A DNA stretch of 64,000 nt, from contig PMKN01000030.1 in the NCBI GenBank assembly GCA_003158675.1, positions 10,463 through 74,462 on the forward strand. The letters run 5' to 3'. Positions 1-64,000 of this stretch are shown here, piece by piece; position 1 is the first letter of the stretch, and every line of letters begins with the position of its first letter. This DNA is from Chloroflexota bacterium (GTDB taxonomy: Bacteria > Chloroflexota > Limnocylindria > Limnocylindrales > CSP1-4). The notes under the pieces were generated by a model. It was not told the DNA's origin and ran no database searches. It saw only the letters and a program-made list of their open reading frames with translations. Both the position numbers and the translations under genes were made by a program.

Positions 1-577
1 CGCGACCGTGGAGCGCTTCCCAGGCCTGGGAAACCGGCTCGACGGCGGCGGGATTCAGTAAAACGTGGGCTTCCGGAGAGCCGTTGATAGTGCTGACGGC
101 AGATTCGAGGGCGCCGCACAGAAGACTCGGATCGAGTCTTACCTCGTGTTGGACGATGCGCTTGGCAACCGACAACGCCAGCTCCGCGATGGCGTGGGCG
201 ATCTCCGAGGTCCGCTCCGGGGCGGCTGCGTGGAGCCGATCCAGGAATGCCCCGGACGCCTCGACGGAGGCTCTCAACTCCGCCTCGGCTCGGGCGATGC
301 CAACCTGGTAGCCGCGCTCCTGGGCGGCCTGCTCGGCGCGCCGGACTTCCGCGGCGGCCGTCTCTGGCCCACCCGCGACGGTCCCCGAGGCCGCGTAGCT
401 CGACGCGGCGGTCGCGGCGGTCGAACGAGACACGGCTCGGCTGCGACCGCGCAGGATGTCTCTGCCGTTTGACGTGCTCTCAGAAACGGCCGCGGCCGGA
501 CCGGGAGCCGCGGCAGCCGCCGCCTCGGCTCCGACCTCGTCCTGCGTTCGGATCAGCCGCCAGTTAGACAAAGGCAT
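1..577 (-). CDS. fliH: Flagellar assembly/export protein FliH (N-terminal ~190 codons; continues past the left window edge)
   Basis: Absent from the ORF track because it is open to the window edge. Manual reverse translation from ATG 577-575 (overlapping the fliG 3' end by 14 nt) gives MPLSNWRLIRTQDEV...AEQAAQERGYQVGIARAEAELRAS...EIAHAIAELALSVAKRIVQHEVRLDPSLL...EAHVLLNPAAVEP with no stop down to nt 1. FliH-like motifs and the canonical fliF-fliG-fliH order support the call. Confidence 0.7.
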   Translation of the reverse strand, partial: MPLSNWRLIRTQDEVGAEAAAAAAPGPAAAVSESTSNGRDILRGRSRAVSRSTAATAASSYAASGTVAGGPETAAAEVRRAEQAAQERGYQVGIARAEAELRASVEASGAFLDRLHAAAPERTSEIAHAIAELALSVAKRIVQHEVRLDPSLLCGALESAVSTINGSPEAHVLLNPAAVEPVSQAWEALHGR

Positions 578-1580
578 CTTCGGTGCCTCCGCGGTTGATC
601 GCGATCTCGTCCGAGTCTTCCAGCTTCTTGACGGTGTCGATGATGCGCTGCTGGGCTTCCTCGACCGCCTTCATGCGAACCTGGCCGGCGATGCTCATCT
701 CCTCGCGCAGCATCTCCGCAGCCCGTTGGGACATGTTCTGGAAGAACTTGAGGCGCAACGGCTCCGTTGCGGGCCGTAGCGCCAGCGCCATGTCCTTGGC
801 GTCCAATTCGCGGATGACGCGCTGCATCGCCCGGTCGTCGAGGAGGACCATGTCGTCGAAGACGAACATGTAGCGGCGGACTTCATCTGCCAGCTGGGAG
901 TCCTGCTCCGAGAGGGCGGACAGGATGAGGCGCTCGTTGGTTCGACCGACCTGGTTGAGGACGTTGGCCAGCGGTCGCGTGCCGCCCACGGAAGTGACCT
1001 CGGTGACAACCTCCGAGAGCTTGCGGCGCAGACCATCCTCCACGATCTCGACAGCCTCGGGCGTGATCTGTTCCGTGAGCGCGATCCGCTTGGCGACTTC
1101 GACCTGGATCGACGCCTCGAATTGCGTCAGGATGCCGGCCGCTGCTCGGGGATCGATATGGGCCAGGACGATGGCGATCGTCTGCGGGTGTTCGCCGTTG
1201 AGCAGCGCGGAAGCCTGCAACGGATCCAGGTCCCGCATGAAGTCGAATGGGATGATCATCTGGGCCTGGTGCACGCGGTCGAGCAACTCCGCGGCCTTGC
1301 CCGAGCCGAACGCTTGACCGAACAATTCGATGGCGTAGTTCTCGCCGCCGGGCAGGACGCCGGCATGAGCGAACAGGCCGGCGTAGGCCTCCTCGAGAAT
1401 GGCGTCGCGGGTGGTCGAGTCGACTGCGGGCATGCGCATCAGCTCGAGGGCGACCCGGTCGATCGCCTCCGGCGGCAGCCGGGCCAGCAGCTTGGCCGAA
1501 GCTTCCGTGCCGAGCGTGATCAGCAACGCAGCGGCCTTGCGAGGTCCGCTCAGAGCCAGGGCTGCGGTCTCTGGGCTCAT
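564..1580 (-). CDS. fliG: Flagellar motor switch protein FliG
   Basis: 338-aa ORF that is FliG-like along its whole length (EAIDRVALELMRM..., C-terminal MSQRAAEMLREEM...MKAVEEAQQRIIDTVKKLEDSDEIAI). ATGA start/stop overlap with fliF at 1577-1580. Confidence 0.95.
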   Translation of the reverse strand: MSPETAALALSGPRKAAALLITLGTEASAKLLARLPPEAIDRVALELMRMPAVDSTTRDAILEEAYAGLFAHAGVLPGGENYAIELFGQAFGSGKAAELLDRVHQAQMIIPFDFMRDLDPLQASALLNGEHPQTIAIVLAHIDPRAAAGILTQFEASIQVEVAKRIALTEQITPEAVEIVEDGLRRKLSEVVTEVTSVGGTRPLANVLNQVGRTNERLILSALSEQDSQLADEVRRYMFVFDDMVLLDDRAMQRVIRELDAKDMALALRPATEPLRLKFFQNMSQRAAEMLREEMSIAGQVRMKAVEEAQQRIIDTVKKLEDSDEIAINRGGTEDAFV

Positions 1581-3298
1581 CGGCTACGACGATCCTCTTC
1601 ACGCAGCCAGCCGTGCATCAGCCCGACCAGCGCATCGGGTCGCTCGTCCGCGACCATCTTTAGACGCTCCTGGATACGAGCCTGGGGAGTGGCCCCGGGC
1701 ATCTCGGCCGGCGCAGGCTCCGGAGCGGCCAGGGCCGGCGCGTTCTGGCGAGCCAGCGCCGGCATGAGGGCCGCCGTGGCGCCGGCCGGAGCCGGTCCGA
1801 GGTCGAACACGCTCTCGTCGGCACGGCGGCCGAGCGCGCGGGTGTTCATCCAGAAGAGGAAGAGCATGAAGAGCCCGAAGACCGCGCCGAGGATCGTGCC
1901 GCTCATGTCGCCGACGGTCTTCATCATGTCGGGCGAGGCTGCTGCAGCAGCAGCGGCGGCGGCGGCAGCGGAGGCTGCGGGAGCCTGGGTCGCTTGAGCC
2001 GCGAAGGCCACGGACTCGACGGCGACGACGTCGCCGCGAGCGGTGTCCGCGCCGATCGCTGCGGCGATGCTGGCCTGCAGCGTCTCGGGCTTGAGCGAAC
2101 CCATCGAAGCCTGGTCGACCAGCACGGCGACCGAGAGACGCTTCACGACGCCCGGCTCGGTGACCACGTGCTGGATCGTCTGGGAAACGCTGTAGTTGAC
2201 CGTGGTCTCCTGATGTACGTATCCACCCGCGGTCGACCCTGGTGCGGGCGAGCTGCCCGCCGAAGTCGAGGCGCTTGGAGCGGCGGTGGCGCTGGGAGCG
2301 GCGGTGGCGCCCGGCGCGGCGGTAGTCGTCGCCTCTGTGCCCGAGCAAACGCCCGGGTAGGTGGGCAGACCGGGGACGTTCGAGTTGGTGCCGGGAATGC
2401 CGCAGGCGGCACCGCTTGCGCCCGGACCGTACTGCTCGTAGATGTTGTGGATGCTCACCGGCGGGTCGCTGCCGGCCGGCGCGTATGTGGTCACCTGAGC
2501 ATCGACTTTGCTCGTGTCCACGTCCGCCGAGACCGCCACGGAGGCATGACCCGAACCCAGGGCGGCGTCGATCAGGGCTTCGATCTTGGCCGTGGCCTGC
2601 TGCTCCACCAGATCCTTGGCCTGAGCCGCCGCGGTGTCGGCTGAGTCGGCGGCCCCAGCAAGGACGTGACCCGCATCGTCGGTAACGACGACGTTGTCGG
2701 CCGCGAGCCCCGAGACGGAGCCCGCGACGGTGTTCACGATGGCTCGCACCAGGCCGCTCGACGGCGTCTTGCCGTTGGACATGGTCAGTACCACGGAGGC
2801 GCTGGCCGGGGTGTCGTCGGTTGAGAGAACGCCCTTCTGGGCCATGACCACGGCTACGCGGGCGCTGGCGATCCCGTCCATCCCCTGAATGGTCCGCGTC
2901 AACTCGCCTTCGATGGCGCGCTGGTAGGTTACTTGCTGGTCGAATTCCGAGGCACCGAACTGTTGGTTGTCGAAGAGGTCAAGGCCCTTGCTGGCACCGT
3001 CAGTGGCGATGCCGGCACCGGCAGCCGCGATCCGCGCATCGCCCAGGGAGTCGACCGGCACCAGGATCGTGCCGCCCGCGTCCGCCAGTTCGTACTGGAT
3101 GTTGGCCGCCCGCAGGGCGCTGGTAACCGCGCTGGCGTCCGAGGCCGACAGCTTCGTGAAGGCCGGCGTCAGATCGGGCTTGCTGGCGAACATGACCAGG
3201 ATGGCAATCGCCGCGGCCGAACCCACGGCCGCGAAGACGATCCCGATCCGCTGCGTAAGGGATAGCTGTTTGAGGACGCCCTGCACCTGGTCGTTCAT
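1577..3298 (-). CDS. fliF: Flagellar MS-ring protein FliF
   Basis: 573-aa ORF. It has an N-terminal TM (IGIVFAAVGSAAAIAILVMF), a ring-building region (ANIQYELADAGGTILVP, GMDGIASARVAVVMAQKG), a second TM near the C-terminus and a C-terminal FliG-binding-type tail. It also carries an Ala/Pro/Ser/Thr-rich insert and a 12xAla run. Confidence 0.95.
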   Translation of the reverse strand: MNDQVQGVLKQLSLTQRIGIVFAAVGSAAAIAILVMFASKPDLTPAFTKLSASDASAVTSALRAANIQYELADAGGTILVPVDSLGDARIAAAGAGIATDGASKGLDLFDNQQFGASEFDQQVTYQRAIEGELTRTIQGMDGIASARVAVVMAQKGVLSTDDTPASASVVLTMSNGKTPSSGLVRAIVNTVAGSVSGLAADNVVVTDDAGHVLAGAADSADTAAAQAKDLVEQQATAKIEALIDAALGSGHASVAVSADVDTSKVDAQVTTYAPAGSDPPVSIHNIYEQYGPGASGAACGIPGTNSNVPGLPTYPGVCSGTEATTTAAPGATAAPSATAAPSASTSAGSSPAPGSTAGGYVHQETTVNYSVSQTIQHVVTEPGVVKRLSVAVLVDQASMGSLKPETLQASIAAAIGADTARGDVVAVESVAFAAQATQAPAASAAAAAAAAAAASPDMMKTVGDMSGTILGAVFGLFMLFLFWMNTRALGRRADESVFDLGPAPAGATAALMPALARQNAPALAAPEPAPAEMPGATPQARIQERLKMVADERPDALVGLMHGWLREEDRRSR

Positions 3299-3311
3299 CG
3301 GTCGGCCACCC

Positions 3312-3665
3312 TCACAGTTGCGTCCGCATGATTTCCGTGTAGGCGTCGAGCAGCTTGTCGCGTACGGTCGTCGCCGCCTTGAGGCTGATGGAGGCTTCTT
3401 CCATCTGCAGCATCACCGTGTGAAGGTCGGCCGAGCCGCCCGAAGCGAAGTCGGCCAGCGCCGTGTCCGTCGACGTCAACTGGCCGTTCAGCTGACCGAA
3501 GGCGTCGCTCAGCGAATTGAGGAACGAGTCGCCCGGCGCCTGGGTTCCCGCGGCGGTGCCATCGACGGAGCTGCTGCCGCCAATCGGGGTCGTTCCGGCG
3601 ATGGAACCCGTGCCCGAGAGACCGGACACTGACGAGATACCAGCAATCGGAGCGATACCACTCAT
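3312..3665 (-). CDS. fliE: Flagellar hook-basal body complex protein FliE
   Basis: 117 aa. The C-terminus DLHTVMLQMEEASISLKAATTVRDKLLDAYTEIMRTQL is typical FliE, and the gene sits between flgC and fliF. Confidence 0.85.
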   Translation of the reverse strand: MSGIAPIAGISSVSGLSGTGSIAGTTPIGGSSSVDGTAAGTQAPGDSFLNSLSDAFGQLNGQLTSTDTALADFASGGSADLHTVMLQMEEASISLKAATTVRDKLLDAYTEIMRTQL

Positions 3666-3671
3666 GGCCGC

Positions 3672-4088
3672 TTATGCCTTTCCGAGGTCGAGCGCGTCGA
3701 GGGCCTGCTGCTTGGCGGCCTGGGCGACGGTGGCGTTGACCTGGTACGAGCGGGCCGCACCCATGATGTCAGTCATCTCGGCCGAGACGTCGACGTTGGG
3801 ATAGGTGACGAAGCCCTGTGCGTCCGCGTCCGCATTACCCGGATCGTAGCTGCGGACATTCGGCCGGGCCGGGTTGACGATCGCGATCGCCGACACGCCC
3901 TGCGCTCCTTCTCCCGGGCCCATCTGGCGCGCCTGAAAGACGACCGCCTGCTCTTGATAGGGCTGACCGGCGTCTTTCTGGCTGCGGGTGGTCTGGGCAT
4001 TGGCCAGGTTGCTGGCGGCGATATCCATGCGCAGCCGCTCGGCGGTGAGTCCGGAGGCGGCGATGCGAATGGTGTCGAAGACGCTCAT
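3672..4088 (-). CDS. flgC: Flagellar basal-body rod protein FlgC
   Basis: 138 aa. N-terminal rod-family motif IAASGLTAERLRMDIAASNLANAQTT and C-terminal VDVSAEMTDIMGAARSYQVNATV. SD GAGGAAAG lies upstream of ATG 4088. Confidence 0.95.
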   Translation of the reverse strand: MSVFDTIRIAASGLTAERLRMDIAASNLANAQTTRSQKDAGQPYQEQAVVFQARQMGPGEGAQGVSAIAIVNPARPNVRSYDPGNADADAQGFVTYPNVDVSAEMTDIMGAARSYQVNATVAQAAKQQALDALDLGKA

Positions 4089-4406
4089 CGTGCTGCTTTC
4101 CTCGGCTGGCTCCGATGGGCCTCCTCCGGGCGTCTACCCGTGGACTCATCGGAACCGCCCGCATCTTCGGTCGGTCTCCCCCGACCCGGTATCAGGGTCC
4201 GCCCTCGGTCTCGGCGGCCATTGGTAATGTCGAGCTGCCGGCGGCCGGACCTCCCCAGTCGGGTCATTCGCCCGGGCCATCCGCGCAGGCCCCTCGGGCG
4301 GTCCAGCTCGATCTCACGCAGACGAATGGGCCCGACAGGATCCGCGCAGGCCGGCCGGCGGCAATGTGCGGGCCAACTGGCCTCGCCGGCCATACACTGG
4401 CGCACG

Positions 4407-5789
4407 ATGGAAGAAAGGAGCGTCGTCCGTCACCTGGCTGGTGCCGAGCTGTGGGCCCGCGTCCACGATGCCGGCTCCGGGGCGGGATCAGGCGGCCAGG
4501 CGCCTGCATCGATACGCGCCGGAACCGCGGCAGCCGTCGCTCTCGTCGCGGGCTGGGAGGACGGCGAGCCCTTCTGTGCCACGATCTGCTCCACCGACGT
4601 CGGCCTGCAGTTCTGCCGTCGCTGTCCCGCGGAATTGGCGACCCGGGTCCTGGCCACCGGCCGCGCTGCCAAAGGAGCGTGCCGGGCCGGCGGAACGCTC
4701 CTCGGCTTTCCGGCGCCGCGCGGCTCACGCACCACCGCGGCGATTCTGCGCGTAGGGCCTCCGAATCCGCGCGACGCCGCTGCAGTCTCGGATCAAACCC
4801 GCGTCACCCCCGCCGCACTCCGCAGGGCCGCCCGGCAGGCGCCGCCCCCGGACGCCCGGGCGGCCCTGGCGGCGGCCCGAGTGCTGCGCGACCCGGCGCG
4901 TCTGTTCGAATGGCAGATCCAGCAACGCACCCGGGGCTCCGACCGGCGCCGCACAGCGACCGCGGCGTTGGCGCAGATGGTCGCCACCAGCGAGGAGTTC
5001 TACGAGCTCTACAGGGAGTCGCAGCGCCAGCGCCGCGAACTGGAGCGCAACCAGCGCCGCCTCGATCGGCTGGCCCGCCAGACCCTGCAGGCCAGCGACC
5101 TCGAAAGGGCTCGGGTCGCCCACCAGATCCACGACACGGCCGCCCAGTCGATGGTCAGCGCCTTCCGCTTCCTCGACGCCGCTCGCGCATACGCCCGGCA
5201 GCACCCTGGAGAGTCGGTCGACGACTACCTCGAGTCGGCCTCCGATCGCCTCGTCGCCGCCATCCACGAGGTCAGGGCGGTTCTGGCCCACCTGTTGCCA
5301 CCTGGATTGGAGGAGCTGGGCCTCGCCAACGCCATTCAGAGCCGTATGAAGGCGCTAAGGGCCGAATCCGGCATCGAGATGACGCTCCAAGGCGACCTGC
5401 CCCGGCTCGATGACTGGGTCGAGCAGACGCTGTACGGCATGACCACCGAAGCCGTCGCCAACGCGGTCCGACACGCCCACGCCAGCGTGGTCACGATTGA
5501 ACTTCGCGCCACCCGGGATCGTGCCGTCGTCACGATCGCCGACGACGGTCACGGCTTCGACCCGGCCGCGGCCGAACGACGACGCGCCGGCGGCGGACTC
5601 GGCCTGCTTGGGATCGCGCGCCAGGCGCGCTGGCTGGGTGGCTCCGCCTCGGTTCGCAGCCGTGTCGGCTCGGGTACTCTGATTCGAATATCCATCCCGA
5701 TTGCCCGGCACAGGGGCACTCGGGCGGGCTACGCTGCAGCCGGCACCGATGCAGCCCCACCAGGACGGAACGGAGAAGGTAAGTCGTGA
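4407..5789 (+). CDS. Sensor histidine kinase (NarL-partner HisKA_3 type) with Cys-rich PocR-like N-terminal domain
   Basis: C-terminal part of the 3954-5789 ORF. H-box RARVAHQIHDTAAQSM is present, with ATPase motifs (AVANAVRHAHAS, ADDGHGFD, GGGLGLLGIARQARWLGG). I start it at ATG 4407 (MEERSVV) because the upstream part overlaps flgC antisense and is Arg/Pro-rich. The N-terminal FCATICSTDVGLQFCRRC...ACRAGGTLLGFP resembles a PocR sensor. No TM segment is visible. Confidence 0.8.
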   Translation: MEERSVVRHLAGAELWARVHDAGSGAGSGGQAPASIRAGTAAAVALVAGWEDGEPFCATICSTDVGLQFCRRCPAELATRVLATGRAAKGACRAGGTLLGFPAPRGSRTTAAILRVGPPNPRDAAAVSDQTRVTPAALRRAARQAPPPDARAALAAARVLRDPARLFEWQIQQRTRGSDRRRTATAALAQMVATSEEFYELYRESQRQRRELERNQRRLDRLARQTLQASDLERARVAHQIHDTAAQSMVSAFRFLDAARAYARQHPGESVDDYLESASDRLVAAIHEVRAVLAHLLPPGLEELGLANAIQSRMKALRAESGIEMTLQGDLPRLDDWVEQTLYGMTTEAVANAVRHAHASVVTIELRATRDRAVVTIADDGHGFDPAAAERRRAGGGLGLLGIARQARWLGGSASVRSRVGSGTLIRISIPIARHRGTRAGYAAAGTDAAPPGRNGEGKS

Positions 5790-6457
5790 ACGAGCGCGCG
5801 CGAGTACTGCTCATCGACGACCACGAAATGGCCCGCCGCGGCCTGCGTGCCATGCTCTCCGCAGCCGATTGGATCGACGTGGTCGGCGAGGGCGATTCCT
5901 GCGAGAGCGGCTTGAAGCTGGCCGAGGAACTCGGGCCGAATATGGTCCTGTTGGACATCCGCATGCCTGGCCTCGATGGCCTGGCTTGTCTGGAACGACT
6001 CAAGGCCCGCCACCCCCAGATCGCAGTCGTGATCGTGACCCTGTACGACGACCGCCGTTACGTCCTGGAAGCGATCCGCCGCGGCGCGGCCGGCTACCTG
6101 CTCAAGGACGCCACCACGGCTGAGGTAATTCAGACGCTGCACAACGTCTCGAACGGCCAGCTTGCAGTTGAACCGCAACTCCTGCGAGAGGCTCTCGCAA
6201 TCCGCGACGAACCGCCCCCTGCCGGCGACACTGCCAGACAGCGGGCGGAGCAGTACGCCCTCACTCCGCGAGAGCATGACGTCTTGCTGCTCGTTGCGGA
6301 GGGGTTGACCAACAAGGAGATCGGGGGGCGGTTGTCGATCACCGAGGACACGGTGAAGAAGCACGTCCAGAACATCATCTGGAAGCTGCGCGCCGCCGAT
6401 CGAACCCAGGCTGCCATCATGGCCCTGAAGCTCGGACTGCTCGAGAACCCCACCTGA
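5786..6457 (+). CDS. NarL/LuxR-family response regulator
   Basis: 223 aa. Canonical receiver (LLIDDHEM, LLDIRMPGLDG, VTLYDD, YLLKD) plus a LuxR HTH (LTPREHDVLLLVAEGLTNKEIGGRLSITEDTVKKHVQNI). The GTG start overlaps the kinase stop by 4 nt. Confidence 0.9.
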   Translation: MNERARVLLIDDHEMARRGLRAMLSAADWIDVVGEGDSCESGLKLAEELGPNMVLLDIRMPGLDGLACLERLKARHPQIAVVIVTLYDDRRYVLEAIRRGAAGYLLKDATTAEVIQTLHNVSNGQLAVEPQLLREALAIRDEPPPAGDTARQRAEQYALTPREHDVLLLVAEGLTNKEIGGRLSITEDTVKKHVQNIIWKLRAADRTQAAIMALKLGLLENPT

Positions 6458-6534
6458 TCCGTCGTCGCCTACGACTTGGTGGTGGCTGTAGTCAACGGAT
6501 TTGCGGCCCGAGCGTTAGGGATCGCCCCTAATCG

Positions 6535-6562
6535 TTCAAGTCCGGGACCCTGAGCCCGATTC
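6535..6562 (+). promoter_or_regulatory. Sigma-28 (FliA)-type promoter upstream of flaG
   Basis: TTCAAG-n14-CCCGATTC. The -10 octamer ends 13 nt before ATG 6576, which implies a very short leader with no SD. It is a member of the eight-site family described in the findings. Confidence 0.6.
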
Positions 6563-6575
6563 CTCAGTCACTTCG

Positions 6576-6878
6576 ATGGCAACCAACGACCTTCTCCCAA
6601 CGGCACTCGTCACCACCGGCACCGCCCCGGCGGTGGTTCAGCAGTTGGCCCCGACCACCGAGGCCACGCAGCGTGACCGCTTCGCCAAGAGGGCCGGTCC
6701 TGACGTTTCGTTCAAGGGGTCGGATGGGACGACCGAGGCGTACGCCGTCTTCCAGATCGATCCGGAGAGCAAGCGGCTCCAGGTGACGGTCGTAGACGGT
6801 CACGGGCAAGTCCTGCGCGTGATCCCGCCGCGTTCGGTTTCCGAGATGATCCAGTCGATGAGCCGCTACCGGCTGTAG
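6576..6878 (+). CDS. flaG: FlaG-family flagellar protein
   Basis: 100 aa. The C-terminal AVFQIDPESKRLQVTVVDGHGQVLRVIPPRSVSEMIQSM matches the FlaG signature (xVxVVDxxTGEVIRQIPPEE-like). Confidence 0.75.
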   Translation: MATNDLLPTALVTTGTAPAVVQQLAPTTEATQRDRFAKRAGPDVSFKGSDGTTEAYAVFQIDPESKRLQVTVVDGHGQVLRVIPPRSVSEMIQSMSRYRL

Positions 6879-7022
6879 ACGGGCCACCCAGGAAATCTCG
6901 ACTCCGTCCTGACCCTGAAACCCGGCCCGCATGGCCGCGCGACCTCACTCCCGCCGGCGAACCAGCCGTTGCCACTCGGCGACGCCCGATCGCGGAAGTT
7001 CCCGCTCGGTGCGGACGGTCCC

Positions 7023-7051
7023 TTCAAGTCCGACTCCCCGGCAACCGATTC
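7023..7051 (+). promoter_or_regulatory. Sigma-28-type promoter upstream of the cheC...cheA operon
   Basis: TTCAAG-n15-ACCGATTC. It shares the extended TTCAAGTCCG...CCGATTCC with the flaG promoter. The leader to ATG 7148 is about 90 nt. Confidence 0.55.
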
Positions 7052-7147
7052 CCCGACAAGACCGCAAGCGGTCCCGCCTGTCGCCGTACGCGACGCAGAG
7101 GATGCAGTCGTGGTTCTCGTAACCAGCTCACGAGGCATCGGTAACCC

Positions 7148-7792
7148 ATGACGCTCACCCTGTCCGAAGCCGGTCAGAACGTAGTCGCGGGCACCTTCGG
7201 ACGCGCCATGAAGCGTGCGGGCGAAGCGCTCGGGTCGATGAGCGGCCAGGTCATCGAGGTCCAGACGCCACTGGTCAAGCGCTGCACGGCGGCGGAAGTT
7301 CTGACCATGGCAGGCGGGCCGGAATCGATCGTTCTGGCACTCTACGTCGGCATCAACGGCTCGCTCCAGGGCCACGCTCTGCTGCTCTTCCCCCCGTCTG
7401 ACGCCCACCGCCTGGCACAGATCCTGCTAGCCGGATTGCTGGGTCCAGGAGAGTTGCCGATGGAGCCGAGAGCCGATCCGCTTGTTTACGACGAACTCGA
7501 GCTGTCGGCCCTGCAGGAGGCCGGCAACGTCACGATCTCCGCGTTTCTCAACGAGCTCGGAATGCATCTTCACGAGCCAGTCCAGCCGACGCCGCCCCAG
7601 GTCGTTATCGAAATGGCAGGGGCCGTCCTCGATGCCGTGCTCCTCGACCTGGTTAGCGATGCCGATCAGGTTCTTGCCGCCAAGACGACTTTCAGCGAAG
7701 GCGACCGGGCCATCGACGGAACTCTCTTCGTCCTGCCGCGCGCCGACAGCCTCCGGGTCCTCCTGGATGCTCTCGGGGCTATCGGGATATGA
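7148..7792 (+). CDS. cheC: CheC-family CheY-P phosphatase
   Basis: 214 aa. The second active-site motif SALQEAGN (S-x3-E-x2-N) is intact, while the first copy (LSEAGQN) is off-register. The stop overlaps cheD (ATGA at 7789-7792), the usual cheC-cheD pairing. Confidence 0.85.
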   Translation: MTLTLSEAGQNVVAGTFGRAMKRAGEALGSMSGQVIEVQTPLVKRCTAAEVLTMAGGPESIVLALYVGINGSLQGHALLLFPPSDAHRLAQILLAGLLGPGELPMEPRADPLVYDELELSALQEAGNVTISAFLNELGMHLHEPVQPTPPQVVIEMAGAVLDAVLLDLVSDADQVLAAKTTFSEGDRAIDGTLFVLPRADSLRVLLDALGAIGI

Positions 7793-8274
7793 CGCTGACC
7801 GCGAGTCCAAGCCTGCTTGTGGCCGGCATTGGCGAGATCGTCCTGAGCTCCAGCCCCGACGCCCATCTGGTCGCCTACGGCTTGGGCTCGTGCATCGCTC
7901 TCGCCGTCTGGGATCCCCGGACCAGGGTCGGAGGGCTGGCTCACTTCATGCTTCCCAGCGGTCCGGCCAGCCCCGGCAGCCCGGTCAAGTTCATCGACAG
8001 CGGCATCGACTCGTACTTCCGGGCCCTCGAAGCGAGAGGCGCCGCCCTGAACCGCTGCACTCTCAAGGCGGCCGGAGCCGCTGCCATGTTGACCCTTGGC
8101 AGCGGCCTGGCAATCGGCAGGCGGAACGCCGAGACCCTGCAGGCTGCCCTGAGGGATCGCGGTCTGAGCCTCACCGCCGCCGCCCTGGGAGGGAATAGCG
8201 GCCGAACCGTTCAACTTGAGGTGGCAGACGGCCGATTCCTGATCAAGAGTCTGTCATCTGTCACTGAGCTGTAG
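7789..8274 (+). CDS. cheD: Chemoreceptor glutamine deamidase CheD
   Basis: 161 aa with GLGSCIALAVWDP...GGLAHFMLPS and GGNSGRTVQLEVADGRFLIKS motifs. Confidence 0.9.
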   Translation: MTLTASPSLLVAGIGEIVLSSSPDAHLVAYGLGSCIALAVWDPRTRVGGLAHFMLPSGPASPGSPVKFIDSGIDSYFRALEARGAALNRCTLKAAGAAAMLTLGSGLAIGRRNAETLQAALRDRGLSLTAAALGGNSGRTVQLEVADGRFLIKSLSSVTEL

Positions 8275-8294
8275 CACGAGTAGGAGCCGCCGCG

Positions 8295-8654
8295 ATGGCA
8301 AAGATCCTCGTCGTCGACGACGCGGCCTTCATGCGTCTGCGGGCGGCGAAGCTGCTCGTGGAGGCGGGCCACCAGGTCTTCGAGGCTGAGAACGGACGGA
8401 TCGCCGTCGAAACCTACATGCGCGAGCGACCCGACTGCGTCCTGATGGACATCACCATGCCCGAGATGGACGGCCTCGAGGCTCTGGCCGAGATTCGCCT
8501 GAAGGATCCCCACGCCCGGATCGCGATGCTCACCGCCATGGGCCAACAGGCGATCGTCATGGACGCGATCAAGCGTGGCGCCCGGGACTTCGTGGTCAAG
8601 CCCTTTGCGCCCGACCGTGTGCTTGCGGCCGTCAACAAGCTGCTGGCCGCCTAG
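8295..8654 (+). CDS. cheY: Chemotaxis response regulator CheY
   Basis: 119-aa single receiver (ILVVDDAAFMR, LMDITMPEMDG, MLTAMG, DFVVKPF). SD AGGAG at 8282-8286. Confidence 0.9.
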   Translation: MAKILVVDDAAFMRLRAAKLLVEAGHQVFEAENGRIAVETYMRERPDCVLMDITMPEMDGLEALAEIRLKDPHARIAMLTAMGQQAIVMDAIKRGARDFVVKPFAPDRVLAAVNKLLAA

Positions 8655-8720
8655 CCGACCGGCTCTCATTCGGGCGCAATCTGCGAGCTGCGAACTCAGC
8701 GTGCCGAAGGCGGTGGGGAA

Positions 8721-9926
8721 GTGTCGATGGGCCAGATCCGTGTCCTGATCGTGGATGACTCGGCCTTCATGCGCCATTCCCTTAGTCGGCTGTTGAAGGA
8801 CGCACCCGGCATCGAGGTTGTGGGCGAGGCATCCAACGGCGAGGAGGGGCTGCGCCGCGCCGATACCCTCCGACCCGATGTCATCACCCTCGACGTGGAG
8901 ATGCCCGTCCTGGACGGTCTGGGCATGCTCAAGCGCTTGATGCTCGAGACCCCGACCCGCGTCGTCATGCTCTCGAGCCGCACCACGGAGCATGCTCAGG
9001 CGACTCTCGACGCCCTCGACTACGGGGCGATCGACTTCGTGCCCAAGCCATCCGGCTCGCTCTCGATCGACATCGGCCAGGTTGGCGTCGACCTCGTCTC
9101 GAAGATCACTGCCGCCGCAGGTATGTCGGAGACGGCTTTCCTGCATCACCGCAAGGTGGCGGTGACGAATCTCACTGTGCTCGACAGCCAGGCCCGGTTG
9201 GACGCGGCGATGCGCCGGCCGGCGCCGGCCCAAACGGACGTCGCCGGCGAGCCCAGGACTCGGACCGTGCCCGTCCCCCCCGAGCGGGGCAGAATGGGGA
9301 GCCAGCCCGCCGGCCCACGGGTCGCCGCCCGCAAGCTGGTAGTGATTGCCTCTTCCACCGGCGGCCCTACTGCCTTACACACGGTAGTCAAGGGTCTGCC
9401 GCCAGAACTGGGAGCCGCGGTCGCAATCGTCCAGCACATGCCCCCGGGCTTCACCGCTTCCCTGGCCGCGCGCCTGGACGCGATCGGCGGCCCGGCCTGC
9501 AAGGAGGCCGCCCCGAACGACGTCCTGATCGAGGACGCGATACTCGTCGCGCCGGGCGGCTACCACCTGATCTGCTCCAGCACCGGGCACGTCCAGCTCG
9601 TGTGCCTGCCGGCCGTGAACGGGGTTCGGCCGGCTGCCGACGTTACTCTCGAGGCCGTGGCTCCCATCTGGCGCGAGCGGCTGCTCTGCGTTGTGTTGAC
9701 CGGAATGGGCTGCGACGCCACGGACGGTGCACGCGCCGTGAAACAGCACGGTGGCAGCGTCATCTCCCAGGACGCGGCCACCGCCACGATGTACGGCATG
9801 CCCGCCGCGGTCGCCGATGCCGGTCTTTCGGATCGGATTCTGCCGCTTCACCAGATCGCCGACGGAATCGTGGCCTGGTGTGCGTCCGGGCGGCCGGCGG
9901 ATCGCACCGCGAACGCGGCATCGTGA
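8721..9926 (+). CDS. cheB: Protein-glutamate methylesterase CheB
   Basis: 401 aa. Receiver (VLIVDDSAFMR, TLDVEMPVLDG), a long Pro/Ala linker and an esterase domain (VVIASSTGGPTAL, IVQHMPPGFT, TGMGCDATDGA). ATG 8727 is an alternative start. Confidence 0.9.
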   Translation: MSMGQIRVLIVDDSAFMRHSLSRLLKDAPGIEVVGEASNGEEGLRRADTLRPDVITLDVEMPVLDGLGMLKRLMLETPTRVVMLSSRTTEHAQATLDALDYGAIDFVPKPSGSLSIDIGQVGVDLVSKITAAAGMSETAFLHHRKVAVTNLTVLDSQARLDAAMRRPAPAQTDVAGEPRTRTVPVPPERGRMGSQPAGPRVAARKLVVIASSTGGPTALHTVVKGLPPELGAAVAIVQHMPPGFTASLAARLDAIGGPACKEAAPNDVLIEDAILVAPGGYHLICSSTGHVQLVCLPAVNGVRPAADVTLEAVAPIWRERLLCVVLTGMGCDATDGARAVKQHGGSVISQDAATATMYGMPAAVADAGLSDRILPLHQIADGIVAWCASGRPADRTANAAS

Positions 9927-9998
9927 TCCTCCGCCCTGCCGGACCCTCCGACGCTCGCCTGGTGAAGAGCGCCGGCGGCGTCTAGGGGAACTCCCTCA

Positions 9999-10027
9999 CT
10001 CACTTTCGCCGCCCCGGCTACCGATAC
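9999..10027 (+). promoter_or_regulatory. Possible internal sigma-28-type promoter upstream of cheW
   Basis: CTCACT-n15-ACCGATAC in the 153-bp cheB-cheW spacer. The -10 is identical to the cheR -10, but the -35 is degenerate (TCAC). Confidence 0.3.
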
Positions 10028-10079
10028 CTAGTCGTGAGCCCAGCCGGTCGCGACCGGCGCGCATGAAGGAGAAAGCGCC

Positions 10080-10565
10080 GTGGCCGACAAACCTACGTCT
10101 GGCGACAGCCGGTCCGTGGAGTTGCAGGTCGTCGTCTGCGAACTCGCGGACGAGCACTACGGCCTGGACATTGCCCGTGTCTTTGAGATCATCCGCCACC
10201 AGTCCATAACGCCCGTGCCAAGGGCGCCGGTCTTCGTGAAGGGTGTCATCAACCTGCGCGGCCGGATCATCCCCGTGGTTGACCTGCGCTGCCGCTTCGC
10301 CATGCCGGAGACCGAACCAACGAAGGAGACTCGCATCGTCGTGGCAGAGAGCGGCTCGACCCGGGTCGGCCTGATCGTCGACAGCGTCTCCGAGGTTCTG
10401 ATGCTGCAGCTCGCTGCCGTGGAGCCGACGCCTGAGGTCGCCGCCGGCGCGGATTCGGAGTACCTGCGCGGTATCGCCAAGCTCGGCGATCGGCTCGTGT
10501 TGCTGCTGGAGCTCGACGGGCTGTTCGACGTGGAGGAACAGAACATCCTCGCGGGAGCGGCCTGA
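10080..10565 (+). CDS. cheW: Chemotaxis coupling protein CheW
   Basis: 161 aa with YGLDIARVFEIIRHQSITPVPRAPVFVKGVINLRGRIIPVVDLRCRF. GTG start is preceded by SD GAAGGAGAA. Confidence 0.9.
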   Translation: MADKPTSGDSRSVELQVVVCELADEHYGLDIARVFEIIRHQSITPVPRAPVFVKGVINLRGRIIPVVDLRCRFAMPETEPTKETRIVVAESGSTRVGLIVDSVSEVLMLQLAAVEPTPEVAAGADSEYLRGIAKLGDRLVLLLELDGLFDVEEQNILAGAA

Positions 10566-10568
10566 GCC

Positions 10569-11033
10569 ATGAGAGTCCTGATCGTCAATACCTACGTTCA
10601 GTGCGCTCTGAACGTGATCGCCAAAGAGACCGGCCTCGAAGTCCAGCGCGGCGACCTGCAGGTGGAAGGCAATCCCTATACGACAGACGATGTGACCGCC
10701 GTGATAGGGATCAGCGGTTCGCTGAGGGGCTCTCTCTACATCTCGATGACAGAGCCGACAGCCCTCAAGCTCATTGGCGCGATCATGGGCCAGGAGAAGG
10801 ACGAACTAGACGAACTCGGCCAGAGCGGCATCGCCGAGATGGCGAACGTCATCGCCGGGATTGCCGGCATCGAACTCTCGGTAGACGGCTACCAGACCAC
10901 CATCAACCCACCCCTGGTGCTGGTCGGTCGCGGGGCGCGCCTATCCACCGTGGAGATTCAGCGCCTGGTCGTGCCACTCACCACGTCGCATGGCGTGGTG
11001 AAGCTGCACATAGCGTTGAGAGAGACCTCGTGA
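10569..11033 (+). CDS. cheX: CheX-type (CheC-family) CheY-P phosphatase
   Basis: 154 aa with a single S-x3-E-x2-N site (SGIAEMAN) followed by VIAGIAG. Length and layout fit CheX. Confidence 0.8.
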   Translation: MRVLIVNTYVQCALNVIAKETGLEVQRGDLQVEGNPYTTDDVTAVIGISGSLRGSLYISMTEPTALKLIGAIMGQEKDELDELGQSGIAEMANVIAGIAGIELSVDGYQTTINPPLVLVGRGARLSTVEIQRLVVPLTTSHGVVKLHIALRETS

Positions 11034-11034
11034 G

Positions 11035-13332
11035 ATGCGCCTGACCTTCGATCTGGAGCCTGGCGACGATCGTCTGTTCACGGACGAGTCGCTGGAGCAG
11101 ATCGAGCGGATCGAGCAAGGGCTGCTCGATCTCGAGCATGGTCAGGACCCGGGTGTGGTCAACGAGGTCTTCCGAGCGGCCCACACCCTCAAGGGCTCGG
11201 CGGCGACGATCGGGCACCGCCGCATGGCCGAACTCACGCACGCGATGGAGGATCTGTTTGGAGCCTTCCGCAGCGGAACCCTCAGCGAGCTAGGACCATT
11301 CGCCGACATCCTCCTCGCCACGATTGACGTTCTGCGAGCTCTCGTGGCCGAGGTCAAGGAAGGCGAGACGCTGACCGACGCGCCAGAAGCGCTGACTGCC
11401 GAGCTCCGCCAGTTGCTCTCCACGGCCACGGCCGCGGCGGCAGCCAGATCGTCGGCGAAGCCGGCGCCGATGGCCCGCGCGTCCATACCCGCCCCGCCGG
11501 CCCCTTCTCCCGCCACGGCCCTTCCGGCCGCGGAGTCACCGCCCGGCGCGGACCTCGACGAGCGGCCTGAGGACGGCATCACCAACATCGCCGTCGCGCC
11601 GCTGATCCAGCGGCTCCTGAGCGACGCCCCAGCCGGCCTGGAGCCGCGCTCGTTGTTCGTCTGCCGGATAGACCCAACCAGCGAGTGGCAAGCCGTCAGA
11701 CTGCTCCAGCTCGTCCTGGAGGTCGAGGAGACCGGTGCCCTGGCCGGATCCGTGCCGGGCCGCCAGGAAATAGAGAGCGGCCTCGGCTCCTCGCTGCTGG
11801 CCATCCTCGCCCGGGGCCGGCCGAGCGAACTGACTGAGCTACGCCGTCGCCTGGCCTCTATCGATGACGTCGTGAGCGTGGAAATGGTCGCAGCCCCGCT
11901 CAGCCCCGGTCAGGTCGACTCCTCGGAGATGGCGTGCAGCGTGGACCTCTACGGCCCCGCCGAGAGTGCGCCGATCACGGCCAGCCGCAGCGACGACCGG
12001 CCTGGGGCGGGCTCGCCCAGTCGGGACGGCCGCCAGGCCGAACCGGGCGCGGGGGTCGGCGGGCTTCCCGCCGGCGACCGGGCGGCGGCCGTGAGCGAGC
12101 GCATGAAGGCCGCCCAGCAGACCATCCGCATCGACGTCTCTCGACTCGACGAGCTGATGAACCTCGTTGGCGAACTGGTCGTGCACAAGACCAGGCTGCA
12201 GCGAAGCGCTCAGCAACTGGCAATTCGCCTCGGCGAGGATCCGCTCGCTCGTCAGGCGGAAGAGGACTGCCAGCAGTTCGCTCGCATCGCTGGCCAGCTT
12301 CAGGACCAGGTCACCGGCCTGCGCATGCTGCCAATCGAGACCGTCTTCAGCCGCTTCCCGCGCCTCGTGCGCGACCTTTCGACCAAGCTCGACAAAGACG
12401 TTCAGCTGGCCATGGAGGGCAAGGAGACCGAACTCGATCGCTCCGTGCTCGAGGAGGTCGGCGATCCACTCAGCCACCTGGTCCGGAACGCGATCGACCA
12501 CGGCATCGAATGTGCCGAAGAGCGCCGCGCCGCCGGTAAGCCGCTTCCGGGCACGGTCCGGCTCACCGCCCGCCACGCCGACGGGCGCATCCTGATCACG
12601 GTCGAAGACGACGGCCGCGGTATGGACCCCGCCGGGCTCCGGCGCGTCGCCGTGGAGAGAGGCCTGATGACGATCGATGCAGCCGATGCCATGAGCGACG
12701 CCGAGGCGCTGCGCATCATCTTCACGCCCGGCTTCTCGACCGCCAGGGTGGTGACCCAGGTTTCCGGACGCGGTGTCGGCATGGATGTGGTCCGCAACAA
12801 CATCGAACGCCTGGGTGGCTGGGTCGATATCGCGAGCACGCCCGGCGTCGGGACCATCGTCTCGCTATCGCTGCCGCTGACACTGGCGATAATCGGTGCC
12901 CTGCTCGTCAAGTCGGGCACCCGCGCCTGCGCTCTGCCTCTCACCGGCGTCGTCGAGACGCTTCGAGTCGAACCAAAGGCGTTCGGCCGTGTTCGCGGCC
13001 ACAACGTCCTGACGCTGCGCAACAGGGTCATTCCGATCGAGCAGCTCGACAGCGCCCTGGGCGACCCGCCTCGACCGTTCGCGACCAACGCCAAAGGTTT
13101 CGTGAACCTGGTCGTGGTTCGGTCGCGCGACACTGAGATGGCCCTGGCGGTGGATGCCTTCGTCGGCCAGCACGAGATCGTGCTCAAGTCGCTGAGCGGC
13201 GTGACCGGCCAGCGCCGTGGCCTGGCCGGCGCCACGATCATGGCCGACGGCGCGGTTGGCCTGGTGGTGGACATCGCCGCTCTGCTCGAGCGCAGCGCGT
13301 CCGTTGCGGCAAAGTCCGCCGCCGTCGCCTAA
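11035..13332 (+). CDS. cheA: Chemotaxis histidine kinase CheA
   Basis: 765 aa. Hpt (FRAAHTLKGSAATIG), a long Ala/Pro linker, dimerisation and ATPase domains (HLVRNAIDHGIE, EDDGRGMD, GRGVGMDVV) and a C-terminal CheW-like domain. Confidence 0.95.
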   Translation: MRLTFDLEPGDDRLFTDESLEQIERIEQGLLDLEHGQDPGVVNEVFRAAHTLKGSAATIGHRRMAELTHAMEDLFGAFRSGTLSELGPFADILLATIDVLRALVAEVKEGETLTDAPEALTAELRQLLSTATAAAAARSSAKPAPMARASIPAPPAPSPATALPAAESPPGADLDERPEDGITNIAVAPLIQRLLSDAPAGLEPRSLFVCRIDPTSEWQAVRLLQLVLEVEETGALAGSVPGRQEIESGLGSSLLAILARGRPSELTELRRRLASIDDVVSVEMVAAPLSPGQVDSSEMACSVDLYGPAESAPITASRSDDRPGAGSPSRDGRQAEPGAGVGGLPAGDRAAAVSERMKAAQQTIRIDVSRLDELMNLVGELVVHKTRLQRSAQQLAIRLGEDPLARQAEEDCQQFARIAGQLQDQVTGLRMLPIETVFSRFPRLVRDLSTKLDKDVQLAMEGKETELDRSVLEEVGDPLSHLVRNAIDHGIECAEERRAAGKPLPGTVRLTARHADGRILITVEDDGRGMDPAGLRRVAVERGLMTIDAADAMSDAEALRIIFTPGFSTARVVTQVSGRGVGMDVVRNNIERLGGWVDIASTPGVGTIVSLSLPLTLAIIGALLVKSGTRACALPLTGVVETLRVEPKAFGRVRGHNVLTLRNRVIPIEQLDSALGDPPRPFATNAKGFVNLVVVRSRDTEMALAVDAFVGQHEIVLKSLSGVTGQRRGLAGATIMADGAVGLVVDIAALLERSASVAAKSAAVA

Positions 13333-13466
13333 GCCCGAACCGGTGAGGCGCCGCACATCGCCGGGCCGAAGGCGGGCCACCGGCGGCCCCAGCCCGCTTC
13401 CCTCGCTCACCGTCCCCGAAGCACTGTTAGGAAACGAGCCGTCCCGCTGCAGCCCGGTCCATCGCT

Positions 13467-14510
13467 CTAGCCCGCGACCTTGAGCACGCCCGCGAGATCG
13501 GGATTCGAGATCTCGCCCGAGACGCTGCCGCCGTTCAGGACGTTCCAGCCGCCCAGCAGCCTTATGAACTCTCGTAGCAGCTCGTCGTTGAACTGGCCGC
13601 GCATGGCCACGCGCATCACTCGTAGAGCCTCGAAGGCAGTCATGGCGGTCTTGTAGGGCCGGCAAGAGGTCAGCGCGTCGAACGCGTCGACGATGGCCAC
13701 GGCCTGGCTGTCCAGGGCGATCTGAGAACCAAGCCGTGAAGCCGGATAACCGGAGCCATCGCAGCGCTCATGGTGCTCGGCGACGATGTGGGCGTACGAG
13801 GGCGAGTGGCCGAGAGCCCGAACGATCATGTCGTAGCCAGCCCGGGCGTGGCCGCGCATCACCTGCCACTCGACGGCGTCCAGCGGCGCCGGCTTGTCCA
13901 GGATCGACTTGGGGACGCGGTTCTTGCCGATGTCGTGGAGCAATCCGCCCCGAGCCACGTCTCTGATCTCCTGCGGACCGCCGATGCGTACGAAGCGGGC
14001 CAGGACGACGCCGTAGACGGCAGTGTTGATCGCGTGAGTGTGCGTCGCCGCGTGCTTCTGCATCGTGGCCACCATCGCCCACACCATGTCGTCGTCTTCG
14101 AGCAGGCGCATCGTGATGCTGTCGATTGCGGCGTGGCTCAGGACCAGACCGTCGTGGTCGAGCGGCCGGTCCCGCGTGAAGATCGGGGTGAGCACCTTGG
14201 CGGCGATCGAGTACGCGGTCTTGCTGCGCTCGATCGGAGAGACGCGCTGATCCCCGAGCACCCTGGGCAAAGACGCGGTGAGGGCGCCGTGGAGCAAGTC
14301 GGCGTCGATCTCACGAACCAGGAACGACATGCCTCGCTGGGCCCGCGCGACGACGCGCCGCAGGTCACCACCGCGCATCGCGTACAAGATCGGCCGCGGT
14401 CCGCGCCAGATGTACAGGTCGCATGGCAGCGTCTCGATGGCGACCAGGACCCGAGCCGGGAGGGGCTCGTATCCGGGCGGCGCCGCTAGGATGAAAGATG
14501 GAGTCGGCAT
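13467..14510 (-). CDS. HD-GYP domain c-di-GMP phosphodiesterase-like protein
   Basis: Trimmed from the 494-aa ORF to ATG 14510 (MPTPSF...), because the upstream part overlaps cheR and its promoter. Motifs: HAINTAVYG, GGLLHDIGK, HHERCDGSGYP. Confidence 0.85.
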   Translation of the reverse strand: MPTPSFILAAPPGYEPLPARVLVAIETLPCDLYIWRGPRPILYAMRGGDLRRVVARAQRGMSFLVREIDADLLHGALTASLPRVLGDQRVSPIERSKTAYSIAAKVLTPIFTRDRPLDHDGLVLSHAAIDSITMRLLEDDDMVWAMVATMQKHAATHTHAINTAVYGVVLARFVRIGGPQEIRDVARGGLLHDIGKNRVPKSILDKPAPLDAVEWQVMRGHARAGYDMIVRALGHSPSYAHIVAEHHERCDGSGYPASRLGSQIALDSQAVAIVDAFDALTSCRPYKTAMTAFEALRVMRVAMRGQFNDELLREFIRLLGGWNVLNGGSVSGEISNPDLAGVLKVAG

Positions 14511-14552
14511 AGTTCTCTCGGAAGTCCGCGGGGCGCCGGCGGCCCTCCGGAG

Positions 14553-14580
14553 GTGTCGGCGTCCACCAGGCTCCCTTGAG
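14553..14580 (-). promoter_or_regulatory. Sigma-28-type promoter of the HD-GYP gene
   Basis: Minus-strand CTCAAG-n14-GCCGACAC, about 35-nt leader to ATG 14510. Confidence 0.55.
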
Positions 14581-14591
14581 AGGGCCGAACG

Positions 14592-14619
14592 GTCAAACCC
14601 GGCAGCCGATGACCGATAC
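14592..14619 (+). promoter_or_regulatory. Sigma-28-type promoter of cheR
   Basis: GTCAAA-n14-ACCGATAC. The octamer ends 8 nt before ATG 14628, so the predicted mRNA is leaderless. Confidence 0.55.
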
Positions 14620-14627
14620 CTCCGAAG

Positions 14628-15470
14628 ATGGAGACTCCACCGCGACCGGGGCGACCGATCCTTCCTTACGCCTTCGCGCCTGTGCCGGAGCTGGACACGG
14701 ACGCCTACGACAGGCTGGCGCGAGAGGTCCGCGGCATGTTGGGCATAGATCTCAAGCAGTACCGGCCGGCCCAGGTCTGGCGCCGGGTGAACGGCTTTGC
14801 GGTCGCTCGGGGGCTCCCCGATTGGGACGCGCTGGTGGCTCGAGCTCGCGACGACGCGTCGTTGCGACAGGCCTTTCTGGACATGCTGACCATCAACGTC
14901 AGCGAATTCTTCCGGAACGCCGAGGCCTGGGACGTCCTGGTCGACCGGCACCTCAAACCGATGCTGCAGAGCCAGCCATCGGTCAGGATCTGGAGTGCCG
15001 GTTGCTCACTCGGGTTCGAACCGTTCACCCTGGCGATGCTCGTGCAGGAGATCGCAGCCCCAGCGAAAGTCCGAATCCTGGCCACGGACCTGGACGAAAC
15101 GACCCTGGCAAGGGCCAGATTCGCGACCTACGCCGGACCACAGATGGCGGGCGTCTCGGAGGCGCGGCGGGCTCGTTTCTTCCGTCGCGACGGAGATTAC
15201 TGGACGGTCAATTCGGAACTCCAAGCCCTCGTCACCTTCCGACGGCATGACCTTCTGGCAGATCCATGCCACAAGCCATTCGACTTGATCTGCTGCCGCA
15301 ACGTCGTGATCTACTTCACCGAGCCCGCCAAGGCGGAGCTGTACCGGCGCTTCTGCGATGCGCTCCGGCCGGGCGGAATCCTCTTCCTTGGGGCAACCGA
15401 GACGATCCAGAACATCCGGAGCGTGGGCCTCGAACGAGCGGGCTTGACCTTCTACAGGAGGCCCGTTTAA
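14628..15470 (+). CDS. cheR: Chemotaxis protein methyltransferase CheR
   Basis: 280 aa with N-terminal LKQYRPAQVWRRV, TINVSEFFRN, SAM-binding IWSAGCSLGFEPF and DLICCRNVVIYF. Confidence 0.9.
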   Translation: METPPRPGRPILPYAFAPVPELDTDAYDRLAREVRGMLGIDLKQYRPAQVWRRVNGFAVARGLPDWDALVARARDDASLRQAFLDMLTINVSEFFRNAEAWDVLVDRHLKPMLQSQPSVRIWSAGCSLGFEPFTLAMLVQEIAAPAKVRILATDLDETTLARARFATYAGPQMAGVSEARRARFFRRDGDYWTVNSELQALVTFRRHDLLADPCHKPFDLICCRNVVIYFTEPAKAELYRRFCDALRPGGILFLGATETIQNIRSVGLERAGLTFYRRPV

Positions 15471-15624
15471 TGACCTCTTCAGTCAGTAAACGTATGCCGG
15501 GTCAGCCGGCCGGATGGGTCGCCCAGGACGCGGAGGTCCGGCTCGTTTCCGCCGTGGGTCCTACCTAAGACCATGCAAACTCCGCATTCCCGGCGCCGCG
15601 ACCGTGGGATAACCTGCCAACTGC

Positions 15625-16068
15625 ATGGTTACCCCAACACCTCTCCACCCGGGCAGTCGTTCGCCATACGTACTGGTAGTGGATGACGACGAATACGTTC
15701 ACGGCGCGCTCGAAGCTGCCCTGCGCGTGCTGCGGGTCAATCTGCTGACCGCCCGCACCGCGGCCGAGGGTGAGGCTCTCGCATTCCAGTACCGACCGTC
15801 GCTGGCGATCGTGGACGTAGGCTTGCCGGATCGAGATGGCTACGAACTCACCGCCGACTTGCGGCGTTCGCCGGCCCTGGCCGGGATGCGGATCCTGATC
15901 CTGACCGGCCAGTCGCCCGACGCGACGGCGGCTCGCGACTGCGGCGCCAACGGCCTGATCCTGAAGCCTTTCCGGCTGCACCACTTCCTCGATCTGGCCC
16001 GAGAACAGCTGGGGGCGCACGCGCCCGAGGAACAGCGTTTGCCAGCGATCCTGGCCCGCGGCGCCTGA
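15625..16068 (+). CDS. Single-domain (CheY-like) response regulator
   Basis: 147 aa with a canonical receiver (VLVVDDDEY, AIVDVGLPDRDG, ILILTGQ, LILKPF). Confidence 0.8.
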   Translation: MVTPTPLHPGSRSPYVLVVDDDEYVHGALEAALRVLRVNLLTARTAAEGEALAFQYRPSLAIVDVGLPDRDGYELTADLRRSPALAGMRILILTGQSPDATAARDCGANGLILKPFRLHHFLDLAREQLGAHAPEEQRLPAILARGA

Positions 16069-16116
16069 TCGCCCGCGTCCGGCAGGAGATCGACTCGGGA
16101 TCTGCGTTCGTCTCGA

Positions 16117-16362
16117 TCAGTGGCGGATGGGCCTATCGCCGCCGTCGAGGGCGCATACGATCCGCTCGTCGTTGAGAAGCCGCAGCTCGCGCCGGATCTG
16201 TTCGAGCTGGCACTGCAGCGAGATCAGAAGTTCGCGATCGTCGAGGAGAATCCGCTCCAGGCGGCGCTGAATCGAACGCACCGACAGGGGGCTGAGTGCA
16301 GCCGCCAGCGTCTCGGCGGCGACCTGCCGTTCCATCGGGGTCGGATGGCCTCCCGGGATCAT
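16117..16362 (-). CDS. Hypothetical 81-aa helical protein translationally coupled to fliS (FliT-position ORF)
   Basis: ATG 16362-16360 overlaps the fliS stop (ATGA). Heptad-like IQRRLERILLDDRELLISLQCQLEQIRRELRLLNDE. It occupies the slot after fliS where fliT-type chaperones lie. No recognisable family motif. Confidence 0.4.
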   Translation of the reverse strand: MIPGGHPTPMERQVAAETLAAALSPLSVRSIQRRLERILLDDRELLISLQCQLEQIRRELRLLNDERIVCALDGGDRPIRH

Positions 16363-16838
16363 CGACGCATGCTCCCCGCATACGAGCCCGCCGCAACCAG
16401 CGAACCTGCCGGCCGCGCCGCACCGAACGCAGGACGACGGGCCGGCTCGGGAATTCCGTCGACGAGAGCCGACGCCGGTCGTGACGCCAGTTCCTGCCAC
16501 GCCTCGAGTAGGCCACGCAGGATCTTGAGTGCATCCTCTGTGGGCCCGGGTTCCTTGGAGACGTTCCCGGCGACGAGGCGGCGCAGCACGAAGTCGTACA
16601 GCTGGTCCAGCTGCACGGCCATCGGTCCCGCTGCCAGATCGAGCGAACTGCGCAGCGCGGACACGATCTCCTGGCATCGAATTGAGGCGCGATGGGCCTG
16701 CTCGATGTCGTTGCGCTCCAGCCAGGAGAGATGCTGCGACCCGAAGCGGATCGCGCCCTGGTAGAGCAGCACGATCTGGCCGGCGCGACTGGCGCTGACG
16801 ACCTGGGACGTGCGGTATGCGAACGTCGGATCGAGCAT
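16359..16838 (-). CDS. fliS: Flagellin-specific chaperone FliS
   Basis: Trimmed to ATG 16838 (MLDPTFAYRT...). FliS signature SQVVSASRAGQIVLLYQGAIRF...IEQAHRASIRCQEIVSALRSSLD...LYDFVLRRL. Confidence 0.85.
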   Translation of the reverse strand: MLDPTFAYRTSQVVSASRAGQIVLLYQGAIRFGSQHLSWLERNDIEQAHRASIRCQEIVSALRSSLDLAAGPMAVQLDQLYDFVLRRLVAGNVSKEPGPTEDALKILRGLLEAWQELASRPASALVDGIPEPARRPAFGAARPAGSLVAAGSYAGSMRR

Positions 16839-16894
16839 GATTGGAGCCTCGGGTTGTCTACGAGGAGGCCGTCCAGGTGGCGGCTCCACCTTAG

Positions 16895-16923
16895 GTATCG
16901 GACCGGAGAGGGGCGCTCTTGAC
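16895..16923 (-). promoter_or_regulatory. Sigma-28-type promoter upstream of fliS
   Basis: Minus-strand GTCAAG-n15-TCCGATAC in the 198-bp fliD-fliS spacer. Confidence 0.55.
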
Positions 16924-17036
16924 CGTTCGTGGCCTGCCGGCACCACCCCTGACACTCAGCCGCGCGTCGGTCCGGGGCAAGACGAAGCAGTACTAGCGCT
17001 TGGAGCGCGACACCGTCGGCGGTCTGAGACCCGGGG

Positions 17037-18911
17037 TCAGCTCGAGGAGGACGAGGTCCCCAGGCCGCTGCTGGAGGAGGTCCCCGAGCCGCTGCTGGAC
17101 GAACTGGTCGAGTAGCCGAGAGTGGCGGCGATCTGCTGGGACTGGGCCTGGAGCTGGGCCAGCGTGGCTTCCATCGCCGCGTACTTCGCCTCGATCATCG
17201 TCTGGTAGTTGTTGATCATCTCCTGGCGGTCTACTTCCTCGCGTTGGATCTGGCTGATTTCGGTGCCGAGTCCAGTGGTATGGGACTGGATGTAGGCGCT
17301 CGTGTTAGCCGGGTCCTCGAACGTCTTGAGTTTGGCGAGGACGGCTGCGAGGGGACCAGTCGAACTGTCCAGCAGCGAGGCGACCTGCACGGCGTTGGAG
17401 CTCAGCGCCGAGGTCAGCTGGGTCGAGTCGAGCTGCAACCTGTCGGTGCTGCCTGCTGCAGACCCGATGGCGCCCGTGTTGAGACCGATGGCGCCCAGCG
17501 AGTTGATCGACCCGCTACCGGTTGCCTCGAAGAGCGTCTCCCGCAGACTGAGGAAGAGCGAAGTGGCTGTCGGATCCGACGCTAGCGGGCCGGAGGTCCC
17601 GGGCGTGCCGCCGGCCTGGCCAGGCGTCGATTCCGTCAGCTTGTCGAGCGTGTCGCCCAGTGAGTTGAAGCTGGAGATGAACGAATTCAGAGCCGACGTC
17701 ACAGCCGCCTGATCGACGCCGACCGTCAGCGTCTGCGTCAGCCCGAGCGGGCTTAGCGTGAGCAGGTTGAGCGTGACGCCGTCGATCGCGTTGGTCACGG
17801 TGTTGCTGCTGCTGGTAATCGAGCGCCCGTCGACGGTCACCTGGGCCGAGGCGCCGATCGTCTGGGCATTCGTCGTGCCGGGCGCCAGCTTGAGCGCGGC
17901 ACCCAGGTTGCCACTGGTGTCCTCAATGTCCATCGCAGTCGCGCCCGTGTCCTTGCGCGTCAGGACCAGCTTGTCGTTGGTGCGATCTATCGAGGCGACC
18001 ACACCGGCGGCGGAGTTGTTGATGCGGCTGATGATCGTCGACAGTGCGTCGGCGGTTGTGTCGTAGGCGATGTCCACGCCGTCGATCGTGATGACGCCGG
18101 AACTTGTGGACGTTAGCCCCGACAGACCGGCCGCGTCGAGAACGCTGTTGATCCGGACCACGCCCAGGTTCGTCGTGCCGGTGAGAGTCGGGTTCATGGC
18201 GTTTGTGGCCGTCGCGGAGTCGATCCCAAGCATGCCGAGGGCATTGCTGCTGTCGCCGGCGGCGCCAAAGGCCAACGAGTGCGCAAGCCCGGCGCCCGAG
18301 ATGCTGATCTGTAGCCTGTTGCCCACGACTGAGGCGTTGACCGTTGCGGTCGCGTCGGCGCCGACGTTGGCTCCGCCTGTCCGCAGCTGGGTCTGGATGG
18401 CGTCCGAGAGGCCCTGCAGCATCTGACCCAATGTGGTAGTCGTGGGATCGCCCACGGTGTAATGGACGATTGCACCGTCGACAACGGCGCTGATCTGGCC
18501 GGCCGTAACCGAGCCGGGCAGGTTGAGCGATGAGATCGTGGCATTCAGATCGGTCACGGGGGCGCCGACGGCGCCCGTCGACGTCGCCCGGGTCGCAGTG
18601 GCCAGCCGATCGACCGAGACCTGGTACTGCGAAACGGCCGTGTTCGCCACGGCCGTCGCGGTGAAGACCGAGGTGTCGGCCGAAGTGGCATTGCGGCCGG
18701 CACCCGCGCTCGCGACCGTGAAGCTCTGCAGCTTCGTGACGAGGTCGTCGATGGCCGAGCCCAACTGCGAGTACGCGGTCTTCTGGCTGGTGAGAGACGT
18801 TTCCTTGTTTTGGAGGTCTGTGAGCGGCTGCTTCTGGACTGCCATCAGGGCGTCGATGATGCCCTGAGTGTTCAAACCGGAAACGACGCCGCCAAATTGG
18901 ATCGTCGACAT
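17037..18911 (-). CDS. fliD: Flagellar filament cap protein FliD (HAP2)
   Basis: 624 aa. N-terminus GGVVSGLNTQGIIDALMAVQKQPLTDLQNKETSLTSQKTAYSQL and C-terminal coiled region QREEVDRQEMINNYQTMIEAKYAAMEATLAQLQ. SD GGGAGA. Unusual Ser/Gly C-terminal tail. Confidence 0.9.
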   Translation of the reverse strand: MSTIQFGGVVSGLNTQGIIDALMAVQKQPLTDLQNKETSLTSQKTAYSQLGSAIDDLVTKLQSFTVASAGAGRNATSADTSVFTATAVANTAVSQYQVSVDRLATATRATSTGAVGAPVTDLNATISSLNLPGSVTAGQISAVVDGAIVHYTVGDPTTTTLGQMLQGLSDAIQTQLRTGGANVGADATATVNASVVGNRLQISISGAGLAHSLAFGAAGDSSNALGMLGIDSATATNAMNPTLTGTTNLGVVRINSVLDAAGLSGLTSTSSGVITIDGVDIAYDTTADALSTIISRINNSAAGVVASIDRTNDKLVLTRKDTGATAMDIEDTSGNLGAALKLAPGTTNAQTIGASAQVTVDGRSITSSSNTVTNAIDGVTLNLLTLSPLGLTQTLTVGVDQAAVTSALNSFISSFNSLGDTLDKLTESTPGQAGGTPGTSGPLASDPTATSLFLSLRETLFEATGSGSINSLGAIGLNTGAIGSAAGSTDRLQLDSTQLTSALSSNAVQVASLLDSSTGPLAAVLAKLKTFEDPANTSAYIQSHTTGLGTEISQIQREEVDRQEMINNYQTMIEAKYAAMEATLAQLQAQSQQIAATLGYSTSSSSSGSGTSSSSGLGTSSSSS

Positions 18912-18969
18912 CTACGTTCTCCCGAGAACGTTCGCCAGGCCGACTTGCACGCGAAAGTGGCCACTCGGG

Positions 18970-18998
18970 TTATCGGCACCGGGCAGGCCAAGCTTGAG
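18970..18998 (-). promoter_or_regulatory. Sigma-28-type promoter upstream of fliD
   Basis: Minus-strand CTCAAG-n15-GCCGATAA, a perfect match to the textbook -10 GCCGATAA. Confidence 0.65.
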
Positions 18999-19060
18999 TG
19001 AAGCACCGAACGCGCACCAGCGGGGTTCTCCCCAGATCGCGTCCCAAATGCGCCGCTTTC

Positions 19061-19396
19061 TCATCGCACGGGTCCCACTGAGCCGGTGCGGTTGCCGTAG
19101 CTCTGCATCAGCCGACGCGTGCCCGCGAGCCGGCCGCGGAGCGAATCCATCTCGACCCGCATGTGCTCGGCCGCTTCTCGATCGCGATCGAGGATCCGGC
19201 GGAGCCTGGCGTTGAGGTCGGCGGGACGAGCAGCCACGTCCGTGTGGAGCAGGAATCGAAGGGCCGCCTCGCGCGCCTTGAGCGCCGCGACTGCGGCTTC
19301 GAGATCCGGGTCCGGGCGCCGCCCCAGCGCGATCATCATCGCGTCGGTGGCAGCTTCGAGAGCACTGATCGTGGCGGCCTGATGGGTGACGTCCAT
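19061..19396 (-). CDS. Hypothetical 111-aa helical protein between flagellin and fliD
   Basis: High GC3, SD AAGGTGAG before ATG 19396 (GTG 19402 is an alternative). All-helical, Arg/Ala-rich (AALKAREAALRFLL..., EHMRVEMDSLRGRLAGTRRLMQSY). No family motif recognised. Confidence 0.5.
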   Translation of the reverse strand: MDVTHQAATISALEAATDAMMIALGRRPDPDLEAAVAALKAREAALRFLLHTDVAARPADLNARLRRILDRDREAAEHMRVEMDSLRGRLAGTRRLMQSYGNRTGSVGPVR

Positions 19397-19426
19397 TCTC
19401 ACCTTGAGGGTCGATTCGGAGCAGAA

Positions 19427-19452
19427 GGGGTCGGCGGGAACCCGCCGACCCC
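19427..19452 (-). terminator. Intrinsic-terminator-like hairpin after flagellin
   Basis: Perfect 12-bp GC stem GGGGTCGGCGGG-nn-CCCGCCGACCCC, 51 nt after the fliC stop, followed on the transcript by UUCU. Confidence 0.7.
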
Positions 19453-19502
19453 TTCGAGACTCTCAGTCCGTGGCGCGACCGGTGGTCGAGCCGGAAACCG
19501 AA

Positions 19503-20615
19503 CTAGCGGAGCAGGGTGAGGATGTTCTGCGGAGCGGAGTTGGCCTGGGCGAGGATCGCCGTGCCAGCTTGCTGCAGGATCTGTGTCTTGGTGAAGTTGA
19601 CCATTTCGGAGGCGACGTCGAGGTCCTTGATCCGGGACTCGGACGCGGACATGTTCTCGGACGCGACGCCGAGGTTGGCGATGGTGTGCTCGAGACGGTT
19701 CTGGATAGCGCCCAAACCGGCTCGGGAGTTGCTGATCTGGTTGATCGCGGCGTCCATGGACGCCGTCGCGGTCGTGACGTTGAAGCCCGCGGCCGAAACG
19801 TCCAGGGTGTTCACGCCCAGGGCGGCCGACCGGTTGTCGCCGATCGAAACTGCGATCTGCTCGGCCGCGGTGCCGTTGGCACCGACCAGCAGGTTGGCGG
19901 CGGTCCCGGCAACCACAACGGTCTGGCCGTTGGTGTTGGCCACGGACATGTTCTGGTTGAACTGAACCGAGATGCCGTCCGAGAAGTTGATCGTCTTGGT
20001 GAGACCGGCGGCCGGGGCCGCGAAGTCGTCCACGACCGATTGCTGCGTGCCACCGACGGAAACGGTGATCTTCAGGCCCGAATGCGTGCCCGCGGCTACT
20101 GTCAGGGCATAGGTCGCTGCCGGCGCGCCCTGGTTCTGGACGGACGTGATGCCGTTAGCGATCGTGGCCGTCGTCGAGGCGGTCGCTCCGAAGGAGCCGT
20201 CGAGCAGGTTCTGGCCGTTGTACTGGGTCGTGTTGCCAATTCGGTCGAGCTCGTTCTGGAGGCTGGTGACTTCCAGCTGCATGGCCGTGCGGTCAGTCGG
20301 AGACACCGTGGCGGTGCCGGCCTGGACGACCAGCTCGCGCATGCGCTGGAGGATCGACTGGCTCTCGTTGAGCGCGCCTTCTGCGGTCTGGACGAGCGAG
20401 ATGCCGTCCTGGGCGTTGCGCTGTGCCTGGTTGAGGCCGTTGACCTGCGCATCTAGCCGCTGGCTGATCGCGAGGCCCGCGGCGTCGTCTGCGGCGCGGT
20501 TGATGCGGAGGCCGGACGAAAGCTTCTCGACGCTCTTGGCGAACGCCTCTCCTGTGATGCCGAGGTTGCGCTGTGCGTTCAGCGCCTCGATGTTGGTGTT
20601 GATGCGAACCGACAT
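19503..20615 (-). CDS. fliC: Flagellin
   Basis: 370 aa. Conserved N-terminus (RINTNIEALNAQRNL...LSSGLRINRAADDAAGLAISQRL) and C-terminus (QNRLEHTIANL...VNFTKTQILQQAGTAILAQANSAPQNILTLLR). Confidence 0.95.
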   Translation of the reverse strand: MSVRINTNIEALNAQRNLGITGEAFAKSVEKLSSGLRINRAADDAAGLAISQRLDAQVNGLNQAQRNAQDGISLVQTAEGALNESQSILQRMRELVVQAGTATVSPTDRTAMQLEVTSLQNELDRIGNTTQYNGQNLLDGSFGATASTTATIANGITSVQNQGAPAATYALTVAAGTHSGLKITVSVGGTQQSVVDDFAAPAAGLTKTINFSDGISVQFNQNMSVANTNGQTVVVAGTAANLLVGANGTAAEQIAVSIGDNRSAALGVNTLDVSAAGFNVTTATASMDAAINQISNSRAGLGAIQNRLEHTIANLGVASENMSASESRIKDLDVASEMVNFTKTQILQQAGTAILAQANSAPQNILTLLR

Positions 20616-20644
20616 TGAGGTAGGCCTCCTAGCCTTGGTTCAAT

Positions 20645-20660
20645 GCGGCGTCCTTGCCGC
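20645..20660 (-). promoter_or_regulatory. Candidate CsrA-binding hairpin in the flagellin 5' leader
   Basis: The mRNA reads GCGGC-AAGGAC-GCCGC, a 5-bp stem with GGA in a 6-nt loop, 30 nt upstream of the start. A second GGA lies in the SD AGGAGG (20625-20630). Confidence 0.5.
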
Positions 20661-20687
20661 TGGCAGGCCATCTGCCCACCACGTGAG

Positions 20688-20715
20688 GAGTCGGGCCGCC
20701 GGAGTCGCTCTTGAG
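20688..20715 (-). promoter_or_regulatory. Sigma-28-type promoter upstream of flagellin
   Basis: Minus-strand CTCAAG-n14-CCCGACTC. The predicted leader is about 65 nt. Confidence 0.55.
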
Positions 20716-20799
20716 GTCGATCTGGCGCCGAGGAGGCGAACCGCGCGTGGCGGCGGTGCGCCGGCGCCCCACCCGCCAGTCGGCGGCGACGTGTCCTGG

Positions 20800-21075
20800 T
20801 CAGGCCACTCCTGGGTCGTCCGGCGACGGCTTCTCCGTCGCGGGCGTGTCAGCGGAGTGCAGCGGCTTGAGCATGACTCTGAGCCTGGCGCGCGCGTCCG
20901 AGGCCTCACGGACTTCGCCGGATACCTCCTCGATCAGCTCAGACCGCACCACCGCCACGTGGCGTGGAGCGACTACGCCCAGGACGACACGATCGCCCTC
21001 CACCCTCACGACACGCACCTCCACGCTGGGCCCGATCCGAAGCGACTGGCCCGAGCGGCGTGTCAGGACGAGCAT
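20800..21075 (-). CDS. csrA: Carbon storage regulator CsrA (flagellin translation repressor)
   Basis: Trimmed to ATG 21075. MLVLTRRSGQSLRIGPSVEVRVVRVEGDRVVLGVVAPRHVAVVRSELIE is canonical CsrA, followed by a ~40-aa C-terminal tail. The start overlaps the fliW stop (TGATG). Confidence 0.9.
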   Translation of the reverse strand: MLVLTRRSGQSLRIGPSVEVRVVRVEGDRVVLGVVAPRHVAVVRSELIEEVSGEVREASDARARLRVMLKPLHSADTPATEKPSPDDPGVA

Positions 21076-21494
21076 CAGCCCGCCTCCGAAACCGGAGCCT
21101 GAAGCGGGAACTCTGAGTCCTCGATCACGAGCTGTCGGGCGCTCGCCTGCCGCATGTCGACTACGAGGGGGCCGGCCAGGTTGGCGGTGATCGCCGGCGG
21201 TTCGCCATGGACGGCCAGGATGGCGAGGACCCATTCGTCTTCGCCGACCAGGCCGCGCTCACGCAGGCGATCCGTCGTCCCGGGCTTGACGTTGTCTGCC
21301 GATGCCGCGATGAAGCCGATCGTCGGATCGTCTTGCGAGACCATCTCGTAGAGCGCCGTCTCGGGTACTGCGCTGAGGCGATGACGGACGAGTAGGGGCA
21401 ATCCGACGAGACCGTCCGAGAAGACGATCGTTGCGTCGACCTGGTCATGACCCACGGGTTGGTCCTCTGCTTCGGACTGGAGGGAATGCTTCAT
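21075..21494 (-). CDS. fliW: Flagellar assembly factor FliW
   Basis: 139 aa with FSDGLVGLPLLVRHRL...LYEMVSQDDPTIGFIAASA...ANLAGPLVVDMRQASARQLVIEDSEF. Classic fliW-csrA pairing. Confidence 0.85.
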   Translation of the reverse strand: MKHSLQSEAEDQPVGHDQVDATIVFSDGLVGLPLLVRHRLSAVPETALYEMVSQDDPTIGFIAASADNVKPGTTDRLRERGLVGEDEWVLAILAVHGEPPAITANLAGPLVVDMRQASARQLVIEDSEFPLQAPVSEAG

Positions 21495-22369
21495 TTCAGG
21501 TAGTCGAGGAGGCTCGTCTGCATCACCTTTGCGGTCACGGCCAGCGACGCCTGGTAGGTGGTCTGGCGCTGGCTGAGTTCGGTGATTGCCGAGGGCATGT
21601 CCGTGTCTTCGAGCTGGCTCAAGAGAGCCTTGTTGGTGGTGACCAGGCTCTGTTGCGACGCCTTGGCATCGTCGAGCCGATTCGTTCGGGCGCCTACCGT
21701 CGCCCGGGCCTGCAGCAGGTTCTGAAGGCCGGTTGCGATCTGGGTGATGGTGGTTGACTGAACCGGCCCGCCACCGTTGAGATCGGCTTGAAGCTGCGTC
21801 AAGGCGTCGATCGCCGGCTGGAAGACGGCATCGCCCGCAAGGTTGACCTGCATCGTGGTACCAGTCCCGATGCGCGCGACCACGACGCCCTGATCGCCCT
21901 GGTAGGCGCCGATTTGGCCGGACCCCACGACCTGGAAAGGCGCCCGGTCGACGCGGAAGCCGCTGAAGACGTACTCGTCGCCAACCTTGGTTCCGGCAGC
22001 CTGAGCAAGAGCTTCCGTCAACTGGGAGACTTCGGCCGCGACCGCCTGGCGGTCGCTCGCTTGGAGCGTTCCGTTCGCGCCCTGGATCGCGAGTTCGTTG
22101 GCGCGCTGAAGCAGATCGCCGGCGCTCGCAAGCGCAGTGTCCATGGCGGAGACCTTGCTGGACGCGTCGTCGATGTTGCGACCGAATTGATCGAGCTGGG
22201 CCAGAGTGTCGCGCAGCCCGACCGCCGACCGGACATCGCCGGGGTTGTCCGATGGCCGATTGAGCTGCTTGGTTGTGCTGACCTTCTCAATGGTCGACTG
22301 CAGAGCCGACTGAGTGGCCGCCAGGCTGGCGTTGGTCCGGCCGTAGATCATCTGCTCGGTTACACGCAT
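21491..22369 (-). CDS. flgL: Flagellar hook-associated protein FlgL (HAP3)
   Basis: 292 aa. Flagellin-like termini (MRVTEQMIYGRTNASLAATQSALQ...; ...ITELSQRQTTYQASLAVTAKVMQTSLLDYLK). It follows flgK. Confidence 0.85.
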   Translation of the reverse strand: MRVTEQMIYGRTNASLAATQSALQSTIEKVSTTKQLNRPSDNPGDVRSAVGLRDTLAQLDQFGRNIDDASSKVSAMDTALASAGDLLQRANELAIQGANGTLQASDRQAVAAEVSQLTEALAQAAGTKVGDEYVFSGFRVDRAPFQVVGSGQIGAYQGDQGVVVARIGTGTTMQVNLAGDAVFQPAIDALTQLQADLNGGGPVQSTTITQIATGLQNLLQARATVGARTNRLDDAKASQQSLVTTNKALLSQLEDTDMPSAITELSQRQTTYQASLAVTAKVMQTSLLDYLK

Positions 22370-22384
22370 CGCTCAGCCCTCCGC

Positions 22385-24124
22385 TCAGCGGCCAACGAGG
22401 CCGGTGCTATTGATGAGGGTGTTCAGCATCTCGTCCATGGTGGTGATGACCCGAGCCGCGGCCTGATACGCGTGCTGGAAGCGAACCATGTCGGTGGCCT
22501 CCTCGTCGAGAGAGACGCCGCTGGCCTGCTGGACCTGAGTGTTCAGCTGGTCGATCACGAGTTGCTGGTTCTGTGCCATCTCCTGGGCTTGCTGGGACAT
22601 CGTCCCGACCTTGCCGACGAGCCCTCCGTAGAAGTCGGTCGCGGTCTGCGGCGACGCGAACAGGGAGGCGGCCACGACCGTGTTCTGGCCCGCTGCGGTG
22701 AAGTCGGTCACCAAGTCGGCGCCGGTCTTGGCAGATGTCCCCGCGCCAACCGTGAGCTTGATGCCGAGTTGATCGAAGCTCAGGGTCTGGGTGCCGCCGG
22801 CCGCCATATCGGCCACGCTGATCGTCTGGTGGCTGCCATCCGCCCCGGTCAGAGTCAGGCTACTGCCCGCCCCCGACAAGGTGTAGGTCTGAGCCACGGC
22901 CCTGTCCGCCCCGATAGTCATCAAACGAGCGGTCGTCCCGGTGGTCAGATCCATGCCACCCACCAGGTTCGTGCCGGCGACCCCGGCCGAATAGGTCAGC
23001 GCGTTGCCCAGGTCGCCGATGAGTCCGGCCACCGAGTTGTCGCCGGGGGCGTTGGCCGATGCCGCGGCAGCCACGCGACTCGGATCGGCGGCCACGAGCG
23101 GATTGACCGCCAGAGTCCCGGCCACGTTCCCGGCGTTGTAGGTGAAGAAGGCCAGACCGGCGTTTCCATTGGCATCCACGCCACGCTGGTGCAGCGCGTT
23201 GGTCGAGTCGGCAATGCCTTTTGCGAGTGCGTCGAACTGCGACCGGATGTTGGCGAGGTCCACGTCTCGAACGGTCAGCAGCGACTTCAGCTGCCCGGAC
23301 GGCATGGCTACGGCGCTGCCGTCGGCCCAAACCGGCGTGACGTGGCCCGACGAGTCCAGCTGGGCGCTCAGCTGGCGGGATCTCGTGTTGGAGACCAGAT
23401 CCGTTCCGCCCACGAGTACTTGAATCGTGCCGTCCGTCTGCGTAAGGACGGTGGCCGGAACGATGGCGGTCAATTGCTCGAGAAGTTGTTCGCGCTGGTC
23501 CAGTAGGTCGTTGGCGTGGTCGCCCGTGACCGAGACTTGCTGGATCTCGAGGTTCAGACTGGCGATCTGAGTGGCCAGACTGTTGACCGTGGTGATCTGC
23601 TGGCCCACCTGGCTGTCGATGCCTGTCGCGATCATGCCAAGCTGGTTGGAGGCGCTGTTGAGCTGCATCGCGAGGGACGAAGCCTGTTCGGTCAGGGCGG
23701 ACCGAGCTGCGGTCGAACTCGGATCGGCGGCGACGTCCTGCCACGCGCTCCAGTACTTGCTGATGGCATTGCCGATGCCCGAGTCGGATGGCTCGGGGAG
23801 AATGGCCTCCACCTTGGCCAGCTCTTGCTGGCGGGTATCCCACTCCCCCTTCAGGCCTGCCTGAGCCTGGACCTGCAGGTCCAGGAAGGCGTCTCGGGTG
23901 CGGGTGATCGCGGCGACCGTGACGCCGGTGCCGATCTGGCCCGTCAGCCCGGTGCGGGTTAAGGTCGGGTACGTGTAGGGTGGCGACTCGACCAGGGTCA
24001 CGCGCTGGCGGGAATAGCCGGGCGTACTGGCGTTGGCGACGTTGTGGGCCGCGGTGTCGAGTTGCTGCTGCGCGGCGCGGAGGGCCGAGACGCCGATGTC
24101 GAGGCCGAAGAAGGGCGAGCTCAT
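22385..24124 (-). CDS. flgK: Flagellar hook-associated protein FlgK (HAP1)
   Basis: Trimmed to ATG 24124 (MSSPFFGLDIGVSALRAAQQQLDTAAHNVANASTPGYSRQRV). The C-terminus VSLDEEATDMVRFQHAYQAAARVITTMDEML is the rod/hook family signature. Confidence 0.9.
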   Translation of the reverse strand: MSSPFFGLDIGVSALRAAQQQLDTAAHNVANASTPGYSRQRVTLVESPPYTYPTLTRTGLTGQIGTGVTVAAITRTRDAFLDLQVQAQAGLKGEWDTRQQELAKVEAILPEPSDSGIGNAISKYWSAWQDVAADPSSTAARSALTEQASSLAMQLNSASNQLGMIATGIDSQVGQQITTVNSLATQIASLNLEIQQVSVTGDHANDLLDQREQLLEQLTAIVPATVLTQTDGTIQVLVGGTDLVSNTRSRQLSAQLDSSGHVTPVWADGSAVAMPSGQLKSLLTVRDVDLANIRSQFDALAKGIADSTNALHQRGVDANGNAGLAFFTYNAGNVAGTLAVNPLVAADPSRVAAAASANAPGDNSVAGLIGDLGNALTYSAGVAGTNLVGGMDLTTGTTARLMTIGADRAVAQTYTLSGAGSSLTLTGADGSHQTISVADMAAGGTQTLSFDQLGIKLTVGAGTSAKTGADLVTDFTAAGQNTVVAASLFASPQTATDFYGGLVGKVGTMSQQAQEMAQNQQLVIDQLNTQVQQASGVSLDEEATDMVRFQHAYQAAARVITTMDEMLNTLINSTGLVGR

Positions 24125-24126
24125 CG

Positions 24127-24573
24127 TCAGGCCTGCCGGTCCACGAAAGTTTGGCCCGATGGGTCGCCGTATCCGGCGGCGACGCCTTCCGACCCGACCT
24201 TGCCGATGCCCACCAGCATCCGCATCAGGGCCGCGTCGACTGCCCACGCGCGTTCGATCAGATAGGCGTTGCGGCGCGCCCCCACGGCCAGCCGCTCGCA
24301 CAGGCCGGAGACGCCAGCCGCACCGATGTGGCTGCGGTCCTCCTCGGTCATGGATGCGAGCAGATCGTTGACGTGCCCGACCAGCGCCTCGGCACGCTCA
24401 TTCGACGTCTCGAGAGCCTGTCTGTCGTGGTGCTGGACGGCTCGCGTGACCTGATCCGAGACATCCGCCAAAGCGTCGAGGGCAGAGATGAGCGCGTTCA
24501 GGGGAGGCCATCCCAGGCCAACCCGATCTCCGGCCGAGAATCCCGACAGCTCGCGATCGGCCGGCGCGAACAC
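24127..24573 (-). CDS. Putative FlgN-like export chaperone
   Basis: 148 aa, helical, in the flgM-[flgN]-flgK slot. GTG start abuts the flgM stop, and its own stop lies 2 nt before the flgK ATG. The call is mainly positional. Confidence 0.45.
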   Translation of the reverse strand: MFAPADRELSGFSAGDRVGLGWPPLNALISALDALADVSDQVTRAVQHHDRQALETSNERAEALVGHVNDLLASMTEEDRSHIGAAGVSGLCERLAVGARRNAYLIERAWAVDAALMRMLVGIGKVGSEGVAAGYGDPSGQTFVDRQA

Positions 24574-24882
24574 TTAGGCCCGCTTGTCGAGGATCCCTCG
24601 AGCCACGACCTCGGCGTTGACCGTGTACGTGCCCTGAGCGATCCGATGCTTCGCGTCGGCCACCTTCTGGGCGCGGACGTCGGGAGCGGCATTGGCGGCC
24701 TCGAGGGCCTGGTGCATCTCCCGACTGCGCGGCGACAGGTCGACGCGAGCGGCCGGCTGGCCGACTGTGGTTGCCCCGTTTGGCGGTCTCTGCAGCTCCG
24801 GACGCGCCGCGTTCGGGTGGGCGGCGGGCGTCTGCTGGAGCAGTGGCGACGAGGTTACGGACCGCGGGTCTTCGATCTTCAT
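24574..24882 (-). CDS. flgM: Anti-sigma-28 factor FlgM
   Basis: 102 aa, disordered N-half. The C-terminus DVRAQKVADAKHRIAQGTYTVNAEVVARGIL matches the FlgM signature. SD AGAGAGGA. Confidence 0.75.
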   Translation of the reverse strand: MKIEDPRSVTSSPLLQQTPAAHPNAARPELQRPPNGATTVGQPAARVDLSPRSREMHQALEAANAAPDVRAQKVADAKHRIAQGTYTVNAEVVARGILDKRA

Positions 24883-24910
24883 TCTTGTCCTCTCTAGGGC
24901 GTCACCTGAG

Positions 24911-24938
24911 GGATCGGCCGGTACCGAGAAGCCTTGAC
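24911..24938 (-). promoter_or_regulatory. Sigma-28-type promoter upstream of flgM
   Basis: Minus-strand GTCAAG-n14-GCCGATCC, about 20-nt leader. Confidence 0.6.
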
Positions 24939-25087
24939 CCGCGGGAGGGGTAGTTCTTCATCATTTCGACGTATGCGTTGCGAACGAGCGACGGTAGCGC
25001 GAGCATGCCACCCCCGGCAGCGCCTTGTAAGGGCCCACTCGGGGGCACTCCGATTACCGTAGTCGGGTAGGACTTGCTCGCCCATGG

Positions 25088-25804
25088 TCAGCGCAGCCTG
25101 CCCAGCTGCGTCGCGTCCCCGAGGGTGTTGTCCTGCAGCGAGAGCGCTCGAGCGCTCAGCTGGAAGGAACGTTGCTGCGTGATCAGCTCGGTCATCGCCA
25201 TCGACATGTCGGTATTGCTGCGCTCGAGCATGCCCTGCCGGATCTGGCCCGTGGCGGGCGGAAGACTCCCCGGTGCCGCATAGAGTGTCTCTCCCAGACG
25301 GGTGGCGCCGCCTGCGGGCCACGCCACCAGGGCGATCCTCTGGCCGGTCTCGCCGACGGTTCCGTCCTGGGCCACGGTGAAGTCCGCGCCGGACTGGATT
25401 TGGATGTTGTGTCCGGCGACGTCGAGCACCGGGTAGCCCTGCTCCGTGACCAGAGTTCCCGAGGCATCGACCCCGAAGTCGCCGGCGCGGCTGTAGGCGA
25501 TGCCGTTGCCGGATCGGACCACGAAAAGGCCATCGCCTTCGACGGCCAGATCCGTCTTGCTTCCGGTCGACTCCAGCGGGCCCTGGCTGATGTCGAGGCG
25601 GATGTCGGTGGGGATCGTGCCGCTGCCCAGCAGCCCAAGTTCGGGCCCGACGGCGTTCATGACGCTGAGTTCGTAGTCGGTCTGGCTGGTCCTGGACTGC
25701 TTGAAGCCGACGGTGTTCACGTTGGCGATGTTGTCGGCCACCACGGCCTGGCGCGTCATCGCGGCGACCACCCCGGTGAGGGCCGTGTAGAAGCCGCGGA
25801 TCAT
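25088..25804 (-). CDS. Flagellar basal-body rod protein, FlgF/FlgG family
   Basis: 238 aa. N-terminus GFYTALTGVVAAMTRQAVVADNIANVNTVGFKQ and C-terminus LERSNTDMSMAMTELITQQRSFQLSARAL. The start overlaps the fliA stop. Confidence 0.85.
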   Translation of the reverse strand: MIRGFYTALTGVVAAMTRQAVVADNIANVNTVGFKQSRTSQTDYELSVMNAVGPELGLLGSGTIPTDIRLDISQGPLESTGSKTDLAVEGDGLFVVRSGNGIAYSRAGDFGVDASGTLVTEQGYPVLDVAGHNIQIQSGADFTVAQDGTVGETGQRIALVAWPAGGATRLGETLYAAPGSLPPATGQIRQGMLERSNTDMSMAMTELITQQRSFQLSARALSLQDNTLGDATQLGRLR

Positions 25805-26958
25805 GAGCGCACCCTCCGCCGACCCAACCTGGCAGCTATGTCGGGATCAACCAGCCGCGAGCGCAGAGCGAGGATCGCCTCGGTGTGGATCTGGCAGACG
25901 CGCGACTCGGTCACGCCCAGGACCTGACCGATCTCCTTGAACGTCATTTCGTCCTGGTAGTACAGAGCGATGACCATCTTGGGCCGCTGGGGCAACCTTC
26001 CAATCTCGTGTACCAGCGAGGCGATCGCGTCTCTGCGCGCCACTTCGTCCGCGGGATCGACTGCATTGGGGTCTGGAGCCGTGTCGGCCAGAACCGCGGA
26101 TTCGTCGTCACTGTCGCGGGCATCGTGTTCGTCGAGCGACACGGTGACGACCGAGGCCGCCTGGAGTCGCTCGCGGTACCGCGCCAGCGGCATGTTCAGG
26201 CGGCCCGCGATCTCGGTCTCCGTCGGAGTTCGACCCAGTTCGTGTTGGAGGTCGCGGATAGCGCCCTGGATTGCGCGGGCGGCTTCCCGGCCTGCGCGCC
26301 CGACAGAGTCGAGCGAGCGCACGGCGTCGAGAATCGCGCCCCTGATGCGCAGGATCGCGTATGACTCGAAGGAGGCGGCCGCATCCGGCCGATAGGCGTC
26401 GATCGCTCGCAGCAAACCCACTACGCCGGCCTGCATGGCGTCCTCGTGATCGAACAGGCCAGGTACGGAAACGCCCAGGCGCCCGACCACGTACTTGACC
26501 AGGTGGGCGTAGCGCTTGACCAACTCGTCGCGGCTCAAACCCGTGCCGGCCGCAGGCACATGACCGTACGCCTCGTAACCGCTCAGATCCGGCGAGTCGT
26601 CGGCGGCCGCCGGGCCACCCCCGGGCTCACCCTGCAGAGCGTCGTCGGTGCCCGTAGCCGGCTCTGCGGATCGGTCGTCGCGCCGCTCGTCGGCCCCCTC
26701 GCCGTGGCCGCCGCCGTGTCCAGCGTCGGGCCAATCCGAACGGCCGAACAGCTCGTCCGGCGGCGCGTCCGGGAGACCACCCGAGACGGTCGCAGTATGG
26801 CCGCCCAATATGCCGGGCTGCTGTTTGACCCTGGCCGAGTCGACGACCGCGTCAAGACGCGCCGGCGACGCGAGAAGCCCGGCCGTCGGCCGCGCCAGGA
26901 TGGAGCCGGAGATGCCGGCAGTTGCGTACCGAGGCGGGAGCGGTTGTCTGTTCAGCAT
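25801..26958 (-). CDS. fliA: Flagellar sigma factor FliA/SigD/WhiG (sigma-28) with ~140-aa N-terminal extension
   Basis: The C-terminal ~245 aa are a complete group-3 sigma: region 2 DAMQAGVVGLLRAIDAYRP..FESYAILRIRGAILD, region 3, region 4 VIALYYQDEMTFKEIGQVLGVTESRVCQIHTEA. ATG 26958 has SD GAAGGG, 18 nt after the upstream ORF. An alternative internal GTG lies at 26559. Confidence 0.9.
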   Translation of the reverse strand: MLNRQPLPPRYATAGISGSILARPTAGLLASPARLDAVVDSARVKQQPGILGGHTATVSGGLPDAPPDELFGRSDWPDAGHGGGHGEGADERRDDRSAEPATGTDDALQGEPGGGPAAADDSPDLSGYEAYGHVPAAGTGLSRDELVKRYAHLVKYVVGRLGVSVPGLFDHEDAMQAGVVGLLRAIDAYRPDAAASFESYAILRIRGAILDAVRSLDSVGRAGREAARAIQGAIRDLQHELGRTPTETEIAGRLNMPLARYRERLQAASVVTVSLDEHDARDSDDESAVLADTAPDPNAVDPADEVARRDAIASLVHEIGRLPQRPKMVIALYYQDEMTFKEIGQVLGVTESRVCQIHTEAILALRSRLVDPDIAARLGRRRVRS

Positions 26959-26976
26959 TTCAAGCCCTTCTCAGCC

Positions 26977-27288
26977 TCACGCACTGCGACTGACGGTGGA
27001 CGGTGTCCGCTTGCCCGAGCTGTCGCCGGCGGCTGCGCTCGGCTTGCCGGACCGGGCGGCTTTCGCACGACGAGCGTCGCGCATCTTGCGCATTCGCATA
27101 AGTCGCCGTTCGGGGGGCTCCAAAAAGCCCACCAACCAGCGGCCTGCAAAGGTGAATAGGACGGCAGCGGCGATACCCCTGTCGACTGAATCGACCACGG
27201 GCGCCCCCGCCGACATGGAGGCGCCGCCCACGGCCAGCGCCGCGACGACGGCGACCCGGAGTGTCCAGGTCGCAACGAGCAGTTCCAT
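26977..27288 (-). CDS. Hypothetical small membrane protein (two TM segments plus basic tail)
   Basis: 103 aa. ATG lies 4 nt after the flhA stop. LRVAVVAALAVGG and AAAVLFTFAGRWLVGF are hydrophobic, followed by an RRLMRMRKMRDARRAKAARSGK tail. No family recognised. Confidence 0.5.
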   Translation of the reverse strand: MELLVATWTLRVAVVAALAVGGASMSAGAPVVDSVDRGIAAAVLFTFAGRWLVGFLEPPERRLMRMRKMRDARRAKAARSGKPSAAAGDSSGKRTPSTVSRSA

Positions 27289-27291
27289 CTG

Positions 27292-29370
27292 TCAGACCTC
27301 CACCTGGGCGTGGACCTGGACCGAGATGCTGGGCAGGATTTCCTCGTACGAGAGAACGGCGAGCTGCGGCATGTGGCGCTCCGTCAGGTTGCGCAGCGCC
27401 AGCCGGATTCGGGTCGTACACAGCAGGACCGGCTGGTAGCGCTGCAGAGCCAGTTGCCGGAGCCCACGGTCGATCGATTCGACCAGGGCTCGGCTGTCCG
27501 GGCCGGAGAGCTCGAGCCCGACATAGCCGGGCTGGACCATGACCGAGGCCCCGAGCCGGGTGTCCAGTTCGGGGGCCAGAGCGATGGCGTGAACGGCCCC
27601 GTCGGGCGCCCGGTAGCGCATCGAGATGGCGCGCGCCAGGGCGTGCCGAACGGCCTCGGTCAGGAAGAGCGGCTCCTTGGTCGAGCGGGATCCATCCGCG
27701 ACCGCCTCAAGGATGGTGGCCAGGTCGCGAATCGGGATCCGCTCGCGCAGCAGCCCCTGGAGAACCTTCTCGACGTCGCCTACGGCAACCAGGTTCGGGA
27801 TGATCTCTTCTACCAGTCCGGGCTGGTCGTGCTTGAGCCCGTCTAGCAGCTGGTTGGTCTCGGGCCGGCCCAGAATCTCGTGAGCGTGCCGGCGAGTCGT
27901 CTCGGCCAGGTGTGTGGCCAGCACCGAGGCCGCGTCCACGACCGTGTAGCCAAGGCTTTCGGCGCGCTCCCGTTCGGCGACGCTGATCCATGACGCAGGC
28001 AGGCCGAAGACGGGCTCCGTGGCCGGGATGCCACTGACGGCGATCTCGCCGCCGTTGGGATCCATGCACAGCATCTTGGTCGGGTCGACCGAGCCGCGGG
28101 CAATCTCCGAGCCGCGCAGTCTGATGACGTATGAGTTCTGATCGAGGACCAGATCGTCGCGGATGCGAACGGTCGGCACGATCAGGCCCATCTCGCCCGC
28201 TATCTGGCGCCGAATCAAGCCGATCCTCTCGACGAGTCCACCGCTCGAGCCGCCCTCTACCAGACCGACCAGGCCATAGCCGACCTCGAGCTCCATGGTC
28301 TCGACCCTGAGCGCGTCGAGCGGGCTCTCCTGACCGCTGCCCAGGGCTGGGAGTGGCAGCGTCGCCACGGACGCGGCCTCTCTGGCGGCAACGGCGGTGG
28401 CCGTCGCGGACTGGGAGAGCCACCACCCCACCCCACCCACCAGGGCGCCGCCGGCGCAGAACACCAAGGTCGGAAAGCCCGGCACCAGGCCGATGACGAT
28501 CAGCATGCCACCGACCACCATGAACAGGCGGGGCCGGCTCAGGAGCTGGGTTCCCAGATCGCTGCCGAGCCCGGCCTCAGAGCCGCTGCGGGTGACCAGA
28601 ACACCGGTCGCGACCGAGACCAGCAGAGCGCTGATCTCGTTGACGAGGCCGTCGCCGACGGTCAGGACCGTGTACGTCGTGAGCGCCAGGCCGATGTCGA
28701 AGCCCTTCTGCATGACTCCGACCGTGAGGCCGCCGACGATGTTCACCACGATGATGACCAGGGCCGCGACCGCGTCGCCCTTGACGAACTTCGAAGCGCC
28801 GTCCATCGCGCCGTAGAAGTCCGACTCGCGCTCGATGGCATGGCGGCGGTGGCGGGCTTCGTCGGGTGTTATCAGGCCGGCATTGAGGTCGGCGTCGATG
28901 CTCATCTGCTTGCCGGGCATGGCATCGAGGGTGAAACGAGCGGCGACCTCGCTGACCCGGCCGGCGCCGTTGGTGATCACCACGTACTGGATCACGACCA
29001 GGATCAGGAAGACCACTATCCCAACGACGGTGTTGCCGCCCACGACGACCTTGCCGAACGAGCTGATGACCTCGCCGGCATGGGCGTTGAGCAGGATCAG
29101 GCGCGCGGCGGAGACGTTCAGTCCCAGCCGGAAAAGAGTGGCGATCAGAAGCAGCGGCGGGAAGGAGCTGAACTCCAGGGGCTCGCGGATGTTGAGCGCG
29201 ACCAGCAGGATCGTCAGCGAGAAGGTCATGTTGAGGACGATGAGAATGTCCAGCAGCGTCGGCGGCAGCGGGACGATCATCATGCCCACGATGCCCACGA
29301 CGGCGGCCGCGAGGAACATATCGCTGCGGCCCAGGACGCTGACAGGCGCCGGAGTAGTCTGGGTCGTCAT
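27292..29370 (-). CDS. flhA: Flagellar export apparatus protein FlhA
   Basis: 692 aa with FPPLLLIATLFRLGLNVSAARLIL, FTLDAMPGKQMSIDADL and a conserved cytoplasmic domain. The start overlaps the flhB stop. Confidence 0.95.
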   Translation of the reverse strand: MTTQTTPAPVSVLGRSDMFLAAAVVGIVGMMIVPLPPTLLDILIVLNMTFSLTILLVALNIREPLEFSSFPPLLLIATLFRLGLNVSAARLILLNAHAGEVISSFGKVVVGGNTVVGIVVFLILVVIQYVVITNGAGRVSEVAARFTLDAMPGKQMSIDADLNAGLITPDEARHRRHAIERESDFYGAMDGASKFVKGDAVAALVIIVVNIVGGLTVGVMQKGFDIGLALTTYTVLTVGDGLVNEISALLVSVATGVLVTRSGSEAGLGSDLGTQLLSRPRLFMVVGGMLIVIGLVPGFPTLVFCAGGALVGGVGWWLSQSATATAVAAREAASVATLPLPALGSGQESPLDALRVETMELEVGYGLVGLVEGGSSGGLVERIGLIRRQIAGEMGLIVPTVRIRDDLVLDQNSYVIRLRGSEIARGSVDPTKMLCMDPNGGEIAVSGIPATEPVFGLPASWISVAERERAESLGYTVVDAASVLATHLAETTRRHAHEILGRPETNQLLDGLKHDQPGLVEEIIPNLVAVGDVEKVLQGLLRERIPIRDLATILEAVADGSRSTKEPLFLTEAVRHALARAISMRYRAPDGAVHAIALAPELDTRLGASVMVQPGYVGLELSGPDSRALVESIDRGLRQLALQRYQPVLLCTTRIRLALRNLTERHMPQLAVLSYEEILPSISVQVHAQVEV

Positions 29371-30812
29371 CGGTCTTGCTCCTCATAGGAATCGATCGAT
29401 TGGTCGGCCTCCCGGCCGGTCGGACCGGCCCCGCCGTCTGTGCCGTTCGCGTCGGCGTCGTACTGGGCAAGCTCTTCGGGCGTCACGTCGGCCAGCGGGT
29501 CGTCGGCCATGGCCCGAGCCAGAGCCTCCTCGTCCGGCTCCGCGACGATGGCGTCGCCGGCCTCCGGACCCACCGGCGTCGCGGCCCCCGGCCCTCCCTC
29601 GACGAGCTGCCCGAGGCGCTCCGCCGTTTCCTCAGGAGCGACGGGCTGGCCCACGGAGGAGGCCGCATCGGCCCACCAGGCCTGGCCGGCGAATCTTGCG
29701 GCGGCCGGCCACGTCTGGCCGGCCGGCCAGCCTCGCGTAGCGTTGCCCGCCTCACGCCCCCGTCCGGTCATAGCAAAGCGGGTCTGGTGCACCAGAACCA
29801 GCAGCCGGGCGACGACGCGATACAGATGGGCCGGAATCTCGGCCCCGAGCGGCCGCGAGAACAGAGCGCGGGCAAGGGGCTTGTCCTCGACGATCGGCAC
29901 TTTGTGGTCGCGAGCGATCTGCTTGATGCGCTCGGCCATCAGCCGCTGGCCCTTCGCGACGATCTTGGGGGCTCGCATCGTCAGCGAGTCGTACTTGAGC
30001 GCGACGGCCAGGGTCGTGGGGTTGGTGACGACGACGTCTGCCGTCGGGATTGCGTCCATCATTCGGGCGAAGGCCATCTGGCGCGCCCGGCGGCGGCGTG
30101 CTCCGCGGATCTGCGGGTCGCCCTCCTGGTCCTTGTACTCCCGCTTGACCTCCTCCTTGGTCATCCGGATCGATTCCATGGCCCGGCGGCGCTGCACCAC
30201 GAAATCGATCAAGGCCACGACCGCGAGCAGAATCGTGATCGTCAGGCCGAGTTGGAAGACCGCGCTCAGGCAGCTGCCGGCGATGGTGCCGACCTCCGCT
30301 CCCTCAGTTCCGACGATCGACGGGACGCGGCTGCCGACGACCTGCCAGGAGACGAACCCCAGGATGGTCAGCTTTGCAGCGGCGAGGCCGAGCCTCACGG
30401 CCGCCTGCTTGTCCGCGATCCGTCGCAGCCCCGTGATCGGATTCAGGCGGCTCGGATCGAAGCGGACGGCACGGTAGGAGAAGACGAGACCGCCCGAAAC
30501 CAGGTTGCCCGCGACGCCAGCCACCATCACCAGCAAGGCCAGCGGCAGAACCAGGATCAGCACGGCCAGCACTGCGCCCCCGGTTTCGCCCAGCAGCCGG
30601 GCCTCGCTGGCGCGTGGGTCCATCGTCAGGATCGCGGCCTGCATGCGCGCCACGAGCGAACTGGCCATTCCGGGCAGGAGGCTCGAGAGGGCCAGGGTCC
30701 CAACGCCCAGCGTCAGGCCCATGGAGAACTCCCAGCTTCGACCGACGCCCTGGCCTTTGGCGCGAGCCTCTTCGCGCCGGTGGGGAGTGGGTGCTTCGGT
30801 CTTCTCAGCCAT
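29367..30812 (-). CDS. flhB: Flagellar export switch protein FlhB with long acidic C-terminal extension
   Basis: 481 aa. N-terminus MAEKTEAPTPHRREEARAKGQ, four TM segments, MTKEEVKREYKDQEGDPQIRG and an autocleavage-region motif that reads NPTT. About 135 extra residues follow the conserved core. Confidence 0.9.
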   Translation of the reverse strand: MAEKTEAPTPHRREEARAKGQGVGRSWEFSMGLTLGVGTLALSSLLPGMASSLVARMQAAILTMDPRASEARLLGETGGAVLAVLILVLPLALLVMVAGVAGNLVSGGLVFSYRAVRFDPSRLNPITGLRRIADKQAAVRLGLAAAKLTILGFVSWQVVGSRVPSIVGTEGAEVGTIAGSCLSAVFQLGLTITILLAVVALIDFVVQRRRAMESIRMTKEEVKREYKDQEGDPQIRGARRRRARQMAFARMMDAIPTADVVVTNPTTLAVALKYDSLTMRAPKIVAKGQRLMAERIKQIARDHKVPIVEDKPLARALFSRPLGAEIPAHLYRVVARLLVLVHQTRFAMTGRGREAGNATRGWPAGQTWPAAARFAGQAWWADAASSVGQPVAPEETAERLGQLVEGGPGAATPVGPEAGDAIVAEPDEEALARAMADDPLADVTPEELAQYDADANGTDGGAGPTGREADQSIDSYEEQDR

Positions 30813-30821
30813 GGCCCGGCC

Positions 30822-31577
30822 CTACGTGGTCACTGCGCCGCCGGAGGCGGCCTGAAAGACGAAGCGGTAGATCGCCTGGGCGCCGGAGATCATGGCCGGC
30901 ATGGCCATGGCCAGAACCGCGAAACCGACCAGCATCTTGAGCGGCAGGCCCAGGATGAAGACGTTGATCTGCGGGATGGCGCGAGCGAGCAGGGCGACGG
31001 ACAGCTCGACGAGCAGCAGCACGAGCGCGATCGGCAGGGCGACTCTTACGCCCAACTCGAGGGCAAGGGAGATGGTCTGGGCACCGGTCAGAGCGAGGTC
31101 GACCGGCCAGCCGCCGCCAACCGGGTAGACGGCAAATGAATGGGCCAGCGCCTGGACCACGGCCAGGTGAAGGTTCATGGCCAGGAAGAGCAGGCCCGCC
31201 AGGACCGAGAAGAACGGGTCGATCGCAGTCGAACCCTCTTCCTGAGTGGGACTGAACACGGAGCCGAGTGAGAGCCCCAGCTGAATCGAGACGACCCGAC
31301 CGGCCAGCTCGAAGGCCTCAAACCCGAGCGACAGGATGAACCCCAGGGACAGGCCGATGATCAACTCGACCGGGGCCGCCAGCAGGAGTGGCGTGGTTCC
31401 GGCGGAAGCTCCTGCCGGCGTGGCTAGCGCCACTGTCAGTGCCGCCGCAAGGCCGAACTTGACCAGCGCCGGAATCGCGTGATGGCCGAACAGGGGGGCG
31501 GCGATCACCAGCCCGGTGCACCGCATCATCACCAGGAACAGGAGCGCCACCTGACCCCCGCTCAGCTCGACCGTCAT
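30822..31577 (-). CDS. fliR: Flagellar export apparatus protein FliR
   Basis: 251-aa polytopic membrane protein in the fliPQR-flhB order. The start overlaps the fliQ stop. Confidence 0.9.
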   Translation of the reverse strand: MTVELSGGQVALLFLVMMRCTGLVIAAPLFGHHAIPALVKFGLAAALTVALATPAGASAGTTPLLLAAPVELIIGLSLGFILSLGFEAFELAGRVVSIQLGLSLGSVFSPTQEEGSTAIDPFFSVLAGLLFLAMNLHLAVVQALAHSFAVYPVGGGWPVDLALTGAQTISLALELGVRVALPIALVLLLVELSVALLARAIPQINVFILGLPLKMLVGFAVLAMAMPAMISGAQAIYRFVFQAASGGAVTT

Positions 31578-31843
31578 CGGTTGGCCTCCGCGGCGACCTG
31601 GAAGACGTACCGGGTGAACTCCATCAGCTGGCTGATCATGCTGGGACCGAGAAGGACCAGGATCAGCGCGACTACGACCAGCTTGGGCACGAAAGTAAGC
31701 GTCGCCTCGTTGATCTGGGTGGCGGCCTGCACGACCGAGATCGCCAGCCCCACCACCAGCGAGACGACGATGATGGGACCGCCGACCATGAGGGTCGTCC
31801 AGAGCGCCCTCTGCATGACGGTCCCAACGTCAGCTACGGTCAT
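31574..31843 (-). CDS. fliQ: Flagellar export apparatus protein FliQ
   Basis: 89 aa, two TM segments, with VVQAATQINEATLTFVPKL as the FliQ signature. Confidence 0.9.
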   Translation of the reverse strand: MTVADVGTVMQRALWTTLMVGGPIIVVSLVVGLAISVVQAATQINEATLTFVPKLVVVALILVLLGPSMISQLMEFTRYVFQVAAEANR

Positions 31844-31852
31844 CGATTCGCC

Positions 31853-32617
31853 CTACCCGAAGCTATGGGCTAGGGATTGGACGACGAGCACCCAGCCGTC
31901 GACCAGGACGAAGAGGAGCAGCTTGAAGGGCAGGGCAATCTGGGTCGGCGAAACCATCACCATGCCCATCGACATCAGCGCCGAGGCCACGACCAGGTCG
32001 ATGATCAGGAACGGGATGTAGAGCAGGAATCCCATGGTGAAAGCGGTCTTGAGTTCGCTGACCACGAAGGCCGGGAGGAGAACCTCGAGCGAGACGTCGT
32101 CGGCGGTCGCGGGCCGCGGCTCCTTTGACATGTCGATGAAGACCTGCAGGTCCTCAGCCCGGGTCTGGCGGAGCATGAACTCCCGGAATGGCTGGATCCC
32201 TTTGTCGATGGCCTCGTCCTGGGTGATCGTGTTGTTCAGGTACGGCTGCAACGCCTCGCTGTTCGCCTCGGCGAAGACGGGCCCCATGACAAAGAGAGTC
32301 AAGAAGAGCGCGAGCCCCGTGAGGACCTGATTGGGCGGCAGGTTCGGGATACCGATCGCACTTCGCAAGAGCGACAGGACGACCACGATCCGCGTGAAGC
32401 TCGTCGCGAGCATTAGGATCGCCGGCACGAGGGACAAGACCGTTACCGCCACCAGGAGCTCGAGCGAGACGGCGAACTGGCCATTCCCGCTGGAGGCCTG
32501 ACCGTCGCCGATCTTGACCGCAATGTCGGATGAGCCGGTCGAACTGCAGCCGGCGACGAGCAGCGCAGCCAGCCCCAGCAGCAGAATCGGACGGAGCCGG
32601 CGAATCCGTCGGGTCAT
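31853..32617 (-). CDS. fliP: Flagellar export apparatus protein FliP
   Basis: Trimmed to ATG 32617 (MTRRIRRLRPILLLGLAALLVAGC...). It contains TSFTRIVVVLSLLRSAIG, PNQVLTGLALFLTLFVM and GFLLYIPFLIIDLVVAS. ATGA overlap with the fliO stop. Confidence 0.9.
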   Translation of the reverse strand: MTRRIRRLRPILLLGLAALLVAGCSSTGSSDIAVKIGDGQASSGNGQFAVSLELLVAVTVLSLVPAILMLATSFTRIVVVLSLLRSAIGIPNLPPNQVLTGLALFLTLFVMGPVFAEANSEALQPYLNNTITQDEAIDKGIQPFREFMLRQTRAEDLQVFIDMSKEPRPATADDVSLEVLLPAFVVSELKTAFTMGFLLYIPFLIIDLVVASALMSMGMVMVSPTQIALPFKLLLFVLVDGWVLVVQSLAHSFG

Positions 32618-33381
32618 CGACCGCGCCCTCCGCCGATGAAGCCGGCCAGCCGGTCGGTCAAGCCGTCTATCGGCGCCATGACCGAGTTGAGGGTCGCGGC
32701 AAATGCCGGACTCGGCTGGCCGGAACGGGAGGGTCGTGGGCCGGCCGGCCGAGGATCGCCGACCGCAGCCGATTCGACCTCGGCAGGATTGCGGTCGAGC
32801 TGAGTATTCTCGATCTCGGAGGCATCCAACTCGGCCAGGGCCACCATGCCGCCGGGCGTCAGGCCGACGATCAAACGGCGGTCGCCGACGGCCACCAGGT
32901 GCAGCGATGCCTTGGGTGCGAGCGTCCGCGACTCGAGTACGTTCAGGCGGCTGCCTCGCGCGGGGCCGGCGGCCTGGAGGCGGCTGAGCACCCGGAGCGT
33001 GACGAACAACAGGATCAGGACAAGCCCGCCCTTCGTGACGAGATCGAGGATGTCCAGTCCGCCGGCGCCGGACCATGCGGCGCCGACCTGCGAGGCGGCC
33101 GCCGCCGACGCGGGGACGGGCGACGGGCGGGATCCGGCTCCGCCGGCCACGGGAGCCGCGCTCAGCGCGCCGACGCCTGTGACCGCCGCGAGCACCGCGA
33201 CCACTCCCACAACGGCCAGGCGGGTGGGAGAAACCCGGCGCCGTACTGCGCCGAAGAGGGCCGCCCCGCCAGCGGTCAGGCGGCCTACGTTCCGCTCCCC
33301 AGCCTCGGGCTGCGCTACGAGCAGGCTGCCGCGCAGCTCAGCCCCGCGGTGCGAGGCGGACTGGTGGCGGGCGACCGGCAT
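32614..33381 (-). CDS. fliO: FliO-like flagellar export protein
   Basis: 255 aa. TM segment GGLVLILLFVTLRVLSRL followed by LNVLESRTLAPKASLHLVAVGDRRLIVGLTPGGMVALAEL, which is the FliO core. ATG lies 2 nt after the fliN stop. The N-terminal ~110 aa are atypically long and the start is uncertain. Confidence 0.6.
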   Translation of the reverse strand: MPVARHQSASHRGAELRGSLLVAQPEAGERNVGRLTAGGAALFGAVRRRVSPTRLAVVGVVAVLAAVTGVGALSAAPVAGGAGSRPSPVPASAAAASQVGAAWSGAGGLDILDLVTKGGLVLILLFVTLRVLSRLQAAGPARGSRLNVLESRTLAPKASLHLVAVGDRRLIVGLTPGGMVALAELDASEIENTQLDRNPAEVESAAVGDPRPAGPRPSRSGQPSPAFAATLNSVMAPIDGLTDRLAGFIGGGRGR

Positions 33382-33383
33382 CG

Positions 33384-34394
33384 TCAGCGGCCTTGTGGAA
33401 CGAGGCGCTGCTGGCGCGAGACAACGTCCGTGATTCGAACGCCGAAGTTCTCGTCGACGACCACGACCTCACCCGAGGCGATCGGCCGACCGTTGATGAG
33501 AACGTCGACCTTCTCGCCCGCGAGCTTGTCGAGTTCCACGATTGAACCCGGCGTGAGGGCCAGAACGTCGCGTATGGCGAGGGTCGTCCGCCCGATCTCG
33601 ACGGCCACCTGGAGGTTCACGCCGAGCAGAAGGTCGATGTTGTAGGCGGGCTGCCCCGACGGAGCGGCGGTCAATTCGGAAAGTGACACTGGCCGCACGT
33701 TGGAGGCGGAAACGGCGGCCCCGCCGTTGCCGTTGCCGTTGCCATTGCCATAGCCATTGCCGCCGGCCGGGGCCGCGGGTCGCTGCGGTGCGGGCGCGGC
33801 CTTGAACTCCTGGCTGCGCTGAGCCGCGACCGGTTGCGCCGCCGTCGTAGCGGACGCGTCGGAGGTCAGCGCCTGCAAGGCCACGACGTGGGCCGCGAGC
33901 TCGCCGGCGACGGCAGCGTCGTAGGCCGAGACCAGTACGACCTCTTCGTTGTCGACCGACGTAAGCGGCAGTCGCAGGAGAATCAGCGGCGCCTGCGGCG
34001 ACCCGACCGGAATCGGGGCACCCAAACCCAGGCCCTCCCCAAGGATCGATTCGAAGGCCGTGCTGGCGGCCTCCATGACCAGTTCCTGGAGACGAGCGGC
34101 GCTGTATTCCTTGCCACCGATCTTGTTGCCCTTGCTCGAATCGAGCGCAGCCCAAGACCCTCGGCGATCCGTTCCCAGAAGTTCGAATGAGGACGCGCCC
34201 TCCAGTGGAGTGGCCGCCCCTTCCGGCGTGCCGCTCGCCACCGCGAGCTCACCGCAAGTGACGGGGCAGAGGGCGTCGCCAGAAATGCCCTCGGCGATGG
34301 CCGAGCGGAGCATCGGCCAGAGCGGCAGGATCGAGGCTCCCGCACCGAGCGATTGAGCGTCGGCAGTCTTCCAGTCCATCGATTCCCAGCTCAT
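33384..34394 (-). CDS. fliN: Flagellar motor switch protein FliN with long N-terminal domain (FliY-like size)
   Basis: The C-terminal ~85 aa are canonical FliN/SpoA (LLLGVNLQVAVEIGRTTLAIRDVLALTPGSIVELDKLAGEKVDVLINGRPIASGEVVVVDENFGVRITDV). They are preceded by ~250 aa that include a Gly-Asn repeat. Confidence 0.85.
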   Translation of the reverse strand: MSWESMDWKTADAQSLGAGASILPLWPMLRSAIAEGISGDALCPVTCGELAVASGTPEGAATPLEGASSFELLGTDRRGSWAALDSSKGNKIGGKEYSAARLQELVMEAASTAFESILGEGLGLGAPIPVGSPQAPLILLRLPLTSVDNEEVVLVSAYDAAVAGELAAHVVALQALTSDASATTAAQPVAAQRSQEFKAAPAPQRPAAPAGGNGYGNGNGNGNGGAAVSASNVRPVSLSELTAAPSGQPAYNIDLLLGVNLQVAVEIGRTTLAIRDVLALTPGSIVELDKLAGEKVDVLINGRPIASGEVVVVDENFGVRITDVVSRQQRLVPQGR

Positions 34395-34397
34395 TTG

Positions 34398-35384
34398 TCA
34401 GGCCTCCGTGGGCACAAGGGGCGTCACCAGACGCAGGGCAATGCGATCCCCGACCCGACCTGGGATCGCCCAGGCCTGGGCCTGGTCGGACACTGTGATG
34501 AGGACCGGCTCGCCGAAGTGCTCGTCGAACCGGATGACGTCGCCGGGCTGGAGTTCCGTGAGCGCCTCGACCGGAATATCGACCGCCCGGAAGCTGGCCG
34601 ACACGGGGATTTCGACCGACCTGACCTCCGCCTCGAGGGTCTCGCGAACGGTGGCGTCGCCGACGGTCTGGCGTCTCTGGGCGTACCACATCGTGGCCGC
34701 CAGGCGCGGGAGAAGCGGTTCGAGTGCCGCGAAGGGATAGCAGATGGTCATCGGCGCGGTCTGCCCCGCGAACCGAACCTCGTAGGTGAGAACCGCCACC
34801 ACCTCGGTGGGTGCCGCCAGACGCAGCAGGATCGGCGAGAGCGCCGTCTCCGTGACGGCCACGTCCAGGGTCTGGAGATGCGCCCAGCCCTCGTTGAGGG
34901 CATGCGGCAGGTGGGCGACGACGCGGGCGATGAGATCCGCCTCGATGGGGGTCGGTTCGGTGCGCTCCGCCGGCATCCGACCGGGTCCGCCGAGCAAGCG
35001 GTCGACGGCTGCGAATGCGAAGCCCAGATCGAGGTCCGCCAGGAAGGGGCCGCCCAGGCCGGGACTGGTCATCACGACCAGTTCGGTCGGGAGGGCGAGC
35101 TGCCCGAGGTAGTCGTCGAAGACGAGTTGATCGGTGCCCGCCAGCTGGATCACGACGGAACCGCGCAGGAAGGACGACAGGCGCGCCGCGGCGACTCGGC
35201 CGACGTTCTCGTGGATCGCCTGAAGGGTGCGCAGCTGCTCGTTGGAGAACTTGGCCGGACGGCGGAAGTCGTACGTCTTGACGATCCGGCCATCCGCGCT
35301 CAACGACGGCGGCTGATCCTCGGGCGGGAGGGAGCCATCGGCCACCGCCCCGAGGAGCGCATCGATCTCTGCCTGCGACAACAT
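34398..35384 (-). CDS. fliM: Flagellar motor switch protein FliM
   Basis: 328 aa. N-terminal CheY-P-binding peptide MLSQAEIDALLG, then KTYDFRRPAKFSNEQLRTLQAIHE and a C-terminal SpoA-like domain. Confidence 0.9.
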   Translation of the reverse strand: MLSQAEIDALLGAVADGSLPPEDQPPSLSADGRIVKTYDFRRPAKFSNEQLRTLQAIHENVGRVAAARLSSFLRGSVVIQLAGTDQLVFDDYLGQLALPTELVVMTSPGLGGPFLADLDLGFAFAAVDRLLGGPGRMPAERTEPTPIEADLIARVVAHLPHALNEGWAHLQTLDVAVTETALSPILLRLAAPTEVVAVLTYEVRFAGQTAPMTICYPFAALEPLLPRLAATMWYAQRRQTVGDATVRETLEAEVRSVEIPVSASFRAVDIPVEALTELQPGDVIRFDEHFGEPVLITVSDQAQAWAIPGRVGDRIALRLVTPLVPTEA

Positions 35385-35395
35385 CTGATGGCCGC

Positions 35396-35905
35396 CTACT
35401 GCATCACTAGATCGGTGAAGTAGACGTTGAGGACCTCGCTGTCCCCGAGGACCTTGCGCATCGCGGCCAACAGCTCGCTCTTGAGCTGGGCGTGACCGTC
35501 CGGAGAGTTGATCGACGTGGAATCGTGCCCGGACACGACTGTTCCAAGCGCATCGAGTAGGAGGGGCACATCGTCGCTGACCTTGTCGGTCTCGGCCTTC
35601 TCCTCCTTCGCCCGCGCATCGCTACTCATTGCGTAGAAGCCCGCGGAGGTGGGCCGCAGCTCGATCGTGACGGCGATCTTCGCGTACTTGTAGAGGCCCG
35701 GCGTCGTGCTGGTCGTCAGGTTGATGACGCGGCTGTCCAGGGCGAGCATCGGCCCATGCTGGCCCGGGCTCGGATCGGGGACGGCCGGCGGCGGACCGCT
35801 CTTGGCGGACATCGACATGAAGAGGAATCCGCCGGCAGCGGCGAGCCCGAGGGGCACGCCCAGGATGAGGATGGCGCGGCGACCGTGCGGGATTGGGAGC
35901 TTCAT
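35396..35905 (-). CDS. fliL: Flagellar basal body-associated protein FliL
   Basis: One TM segment, then VINLTTST..YKYAKIAVTIEL... and VLNVYFTDLVMQ. ATG 35905 (SD GAGAG) is preferred over GTG 35914. Confidence 0.8.
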   Translation of the reverse strand: MKLPIPHGRRAILILGVPLGLAAAGGFLFMSMSAKSGPPPAVPDPSPGQHGPMLALDSRVINLTTSTTPGLYKYAKIAVTIELRPTSAGFYAMSSDARAKEEKAETDKVSDDVPLLLDALGTVVSGHDSTSINSPDGHAQLKSELLAAMRKVLGDSEVLNVYFTDLVMQ

Positions 35906-35921
35906 CGACAGCACTCTCGAC

Positions 35922-36695
35922 TCATGGGAACGAAGGCGGCGTCACGGGGCTCGGGACGCTGTCCACCTGCGGGGGGTAGAGGACCACGACGTCCACTCGT
36001 CGGTTCTTGGCTCGCGACGGTTCGTCGGTGTTGGCGACGATGGGGTTGTAGCTGGCATTGCCCTGGGCGCACATTCGCTCGGGCGGCATGCCCTGCTGCG
36101 CCATGACCTGGAGCACAGCCAAGGCGCGCGCGCTCGAGAGTTCCCAGTTGTCGGCATACAGACCGCCCTCGGGCGGGAGGTCGTCGGTGTTGCCCTCGAT
36201 CCGGATCGAGTTGGGAAGTGGCTTGACGATGCCGACGAGCTTGCCGATCAGCAGCACCGCGTGATCGTCCAGGTGGGCGCGACCAGACGTAAAGAGGACC
36301 GCGTCGCTGAGGCGGATGACGATGCCCTGGGGCGCGATGCCGACTTCGACCTCGCCGCCGAGACCCTGGCCGATGGCGTAATCCTCCAGCGCGGCTTTGA
36401 TGGCGCGCATGTCGGTTTCCACGGACGTGGCACCGCTGTCGTAGGTCTGGTCCTCAACGGTCGTCTCCTGGCCGTCCATGATCGAAACGGCCGCCTGGCC
36501 CTGCATCACGTCGGCGTTGAAAGCGGCCGAGACCGACTGGGCCAGGGCGATGAACTTGCGGACGTCGGTGGTGCTGATCGCGTACATGACCACGAACAGC
36601 ACGAACAGGAGCGTGATCAGGTCGGAGTAGGTCAGCAGCCAGCGCTCGTCGTTGTCATGCGGCGATTCGACGTTGGCTCGCCTGCGTCGTGCCAT
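35922..36695 (-). CDS. motB: Flagellar stator protein MotB
   Basis: N-terminus ERWLLTYSDLITLLFVLFVVMY includes the plug/TM region with the conserved Asp. OmpA-like C-terminus (IRIEGNTDD...NWELSSARA...NRRVDVVV). The ATG shares one nt with the motA stop. Confidence 0.9.
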   Translation of the reverse strand: MARRRRANVESPHDNDERWLLTYSDLITLLFVLFVVMYAISTTDVRKFIALAQSVSAAFNADVMQGQAAVSIMDGQETTVEDQTYDSGATSVETDMRAIKAALEDYAIGQGLGGEVEVGIAPQGIVIRLSDAVLFTSGRAHLDDHAVLLIGKLVGIVKPLPNSIRIEGNTDDLPPEGGLYADNWELSSARALAVLQVMAQQGMPPERMCAQGNASYNPIVANTDEPSRAKNRRVDVVVLYPPQVDSVPSPVTPPSFP

Positions 36696-37495
36696 CAAGC
36701 CGCCTCGGGGATCGCCGCGCCCGCGGCGGCCTTCTCGGGTGACTCGACTACTTCAGGCTCCGGGCCGGCGTGCGCTCGCAGCTTCTGAGCGACGATGCGC
36801 GGGTTGTCGCCGGCCTGGATCGCCAGGATCGCGGCCAGGGCGAGACGTCGCTCCTTGACCTCGGACTGGTCCTTGCCTTTGAGGTTGGCCGAGATCGGCA
36901 ACCACAGAATGTTGGCGGCACCTACGCCGAATAGAGTGGCGATGAAGGCGGTCGCGATCGACTCGCCCAGACCGGACGGATCGGACAGATTCGAGAGGAC
37001 ACTGACCAGGCCCATGACCGTCCCGAGCACTCCAAAGGTGGGCGAATAGCCGCCCATCTTCGCGAACATGTCGATGCCCTTCATGTGGCGCGCCTGCATC
37101 GACTCGGTCTCGATCTCGAGGATCTCCTCGACCGTGTCCGGTTCGAGACCGTCTATGACCATCTGGAGTCCGCGCCGGATGAACGGATCCTCGACCGCCT
37201 CGACGTCGGCTTCGAGCGCCAGCAACCCCTCGCGCCGGGCCCGTTCCGCGAACTTGATAAGAGTCTCGCGGATGGAGTCGATGTCGCTAACCCGCGGCTT
37301 CATGCTCATCCCGATCAGCTTCGGGAAGGTCATGAACTGCTTCATCGAGGTGGAAGCGATCGTCGCCCCGAACGTGGCACCGAAGATCAGCAGGATCGCT
37401 GAGGGGTTGATGAACGCGGCCGGGGACCCGCCGTCGAGGACGTCGGCGACCATCATCGCCCCGAGGCAGATCATGATTCCGAGGGCGCCGTCCAT
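36695..37495 (-). CDS. motA: Flagellar stator protein MotA
   Basis: 266 aa, four TM segments, with YSPTFGVLGTVMGLV and TLFGVGAANILWLPI motifs. Confidence 0.9.
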   Translation of the reverse strand: MDGALGIMICLGAMMVADVLDGGSPAAFINPSAILLIFGATFGATIASTSMKQFMTFPKLIGMSMKPRVSDIDSIRETLIKFAERARREGLLALEADVEAVEDPFIRRGLQMVIDGLEPDTVEEILEIETESMQARHMKGIDMFAKMGGYSPTFGVLGTVMGLVSVLSNLSDPSGLGESIATAFIATLFGVGAANILWLPISANLKGKDQSEVKERRLALAAILAIQAGDNPRIVAQKLRAHAGPEPEVVESPEKAAAGAAIPEAA

Positions 37496-37504
37496 CTCTT
37501 GGGC

Positions 37505-37801
37505 CTAGCCCTTCGGTGCTTCGCCGTAGGCGCGAAGCCGTCCGCGGTTGGGGTGCTCGTAGAGCGACGGGTCGTGCTCGGTGGGCGGGTCGTAAGCCCG
37601 CCGACCGCCGAACCTGGCGTCGACGTGGAGCGAGCGCTGGTAGTAGTGGAAGCGCGTCGCAATCTCGGTGGCCGTCTCGCGGACCAGAATCTTCTTGCCG
37701 TCGGCAAGCGTGATGACGGTGTCGGGGGTCTCCTCGACGATCTCTATGCGATCGGGGTTGACCAGCAGTGCCGTACCGTCGGTTCGCGTCAGCGGGATCA
37801 T
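37505..37801 (-). CDS. flbD: Flagellar protein FlbD
   Basis: 98 aa. MIPLTRTDGTALLVNPDRIEIVEETPDTVITLADGKKILVRETATEI is the FlbD signature, followed by a ~45-aa tail. Confidence 0.85.
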   Translation of the reverse strand: MIPLTRTDGTALLVNPDRIEIVEETPDTVITLADGKKILVRETATEIATRFHYYQRSLHVDARFGGRRAYDPPTEHDPSLYEHPNRGRLRAYGEAPKG

Positions 37802-37804
37802 GGC

Positions 37805-38506
37805 TCAGGCCAGGCTGCCGGTCAGCGCCAGTCGCATCAAGCCGGCCCGCGATCGCACGTTCAGCTTGCGACTGAGATTGGCCCGGTGAGCCTCAACCGT
37901 CTTCACGGACAGGACCAGAGATTCCGCTATCTCGCGGTTGGAGAGGCCCTGGCCGATGAGAAACAGCATCTCGCGCTCGCGCGGGGTGAGGAGCGAAACC
38001 GGGCCCTCGTCCACGAGAGCGGCTTCGAGGTGCTCCCCCACTGTCGGGAAACCCGCCACGATCGGGCCGAGGCCGTCCATTACCCGCCGGATGAGCGTCA
38101 GGAAGGTGTCGCGATTGACGTGGTCGATCAGCATGGCCGCGTCCGCGCCGACCCTGAGGCAATCGCGCGGCGAGACTTCACGGCCGCGAGTAACCAGGGC
38201 TACGAGCCGCGGCTTGGGCCAGAGCGCGGCCAAGAGGCGGCACACCTCGGGCCCTTCCGCTGGCGCGAAGTCGAACAGGACCAGCTGCGGGTGAACGTCC
38301 GAGGCCAGTCGGAAGGCTTCATAGACAGACGCCGCGCTCGCAACCTCGCAGGCCGAGCCGCTGGCAAGCATGGTCGACACGCCGAGGCGGACTATCTCGG
38401 CCTGGTGGATGATCAGGGCGTGGGTCGCGGCTCGTGCTGGCCGCGGCAACGACGCTGCGGGCCGGCCTCCCCGATTGTCCCGGACCGGAAAGCTGGCGAT
38501 CGACAT
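37805..38506 (-). CDS. LuxR-family regulator with degenerate receiver domain, first gene of the motor/export operon
   Basis: C-terminal HTH LTPREREMLFLIGQGLSNREIAESLVLSVKTVEAHRANLSRKL. The N-terminal receiver-like fold reads IIHQAEI instead of the DD pair and MLID where the conserved K belongs. ATG 38506 (SD AAGGA) is preferred over TTG 38515. Confidence 0.75.
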   Translation of the reverse strand: MSIASFPVRDNRGGRPAASLPRPARAATHALIIHQAEIVRLGVSTMLASGSACEVASAASVYEAFRLASDVHPQLVLFDFAPAEGPEVCRLLAALWPKPRLVALVTRGREVSPRDCLRVGADAAMLIDHVNRDTFLTLIRRVMDGLGPIVAGFPTVGEHLEAALVDEGPVSLLTPREREMLFLIGQGLSNREIAESLVLSVKTVEAHRANLSRKLNVRSRAGLMRLALTGSLA

Positions 38507-38779
38507 TTCGGCCAATCCTTGGACTACCTGCTGGCCGGCGGGACGATCCGTCTGGAAGTGCGACCCGGAAGTCGTCCACCGATCTGGCCCGAAGCATTCG
38601 GCAGGGACAGCGCGTAGGTGAACTCCCGGGTTGAGCCGGCCGTTCGGGGAGGGAACTCGGGGAGTGACCTAGGTAGTCGGCAGTTCGCAGTAGGGTCCTG
38701 GGGCGCCCGGGGGGTGCCGCCGGCACGGACGGGCCGCCGTGCACTAGGGGTTCGCCCTGACGTCGCTTCGTTCGAGCGC

Positions 38780-38797
38780 GTTCAGTATCTACTGAAC
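38780..38797. promoter_or_regulatory. Perfect AT-rich palindrome, candidate operator upstream of the GbsR/MarR gene
   Basis: GTTCAGT-ATCT-ACTGAAC (7-bp arms) in an otherwise GC-rich spacer. It lies 92 nt upstream of ATG 38889 and 15 nt upstream of a TATACT hexamer (38812-38817). Confidence 0.4.
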
Positions 38798-38888
38798 TGT
38801 CATCGACGTCCTATACTCGCTGCAAGCGCAAATCCAAACCCCCACTCCCACCGCCGGGTGAGCCGCGCGACCTGGAGGCCGGTGCCAC

Positions 38889-39401
38889 ATGCTGGACGAG
38901 CTCTTGGATCGAAACGGGGACAGACGCGGTTCGCGCATCTCGGCCGCTCGGTTCGTCGAGGAGATCGGGCTGGTCTTCGACTCGTTGCACCTGCCGCGCA
39001 TGGCCGGCCGGGTGCTTGGAGCGATCCTGATCGGACCCGCGGACGGGATGACCGCCTCCGAGCTGGTCGAGACGCTGCAGGCGAGCAAGGGCTCGATCAG
39101 CGGCATGACCCAGCTCCTGACCCACTACCGCTTTATCGAGAGAACGGTTCGGGGCGGCGATCGGCGGGACCGGTTCATCGTCAGATCGGGGGCCTGGGCG
39201 CGCATGATGCTGTGGCGTATCGAGCTGCTGCAGCGCCTGCAGGAACTCGCCGCGGATGGCCTCGGATTGCTCGGCCCGAACGGGAACCCAGAGCCGCTCG
39301 AAGAGGTGCGAGATATGTACGCGTTTCTTGAACGGGAGCTACCCCGGTTGTTCGATCGCTGGGAATCGGAGCGCTCGGTCGCTCGAAAGAAGGCGCCCTA
39401 G
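38889..39401 (+). CDS. GbsR/MarR-family transcriptional regulator
   Basis: 170 aa. Winged-helix core LPRMAGRVLGAILIGPADGMTASELVETLQASKGSISGMTQLLTHYRFIER. The stop abuts the ABC ATPase start. Confidence 0.7.
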   Translation: MLDELLDRNGDRRGSRISAARFVEEIGLVFDSLHLPRMAGRVLGAILIGPADGMTASELVETLQASKGSISGMTQLLTHYRFIERTVRGGDRRDRFIVRSGAWARMMLWRIELLQRLQELAADGLGLLGPNGNPEPLEEVRDMYAFLERELPRLFDRWESERSVARKKAP

Positions 39402-40337
39402 ATGGCGCCCGCAATCGAGACCGAAGGCCTCACCAAGAGCTACGGTCGCGCACGTGGAATCATCGAGGTCGATCTTGTCGTGGAAGGCGGCCAGATCTTC
39501 GGTTTCCTCGGGCCGAACGGGGCAGGCAAATCGACTACGATCAGACTGCTGTTGGACCTGATCCGGCCCACGAGCGGCAAGGCCCGGGTTTTTGGGCTGG
39601 ACGTCCACCGCGATCGGCTCGCCATCGACCGCCGCACCAGCTACGTGCCGGGAGAACTGGCGCTATACAGCGAGCTGACAGGGCGCCAGCTCCTCGACTA
39701 CCTCGGCAACCTGCAGGGCCACGTCGACGCTGCGTTCCGCGACGGTCTCGTGGACCGGCTCGAACTAGATCCGACCAAGCGAATCAAGAGCCTGTCACGC
39801 GGTAACAAGCAGAAAGTCGGCCTGGTGGCCGCATTCATGATCAGGCCGGAGCTGATCATCCTCGACGAGCCGACGGCAGGCCTGGATCCCTTCGTCCAGC
39901 TCGAATTCGAGCACCTCTGCGAAGAGGCGCGGAACGAGGGCCGGACCGTATTCATCTCGTCGCATCAGCTGCCCGAAGTCGAGCACCTGTGCGATCGCGT
40001 CGGAATCATCCGGGAGGGGCGTCTGCTGGCGGTCGAAGCGATCGCCGATCTCAAGGACCGAGCGTTGCGCCGGCTCGAAATCGATTTTGGCGAGCCTGTC
40101 AGCGCCGATGTCTTCGCCGGGTTGCCAGGGGTGCGTGATCTGGTCGTGAACGACGGGACCTTGAGGTGCACCGTTATGGGCAGCCTGGATGCCCTGATCA
40201 AGGCGGCCGCCCGCTTCGAGGTCCGAAATCTCCACACCGTCGAGACGAGCCTGGAAGAGATATTCATGGCCTATTACGGGTCGGGCGAAGGGATCGAGGC
40301 TGGCGTCGCCGGAGAGGCCGGGCATGTTGCTGCGTAA
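39402..40337 (+). CDS. ABC transporter ATP-binding protein
   Basis: Walker A GPNGAGKST, signature LSRGNKQK, Walker B LIILDEPTAGLD, H-loop SSHQL. Confidence 0.9.
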   Translation: MAPAIETEGLTKSYGRARGIIEVDLVVEGGQIFGFLGPNGAGKSTTIRLLLDLIRPTSGKARVFGLDVHRDRLAIDRRTSYVPGELALYSELTGRQLLDYLGNLQGHVDAAFRDGLVDRLELDPTKRIKSLSRGNKQKVGLVAAFMIRPELIILDEPTAGLDPFVQLEFEHLCEEARNEGRTVFISSHQLPEVEHLCDRVGIIREGRLLAVEAIADLKDRALRRLEIDFGEPVSADVFAGLPGVRDLVVNDGTLRCTVMGSLDALIKAAARFEVRNLHTVETSLEEIFMAYYGSGEGIEAGVAGEAGHVAA

Positions 40338-41124
40338 CGTCTTCACGAAGACCGTTCGAGACCTGCGCTGGCCAACCTTCTGGGTAAGCCTCGGATGCGG
40401 CGCCATGACTGCCTACTTTGCGATTCTGTTTCCCACCTATTCCAAGCTCATCGACCTCAACTCGCTCCTGGAGAAGATGGGACCAGCGGCGAAACTCCTG
40501 GGCGCAAGTATGGGCGACGCGAGCACTCTGGTCGGCTTCCTGCACATTGAGTTGTTCTCCATGATCCTGCCCGCGGCGATCGCCGCATTCGCGGCCGGCG
40601 TCGCCAGCGGATTCACGGCCGGCGAGGAGTCGCGGGGCACGATCGACATTCTCCTCTCGTACCCGATCTCACGTCGGAGGATCGTCCTCGAGAAGTGGCT
40701 GGCATTGTCGTTGGCCTGCGTTGTCGCCGCCGTCGTCCTGTGGGTGTTCGCGATCATCGGCGCCGCGATCAGCGCCAGCGTCCTGCCCGGCGATCGTCTC
40801 GCGGCCGCCCTCGTCATGCTGGTGCTGCTCGGTCTGGCCTTCGGCGCCATCGCCCTCGCCATTTCGGCCGCGACCGGCAATCGTGGCGCCTCCATCGGAC
40901 TCACTGTTGCGCTGCTCGTGGTCATGTATCTGGTCGACGCGCTTTCCGCGATCGTCGACGGTCTGGGCGTTATCCGACCGCTCTCGCTGTTCCGTTACTA
41001 CATGGGCGACGATCCGCTCCGCGCCGGCCTGAACTTCGCCGACGCGGCCGTCCTGGCCGCGGTGGCGGCGGTCTTCCTGGTCATCGCGGTCGTGGCCTTC
41101 GAAAGACGAGATCTGGCCGCCTAG
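40324..41124 (+). CDS. ABC-2 type transporter permease
   Basis: 266 aa, about six TM segments. It overlaps the ATPase gene by 14 nt. Confidence 0.8.
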   Translation: MLLRNVFTKTVRDLRWPTFWVSLGCGAMTAYFAILFPTYSKLIDLNSLLEKMGPAAKLLGASMGDASTLVGFLHIELFSMILPAAIAAFAAGVASGFTAGEESRGTIDILLSYPISRRRIVLEKWLALSLACVVAAVVLWVFAIIGAAISASVLPGDRLAAALVMLVLLGLAFGAIALAISAATGNRGASIGLTVALLVVMYLVDALSAIVDGLGVIRPLSLFRYYMGDDPLRAGLNFADAAVLAAVAAVFLVIAVVAFERRDLAA

Positions 41125-41220
41125 CGTCGCGACGTCTGCCTTGCGCACCGGATGGCGTCGAGTGGCGGAACAACGCCCTACGCGATAGAGTAGTCACTCG
41201 CTTAGTATTCCCGCAGCGGC

Positions 41221-41255
41221 GGGTCGCGGCGGATCGCGGTTGATCGCGGCGGGCG
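41221..41255 (+). repeat. 10-bp-periodic tandem repeat (GATCGCGG core, 3 copies plus a partial one)
   Basis: gGGTCGCGGC gGATCGCGGT tGATCGCGGC gGGCG, immediately 5' of ATG 41256. Confidence 0.6.
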
Positions 41256-42965
41256 ATGGCCGGCGAAGACGGAGGCCGGAGCGAAATGCACGTCGGGCAG
41301 GCGGCCGAACCGGTCGAGGGCAAGTCTCGGGCCGGGAACTTTGCCGGCTACCTGGCTCGGAACCTGACCGGGGCGTACCGCCTGGCGGCCATGGCCCTGG
41401 GCGACCCCGTTACCGCGCAGAATGTCGTCCACGACGCCGCGCTGTCCGTCTGGGTGGCGGGGCCCGGCTGGTCGGCGGGCGCTCTCGACGCGGCCTTCGA
41501 GAGACGATTCTCGGCCGAATGCGTCAAGGCAATGCGCCTTGGTGCCCGAGACGCGCTGGACTCCGGGCACGAACCGCTCGCGGCTGCCGTGCTGGAGCTT
41601 CCCCCGAGGGATCGGCTCCTGCTAGCGCGTGAGCTGGGACTCGCGTCGCCGCCCGAATCTGCCGGACATGGGCTTGCGGGCCGCTGGGCGGTGGGCCGCG
41701 GCGCTGCGGACAAGCGCGTCGCCCGAATTCTGCGATCTCTCCCGATCGAGCCGGCCGACGTCGGACTTCCGCTCGTCCAGAGGTTGCGCGAGCTGTACGC
41801 GGCCCGCGACCCCGGCGCGGAGGTCCCGCTCCAGTTGCGGCTCCGGCTTCAGCGCAGCCTGTTCGAGGCCGAGGCGGCGTCGACCGAGAAGGAGGTGTCG
41901 GCTCGGGCGGCCGGCTGGGGCTTCGTCTTCAACCTGTTCCTCGCGGTCGTGGTCCTGGCGATGGTCGTGGCCGTCGCAAGCGTCGTCGATCTGCGGAGTA
42001 GCCCGGCTGCCAGCGCCGACCCGATGGGCGACCCCTCCGTGCCTCTCACCATCGCCGGCGTCTCGGTCGTCCAGGGCGGCATCGACGGCTCGAACGTGCA
42101 CGTGGCCGCCACCCAGACCCGCTTCGTGGCGGCCTTCGAGGCCTCGGCCAATTGGCACGTGTCGCCGCAGGAATGCCTGGCCGATGTCATCGGCGCGCTC
42201 GACCCAGGTGGCGCGCCACAGTGGCTCGGCCAGAGAGCAGGCCACATTCAAGCCATTGCCGGCGACCCCTCATCAGCGAGCGTATACGCCGCCGGACCTG
42301 GGCAGTATTGCCAGTTGGGCCGCTACTCGAGCGCCGATGACGGCCTCTCGTGGTCGCCCGGACCGCTACCCACGGGGGCGGCCGAGAGCCCTTCCTGGCT
42401 GGCTTTCGATCCCGCCCACGCCGGAAGCATCCTCGCCTTCGAGGGCGGCGCGCTGTATGTCAGTTCCAATTCGGGGGCAACGTGGGCAAGCGGCCGCACG
42501 GCCGCGACACCTATCGGTTTCGATTCGACCGGACGCCTCGTGGGCTGGACGCCCGGGACACTCCTGGAATCCCTCGACGACGGCTCGACCTGGAGGCGCA
42601 CCGGACCCGGGCCGGCAGACGCGCCGACGGCCGCCGCCGCGACCTCGAAAGGCGTCCTGCTGGGCTCAAAGGCGGGCCTGTGGTGGTACCCGCTTTCCGC
42701 GCCGCCGAGCTCGATCCGGCCGGGCAGCGTCTTCTCGATTGCGGCCGTGGGCGATGGCGCCGTCGTCCTGGGGGCAGACGCCGGGGGTCAGGCGTGGCTC
42801 GGCACCGTGTCGGACACGCAGCCCGGGATGTCGCTGGCGACCTTGCCGCCGGAGCTGGCCTCGCTGAAGGTCACGGACGGCCAGGTCGCCGCCAACGACA
42901 GCGGCGCCGTGATCGCCCTGTCCGGACCGAGTTCGGCCTTGGCCTTCGCCACGTTCGCGCGATAG
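41256..42965 (+). CDS. Membrane-anchored protein: degenerate sigma-70-like N-domain, one TM segment, extracytoplasmic Asp-box (BNR) beta-propeller-like domain
   Basis: 569 aa. The N-terminus resembles sigma region 2/4 (YRLAAMALGDPVTAQNVVHDAALSVW; LPPRDRLLLAREL). TM segment WGFVFNLFLAVVVLAMVVAVASVV. Asp-box-like repeats SADDGLSWS, SNSGATWAS, LDDGSTWRR. ATG 41286 (SD GGAGG) is an alternative start. Confidence 0.7.
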   Translation: MAGEDGGRSEMHVGQAAEPVEGKSRAGNFAGYLARNLTGAYRLAAMALGDPVTAQNVVHDAALSVWVAGPGWSAGALDAAFERRFSAECVKAMRLGARDALDSGHEPLAAAVLELPPRDRLLLARELGLASPPESAGHGLAGRWAVGRGAADKRVARILRSLPIEPADVGLPLVQRLRELYAARDPGAEVPLQLRLRLQRSLFEAEAASTEKEVSARAAGWGFVFNLFLAVVVLAMVVAVASVVDLRSSPAASADPMGDPSVPLTIAGVSVVQGGIDGSNVHVAATQTRFVAAFEASANWHVSPQECLADVIGALDPGGAPQWLGQRAGHIQAIAGDPSSASVYAAGPGQYCQLGRYSSADDGLSWSPGPLPTGAAESPSWLAFDPAHAGSILAFEGGALYVSSNSGATWASGRTAATPIGFDSTGRLVGWTPGTLLESLDDGSTWRRTGPGPADAPTAAAATSKGVLLGSKAGLWWYPLSAPPSSIRPGSVFSIAAVGDGAVVLGADAGGQAWLGTVSDTQPGMSLATLPPELASLKVTDGQVAANDSGAVIALSGPSSALAFATFAR

Positions 42966-43362
42966 GGCCCGGCGCGCCGGGGCGGGCTGGGCGGCCCTCC
43001 GTCGAGCCGCGCCGGACGTCGCGAGTTGCGGCTCCATAGGCCCTGGTTGCGACAAATGTATCGATTGCGCCTCAGTGGCAACCGCTTGGAGCCCCGTCGA
43101 CCCCAAAACGACATGCGACGACAACCGACTTTGCGTGGATCTAGGGGTAGCCTCCATGCGTCGCTAGTCGGTCAGACGGTTACTCAGAACAGGAGGGATG
43201 CAATGAGGACTTCGTGCTCGTCGTTGCGCCCATCCTGGGCGAGGCGGCTGCGGCAGCCGCTCAACTCGACGCGCCGCCTCTGCTTTCCGAGCCAGCGCCG
43301 ATCAGGCGACGACGTTCGTGCGCCGGGCCGCTGCCAGTGACCCCGCAATCCGAGGAGAGACC

Positions 43363-43986
43363 GTGACTGCGCCGCTGGCCAGACCCGACCCATACAGCTT
43401 GAAGCCGAGTAAACCCGGAGCTTCCCGCTCCAGGTCACAGGTGTCAGCGCCGACCGCGCCTGCCCGGCAAGCCGGACAGCCCGTTCGCGAGCTGCTGCGG
43501 GTCGGCTTGCGAGCGATGGCGCACGGACACCTCGAGGCTGCCCGCGCCAGCCTCCTGGCGGCGGCCTCGCCGGAGAGCCTCGCATCAGGCAACGTTCTGG
43601 CGATCGACGCCCTTGCCTACCTGAGCGGCGTCCGTTGGAAGTTGGGAGAAATCGAAACCGCCCGTGCCGACTCGGAGAAAGCCCTCGCGATGGCACCCAA
43701 GCGGTTCGCGCCAAACCAGAATGCCGGGGAGATGGCCCTCAATCTGGGGAACCCTTCGGAAGCGGCCGAGCGATTCTTGATCGCGTTGCGGGCATGCGAA
43801 CCTGGAACTGCCGACGCAAAGGTCGCGGAGGCGTGCCTGAAGGATGCTCGGGAGCGGACCACGACGGGGATCCGTCACGAGGACTCATTCCCCAGCCGGC
43901 CCGGCGGTTTGCTCAGCTGGCTGACTCGAGCGCGCCGCAATCGGCCCGCCACGTCGGCTGCGGCCGAAGTCCGACCGGAGTCGTAG
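43363..43986 (+). CDS. Hypothetical TPR-like repeat protein
   Basis: In-frame part of ORF 43318-43986, started at GTG 43363 (SD GGAGAG). Helical repeat signatures LGEIETARADSEKALAMAP and LNLGNPSEAAERFLIALRA. Coding-like GC3. Confidence 0.45.
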   Translation: MTAPLARPDPYSLKPSKPGASRSRSQVSAPTAPARQAGQPVRELLRVGLRAMAHGHLEAARASLLAAASPESLASGNVLAIDALAYLSGVRWKLGEIETARADSEKALAMAPKRFAPNQNAGEMALNLGNPSEAAERFLIALRACEPGTADAKVAEACLKDARERTTTGIRHEDSFPSRPGGLLSWLTRARRNRPATSAAAEVRPES

Positions 43987-44213
43987 CGCAAGCAGTTCCC
44001 GGCGGTGCACGCACGGGTGGTGCGCTTCCGACGTCGTGTCGCAACCGTCGCACAACCCGGCAGGGCATCTTCGGCAACCCGGCTGCAGCGAAACCGTATC
44101 GCCGCCACTACTGATTTCGGCCGGCGAGTCTCCGATGCTTCAACCACGCACGGCAACCCCGGTCACATACGGCCGAGTACGGGCATCAACCGCGCGCGAA
44201 CAGGAGCTGCAAC

Positions 44214-45758
44214 ATGGCCGCCGCGCCAGGGACCGAAATGAAGCGCACCCTGACGATGACCGGGCTGACGATCAACGCCATGGCGCTGATCGCGCCCGGC
44301 GCGTTTCTCTGGACCACGTTCCAGGCCCAGGTGGTTCAGCAGAACGGCGGAATCACCACCGCCACGGACATGGTTCCGGGACTGCTATTCGTTCTGATTC
44401 TCGCGTTCCTCACGGCGTACTCATACGCCGAGCTATCGAACATCTACCCGGAAGCCGGAGCCGGATCCTCCTACTACTTCGCCGAAGCTGCCTTTCTCGA
44501 GAAAGAGGAGGCCGTACATTACAAGTTCGCCCGGCTGGCAAAGTTCATCCTGGGTTGGGTCTCGCACCTCTACTACTGGATCTACCCGGGCATCATGGTC
44601 GGTTTCACGGCGATCCTATGCGTCTACATCCTGAGCCTGTTCGGCGTGACCTTGAATCAGCCGGCCGAGGTTGGCGCTGCGTTCGTCTTCTCGGCGCTTG
44701 TCGGATTGATCGCCTATCGCGGCATTTCGGGCTCGACGATGACGGCCGTCGTCATCAACGCCATTCAGCTGACCGCTCTCGTCGGGTTCTCCATCCTCGC
44801 CATCGCGTTCCGGCTCACACATCCCGACCTTGGCTATGCTCACTCGAGCATCGCCTCGGTGGTCCTGCCGCACAACTTCACCAACGTCCTGTTCCAGGGC
44901 ACCATCGCAATCCTGCTGCTGGTCGGGTTCGAGTCGGTGACTGCCCTCGGCGCCGAAGCGAAGAACCCCAAGCGCGACGTTCGGCGAGCCGTTCTACTGT
45001 CCCTGGCCATCCAGGGGGCCGTCGCGTACGTCATCGAGTACGTCGCGGCCAACTTCCTCGTCAACAACAGCATCGTCGCGACGGACGCGACCGGCAAGAG
45101 CGTGGGCGGCTACGCCGCGGCGGCTGCCTCGTCGGCCCCGATCGGCGACATGGTCCGCTTTATCGGCGACCAGATGCTGGGCGGAACCGGCGTGGCCCTG
45201 GTTCTGGTCCTGGCCGTCAGCGTCCTGATCGCCCTCATCGGTACCACTCTGGCGTGCCTCAACACCGGCGTTCGGATCACCTACGTGATGGGCCGCGACA
45301 AGGAAGTCCCGGGCCTGCTTGGCATGCTCCATTTCCGTCATGCGACCCCGCACTACGGCGTCATCGCCCTGGCGCTCATCTCCGCCGTTCTCGGCGGCTA
45401 CGCCGTTCTCTCGGCCGACAACCTGCTCCAGATCACACTCGCGTCGAATACAGGCACCTTCCTGGTCTACGGCATGACCAACGCGCTGGTTCTGGTTGCC
45501 TTCGGCGGGCGGCACCGCCGGAACATCCTCAAGCACGTGGTCATTCCGGTCGCGGGCCTCCTGGCCAACATCGGGATGCTCGCGGCCGTCGTGATCATGA
45601 GTGTCTCCGCCGGCGGATCGACCCAGACCGATACCCTGATAGCCCTCGGTGTCGTTGTCGTCTGGATCGCGGTCGGGGCCGTCTGGCTCATCGTCAACTC
45701 GGCCGCGACGAACAAGAGTCTCCTGGTCAAACCCCCGACTGTCGTTCCGGAGAGGTAA
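44214..45758 (+). CDS. APC-superfamily amino acid/polyamine permease
   Basis: 514 aa, about 12 TM segments. N-terminal LTINAMALIAPGAFLW and YAELSNIYPEAGAGSSYYF motifs. SD GGAG. Confidence 0.9.
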   Translation: MAAAPGTEMKRTLTMTGLTINAMALIAPGAFLWTTFQAQVVQQNGGITTATDMVPGLLFVLILAFLTAYSYAELSNIYPEAGAGSSYYFAEAAFLEKEEAVHYKFARLAKFILGWVSHLYYWIYPGIMVGFTAILCVYILSLFGVTLNQPAEVGAAFVFSALVGLIAYRGISGSTMTAVVINAIQLTALVGFSILAIAFRLTHPDLGYAHSSIASVVLPHNFTNVLFQGTIAILLLVGFESVTALGAEAKNPKRDVRRAVLLSLAIQGAVAYVIEYVAANFLVNNSIVATDATGKSVGGYAAAAASSAPIGDMVRFIGDQMLGGTGVALVLVLAVSVLIALIGTTLACLNTGVRITYVMGRDKEVPGLLGMLHFRHATPHYGVIALALISAVLGGYAVLSADNLLQITLASNTGTFLVYGMTNALVLVAFGGRHRRNILKHVVIPVAGLLANIGMLAAVVIMSVSAGGSTQTDTLIALGVVVVWIAVGAVWLIVNSAATNKSLLVKPPTVVPER

Positions 45759-45778
45759 CGGTCTCCGTCCGCACGCCC

Positions 45779-45819
45779 GAGACCGCGTCTGGCAGATCTC
45801 CCCTGCCGGGCGCGGTCTC
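45779..45819 (+). terminator. Long GC hairpin after the permease gene (terminator candidate)
   Basis: GAGACCGCG(45779-45787)/CGCGGTCTC(45811-45819) with an inner GGCAG/CTGCC stem. It starts 21 nt after the stop. There is no U-tract. Confidence 0.5.
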
Positions 45820-45869
45820 CCCAATACTCAGCAGGAAGCCGACCCAATGTCCGTTTCGCGACCCGATAG

Positions 45870-46733
45870 ATGCAAGCCGTGACCGCGACGCTGGCAGTCG
45901 AGTACGCGGGTTTGTCGGTCTCGGGTTGCGTACGAGACCACAACGAAGACCGTCTTGGCTGGACCGCCCTCGACGGCGACTCAGCGTTCGTGATGCCGGC
46001 CGAGGATTTCACCCTTGAACAAGCCGTGGCCACATCGGGCCAGGGTCTGGTCTTTGCCGTCGCCGACGGTCTTGGAGGCTACGGCGGCGGAGAGATTGCC
46101 GCGGGGCTGGCCGTCGCGGCGTGCCTGAACCGCACCCGGCAAGACGTATCGGGCGGAGGCGGTCGGCTCTCGGGAATCCTGCGCGCTGCCTTCAACACGG
46201 CCAATCAGGCCATTTTCGACGCCGCGCTCGGAGGCAGCGGCAGCCGCAAGATGCAATCCACCCTGAGTGCGCTGGCGATCACTCCGGGCGAGGCTCACCT
46301 TGCCCACGTAGGCGACAGCCGCGTCTACCGGCGTCATCACGGCGACCTGGAAATCCTGACCACCGACCACAGCCAGGTCATGGAGTTGCTCCGCCTCCAC
46401 ATCATCACGCCCGAGCAGGCGGTCGACCATCCGGCGCGTTATGCGCTCACCAGATCAGTCGGCGGCGATATCACAGTCCGAGTTGACATACGCACCGAAG
46501 GAATCGAGTCGGACGACGCGTTTCTCCTCTGCTCCGACGGGCTCTGGAGCAACGTGACAGCAAGCGAAATCGTCGAAGCGCTGGCCCACGCTCCCGCGGA
46601 AGCCTGCGACCGGCTGGTCAGGCTCGCCCTGGAGCGGGGCGGCGACGATAATGCGACAGCCATGGTCATCCGCGTGCGCGAGGCCGGGCAGCGGCCCGAG
46701 GCGCCGCAGGGATGGCGGAGGTTGTTCTCGTGA
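45870..46733 (+). CDS. PP2C-family Ser/Thr protein phosphatase
   Basis: 287 aa with VRDHNEDR, FAVADGLGGYGGGEIAA, LLCSDGLW and GGDDNATAMV motifs. Confidence 0.85.
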   Translation: MQAVTATLAVEYAGLSVSGCVRDHNEDRLGWTALDGDSAFVMPAEDFTLEQAVATSGQGLVFAVADGLGGYGGGEIAAGLAVAACLNRTRQDVSGGGGRLSGILRAAFNTANQAIFDAALGGSGSRKMQSTLSALAITPGEAHLAHVGDSRVYRRHHGDLEILTTDHSQVMELLRLHIITPEQAVDHPARYALTRSVGGDITVRVDIRTEGIESDDAFLLCSDGLWSNVTASEIVEALAHAPAEACDRLVRLALERGGDDNATAMVIRVREAGQRPEAPQGWRRLFS

Positions 46734-47722
46734 CCTCGACTGAGCTGACTCCGGGCGCGAAGATCGACCAGTTCACGATCGTCAAGGCGATCGGCTCGGG
46801 GGCGTTCAGCGACGTCTTCCTGGCCCAGGACTCGAGTGGCGCTCAAGTCGTCCTCAAGTGTCCGCACGAATCGATCATGGGCGACGTTTCGACCTTCGAT
46901 CGATTCCGGCGCGAGCTGGAGATCTCACGCCATCTCCACCACCCGGGCATCCAGCGTTCGCTCGAGTTCACGATGGACCGCAGCCGGCCATACATGGTCA
47001 TGGAGTACGTCGACGGCGAGACACTGCGTGCCTACATGACTCGCGAGAAGCGCCTGTCCGTCGATCAGGCGGTCGACTTCGGGCGGCAGCTGGCGGCGGC
47101 AATGGCCTATGCCCATTCTCAAGGCGTCTTCCACCGCGATCTCAAGCCCGAGAACGTGCTCGTGAACACGGAGGGCCAGCTGGTCGTCACCGACTTCGGG
47201 GTGGCCTTCATGGCCGGCGCCCGTCGGCTCACCTGGCGCTGGTTCTCGACTGCCCTGGGCACACCCGACTACATGTCGCCCGAGCAGATCCAGGGCAAGC
47301 GAGGCGATGCCAGAACCGATGTCTACGCCATCGGCGTCATGCTCTTCGAGATGCTGGCCGGACGCGTGCCCTGGGAGGGCGACAACGCTCTCTCGGTCAT
47401 GAGCCAGCACCTGAACGCGCCCGTACCGGCGCTCCACGAGATCAACCCGGCGGTACCACCGCCGATCGAGGGAATCGTTCGCAAGTGCCTGCGCAAGATC
47501 CCGGACGAGCGCTACGAGGACGCAGCCTCGCTGGAGAGCGACCTCGAGCGCTGGCGGGATCTGCCACTGTCCCAGTTCATCTTCGGCGACGAGGCGCCCG
47601 TGGCGAGCCGCGCCTCCGACCAGAAGCTCGTCCTGCTCATCGTCGGGATTAGCGCCGGCTTCCTGGCCGCCGCCATCCTATTCGTCCTAATCGCATACCT
47701 TCTCGTCCACGCCCACGCATAG
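46712..47722 (+). CDS. Ser/Thr protein kinase with C-terminal TM anchor
   Basis: 336 aa. Hanks motifs GSGAFSDVF, VVLKC, HRDLKPENVL, DFGVA, TPDYMSPEQ. C-terminal TM segment LVLLIVGISAGFLAAAILFVLIAYLLV. It overlaps the phosphatase gene by 22 nt. Confidence 0.9.
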   Translation: MAEVVLVTSTELTPGAKIDQFTIVKAIGSGAFSDVFLAQDSSGAQVVLKCPHESIMGDVSTFDRFRRELEISRHLHHPGIQRSLEFTMDRSRPYMVMEYVDGETLRAYMTREKRLSVDQAVDFGRQLAAAMAYAHSQGVFHRDLKPENVLVNTEGQLVVTDFGVAFMAGARRLTWRWFSTALGTPDYMSPEQIQGKRGDARTDVYAIGVMLFEMLAGRVPWEGDNALSVMSQHLNAPVPALHEINPAVPPPIEGIVRKCLRKIPDERYEDAASLESDLERWRDLPLSQFIFGDEAPVASRASDQKLVLLIVGISAGFLAAAILFVLIAYLLVHAHA

Positions 47723-47759
47723 CCGCGCGAACGGCCCACGGCCGTGCGGGAGGAACGAA

Positions 47760-49211
47760 ATGTCCGACAAGACAGGACTCACATCATCCGAGGAAACGCC
47801 CTCTGCCCGTCGCTCCAACGGAGGAGGTGGCGGCGGACCCGGCCCGTCCGACGACGCCCTCGGCGGCCTGGATCTGGACCGTCGGGCGGCGGAAAGGGTC
47901 ATCGCCGCGGCGCGCGAAGCCGGCATCCAGCAGGTCGAGCTCCAGTTCACAGACGTTACCGGGGCGGTGAAGACCGTAGCCGTGCCGGCGAGGCGCCTGC
48001 CCCATGTCCTGGCCGCGGGAGAGTGGTTCGACGGCTCGGCCGTGGAAGGGCTCGCCCGCGAGGTCGAGTCCGACATGTACCTGAAGCCGGACGCAACCAC
48101 CTTCGCGATCATGGAGCAGGCGGGCGGAGTGCCCTGCGCGAGGCTGATCTGCGAGGTCGTGACGCCGACCGGCGAGCCATATCCGGGCGACGGCCGCGCC
48201 GTCTTGCGCGGTCTGCTGGCCCAAGCGGAGTCGGCCGGGCTCAATTACCTGGTGGCGCCCGAAATCGAGTTCTTCCTCTTCCCACTTGGCGACGTTGTAG
48301 AACCGTTGCCTGACGACCCGAGCAGCTACTTCGAGCGGGCCCGCGGTCAGTCGCGCCAGGTCGAGTTGGAGATCGTGGCGGGCCTGGAGGCGATCGGGAT
48401 CCGTGTCGAATCCAGCCATCACGAGGTCGCCAGCGGCCAGTTCGAGCTGGATCTGCCGATGCTTCCCGCACTCGTTTCGGCCGACACCGTCACCACGCTC
48501 AAGTCCGCGGTCAAGGAACTGGCTCGGGTACGCGGGATGCAGGCCACGTTCATGCCAAAGCCCCTGGCCACAGCCGCGGGCTCAGGGATGCACACTCACC
48601 AGGTCCTGGTTGATCGTGCAGGACGCAGCGTCTTCGACGACCCGGCGGCGGATTACGGGCTCTCGGCCGTGGCCCGGGCCTTCGCGGCGGGCCAGCTTGA
48701 GCACGCCCCGGGGCTGTGCGCCCTGGTCGCCCCGCTGGTCAACTCATATAAGCGCCTGGTGCCGGGCTACGAGGCGCCGGTAGCCGGGAGCTGGGGACGC
48801 CACAGCCGTTCGGCTCTGATCCGCGTGCCCGCCCAGGTCCGCCAGGACGATCCCGCCGTCGATGTCTTCGAGACGCGCCTGGAGCTGCGGCTACCGGACC
48901 CGAGCTGCAACCCCTACCTGGCCTTCACCGCTATGCTCGCAGCGGGCCTCGACGGACTGGACCGAGGCTGCGAACTCGGACCGCCTCTCGAAGAGGTGGA
49001 GCACGGGTTCAGCGGCGGGCACAGCCTTACCAGGCCGCTCCCGGCATCGCTGGGCGAGGCCCTGGCGGCGCTCGAAGACGACGACGTGATCATGTCTGCG
49101 CTCGGGAGCGAGCTGCTCGAACTCTTCCGGTCGGCCAAGGGTCTCGAATGGGAGGCATACCGGCGCCAGGTCACGACCTGGGAAGTCGCCGCCTACTTCC
49201 AGCGCTCATAG
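47760..49211 (+). CDS. glnA: Glutamine synthetase (type I-like)
   Basis: 483 aa with ELQFTDVTGAVK, FDGSAVEG, FMPKPLATAAGSGMHTHQ, SWGRHSRSALIRVP and ELRLPDPSCNPYLAF. SD GGGAGGAA. Confidence 0.85.
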   Translation: MSDKTGLTSSEETPSARRSNGGGGGGPGPSDDALGGLDLDRRAAERVIAAAREAGIQQVELQFTDVTGAVKTVAVPARRLPHVLAAGEWFDGSAVEGLAREVESDMYLKPDATTFAIMEQAGGVPCARLICEVVTPTGEPYPGDGRAVLRGLLAQAESAGLNYLVAPEIEFFLFPLGDVVEPLPDDPSSYFERARGQSRQVELEIVAGLEAIGIRVESSHHEVASGQFELDLPMLPALVSADTVTTLKSAVKELARVRGMQATFMPKPLATAAGSGMHTHQVLVDRAGRSVFDDPAADYGLSAVARAFAAGQLEHAPGLCALVAPLVNSYKRLVPGYEAPVAGSWGRHSRSALIRVPAQVRQDDPAVDVFETRLELRLPDPSCNPYLAFTAMLAAGLDGLDRGCELGPPLEEVEHGFSGGHSLTRPLPASLGEALAALEDDDVIMSALGSELLELFRSAKGLEWEAYRRQVTTWEVAAYFQRS

Positions 49212-49215
49212 GGCG

Positions 49216-49237
49216 CGGCCCGGCGGCTCCCGGGCCG
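49216..49237 (+). terminator. Hairpin after glnA (terminator candidate)
   Basis: CGGCCCGG-cggctc-CCGGGCCG, 8-bp GC stem with a 6-nt loop, 5 nt after the stop. There is no U-tract. Confidence 0.35.
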
Positions 49238-49340
49238 GATCGTACCGTTCCGATACCTTCCATTGACTTGTCGGTCGTGCGTCAGGCGCTAACCTAGCAG
49301 CCGACAACCAATCGCCAAGGGGGCGACTTCGGAGGTATCG

Positions 49341-50828
49341 GTGCGCGTCTCCATTGGGATCGACCTGGGATCGTCGCGGGTCAAGTTGCTCGCCCTGGAC
49401 GAAGAGGGCAACGTCCTCGGCATGACCATGGCCTCTTACGCGACGGATTCGCGTCAGCCCGGCTATGCCGAACAGAACCCGGACCGATGGTGGGACGCGC
49501 TGCGACTGGCGATGTCGGAGATGCTGTCGAGGCCGGCCCTGCGCGGCGCGGATGTGGCGGCGCTGGGGCTGTCCGGACAGATGCACAGTGCCGTCTTCCT
49601 GGACGCGGCCGGTGTGCCGGTTCGGCCGGCCCTGATGTGGTCGGACGGGCGCGCGGAAGCCGAGACCAAAGAGATCGAGAAGCGCATCTCCCGCAGCGAA
49701 CTGGTGGCTAGGACCGGTAACCGCTCCAATGTCAGCTTCACGGCGCCGAAGATCATGTGGGTCGCTGCCCACGAGCCCGAGGTCTTCGCCCGGACGCGCT
49801 GGATCGTTCAACCCAAGGACGCCATCCGCGCTCGACTGACGGGCAAGGTTGCGGGCGACGTCTCGGACGCCTCGGCGACGCTGCTCTTCGATCTCAAGGC
49901 GCGCACCTGGGCGACCGACATATGCGAGAAGCTGGGGATCGACGCGCGGCTGCTCCCTCCGCTCTTCGAATCCGAAAGTCTGGCGGGGGAACTTCGCGAG
50001 GACGCAGCGCGGGCACTGGGCTTGCCGGTCGGCATCGCCGTGGCCGTCGGTGGCGCGGATGCCCCCGCGGCGGCGCTGGGCCTGGGTCTGGCCCGCGAGG
50101 AAGACGCGAAAGGCACGGTTCTCATCTCGTTGGGTACGGGCGGCCAGGTCCTCGCGCCCGTGACGGATCCGCGGGTCGATCCGGACGGCCGCCTCCACGG
50201 CCTGTGCCACGTAGTGCCCGGCCAGTGGTGCGTCATGGCCGCCATCCTCTCGGCGGCGGCTTCGCTGGACTGGGTCGTTCGCCTGCTCCGCCCCGACGAT
50301 CCAAACGGCAGCCGCGAGTTGCTGGCCGCCGCCACCAAGGTACCGGCCGGGAGCGACGGCCTGATCTTCCTGCCCTACCTGCGCGGTGAGAGGACCCCCC
50401 ATTTCGATCCCGCGGCGCGGGGAGCGATGATCGGGATGCGAATCAGCCACGGAGCCCCTGAGCTGACCCGGGCTGTTCTCGAGGGAGTGGCCTTCGCCAT
50501 GGCGGAGGGCTTGGACCTGATGCGCGGCATCGGCGTCGAGCCCAAGTCGGGAGTGGTCGCTGGCGGCGGCGTCAATCGCCTGTGGCAGCAGATAATCGCC
50601 GACGTACTGAACATCCCAGTCGCGCTCGGCGCCACGGAGCATGGATCGGCCAGGGGCGCGGCCCTGCTCGGCGCCGTCGCCGCCGGCATGATCCCATCCA
50701 CCGGCAAGGGTGTTCCGCCACTGCCCGCCGACACTCGCCTGATGCAGCCCGATCCGGCCAACGTCAGCTTGTACGCCGGGATCTCGGCAACGTATCGCGA
50801 GCTGTACGGGCGTCTGCCGAGAAGCTGA
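49341..50828 (+). CDS. xylB: FGGY-family carbohydrate kinase (xylulokinase-like)
   Basis: 495 aa with GIDLGSSRVKLLALD, GYAEQNPDRWWDAL, GLSGQMHS and FLPYLRGERTPH. GTG start with SD GGAGG. Confidence 0.75.
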   Translation: MRVSIGIDLGSSRVKLLALDEEGNVLGMTMASYATDSRQPGYAEQNPDRWWDALRLAMSEMLSRPALRGADVAALGLSGQMHSAVFLDAAGVPVRPALMWSDGRAEAETKEIEKRISRSELVARTGNRSNVSFTAPKIMWVAAHEPEVFARTRWIVQPKDAIRARLTGKVAGDVSDASATLLFDLKARTWATDICEKLGIDARLLPPLFESESLAGELREDAARALGLPVGIAVAVGGADAPAAALGLGLAREEDAKGTVLISLGTGGQVLAPVTDPRVDPDGRLHGLCHVVPGQWCVMAAILSAAASLDWVVRLLRPDDPNGSRELLAAATKVPAGSDGLIFLPYLRGERTPHFDPAARGAMIGMRISHGAPELTRAVLEGVAFAMAEGLDLMRGIGVEPKSGVVAGGGVNRLWQQIIADVLNIPVALGATEHGSARGAALLGAVAAGMIPSTGKGVPPLPADTRLMQPDPANVSLYAGISATYRELYGRLPRS

Positions 50829-50873
50829 CAGTCGCCCGCGAAGACATTGCGTCGCCGCCGAGCAGCGCGTCCA

Positions 50874-51857
50874 CTACCAACGCTGGTGGACGAGCGGCTT
50901 GATCCGCTCCTCGTACAGGGCGCGGACGCGATCGAGCGTGGCCGGCGAGATCTCCGCCAGGTCCGCGGCTGCCGCATTCGCCGTCGCCTGGGCCGGTGAC
51001 TTCGCGCCGGGGATGGCAGCCGTGACGCCGTCGAACATAAGGATCCAGCGCAGTGCCATCTGCGCCATCGTGGCTTCGGCCGGGACGAGCCCGCGCAGCT
51101 CCTCGACGAACTCCAGACCCGCCTCGTAGTCCACGCCGGCGAACGTCTCGCCCACGTCGAACGACTCTCCGTGACGGTTGTACGAGCGGTGGTCCGAGGC
51201 GTCGAAGGCGGTGTGGCTGGTCATCTTGCCGGTGAGCAGCCCTGAGGCCATCGGCACTCGGGCAAGAACGCCGACGTCGCGACGCTTGGCCTCGGCCAGG
51301 AAGCGGTCGGCGGGTCGCTGGCGAAGCATGTTGAAGATGATCTGGACAGTGGCTACGCCCGGGAACTCGATCGCTTTGAGGCCTTCTTCGACGCGCTCGA
51401 CGCTCACGCCGTAGTTGGCGATCGCGCCGGCGGCAACCAGGTCTTCGAGAGCGGCGAAGATCTCCGGGTCGTAGTAGACGCTCGTCGGCAGACAATGGAG
51501 TTGGACCAGGTCCAGGCGGTCGACGCCCAGATTGCGCCGGCTTCTGTCCACCCACGCCCGAAAGGCGTGGGGTGTGTATTCGGCCGGGTCCAGGGCGACG
51601 CGCCTGCCCATCTTGGTCGCGACGAAGAACCGTTCTCCGCTGCGCTCGCGTAGGAACCGGCCGATCACCTGCTCGCTGCGGCCGTCGCCGTACACGTCGG
51701 CAGTGTCGATGAGGGTCACTCCTGCGTCGGCGGCGGCATGGAGGGCCCGGAGGCTCTCGGCGTCGTCGACGTTGCCCCAGTCGGCGCCGATCGCCCACGC
51801 GCCGAAGCCGATCGCGCTCACTTCGCGCCCAGTCTTGCCCAACCTGCGGTATTGCAT
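50874..51857 (-). CDS. Aldo/keto reductase
   Basis: Trimmed to ATG 51857 (MQYRRLGKTGREVSAIGFGAWAIG...). It also has IDTADVYGDGRSE and LDLVQLH. Confidence 0.9.
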   Translation of the reverse strand: MQYRRLGKTGREVSAIGFGAWAIGADWGNVDDAESLRALHAAADAGVTLIDTADVYGDGRSEQVIGRFLRERSGERFFVATKMGRRVALDPAEYTPHAFRAWVDRSRRNLGVDRLDLVQLHCLPTSVYYDPEIFAALEDLVAAGAIANYGVSVERVEEGLKAIEFPGVATVQIIFNMLRQRPADRFLAEAKRRDVGVLARVPMASGLLTGKMTSHTAFDASDHRSYNRHGESFDVGETFAGVDYEAGLEFVEELRGLVPAEATMAQMALRWILMFDGVTAAIPGAKSPAQATANAAAADLAEISPATLDRVRALYEERIKPLVHQRW

Positions 51858-51975
51858 GGGTGTGGTCTCCTCTCCTCTGGCGGGCCGACTCCGGGACACG
51901 CCATTCGTGCGGCTACGTTAGCGCAGGCCCGGCGATGGCGATCGACGGACGCCGGACGGTCCGCTGGGCAAGCCC

Positions 51976-54900
51976 CTAGGTTTCGGTGCCGTCGTGCGAG
52001 ACGAAAGGCGTGGAATCCAAGGTCGCGCGGACCGCATCCAGCAGGGCTGCAACGCTGAATGGCTTGGGCAGGAATCGGGCGTCAGCGGGGAGGGCGGGCC
52101 CATCACCCTGACCTGCAAGATAGCCCGAGATGAAGAGCGTTCGAGGCGGTGTCACGCTGGCGGCCAGCTCCGCCGCGAAGGCCACACCCGACATCCCCGG
52201 CATCGTGACGTCGGACAGAAGCAGGTCCACGTTGGCCTGGTTGGCCGCCCACAGCGTCCGCGCTTCGACGACGTTTGCAGCGCAGAGGACGAGGTAACCT
52301 CGGTCGGTCAGGACTCGTTTCGCCAGGTTGCGGATGGCTGGCTCGTCCTCGACCAGAAGCACCGTCTCGGTGCCGGGGACAGGCTGCCCGACCGCAATCG
52401 CAGGTGCTTCTTCGGAGTCCTCGGAGGCTGGAAAGGTGAGCCAGAACCGGGTGCCTTGGCCGGGCTCAGACTCGACGGCGATGTCACCGGACGCGTTGCG
52501 GACGATCCCATATACGATCGAAAGCCCGAGCCCGGTTCCTCTGCCGATCTCCTTCGTCGTGAAGAACGGCTCGAAGATGCGACCCCTTACGTCGGCCGGC
52601 ATCCCGACTCCCGTGTCGGTCACGGCCACGAAGGCCAGCGCTTCAGGCGCGTTCGTATCCCGACTGAACGGTTCCGACAGTTGGGTGGATGCGGGGACCG
52701 GAGTCCCCGCCCCATCCGATCGTCGACCCGTCTCGATTGTCACAGAGCCGCCGTCGGGCATCGCGTCTCGGCTGTTCACGCACAGATTCACGAGCACCTG
52801 CTCGAGTTGAGTTGGGTCGATAAGGATGCAGCCTGCCTCGGGCCGAAGAACCGTTGCCAGCTGGATCGTGGGACCGAGCAGGTGCCTGATCATCGGGATC
52901 GCGCGGCCGATGCTCCCATTGAGGTCCACCATTCGAGCATTTGCCCGGGTGGGCTGGCTGAACGTCAACAACTGCCGCGTCAGTTCGGCTGCCCGGTCGG
53001 CAGCCCTGACGATCTCCTCGAGATCGGTGGCCTGTTCGGAGGTGCCTGGTTGCGCCGCCTTGGCCAGTTCAGCGTAGCCGTGGATAGCCTGCAGCAGGTT
53101 GTTGAAGTCGTGAGCGATGCCACCCGACAGCTGACCCAGCGTTTCCATCTTCTGCGACTGGCGAAGCTGGCCGGCCCGGACCTGAAGTTCCTCGATCAAC
53201 CGGGAGACCTTGAGGGCGCCGCTGATCTGTTCGCGTAAGGCCTCATAGGTCAGCCCGTCCAGGGGCCCCATCTCGAAGATCGCGTGGCCGAAGCTCTCGT
53301 CCTTGAAGAAGAGCGGCTGCACCACCATGGCGTAGGTCCGGTCCGTGGGCATCAGTCCATCCGGCGCGAAGGCATCGGCGGTGTGGCTGTGGAGTCGCTC
53401 GAGAGTGCCCGGGTCTCGGCCAGGATCGTACGCGAAGTCCACCCGGGGACCGGAGGCATGCCCGTTGTCGAGTACGAGGTAGGCGCTCGGAATGCCGAGT
53501 CGCGGCAGGCACTCGCGGAGGGCTTCGCCGAGGGACTCGAGATCGAAAGCCGCGCTCAGCGTCTCGGCCGTCTCGGAGAGCGCCCGAGTCCGGCGTTCGA
53601 CGATCAGACGATGCTGAGCCTGCGTGTGATCGACGGCGTCGCCGATGGTGAGCCGTACCTCTTGAAGGAGGTCCTCGGCGCGCGAACGCATCGATGGGTC
53701 AGCTGCGAGGCAGGGCATCAGCTCGCGCCTCAGCGCGGACAGTGCCGGCTGCCAGGCAGTGCCCGATCCACCAGCGTGCGCTACGTCCTCCAGAAGCGCG
53801 TTGACCCGTTCGGTGAAGCGGTGGGGCGCACCCCGGAGTTCAGCAATCAAGGCATCGAGCAGGCCTTCCTCCCAGCCCTCCGGGATCCCCGCCAGCAGAC
53901 CGCTGACAGACGCTCGCATGGCCTCGAGCATTCGGGAACGGCGGAGCCGTAGGGCCTTGTCGACGGTGATCTCCGACCCAACGTCGGTCGACGCCGGCGG
54001 CAAGCTGCTCGCCAGGGCAACATTGCGTGCGTCCGGATTGCAGCCGCAGCTGCGGCGAATGACCAGCTCGGTGGGGAGGACCACGATGTCGTCCACCGGC
54101 TCGCCGCGAAGCCGCCGCACGAGGGTCTCGACGGCAATGGCGCCCTGCCTCTTGAGCGGCTGGCGGATCGTCGTCAGGGGCGGTGTGGAGTTGCGAGCCT
54201 CTGGGATGTCGTCGAATCCGATGATCGCCACGTCCCGCGGCACACGGATGTCGCGGGCACGTAACGCGTCGATCGCGCCGAATGCCATCCGATCGTTGGC
54301 AGCGATGATCGCGTCGAAAGACTCACCCCGCTCGTCGAGCAGGAGGCGGACCGCATCAACCCCGCTCTCGTACTTGAAATCCCCGGTCACGACCAACGAA
54401 TCGGACCTGGGGAGCCCGCGACTGGCCAGCTCCTCGCGGTATATGCGTAAGCGAATGCGCGCTTCGATATTGCCTTCTGGCCCGCCGACGAACGCGATGC
54501 GTCGATAGCCGTGATCCTCGACCAGATGCCTGATCGCTTCTCGAAGGGCCGGGGCGCCGTCGATCAGGACGCTGTTCATCCACTTGACTTCAGCGGCCAG
54601 GCTGGCCATCGGCAGCGGACGGAAGCGCTCGCAATAGCGAGCCTGGTCGTCCAGGCCACGGTAGTTGCCAACCGTGGCCACGACTATGAGCGCATCGATG
54701 CCCTTGCTGCCGGCAAGTTGGTACACCGCGTTGCGTTGTTCGCCGAAGCGCGTCGGCGCATGTAGCGAGGCTCCCACGAAACACACAAGATTGACGCCGC
54801 GCTCGCGGGCGGCCTCGACCACACCCCCGACGCGGAGTTCCTCATCTTCGAGCCAGTCGACCATTACGCCGAACGTGGGGGTGCGAGCCGGTGGCTGCGA

Positions 54901-55029
54901 CGCGGGCGGAACCTTCACTTCAACCGGACCCTCATCCGAGTTGCTCCTGGCGTCGCGGGCGAGACTCGGCCAAGCCACGCGGCACTCTGGTGCCGGCCCG
55001 CCCGCCTGGCGGGCTCTGAACTGGATCAT
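51976..55029 (-). CDS. Soluble hybrid sensor histidine kinase with N-terminal LacI-type (PBP type 1) ligand-binding domain and C-terminal receiver
   Basis: The N-terminal ~300 aa have the LacI/PurR ligand-domain order without an HTH (FGVMVDWLEDE..., GYRRIAFVGGPEGNIEARIRLRIYREEL, AIIAANDRMAFGAIDAL, DVAIIGFDDIPEA, LTTIRQP). A central unknown region follows. Then come HisKA (LGQLSGGIAHDFNNLL), HATPase (NLCVNSRDAM, DTGVGM, GTGLGLS) and REC (VLLVEDEPAIR, LLLSDVTMPGMSG). The start is uncertain: ATG 55029, GTG 55077 or an internal GTG. No TM segment. Confidence 0.85.
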   Translation of the reverse strand: MIQFRARQAGGPAPECRVAWPSLARDARSNSDEGPVEVKVPPASQPPARTPTFGVMVDWLEDEELRVGGVVEAARERGVNLVCFVGASLHAPTRFGEQRNAVYQLAGSKGIDALIVVATVGNYRGLDDQARYCERFRPLPMASLAAEVKWMNSVLIDGAPALREAIRHLVEDHGYRRIAFVGGPEGNIEARIRLRIYREELASRGLPRSDSLVVTGDFKYESGVDAVRLLLDERGESFDAIIAANDRMAFGAIDALRARDIRVPRDVAIIGFDDIPEARNSTPPLTTIRQPLKRQGAIAVETLVRRLRGEPVDDIVVLPTELVIRRSCGCNPDARNVALASSLPPASTDVGSEITVDKALRLRRSRMLEAMRASVSGLLAGIPEGWEEGLLDALIAELRGAPHRFTERVNALLEDVAHAGGSGTAWQPALSALRRELMPCLAADPSMRSRAEDLLQEVRLTIGDAVDHTQAQHRLIVERRTRALSETAETLSAAFDLESLGEALRECLPRLGIPSAYLVLDNGHASGPRVDFAYDPGRDPGTLERLHSHTADAFAPDGLMPTDRTYAMVVQPLFFKDESFGHAIFEMGPLDGLTYEALREQISGALKVSRLIEELQVRAGQLRQSQKMETLGQLSGGIAHDFNNLLQAIHGYAELAKAAQPGTSEQATDLEEIVRAADRAAELTRQLLTFSQPTRANARMVDLNGSIGRAIPMIRHLLGPTIQLATVLRPEAGCILIDPTQLEQVLVNLCVNSRDAMPDGGSVTIETGRRSDGAGTPVPASTQLSEPFSRDTNAPEALAFVAVTDTGVGMPADVRGRIFEPFFTTKEIGRGTGLGLSIVYGIVRNASGDIAVESEPGQGTRFWLTFPASEDSEEAPAIAVGQPVPGTETVLLVEDEPAIRNLAKRVLTDRGYLVLCAANVVEARTLWAANQANVDLLLSDVTMPGMSGVAFAAELAASVTPPRTLFISGYLAGQGDGPALPADARFLPKPFSVAALLDAVRATLDSTPFVSHDGTET

Positions 55030-55139
55030 CGATGATTCCAGACGAAAGTCCGGTTGTATATGGCCCGCAAGGATCACCCCACGCGCAGCAGGACGTGGAT
55101 ACGGAGCCGGCCGACTGGCGGGCAGATCCGTCCAAGCCT

Positions 55140-57731
55140 TCAGGCGGCCTTGCTGGACCGTCGGCCGCGAGCTGCGACTGCCGCAGGCTCGGCCTCATCC
55201 GAACCAGACGAGTCGAGACTGGCCTCGGCATCGTCGCTGGTGAGTCTGAACCGAGCCGTCGCACCTTCGAGTTCCCGCGCGATGACGGTCAGATCGTGGG
55301 CCGCGTCGGTCACTTCCTGCACCTGCCGCGAAACCAGGTTGGTTGACGAGGCCACCCGCTCTGCCGACGCAGCGTTCTCCTGAGAGAGAGCGGCCACACT
55401 CTCTACGCTCTCGAGGGTCTCGCGGATACCGCCGGCCGCCATCTCGGACCTGTGCATGTTGGCCGTGATGACGTCCGAAACGCGCTCGATCGCCGAAGTC
55501 AGATCGCCCATCACACTGGCCACGGCCTGGTTGGCGCTGGCCATCTCGCCGGTCTGCCGATGGGTCGTCTTGGCCGATTCGAGCAGCTCGTCGAGGGCCT
55601 GGCCGGAGTGCTGGGCCAGGGATGAGCCGTCGTGCACCTTCTGCATCGCGACGTCCATCGCCTCGGCGGCCCGCCGGGCCGTCGCCTGGACGGTGGTGAT
55701 GATGGCGCCGATCTCCTTGGTCGCCGCGGCCGACTTCTCGGCCAGCTTGCGGACCTCACTCGCAACCACGGCGAAGCCCCTACCCTGGTCACCGGCTCGG
55801 GCTGCCTCGATCGCAGCGTTCAGAGCGAGCAGGTTAGTTTGGGCGGCGATGTCCTCGATCGCACTCAAGATCTCGCCGATCTGCTGCGCCCGGGCGTTGG
55901 TCTCCTGAATGGTGGCTGCCGAGGAGTCGACCGCGTGCTCGATCGACTTCATCTGTTCCAACGTCTGGCGGATCGCGTCGGACCCGCGCTCGGCCGTCGC
56001 CACGGCCTGAACCGTGGAGGCGACCACGGTTTCGGAACTCGAGCCTGCAACCTCGACGGCGTCCGAGATATGCGCCGCAGCCTGAGACAGCCGCTCGGCG
56101 GCCTGTGCCTGGTCGCGGGCGCCCGTCGCAATCGCATCCACCGATTTGGCGATCCGTTCGATGCTGGCATTGGCGCGCGTCATCGCCGCGGCTTCGGTCG
56201 TTGCCGACTCGGCTATCTGCGAGATGTTCGCCGCGATCTGGTGGGTTGCGGCCCCGGAGGATTGGGCGGAACTCGCCAGGCCGTCGCTCACTTCCAGGAG
56301 CTTCTGGGCCCGATGCGAGAGCTGATCCATCAGGCCGCGCAGACTCGACGACTCGGAGTTGAAGGTCGCAACCGGCACTCCCTCGGCGACGACGCGGTTG
56401 AGGCTGGCGACGAGGCCCGTGTCCAGGATCATGGTGGAGATTGCGTCGTAACCGTCGTGCGCGAGCCGCTCGATTGCTGCCGCGCGGATGGCCAGGTCGA
56501 AAGAACCGCTGGGCTCGGGGACGATCCATTCGGCCTCGGCGTTGAACGATCGAAGCTCCTGGGCGGCTGCGACCACGCCGTCGCGGACGGACTCCCAGAA
56601 CGGCGCGTCCTCCAACCCCAGGACCGCGATGCGGATGCGGCTGGTGGCGGCCCTCATCGGCCGGGGGCGTCGTTCCGCCATCGCCGCCGATTCGATCGAG
56701 CCATGGCCGGCCTGCCAGAACTGGTCGATATTGGCCGGGGTGACCAGGTCGCTCTCGGTCAGCAATCGCGACCTGGGCGGCTGCCAGCCGGCGACCAGGT
56801 GGTTGAACAGGTGGATCACCGGATCGTGGCCCTGGGCGTACGGGTCCTGCCCGATCGTGGCCGTGATCATGCCCTTGGCGACGTAGGGCATCGCCTCGTC
56901 CATGATGTCGTGGCTGATGATGGTCACCTTGCCGACCAGGCCGGCGTCGGCCACGGCTTGAGCCGCCCCCGCGGCCCCGACGGTGACGTAGATACCGGTC
57001 AGTCGCGGATGGCGCTTGATGGCCTCGGCCGTCACGGCGCGCATGCCGGCCAGGTCGTATGGGCTTTCGACCGCGGCCACGATCTCCACGCCCGGGTACC
57101 GTTCGTGCAGCATCCCTTCGAAGCCCTTGCGACGAATCTCCAGGCCGAGGTGATGGAACGACGCGGTCATGACGAGGACCTGACCCTTGCCATTGAGCGC
57201 TCGCCCCATAGCGTCGCCGCCGGTTCGGCCCTGCAGATAGCCGTCCGGCCCGACGAAGAACAGGCGCCGGCAGGCCTCGTCCGTGACGCGGTTGAGCTGC
57301 ATCGCGCTGTCGCCGAGCCGGGCGCCGATATTTCCGATTCGCCTGCCCAGCCGTGTGACCTCGGCCGTAGCCGCAATCGAGACCGAGCTGACCTGTGGCT
57401 CGAGCTTGCGGGTCAGGTCCCCTTCGGCAACCGCGGCCAGCGCATCAGACAATGCCTCCGTCTGCGTCTCGGCCAGGGCGACTGTGACCTGAGTGAGTCG
57501 CCCCAGCGGGCGCGCCACGGTGAACAGATACATCGTCCAGGTAATGCCCCACCCTAGTGCCACACCCAATCCCAGGACGGTCGCGGCGGAGCCCACGGGT
57601 AGGCCTGCGATCGCGGCCAGGGTGCCCGCGGCCATACACGCGAGTGCCAGTCCCAGACCCGCGAAGATCCCGCGGCTGACAAGCACGAGACGAAGTTCGG
57701 AGAGGCTTAGAGCTGAGTTTCGGCGTGGCAT
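55140..57731 (-). CDS. Methyl-accepting chemotaxis protein with membrane hairpin, HAMP-like linker and cytoplasmic PBP type 1 (sugar-binding-protein-like) domain
   Basis: The signalling domain is canonical ([40 protein letters not shown]). Two N-terminal TM segments have almost no periplasmic loop. ATG 57731 (SD AAGGAA) is preferred over TTG 57752. See the findings for the permuted PBP lobes. Confidence 0.9.
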
Positions 57732-57838
57732 GCTGTTCCTTGGTGGACGCAAACCTATCCGGGTCCTTGGCCTTGTTCCGATCGCCGCGGCCGGCGCCGA
57801 TCGGCTCGGCTCCCCGCAAGCAGGGAGATGCCTTGGTG

Positions 57839-57867
57839 GTATCGGCCGGTCTGGCGCGGAACTCCAC
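57839..57867 (-). promoter_or_regulatory. Possible sigma-28-type promoter of the chemoreceptor gene (-10 only)
   Basis: Minus-strand GCCGATAC octamer (57846-57839), the same CCGATACC core as the cheR, fliS and cheW sites. The -35 position reads GTGGAG, a poor match. Confidence 0.3.
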
Positions 57868-57899
57868 AGAGTGCCGGCAACAGAATCCGCACCGTCTCG

Positions 57900-60800
57900 C
57901 TAAGGGCGGGGTTCGGCGGCCAGCTCGATGAACCGGCAGAGGGCATTGGCAAGCCGCATCTGGCGGGGAGTGCGGGCGCGGACTCGGATGAGCGCCGGGC
58001 TCGCGACCACCGCGGCCAGACAGCGGGCGCGTGAGGTGGCAACGTTGAGCCGGTTCAGGCTGTAGAGGAACTCCATTCCGCGAGGTGCATCCTCCGGCCC
58101 GGACGTCGCCATCGAGTAGATGGAGACCGGAGCCTCCTGGCCCTGGAACTTGTCGACGGTACCCACCCGCGCCTCAGGCACCCGCCGCCCGATCTCGGCA
58201 ACCTGGGCGTTGTACGGGGCGACGAGCAGCACATCCGCCCAGGTCACCGGGCGTGACTCTCCGTCGGCGTCCGTCCACGCGGCGCCGCCCCCCGCAAGCT
58301 CGTGGGCGACCCGCGCGACAACCTCTGCCTCCTCGGGCGACTGGCTGGTGTTTCCGCCGTGAGTTACCGGAACGAAGCGGACGCCCGTGCCAGAGAGAGT
58401 GCCAGAAGACTTGAGGTACTGATTCTTCAAACCTGGCAGGGACGAGAGACGGCCTTCGTAGAACGTCTCCGAAGTGAAGCGGCACAGATCCGGATGGAGG
58501 CGCCTGGTCCGCTCCAGGAAGAGGCCGCGGTCCGGGGGCATCGTGGACTCGTCGCCCAGCACGTGGCCGAGCGCGGATGCCTCCGCGCCTGGCGGATGGG
58601 TTCCCTGGAGCGGCTGATCCAGCTGAGCCGGGTCGCCCAGGAGGACCAGGCCGCTGGCAGCGGGAGCGACAGCCACCGCGTTTGCGAGAGAGAACTGGCC
58701 AGCCTCGTCCACGACGAGGACGTCCATTCGTCCGGCGAAGTCGAGCCGCGACCAGACCCAGGCCGTTCCACCGACCACGTCGAGTTCGCCGGCGTCAATC
58801 GCGCCGAGCAGCGCGACGTTGGTTCGATACGGGACGGCGGCGCCAGAGCTGCAGTCACCGGCTTGATCGGTCTTCTGGCCGATCCTAACCGTGAGGCCGC
58901 GCTCCCGTGCACGCGCCGCCACCGAATCCAGAAGGTTGCCGATCACCTGGTGGCTGTTGGCCGTGACCCCGACCCGTCGCCCTCGCCGCACCAGCTCGAC
59001 GATCGTCGTGGCGCCGAGGTGGGTCTTGCCGGAGCCGGGCGGCCCCTGAACGGCCAGGAAGCTCCCGTCCAGCCTCTCGGCGAGCCGCGCGGCTGCGGAC
59101 GACGAGTCTTCCTCAGGCCGGCAGAGGGGTTCTCCGGCCGCAGCTGGCCCCGCGCGCAGAAGCAGCCGGCGGGCCGCGGCATACTCGCCCGTCCCATGGA
59201 TGCCGTGTTGGGCGACCCACTCGCCGACGCGCATCAGGCTGTCGCGGAGTGAAGTCGTAGGCACATGCCCGCTCGGCACCAGGGACGTGAGGTGCGGGCC
59301 GTCCGTCTTTGGCCCGCGCTTCAGATCGAGCGTGCCCGCCCCGAGATCCAGCGCCACCACGCTCCCCGGCGACCGTCCGGTGACGGGGTCGCAGACCTCA
59401 GTGCCAACCTCGATGGCGTGCTCCTGCTCGGGGTAGCGATACCGATACACGGTTGAGCGCGCTGCCTGGCCGACCGGCTCGACCAGCGTCAGCCCGCCGA
59501 TCGGCTCGCGCTCGGCTATTCGTTCCTCGTCAGTCAGGTCGTTCATGAGGTAGAAGAATCGCCACCAGAACGCCTTCTCCTCGCGTCGATGCCAGTTCAG
59601 CAGCTGAGCCAGCAGCCAGCGGGCGTGCTGTTCGGGCGTGCGATCCGTCTCCACCTCGGGAACGCCCGAGCGCAAGACGTCCGCCACCTCCGAGAGGTGG
59701 GCAAGTCGCTCCGACAGCTCCTGCCCCGCGTCGGGCTGGGCCGGTGAGGGGCGCGGCAGTGGTTCGCCGGTACGGGCGGCAAGCTCGTCGCGACACCCCT
59801 CCAGCCAATCGCGCAGCCGCCAGTTCGAAACGCAATCGTCGCGGTTGTAGGCCTCGATGCTGCGCAGCGTCGCGTCGGTCCACGGCGAGCGGCCCAGGGC
59901 CGCGCTGCCGGTCTCGGGCGAGCCGCCATCTTCCGTCTCGGCCAGCCAACTCTCGAACGCCACGATGCTCGAACCGGCGTCGCGCAGGCTTTCCTCGCGC
60001 GCGAGCCCGTAGAGCGGCTCCAGCTTCTTGATGGAGTAGCTCTCGACGGATGCGCGCAGGCCCTGGCGAACGGCGCGGAACAAGTCCACGAAGACCTTGC
60101 CGCGCAGGAGTTTGTCCACCTCCTCCTCGCGAGTGGCATGGCGGCCCATCAGACGCCCGGCCGCCGTCGGCTCGTACGGCGCGTAGTGGTACACGTGGAT
60201 CTCGGGGTCTCGGGCGAGGCGATCCATCATGAGGTCGACGGCCTGCTCGAAGGCCCGCTTCTCCGAATCGCGCGTCACCTGGCCGCGCTCGTCCACCGCC
60301 CAGAATGCGTGGAAGAGTGGCTCGCCATCCGGCCCGACCGAGCCCGGCTCCAGGATGCCGAAGAGGTATTCGACCCCGTCGTCCAGCGCGAAAGGGTCGC
60401 CCTCTATGTCGAAGAAGAGGTCTCCCGGCCGTGCCGGCGGAAGGCTCGTCAGGCCGCGGTTCGGCTCGAGGCTGCCGTCGGGCAGCCGGTGTGGCGGCAG
60501 CAACTCGTAGATCGTGCGGCCCAAGTCCTGGCCTCGGACTTGGATGGCGGCCTGGTCGCGGCTCGTGCGCAGGACGCCCGCGCCAACCTCTGCCAGCGGC
60601 TCCGCGAGCGGCAGATCTAGACCCGCCAGGCCGCGCCTCGTCGCCACTCCCCTGCCTTTCAAGGCTCGCCGCACCCGGTTCGATGCTCCGGCCACGAGCG
60701 AGAGGTCGTCGTCGGCACGGCGGCGCGCGGCGCAGACCCGGCTCCAGCGACAGACGTCGCAGTGCTCCACCGGCTCGGGATAGGTTCCTAGCGGCGGATA

Positions 60801-61451
60801 GGCGGCAGCGGCGAACCCGCCACCGGCCCCGACGCGATCCTCGAAGGCCGCTTTGACCATTCTGTAGTAGGCGATGTAGTCGGCGACCCGATGGCTCTCG
60901 ATCGTCCGGGCGCTCCCGCCCAGGGCGACGGACATACGCTCCGGCTCGAAACCCTGGATCGCGGTCAGCTGTTCCACGTAGGAACAGATCTGAAGCAATG
61001 CGGAGGCTTTCACGTGGCGAGCGAGCTTCGTGTCGACGACTTCGTAGCTCCACGGGCCCAGGCGGCTCGGGTTCTCCACTCTCACCAGGAAGTCCGCCAG
61101 CCCGAGCCACCTGCCGTCGAAGAATGTGGCCTGGTAGATCACTTCGTCGCCCCGCTCTATCGCGTCCCGGGTCTCCTTCGCGGCGACTTCGAGGCGAGTT
61201 CGCCGGTCCGGCAGCGTGGAATCCTCCACGATCCGGGTCACTCGACGGCCTGCTTCCTCCAGGCCGGCTAGGTAGCGCTTCTCGTGTTCATCTCCCCGCT
61301 TCGCGATCAGATCCATCTCGGGGTCGAGGCGTTCTGGCTTCGCGACGAGCCCGGCCAGGGCAGCCAGCTCCAGCCCGACCAGATGCTCGCAGGCCAGGAA
61401 TCCGACCAAGTCGGTTGCTGCAAAGACAGGCTGCCCATCAATGAGCTGCAT
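57900..61451 (-). CDS. RecB-like PD-(D/E)XK nuclease / RNase-H-fold exonuclease-like / SF1 (Dna2-Upf1-type) helicase fusion protein
   Basis: Nuclease: FLACEH...YEVVDTKLARH...LLQICSYVEQL and C-x2-C-x5-C (HCDVCRWSRVC). Middle: LFFDIEGDPF...HVYHYAPYE...YNRDDC. Helicase: Walker A GPPGSGKTH, Walker B VLVVDEAGQ, LLGDPAQL, VDKFQGQE, NVATSRAR. Start set at ATG 61451 (MQLIDGQPVF); GTG 61535 is an alternative. Confidence 0.85.
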   Translation of the reverse strand: MQLIDGQPVFAATDLVGFLACEHLVGLELAALAGLVAKPERLDPEMDLIAKRGDEHEKRYLAGLEEAGRRVTRIVEDSTLPDRRTRLEVAAKETRDAIERGDEVIYQATFFDGRWLGLADFLVRVENPSRLGPWSYEVVDTKLARHVKASALLQICSYVEQLTAIQGFEPERMSVALGGSARTIESHRVADYIAYYRMVKAAFEDRVGAGGGFAAAAYPPLGTYPEPVEHCDVCRWSRVCAARRRADDDLSLVAGASNRVRRALKGRGVATRRGLAGLDLPLAEPLAEVGAGVLRTSRDQAAIQVRGQDLGRTIYELLPPHRLPDGSLEPNRGLTSLPPARPGDLFFDIEGDPFALDDGVEYLFGILEPGSVGPDGEPLFHAFWAVDERGQVTRDSEKRAFEQAVDLMMDRLARDPEIHVYHYAPYEPTAAGRLMGRHATREEEVDKLLRGKVFVDLFRAVRQGLRASVESYSIKKLEPLYGLAREESLRDAGSSIVAFESWLAETEDGGSPETGSAALGRSPWTDATLRSIEAYNRDDCVSNWRLRDWLEGCRDELAARTGEPLPRPSPAQPDAGQELSERLAHLSEVADVLRSGVPEVETDRTPEQHARWLLAQLLNWHRREEKAFWWRFFYLMNDLTDEERIAEREPIGGLTLVEPVGQAARSTVYRYRYPEQEHAIEVGTEVCDPVTGRSPGSVVALDLGAGTLDLKRGPKTDGPHLTSLVPSGHVPTTSLRDSLMRVGEWVAQHGIHGTGEYAAARRLLLRAGPAAAGEPLCRPEEDSSSAAARLAERLDGSFLAVQGPPGSGKTHLGATTIVELVRRGRRVGVTANSHQVIGNLLDSVAARARERGLTVRIGQKTDQAGDCSSGAAVPYRTNVALLGAIDAGELDVVGGTAWVWSRLDFAGRMDVLVVDEAGQFSLANAVAVAPAASGLVLLGDPAQLDQPLQGTHPPGAEASALGHVLGDESTMPPDRGLFLERTRRLHPDLCRFTSETFYEGRLSSLPGLKNQYLKSSGTLSGTGVRFVPVTHGGNTSQSPEEAEVVARVAHELAGGGAAWTDADGESRPVTWADVLLVAPYNAQVAEIGRRVPEARVGTVDKFQGQEAPVSIYSMATSGPEDAPRGMEFLYSLNRLNVATSRARCLAAVVASPALIRVRARTPRQMRLANALCRFIELAAEPRP

Positions 61452-61556
61452 GACCCCACCATAGCGCCCATCGATGACAGCTCGCCTGTCACGCCTGTCC
61501 GCCGGTACCGCCTTGTTGGCGTTGCCTGCTGCCACCGCATCTAAGGGAGATCCCTC

Positions 61557-61592
61557 ATGCCATACGGCCTCCTGCCGACTGTTCCGGTATGA
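61557..61592 (+). CDS. Candidate 11-codon upstream ORF (MPYGLLPTVPV) coupled to the next gene
   Basis: A strong SD AAGGGAGA lies 6 nt before ATG 61557. Its stop TGA overlaps ATG 61589 (GTATGA), and the downstream ORF has no SD of its own. Confidence 0.25.
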   Translation: MPYGLLPTVPV

Positions 61593-62083
61593 GTCAGATC
61601 GGTTCCGTCGGCTCCGCCGCGTCGCAAGCGCCTGCTGCGGCGCAGGCCAGCCAGGCCAATGCCGAAGCGGGCAACGTCACGCCGGATCAATCGAACGGCG
61701 CGAAGTTGGGTTTGCCGCCAGTCGGCCTGGCGCAAGCCGCCTCGGCCAACACGCTCAACGCTGCGTTGGTCTCGAGCGAGTGGGGCATCGACCCGGCGTC
61801 GGTGAGCGGCCTGTACGGCGGGGCCGGCGCAGCGGCGGGCCTCTTCGCCAGCGACAACCTCCTGCCGTTGCTCCGCTCGATTTCGCCCGCCAACGCCGAA
61901 CAGGCTCTGGCGCTGATCGGGATTCAGACGCCAACGCCGGGCAAGGCGAGCGGTACCTCGCAGGCATCGCCCGGGAGCCCCTCCGCGGCTGCGGCGGCAC
62001 AGGCCAGCCAGGCTCTCCTCGATCAGGCTTCCACCGGCAGCGCACCCATGGTGGTCGATCCACTGTGGGGTAGATCGGCCTGA
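61589..62083 (+). CDS. Hypothetical low-complexity Ala/Ser/Gln-rich protein
   Basis: 164 aa with coding-like GC3. The AAAQASQA motif recurs near both ends. No TM segment, signal peptide or family motif recognised. Confidence 0.45.
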   Translation: MSQIGSVGSAASQAPAAAQASQANAEAGNVTPDQSNGAKLGLPPVGLAQAASANTLNAALVSSEWGIDPASVSGLYGGAGAAAGLFASDNLLPLLRSISPANAEQALALIGIQTPTPGKASGTSQASPGSPSAAAAAQASQALLDQASTGSAPMVVDPLWGRSA

Positions 62084-62231
62084 TAACCTGCTCACGAGCC
62101 AGATCGCCTCCTCCGGACTCACCTTGCGGGAATGGCTGTGGCAGCCTCAGCCGATCCAGTAGCCCGCGGCGGCGGCCACGTCGAATCTGTGGCACGCTGG
62201 ACCCATCATTCCGAATCTGCGACGTAGGGCC

Positions 62232-63485
62232 GTGTCCGAACCCCTCTCTCCGGCGCCTTCATACCGGGCGCTCCTGGCCGTACCATCGCTGGGGCGGGTA
62301 CTGCTCGGAATGCAAATCAGCAGGATCGCTCAGTCGATGGTCAGCATCGTCGTGATCCTTTTCGCCCTGCAGCGGTACGATTCCGCGCCCCTGGCAGGGA
62401 TCGTGGCCTTCGCCAGCATCGCCCCCGGCATGCTTGTGAGCCCGATCGCGGGAGCGCTGCTCGACCGCCACGGCCGCGTGCGGCTCATCATCCTCGACTT
62501 CGCCGTGGCCGCGACGTCGCTGGCTCTGGTGGCGGCGCTTTCCGATATGGGTCGGCTCCCCGCATGGCTGCTCGTCGCCATCACCACGGTCTCGTCTCTC
62601 ACGGGTCCCCTGAGCAGCAGCGGTCTTCGCAGCCTGTTTCCGATCATGGTGCCCAAGCCGCTGTGGGAACGGGTCAATGCCGTCGATTCGAACGGCTGGG
62701 TCCTGGCCACGGTTGTCGGCGCCCCATTTGGCGCGGTCTTTGCCCAGGTGCTCGGATTCGAAGCCGCACTGGCCATAATTGCGGCGGGCTACGTCCTGGC
62801 GGCGGCCGTTATGTTCGGCGCCCCAGATCCGCGCACGGCAGTCGAGTCCACGGGCAACCTCTTCCGGGACGCGTGGCTTGGTCTGGTCTACACCTGGCAC
62901 AACGCCACACTGCGAGCTCTGGCCGTCTCCCTCTCGACGATGAACCTGTCCGGCGGCATCCTCGAGATCGTCGTCCCGGTCCTGGTCCTCAAGCGTCTCG
63001 GAATGGGCCAGGACACGGTGGGCTACATGTTCGGCCTGATGGGCGCGTTCGGGGTTGTCTCCGCCTTCGCCTTCGGACGCCTGACCACGGAGGGACGGGA
63101 GCGCCAGATGATCCTCCTGCCGGCCGCCTGTTTCATCGGCACGACGGCCATTCTGTTGTGGCCGGCCGGCCTTCTCCCAATCGTGTTATGCATGGCGATC
63201 TCCGGCCTGGTCAACGGCCCGCTCGACATCGCAATGTTCACGCTCCGCCAGCGATGCACCGATCCAGCCTGGATGGGCCGCGCATTCACGGTCTCGATGA
63301 ACCTCAACTTTGCCGGCTTCCCGATCGGAGCCGCCATCGCGGGGGTCATGGTGGCCTCGTCGGTTGAGGCGGCGATCGTCCTCGGGGTGGTCGCGAACGT
63401 GGCCGCGGCGCTGCTGGGGTTCCTGCTCATTCCACGCCCTGACTCGCAGTCAGCGGCCTCGGCCGGAGCCTCGTCCGCCACTTAG
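62232..63485 (+). CDS. MFS transporter
   Basis: 417 aa, about 12 TM segments, with the loop motif GALLDRHGRVRL between TM2 and TM3. GTG start. Confidence 0.85.
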   Translation: MSEPLSPAPSYRALLAVPSLGRVLLGMQISRIAQSMVSIVVILFALQRYDSAPLAGIVAFASIAPGMLVSPIAGALLDRHGRVRLIILDFAVAATSLALVAALSDMGRLPAWLLVAITTVSSLTGPLSSSGLRSLFPIMVPKPLWERVNAVDSNGWVLATVVGAPFGAVFAQVLGFEAALAIIAAGYVLAAAVMFGAPDPRTAVESTGNLFRDAWLGLVYTWHNATLRALAVSLSTMNLSGGILEIVVPVLVLKRLGMGQDTVGYMFGLMGAFGVVSAFAFGRLTTEGRERQMILLPAACFIGTTAILLWPAGLLPIVLCMAISGLVNGPLDIAMFTLRQRCTDPAWMGRAFTVSMNLNFAGFPIGAAIAGVMVASSVEAAIVLGVVANVAAALLGFLLIPRPDSQSAASAGASSAT

Positions 63486-63519
63486 CCGGAAACCGGGCTC
63501 TCGCCCGGTCTCCGGCTTT
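63484..63519 (+). terminator. Intrinsic terminator after the MFS gene
   Basis: AGCCGGA-a-ACCGGGC-tctc-GCCCGGT-c-TCCGGCT, 14 bp of stem with one mismatch, followed by TTTC. It begins inside the stop codon. A second palindrome GCCGGC-gcta-GCCGGC at 63531-63546 faces the convergent RND gene. Confidence 0.6.
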
Positions 63520-63565
63520 CGTGCGCGATGGCCGGCGCTAGCCGGCGGTTGCTACCCGCGTTTGC

Positions 63566-64000
63566 CTAGGCCTGAACCTGCTCCACCGGCGCGTGTTCCG
63601 CCGTGAGGCCGAGCTTTCGCCGCGAGATCGCCTTCGCGTCCTCGACGAGCGAGTACACGACTGGGACCACGATCAGCGTCAGGAATGTCGAGGTGAAGAG
63701 TCCGCCGATCACGACCGTAGCCAGTTCCGAGGCGATTATCTCGCCTTCGGAGAGACCGAGCCCTAGCGGTATGAGGGCCAGGATCGTGGCGATGGCCGTC
63801 ATCAGGATGGGCCGGACCCGCGTCCGCCCGCCCTGCATCAGCGCGTCGTACATCGGCATTCCGCGGCGCCGGTGCTGCTCCACGAGGTCCAGGAGGACGA
63901 TGGCGTTGGTGACGACGATCCCGATCAGCATCAAGAAGCCGATCAAAGCGCTTATGCCGATGGGCCGCTGGGTCAGGAAGAGCGCCGGAAACGCACCGAT
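63566..64000 (-). CDS. RND (AcrB/MMPL-type) efflux transporter, C-terminal fragment (continues past the right window edge)
   Basis: The reading frame is open to nt 64000 (…IGAFPALFLTQRPIGISALIGFLMLIGIVVTNAIVLLDLV…RVRPILMTAIATILALIPL…GGLFTSTFLTLIVVPVVY), typical of the last RND TM bundle. Confidence 0.85.
   Translation of the reverse strand: MGAFPALFLTQRPIGISALIGFLMLIGIVVTNAIVLLDLVEQHRRRGMPMYDALMQGGRTRVRPILMTAIATILALIPLGLGLSEGEIIASELATVVIGGLFTSTFLTLIVVPVVYSLVEDAKAISRRKLGLTAEHAPVEQVQA

Follow-up and report, generated by a model that had tools for sequence, protein, structure and literature searches.

Does a chemoreceptor gene of a Chloroflexota bacterium encode a sugar-binding-protein domain whose lobes follow one another in reverse order, and does this domain lie in the cytoplasm, in line with the signalling helices? 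The gene lies on the reverse strand of the 64,000-nucleotide stretch of contig PMKN01000030.1 analysed here (the window), and an initial reading of the letters (the original prediction) had proposed exactly this arrangement. The evidence presented below makes it probable that this membrane-anchored chemoreceptor senses a cytoplasmic small molecule by means of a circularly permuted CUT2-type (RbsB/MglB-like) domain, the mechanism being included in that judgement.

Overall architecture of the receptor

The receptor is encoded by a single uninterrupted ORF of 870 residues (55140..57752, reverse strand, as are all features of the gene) and comprises two transmembrane (TM) helices, a HAMP-like linker of ~75 residues, a Peripla_BP_4 domain and a long methyl-accepting (MCP) signalling hairpin. 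The start is uncertain, the candidates being TTG at 57752 and ATG at 57731 (M8). The database gene call of 831 residues begins at M40 and would remove TM1; the N-terminus, TM1 included, is covered by homologs of about 862 residues. TM1 (57603..57671, residues about 28–50; Kyte-Doolittle 19-residue windows above 1.6) and TM2 (57516..57587, residues about 56–79; hydropathy) are connected by a loop of roughly 5 residues (LPVGS), and two N-terminal TM segments are found in 129 of 217 relatives. The segment that follows (57279..57515, residues 80–158) has the pattern RPL...(helix)...GDLTRKL...(helix)...QLNRVT. The prediction of a HAMP-like linker at this position stands as regards a ~75-residue linker that carries Pro-Leu, GDLT and FNxxT motifs; its G-D/N-L connector and its terminal FNxxT are kept family-wide and across output types. 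In contrast, its assignment to HAMP, whose units are parallel two-helix coiled coils of about 50 residues, is less secure, the PF00672 match being weak (E 0.034; 14.9 bits, cut-off 25). The AF2 monomer model places two helices here with low confidence, and a precomputed HAMP match is present in one homolog (P0112).

The binding domain follows in two pieces. The first (56715..57278, residues 159–346; Pfam profile 91–245, 2H3H alignment residues 100–254, pLDDT 83–98) opens with the entry motif (T157..C161-R-R-L), N-lobe strand β5 (FFVG) and hinge 1 (PDGY), and continues through the complete C-lobe, which supplies R207, D282 and Q302 of the pocket, into the native C-terminal helix and strands. 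A new linker of ~25 residues (56640..56714, residues 347–371) then connects the two old ends of the ancestral chain, leading from its C-terminus to its N-terminus; it is without counterpart in canonical-order proteins and is variable in sequence yet present in all members, and AF2 models part of it as coil plus a short helix. The second piece (56352..56639, residues 372–467; Pfam profile 8–92, 2H3H alignment residues 3–99) contains the N-lobe from β1-α1 to β4, displays four strands in the AF2 model, and includes both the exit motif N-S-E and three residues of the pocket, F385, W386 and N465. From there an exit helix continues into the coiled coil of the signalling hairpin (55233..56351, residues 468–840, tip D655; match to 2ch7, E 4e-23), which includes the Pfam MCPsignal match (PF00015, 55470-55934, residues 607–761; 139.3 bits against a cut-off of 34.6) and the conserved MCP hairpin-tip motif.

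Circular permutation of the binding domain

In its native order the domain matches Peripla_BP_4 (PF13407) with 119.5 bits against a cut-off of 35.1 (E 2.5e-34), in two stretches. Residues 159–310 correspond to profile positions 91–245 and residues 381–470 to positions 8–92, the latter reaching E 1.7e-8 when scanned alone. The canonical collinear order of N-lobe β1–5, C-lobe and return is not followed, the C-terminal two thirds of the profile coming first. Re-joined in canonical order, the pieces give a single Peripla_BP_4 match over profile positions 9–246 with 148 bits, and align with residues 3–254 of the T. maritima glucose-binding protein (tmGBP) in a collinear, almost gap-free manner (E 8e-28), as against E 1e-21 through the C-part only for the native order. 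The ancestral chain is cut in the β4–β5 loop of the N-lobe, and its old termini are bridged by the ~25-residue linker.

The two segments had been located correctly to within one codon by the original prediction: FFVGPDG begins at residue 165 (nt 57260), IRIAVL at residue 373 (nt 56636), and the ...ATFNSE motif ends at residue 467 (nt 56352). The order of the Pfam profile and the re-joining alignment also agree with the reversed, permuted order that it had proposed. The assignment of lobes needs adjustment. What had been called the second lobe does contain the whole C-lobe, but also N-lobe strand β5 and the native C-terminal tail, while the supposed first lobe corresponds to β1–β4 of the N-lobe without β5. 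Similarly, of the ~60 residues between the segments about 35 are native tail of the binding protein and only about 25 are new linker.

An odd order of this kind might result from mis-assembly, from a frameshift that fused two incomplete binding-protein genes or from chance similarity, and nothing beyond the order itself speaks for such an origin. The ORF is unbroken, both stretches match the profile at the E values given above, and independent assemblies, isolate genomes among them, show the same order in >300 close homologs and in about 120 divergent representatives of clusters. This recurrence in independent genomes led us to reject an artefact, the probability of which is negligible.

Predicted fold and relation to a known permutant

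AF2 models the native-order domain as one compact unit (pLDDT 89.3, pTM 0.86), with values of 85–97 for the domain core in a longer model. The domain is thus predicted to fold as a single bilobed unit, with an α/β fold and with Asp, Arg, Asn, Gln and aromatic side chains lining the cleft, as seen in the AF2 model, the Foldseek matches and the mapping of the pocket. The top Foldseek matches are type-I sugar-binding proteins throughout, so that the pieces form one periplasmic-binding-protein (PBP) fold in the model rather than unrelated Rossmann-like parts. Canonical binding proteins align over just 183–205 columns (rmsd 1.7–3), while the circularly permuted glucose-binding lipoprotein TpMglB-2 alone aligns over 356–395 columns and gives the best query-normalised TM-score, 0.59. 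This is the behaviour expected of a permutant.

TpMglB-2 (Tp0684) of Treponema pallidum, described as 'Type Ic / Cluster Bc' (PDB 5JX2, 6BGC; PMC4990184), binds its ligand functionally despite the permutation (PMC4990184). The two proteins share the type-I PBP fold, the transfer of the first N-lobe strands to the C-terminus and the need for an extra inter-lobe crossover, and no other kind of PDB entry matches the model over both lobes. In contrast, TpMglB-2 moves three strands, with the break before β4, whereas the receptor domain moves four, with the break between β4 and β5. Identity between them is 12–14% with no phmmer match at E <=0.001, while canonical binders reach E 1e-21. By break point and by relatedness the receptor domain thus falls outside Type Ic, and because of the different break point, the low identity and the lack of a significant sequence match its permutation is likely to have arisen independently. 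TpMglB-2 is, in addition, a free-standing lipoprotein that serves an ABC transporter outside the cell, while the receptor domain is in-line and cytoplasmic. The original prediction that no receptor with this layout has been characterised agrees with the open-access literature, in which a search for permuted or cytoplasmic PBPs in chemoreceptors returned only the TpMglB-2 paper and reviews of solute-binding proteins dealing with free binding proteins. A permuted type-I binding protein as such is nevertheless known, although with another break point and outside the cell (PMC4990184). No paper describing a permuted PBP sensor module was found in open-access text.

Cytoplasmic location of the domain

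The permuted domain is cytoplasmic and lies between the HAMP-like linker and the signalling hairpin, since hydropathy shows no TM segment between it and the signalling domain, either in the receptor or in 217 relatives. It comes after an even number of TM helices, and some family members are without any TM. Hydrophobic windows near residues 247 and 441 were rejected as TM segments, as they are core strands of the globular domain. Hydropathy hence agrees with the original prediction of two close TMs, essentially no periplasmic loop and a binding domain in the cytoplasm. A topology unlike that predicted, with the domain outside the cytoplasm acting as a tethered periplasmic binding protein, might be suggested by the predominance of secreted proteins in the Pfam family and by the extracellular nature of TpMglB-2, the only characterised permuted relative. 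Such a topology is very improbable: the domain follows two TM helices and is contiguous with an MCP signalling domain that must touch cytoplasmic CheA/CheW, no hydrophobic segment intervenes in the 217 members, and the receptor has neither signal peptide nor lipobox.

The cytoplasmic location sets the domain apart from its canonical CUT2 counterparts (tmGBP 2H3H, GanP, AraP, E. coli RbsB/MglB). These belong to the same Pfam family with 26–31% identity, are collinear with the domain once it is un-permuted and share its core pocket residues, and RbsB and MglB also feed chemotaxis. They are, in contrast, canonical in order, secreted and stand-alone, and signal by docking on the periplasmic domain of Trg. 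CUT2 proteins are secreted or lipid-anchored and encoded with ABC transporters, while the receptor domain has a cytoplasmic topology and no conserved ABC neighbour. LacI/GalR repressor cores, which are cytoplasmic and dimeric, and the Bacteroides hybrid two-component sensor BT1754, which is periplasmic (structure 2X7X, matched by Foldseek), resemble the receptor in having a type-I PBP covalently tied to an output, but they keep the canonical order and carry the output on one terminus rather than around an in-line insertion. Aer2-type HAMP-PAS-HAMP receptors, of 'class III' topology, place a cytoplasmic sensor between or after HAMP units. They are similarly membrane-anchored or soluble MCPs without a periplasmic domain and with an in-line sensor upstream of the hairpin, but their sensor is a PAS domain with naturally adjacent termini, whereas here the PBP had to be permuted.

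Ligand pocket

Sugar-pocket residues are conserved among 85 diverse members of the family. F385 is Phe in 64 of the 85 and W386 is Trp in 63 and Phe in 14, while N465 is kept in 70, D170 in 79, R207 in 83, D282 in 80 and Q302 in 68. The RbsB counterparts of F385, W386, N465, D170, R207, D282 and Q302 are F15, F16, D89, D104, R141, D215 and Q235, respectively, with roles as described for the RbsB pocket (PMC5557919). The pocket positions rank among the most conserved in the 85-member alignment, in which mean column identity is 21%. The closest canonical relatives are binders of glucose, galactose, xylose and arabinose, with 26–31% identity. On these grounds a free monosaccharide, or a compound closely derived from one, is the most likely ligand. 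In the receptor's own clade two positions that govern specificity carry hydrophobic residues, L379 (tmGBP K9) and V258 (RbsB N190 / tmGBP Y190). The former is variable family-wide and the latter is Glu or Asp in most of the family, so the ligand may differ among clades and is not necessarily a simple hexose.

Cytoplasmic LacI-family PBP1 cores bind very diverse effectors, including sugars, sugar phosphates, nucleobases and proteins, a protein partner being exemplified by HPr-Ser-P on the CcpA core. The permuted domain might similarly be a true sensor whose signal is a modified or phosphorylated metabolite or a protein partner, the receptor then reporting metabolic state instead of imported sugar. 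The diversity of LacI-family effectors, the variation at the K9 (L379) and N190 (V258) positions and the lack of conserved sugar-transport or catabolic genes beside the gene would fit such a role. All-against-all clustering of 80 loci, collected with a search pattern from a 4-sequence alignment, revealed no recurrent neighbour gene past lineage-specific synteny and no conserved neighbourhood hinting at a substrate; six of the 80 (roughly L072-L080) are ordinary binding-protein/ABC operons caught by the pattern. A signal other than a free sugar is still rather unlikely, given that the Arg/Asp/Asn/Gln and aromatic-pair signature of monosaccharide pockets is kept, that the nearest relatives by sequence all bind neutral monosaccharides, and that no additional basic cluster for phosphate was noticed at the sequence level. 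It is less probable again that the domain binds nothing and has a structural, dimerisation or spacer role, with sensing left to the TM/HAMP part or to other proteins. Many MCPs carry orphan or degenerate domains, and strong conservation extends to the HAMP-like part, where G111 is invariant in the 85-member alignment; however, the pocket residues stand out far above the mean column identity, the module is reused with five outputs, as is typical of input domains, and with a periplasmic loop of about 5 residues no other sensing surface is evident. Binding of a cytoplasmic sugar is thus the preferred reading, and the internal-metabolite sensing originally suggested is essentially right as an interpretation, with ligand and signalling mechanism both inferred.

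A portable input module

The layout is not peculiar to one genome. It is shared by a family that reaches across at least six phyla, including Chloroflexota, Ignavibacteriota/Bacteroidota, Spirochaetota, Acidobacteriota and Fibrobacterota, and for which no specific NCBIfam model exists. Rosettibacter primus 4148-Me and Rarispira pelagica 38H-sp (WP_420068731.1) are carriers in culture. When members were classified by local phmmer, the same order was seen in 99 MCP-bearing sequences, each representing a 50%-identity cluster. The outputs are mainly MCPs, but GGDEF, HisKA-HATPase-REC-AraC, SpoIIE/PP2C and AraC outputs are also present, as is one further architecture, a MASE11-PAS-domain-MCP protein. 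The junctions are alike whatever the output, with entry FNxxTxxPCxRLxYVGxD and exit NSEPxSLRxL. TM helices, HAMP-like linker, permuted PBP and exit helix together are a portable input module. In 127 relatives the distance from exit to hairpin tip is quantised at 188, 185, 163 or 160 residues. The two spacings of 188 (101 members) and 160 (15 members) differ by four heptads, and the spacing co-varies with the length of the C-arm (r = 0.86). This quantisation argues for a continuous coiled coil from the exit onwards.

Proposed signalling mechanism

From the known topology of type-I PBPs, the cut would leave the two new termini next to each other, on adjacent strands. This closeness would permit splicing in line at the point where HAMP helix AS2 normally runs into the methylation helix. 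The exit helix begins two residues past N465, the counterpart of the ribose-contacting RbsB D89, and the entry strand leads straight into hinge 1 (D170, counterpart of RbsB D104); ligand binding or lobe closure could therefore move the exit helix. Binding and closure may displace or rotate this helix against the HAMP-like bundle of the dimer; transmitted along the coiled coil, the change would reach CheA/CheW and bias the rotation of the flagella. What the receptor reports would then be sugar after its import, giving transport- or metabolism-coupled taxis. Should an imported sugar be the ligand, the module would offer a direct molecular route by which taxis and regulation respond to internal sugar, a route relevant to ABC-importing organisms without PTS-based taxis.

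A wider proposal, to which we give somewhat less than an even chance, is that the family is a widespread new cytoplasmic input class, with its own β4/β5-loop permutation independent of TpMglB-2 enabling in-line splicing between HAMP and output, and that at least six phyla use it to steer motility, c-di-GMP, phosphorelays and transcription by the intracellular pool of an imported sugar, which would amount to transport-coupled chemotaxis independent of the PTS. Binders of this superfamily classically catch their ligands outside the cell and reach chemoreceptors solely by docking from the outside; here the fold would be rewired as an in-line intracellular sensor. Protein engineers who insert binding proteins into reporters face the same obstacle, termini on opposite faces, and the fixed entry and exit helices make the module an attractive biosensor scaffold. 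With five output types and many uncultured lineages, the family should also be useful for annotating signal-transduction repertoires.

Genomic context

A hybrid histidine kinase with a LacI-type core (51976-55077) lies adjacent to the receptor gene and was considered as a functional partner. In seven syntenic relatives it is missing from between the MCP and an aldo-keto reductase, and it lies upstream in just one; its position is therefore treated as coincidental. The presumed downstream partner is a CheA kinase with Hpt, H-kinase_dim, HATPase_c and CheW domains (11035..13332, forward strand), which sits inside a flagellar gene region (564-35384). The window holds FliG/F/M/N/P, FlhA/B, flagellin, FlgK and FliD, a full flagellar gene set, so that both a CheA/CheW pathway and a motility apparatus, the context of an MCP, are present in the same genome.

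Receptor gene and domain layout

The receptor is encoded on the minus strand at 55140–57752 as an open reading frame of 870 residues, which by hydropathy opens with two transmembrane helices (TM1, residues ~28–50; TM2, residues ~56–79) separated by a connector of ~5 residues. The linker at residues 86–164 gives a weak Pfam match to HAMP (E 0.034), and the MCPsignal domain occupies residues 607–761 (139 bits). Peripla_BP_4 is matched in two stretches, with 119.5 bits against a cut-off of 35.1; the better stretch, residues 159–310, covers profile positions 91–245, while residues 361–490, scanned alone, cover positions 8–92 (E 1.7e-8). The nucleotide coordinates originally predicted for these segments were accurate to within one codon. 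The public gene call P0001 (831 residues) appears to begin at M40 (window 57635), inside TM1. The longer frame, with a putative start at 57752 or 57731, is favoured by homologs and by conservation of the N-terminal pattern.

The binding domain is circularly permuted

When residues 373–472 are placed before residues 163–346, the re-ordered construct gives a single collinear Pfam match (profile 9–246, 148 bits) and aligns nearly gap-free with residues 3–254 of the canonical Thermotoga maritima glucose-binding protein, tmGBP (2H3H/2QVC; E 8e-28). In contrast, the native order aligns with tmGBP chain residues 97–256 only (E 1e-21). The Pfam pieces are thus swapped and become collinear with tmGBP only after re-joining, which confirms the circular permutation proposed in the original prediction. 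The exit and entry of the receptor domain align precisely onto the junction in tmGBP (...IPVVTLDTDSPDSGRYVYIGTDNYQAG), thus locating the break in the β4–β5 loop of the N-lobe. The first piece runs from β5 through hinge 1 and the entire C-lobe to the helix and strands of the native C-terminus, and the second piece contains β1 to β4. The swapped lobe order therefore stands, although the first segment, predicted as the C-lobe alone, also carries β5 and the native tail. Residues 347–371 (~25 residues) have no equivalent in canonical proteins and link the former C-terminus with the former N-terminus.

The AlphaFold2 model of the domain alone (residues 150–480; mean pLDDT 89.3, pTM 0.86) starts with a single strand, followed by five C-lobe strand-helix units, a pair of short return strands, the linker and four strand-helix units, both pieces forming one PBP-type fold. 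In a longer model (residues 80–520, 42 homologs) the binding-protein part has pLDDT 85–97 and the flanking helices are ill-defined, as would be expected of a monomer. Foldseek, a sequential aligner, retrieved from the PDB type-I sugar-binding proteins only. Canonical binders aligned over 183–205 columns (rmsd 1.7–3 Å, query TM ~0.5), in contrast to 356–395 columns for TpMglB-2, the permuted extracellular glucose-binding lipoprotein of Treponema pallidum, which had the top query-normalised TM-score (0.59); this pattern is the one expected of a permutant. Since the N-lobe sheet of type-I PBPs has strand order 2-1-3-4-5-6 (PMC4990184), the new termini are expected to lie close together.

Among type-I sugar-binding proteins, TpMglB-2 is the one circular permutant described so far, with three N-lobe strands relocated to its C-terminus (PMC4990184); in the receptor, four strands are moved. 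The two share 12–14% identity in the Foldseek alignment, and TpMglB-2 is absent from the receptor's sequence matches at E ≤1e-3, among which canonical binders of glucose, galactose and arabinose appear at 26–31% identity. The different strand count, the low identity and the missing sequence match suggest that the two permutations probably arose independently. PDB 5ER3, a structural-genomics entry for a Rhodopirellula baltica solute-binding protein, also seems permuted, with yet another break point: chain residues 76–225 align with receptor residues 266–419 and 184–326 with residues 2–149 of the re-ordered construct. Its Foldseek alignment (250 columns) is longer than those of canonical proteins, and it may share with the receptor the link joining old C-terminus to old N-terminus.

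The putative sugar pocket

Pocket positions were read from an 85-member alignment (mean column identity 21%) with E. coli RbsB (ribose-binding protein) as the reference; as an internal control, all eleven of its known pocket residues fell on the expected letters. RbsB F15 corresponds to receptor F385 (F in 64 of the 85 members), F16 to W386 (63 W, 14 F), D89 to N465 (70 N), D104 to D170 (79 D), R141 to R207 (83 R), D215 to D282 (80 D) and Q235 to Q302 (68 Q). RbsB N190 (tmGBP Y190) becomes V258 in the receptor and E or D in most members, and tmGBP K9, which contacts glucose O4, becomes L379 and is variable across the family. In RbsB, D89, R141, N190 and D215 are critical, and S103–V106 form the hinge (PMC5557919). 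Retention of the mapped residues, with variation at two specificity positions, argues for an intact pocket tuned by clade.

Cytoplasmic location and junctions

Two TM helices precede the domain, which runs directly on to the MCP signalling domain; the latter must be cytoplasmic. Among 217 family members with both PBP pieces and the signalling domain, hydropathy revealed no hydrophobic segment between the two domains in any; the windows flagged belonged to the domain's core strands or to Ala-rich coiled coil. N-terminal TM helices number two in 129 members, one in 63 and none in 24, and in the two-TM members TM2 precedes the domain by a median of 82 residues. Periplasmic placement is effectively excluded, and the cytoplasmic location originally proposed is upheld by the two preceding helices and the uninterrupted path to the signalling domain.

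Few parts of the family are as well conserved as the entry motif, FNxxTxxPCxRLxYVGxD, and the exit motif, (V/I)xTxNSEPxSLRxL; residues T157, R163, G168, D170, G175 and E467 are invariant or nearly so. The FN that opens the entry motif recalls the way HAMP helix AS2 ends. The entry strand terminates in hinge 1 and the exit helix begins two residues past pocket residue N465. Spacing between the exit motif and the hairpin tip (D655) takes discrete values (n = 127) of 188 (101 members), 185 (2), 163 (9) or 160 residues (15), the two main classes differing by four heptads, and co-varies with C-arm length (r = 0.86). The discrete spacing and its co-variation indicate that the signalling coiled coil begins, in register, with the exit helix, and the domain sits where AS2 normally continues into the methylation helix. 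The domain is permuted, cytoplasmic and pocket-intact, and sits in-line, with the HAMP-like unit before it and the signalling coiled coil after it.

The permutation may exist to bring the termini together, on neighbouring strands beside the cleft. On ligand-induced closure the exit helix would move with respect to the HAMP-like bundle. The movement could pass straight through hinge 1 and the N465–E467 loop, or could follow from the two N-lobes of a dimer shifting against each other as in LacI; the repositioned exit helix would modulate CheA. The nearest relatives and the pocket chemistry point to neutral monosaccharides as the most probable ligand class, which is the weakest step of this proposal.

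Distribution and modularity

A word-indexed search retrieved >300 homologs (43–100% identity), all with PF13407 and PF00015, the named ones being Candidatus Limnocylindrales or Chloroflexi MAGs. A HMMER scan of residues 150–480 against 1.84 billion cluster representatives gave 167 matches at E ≤1e-30; 149 of the best 150 were classified locally (P0121–P0269). The permuted order accompanies an MCP domain in 99 of the 149, so the layout is not peculiar to one receptor. A further 22, mostly fragments, are permuted with no MCP domain detected, 16 are ordinary binding proteins (~350 residues) of canonical order, and 12, mostly fragments, revealed one of the two pieces and are unassignable, including the 1075-residue histidine kinase P0168. 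Pfam was used to seek other outputs in full-length proteins where the local scan gave no MCP domain, identifying GGDEF (P0125), HisKA-HATPase-REC-AraC (P0168), SpoIIE/PP2C (P0200), AraC HTH (P0156, P0196) and a MASE11-PAS-domain-MCP protein (P0158), all with identical entry and exit motifs. The domain is an input module reused on several output types. Local scans of P0156 and P0196 display N-terminal TM segments, a HAMP-like linker and the permuted domain, and Pfam the domain plus a C-terminal AraC HTH; both are predicted to be membrane-anchored AraC-type transcription factors, tethered one-component regulators.

Among species-representative genomes, carriers belong to Chloroflexota, Bacteroidota/Ignavibacteriota, Fibrobacterota, Acidobacteriota and Spirochaetota; the lone Bacillota locus (L072) probably encodes an ordinary binding protein instead. 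Isolates that carry the domain include Rosettibacter primus 4148-Me and Rarispira pelagica 38H-sp. NCBIfam returned no dedicated model, and full-text literature, mostly outside subscription journals, contained no account of chemoreceptors whose binding-protein domain is permuted or cytoplasmic, in agreement with the original statement that no receptor of this layout had been characterised. The components have precedents: cytoplasmic sensors on MCPs, sensor cores of the PBP1 type and a single permuted PBP1. Their combination, the break point and the modular spread appear new within that literature.

Genomic context

No recurrent neighbour was found across phyla and gene context gave no ligand hint; one distant member is surrounded by other signalling genes. 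In seven close relatives the gene order is helicase, MCP, aldo-keto reductase and unknown ORF, and directly upstream of the receptor lies the syntenic helicase protein (57900–61535, minus strand; 1211 residues, RNase H-like plus SF1 helicase AAA_11, AAA_12, AAA_30). Immediately downstream, a hybrid histidine kinase (51976–55077, minus strand, 1033 residues) comprises a LacI-type core of canonical order (Peripla_BP_3, E 3e-34), ~280 residues without assignment, HisKA, HATPase and a receiver. No TM segment is evident in its translation by eye, and the kinase is predicted to give the locus another PBP-based sensor in the cytoplasm. As a conserved partner it was rejected, being absent between the MCP and the aldo-keto reductase in the seven relatives; the one exception to its missing synteny is a 64%-identical copy upstream in locus L010.

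The flagellar/chemotaxis region of this Limnocylindrales-like Chloroflexota genome (window 564–35384) encodes FliG, FliF, CheA (11035–13332), FliD, two flagellin-family proteins, FlgK, a sigma factor, FlhA, FlhB, FliP, FliN and FliM, a set which argues that the organism is motile and chemotactic. A PP2C phosphatase and a Ser/Thr protein kinase are encoded side by side (45870–47722, plus strand), followed by glutamine synthetase (47760–49211).
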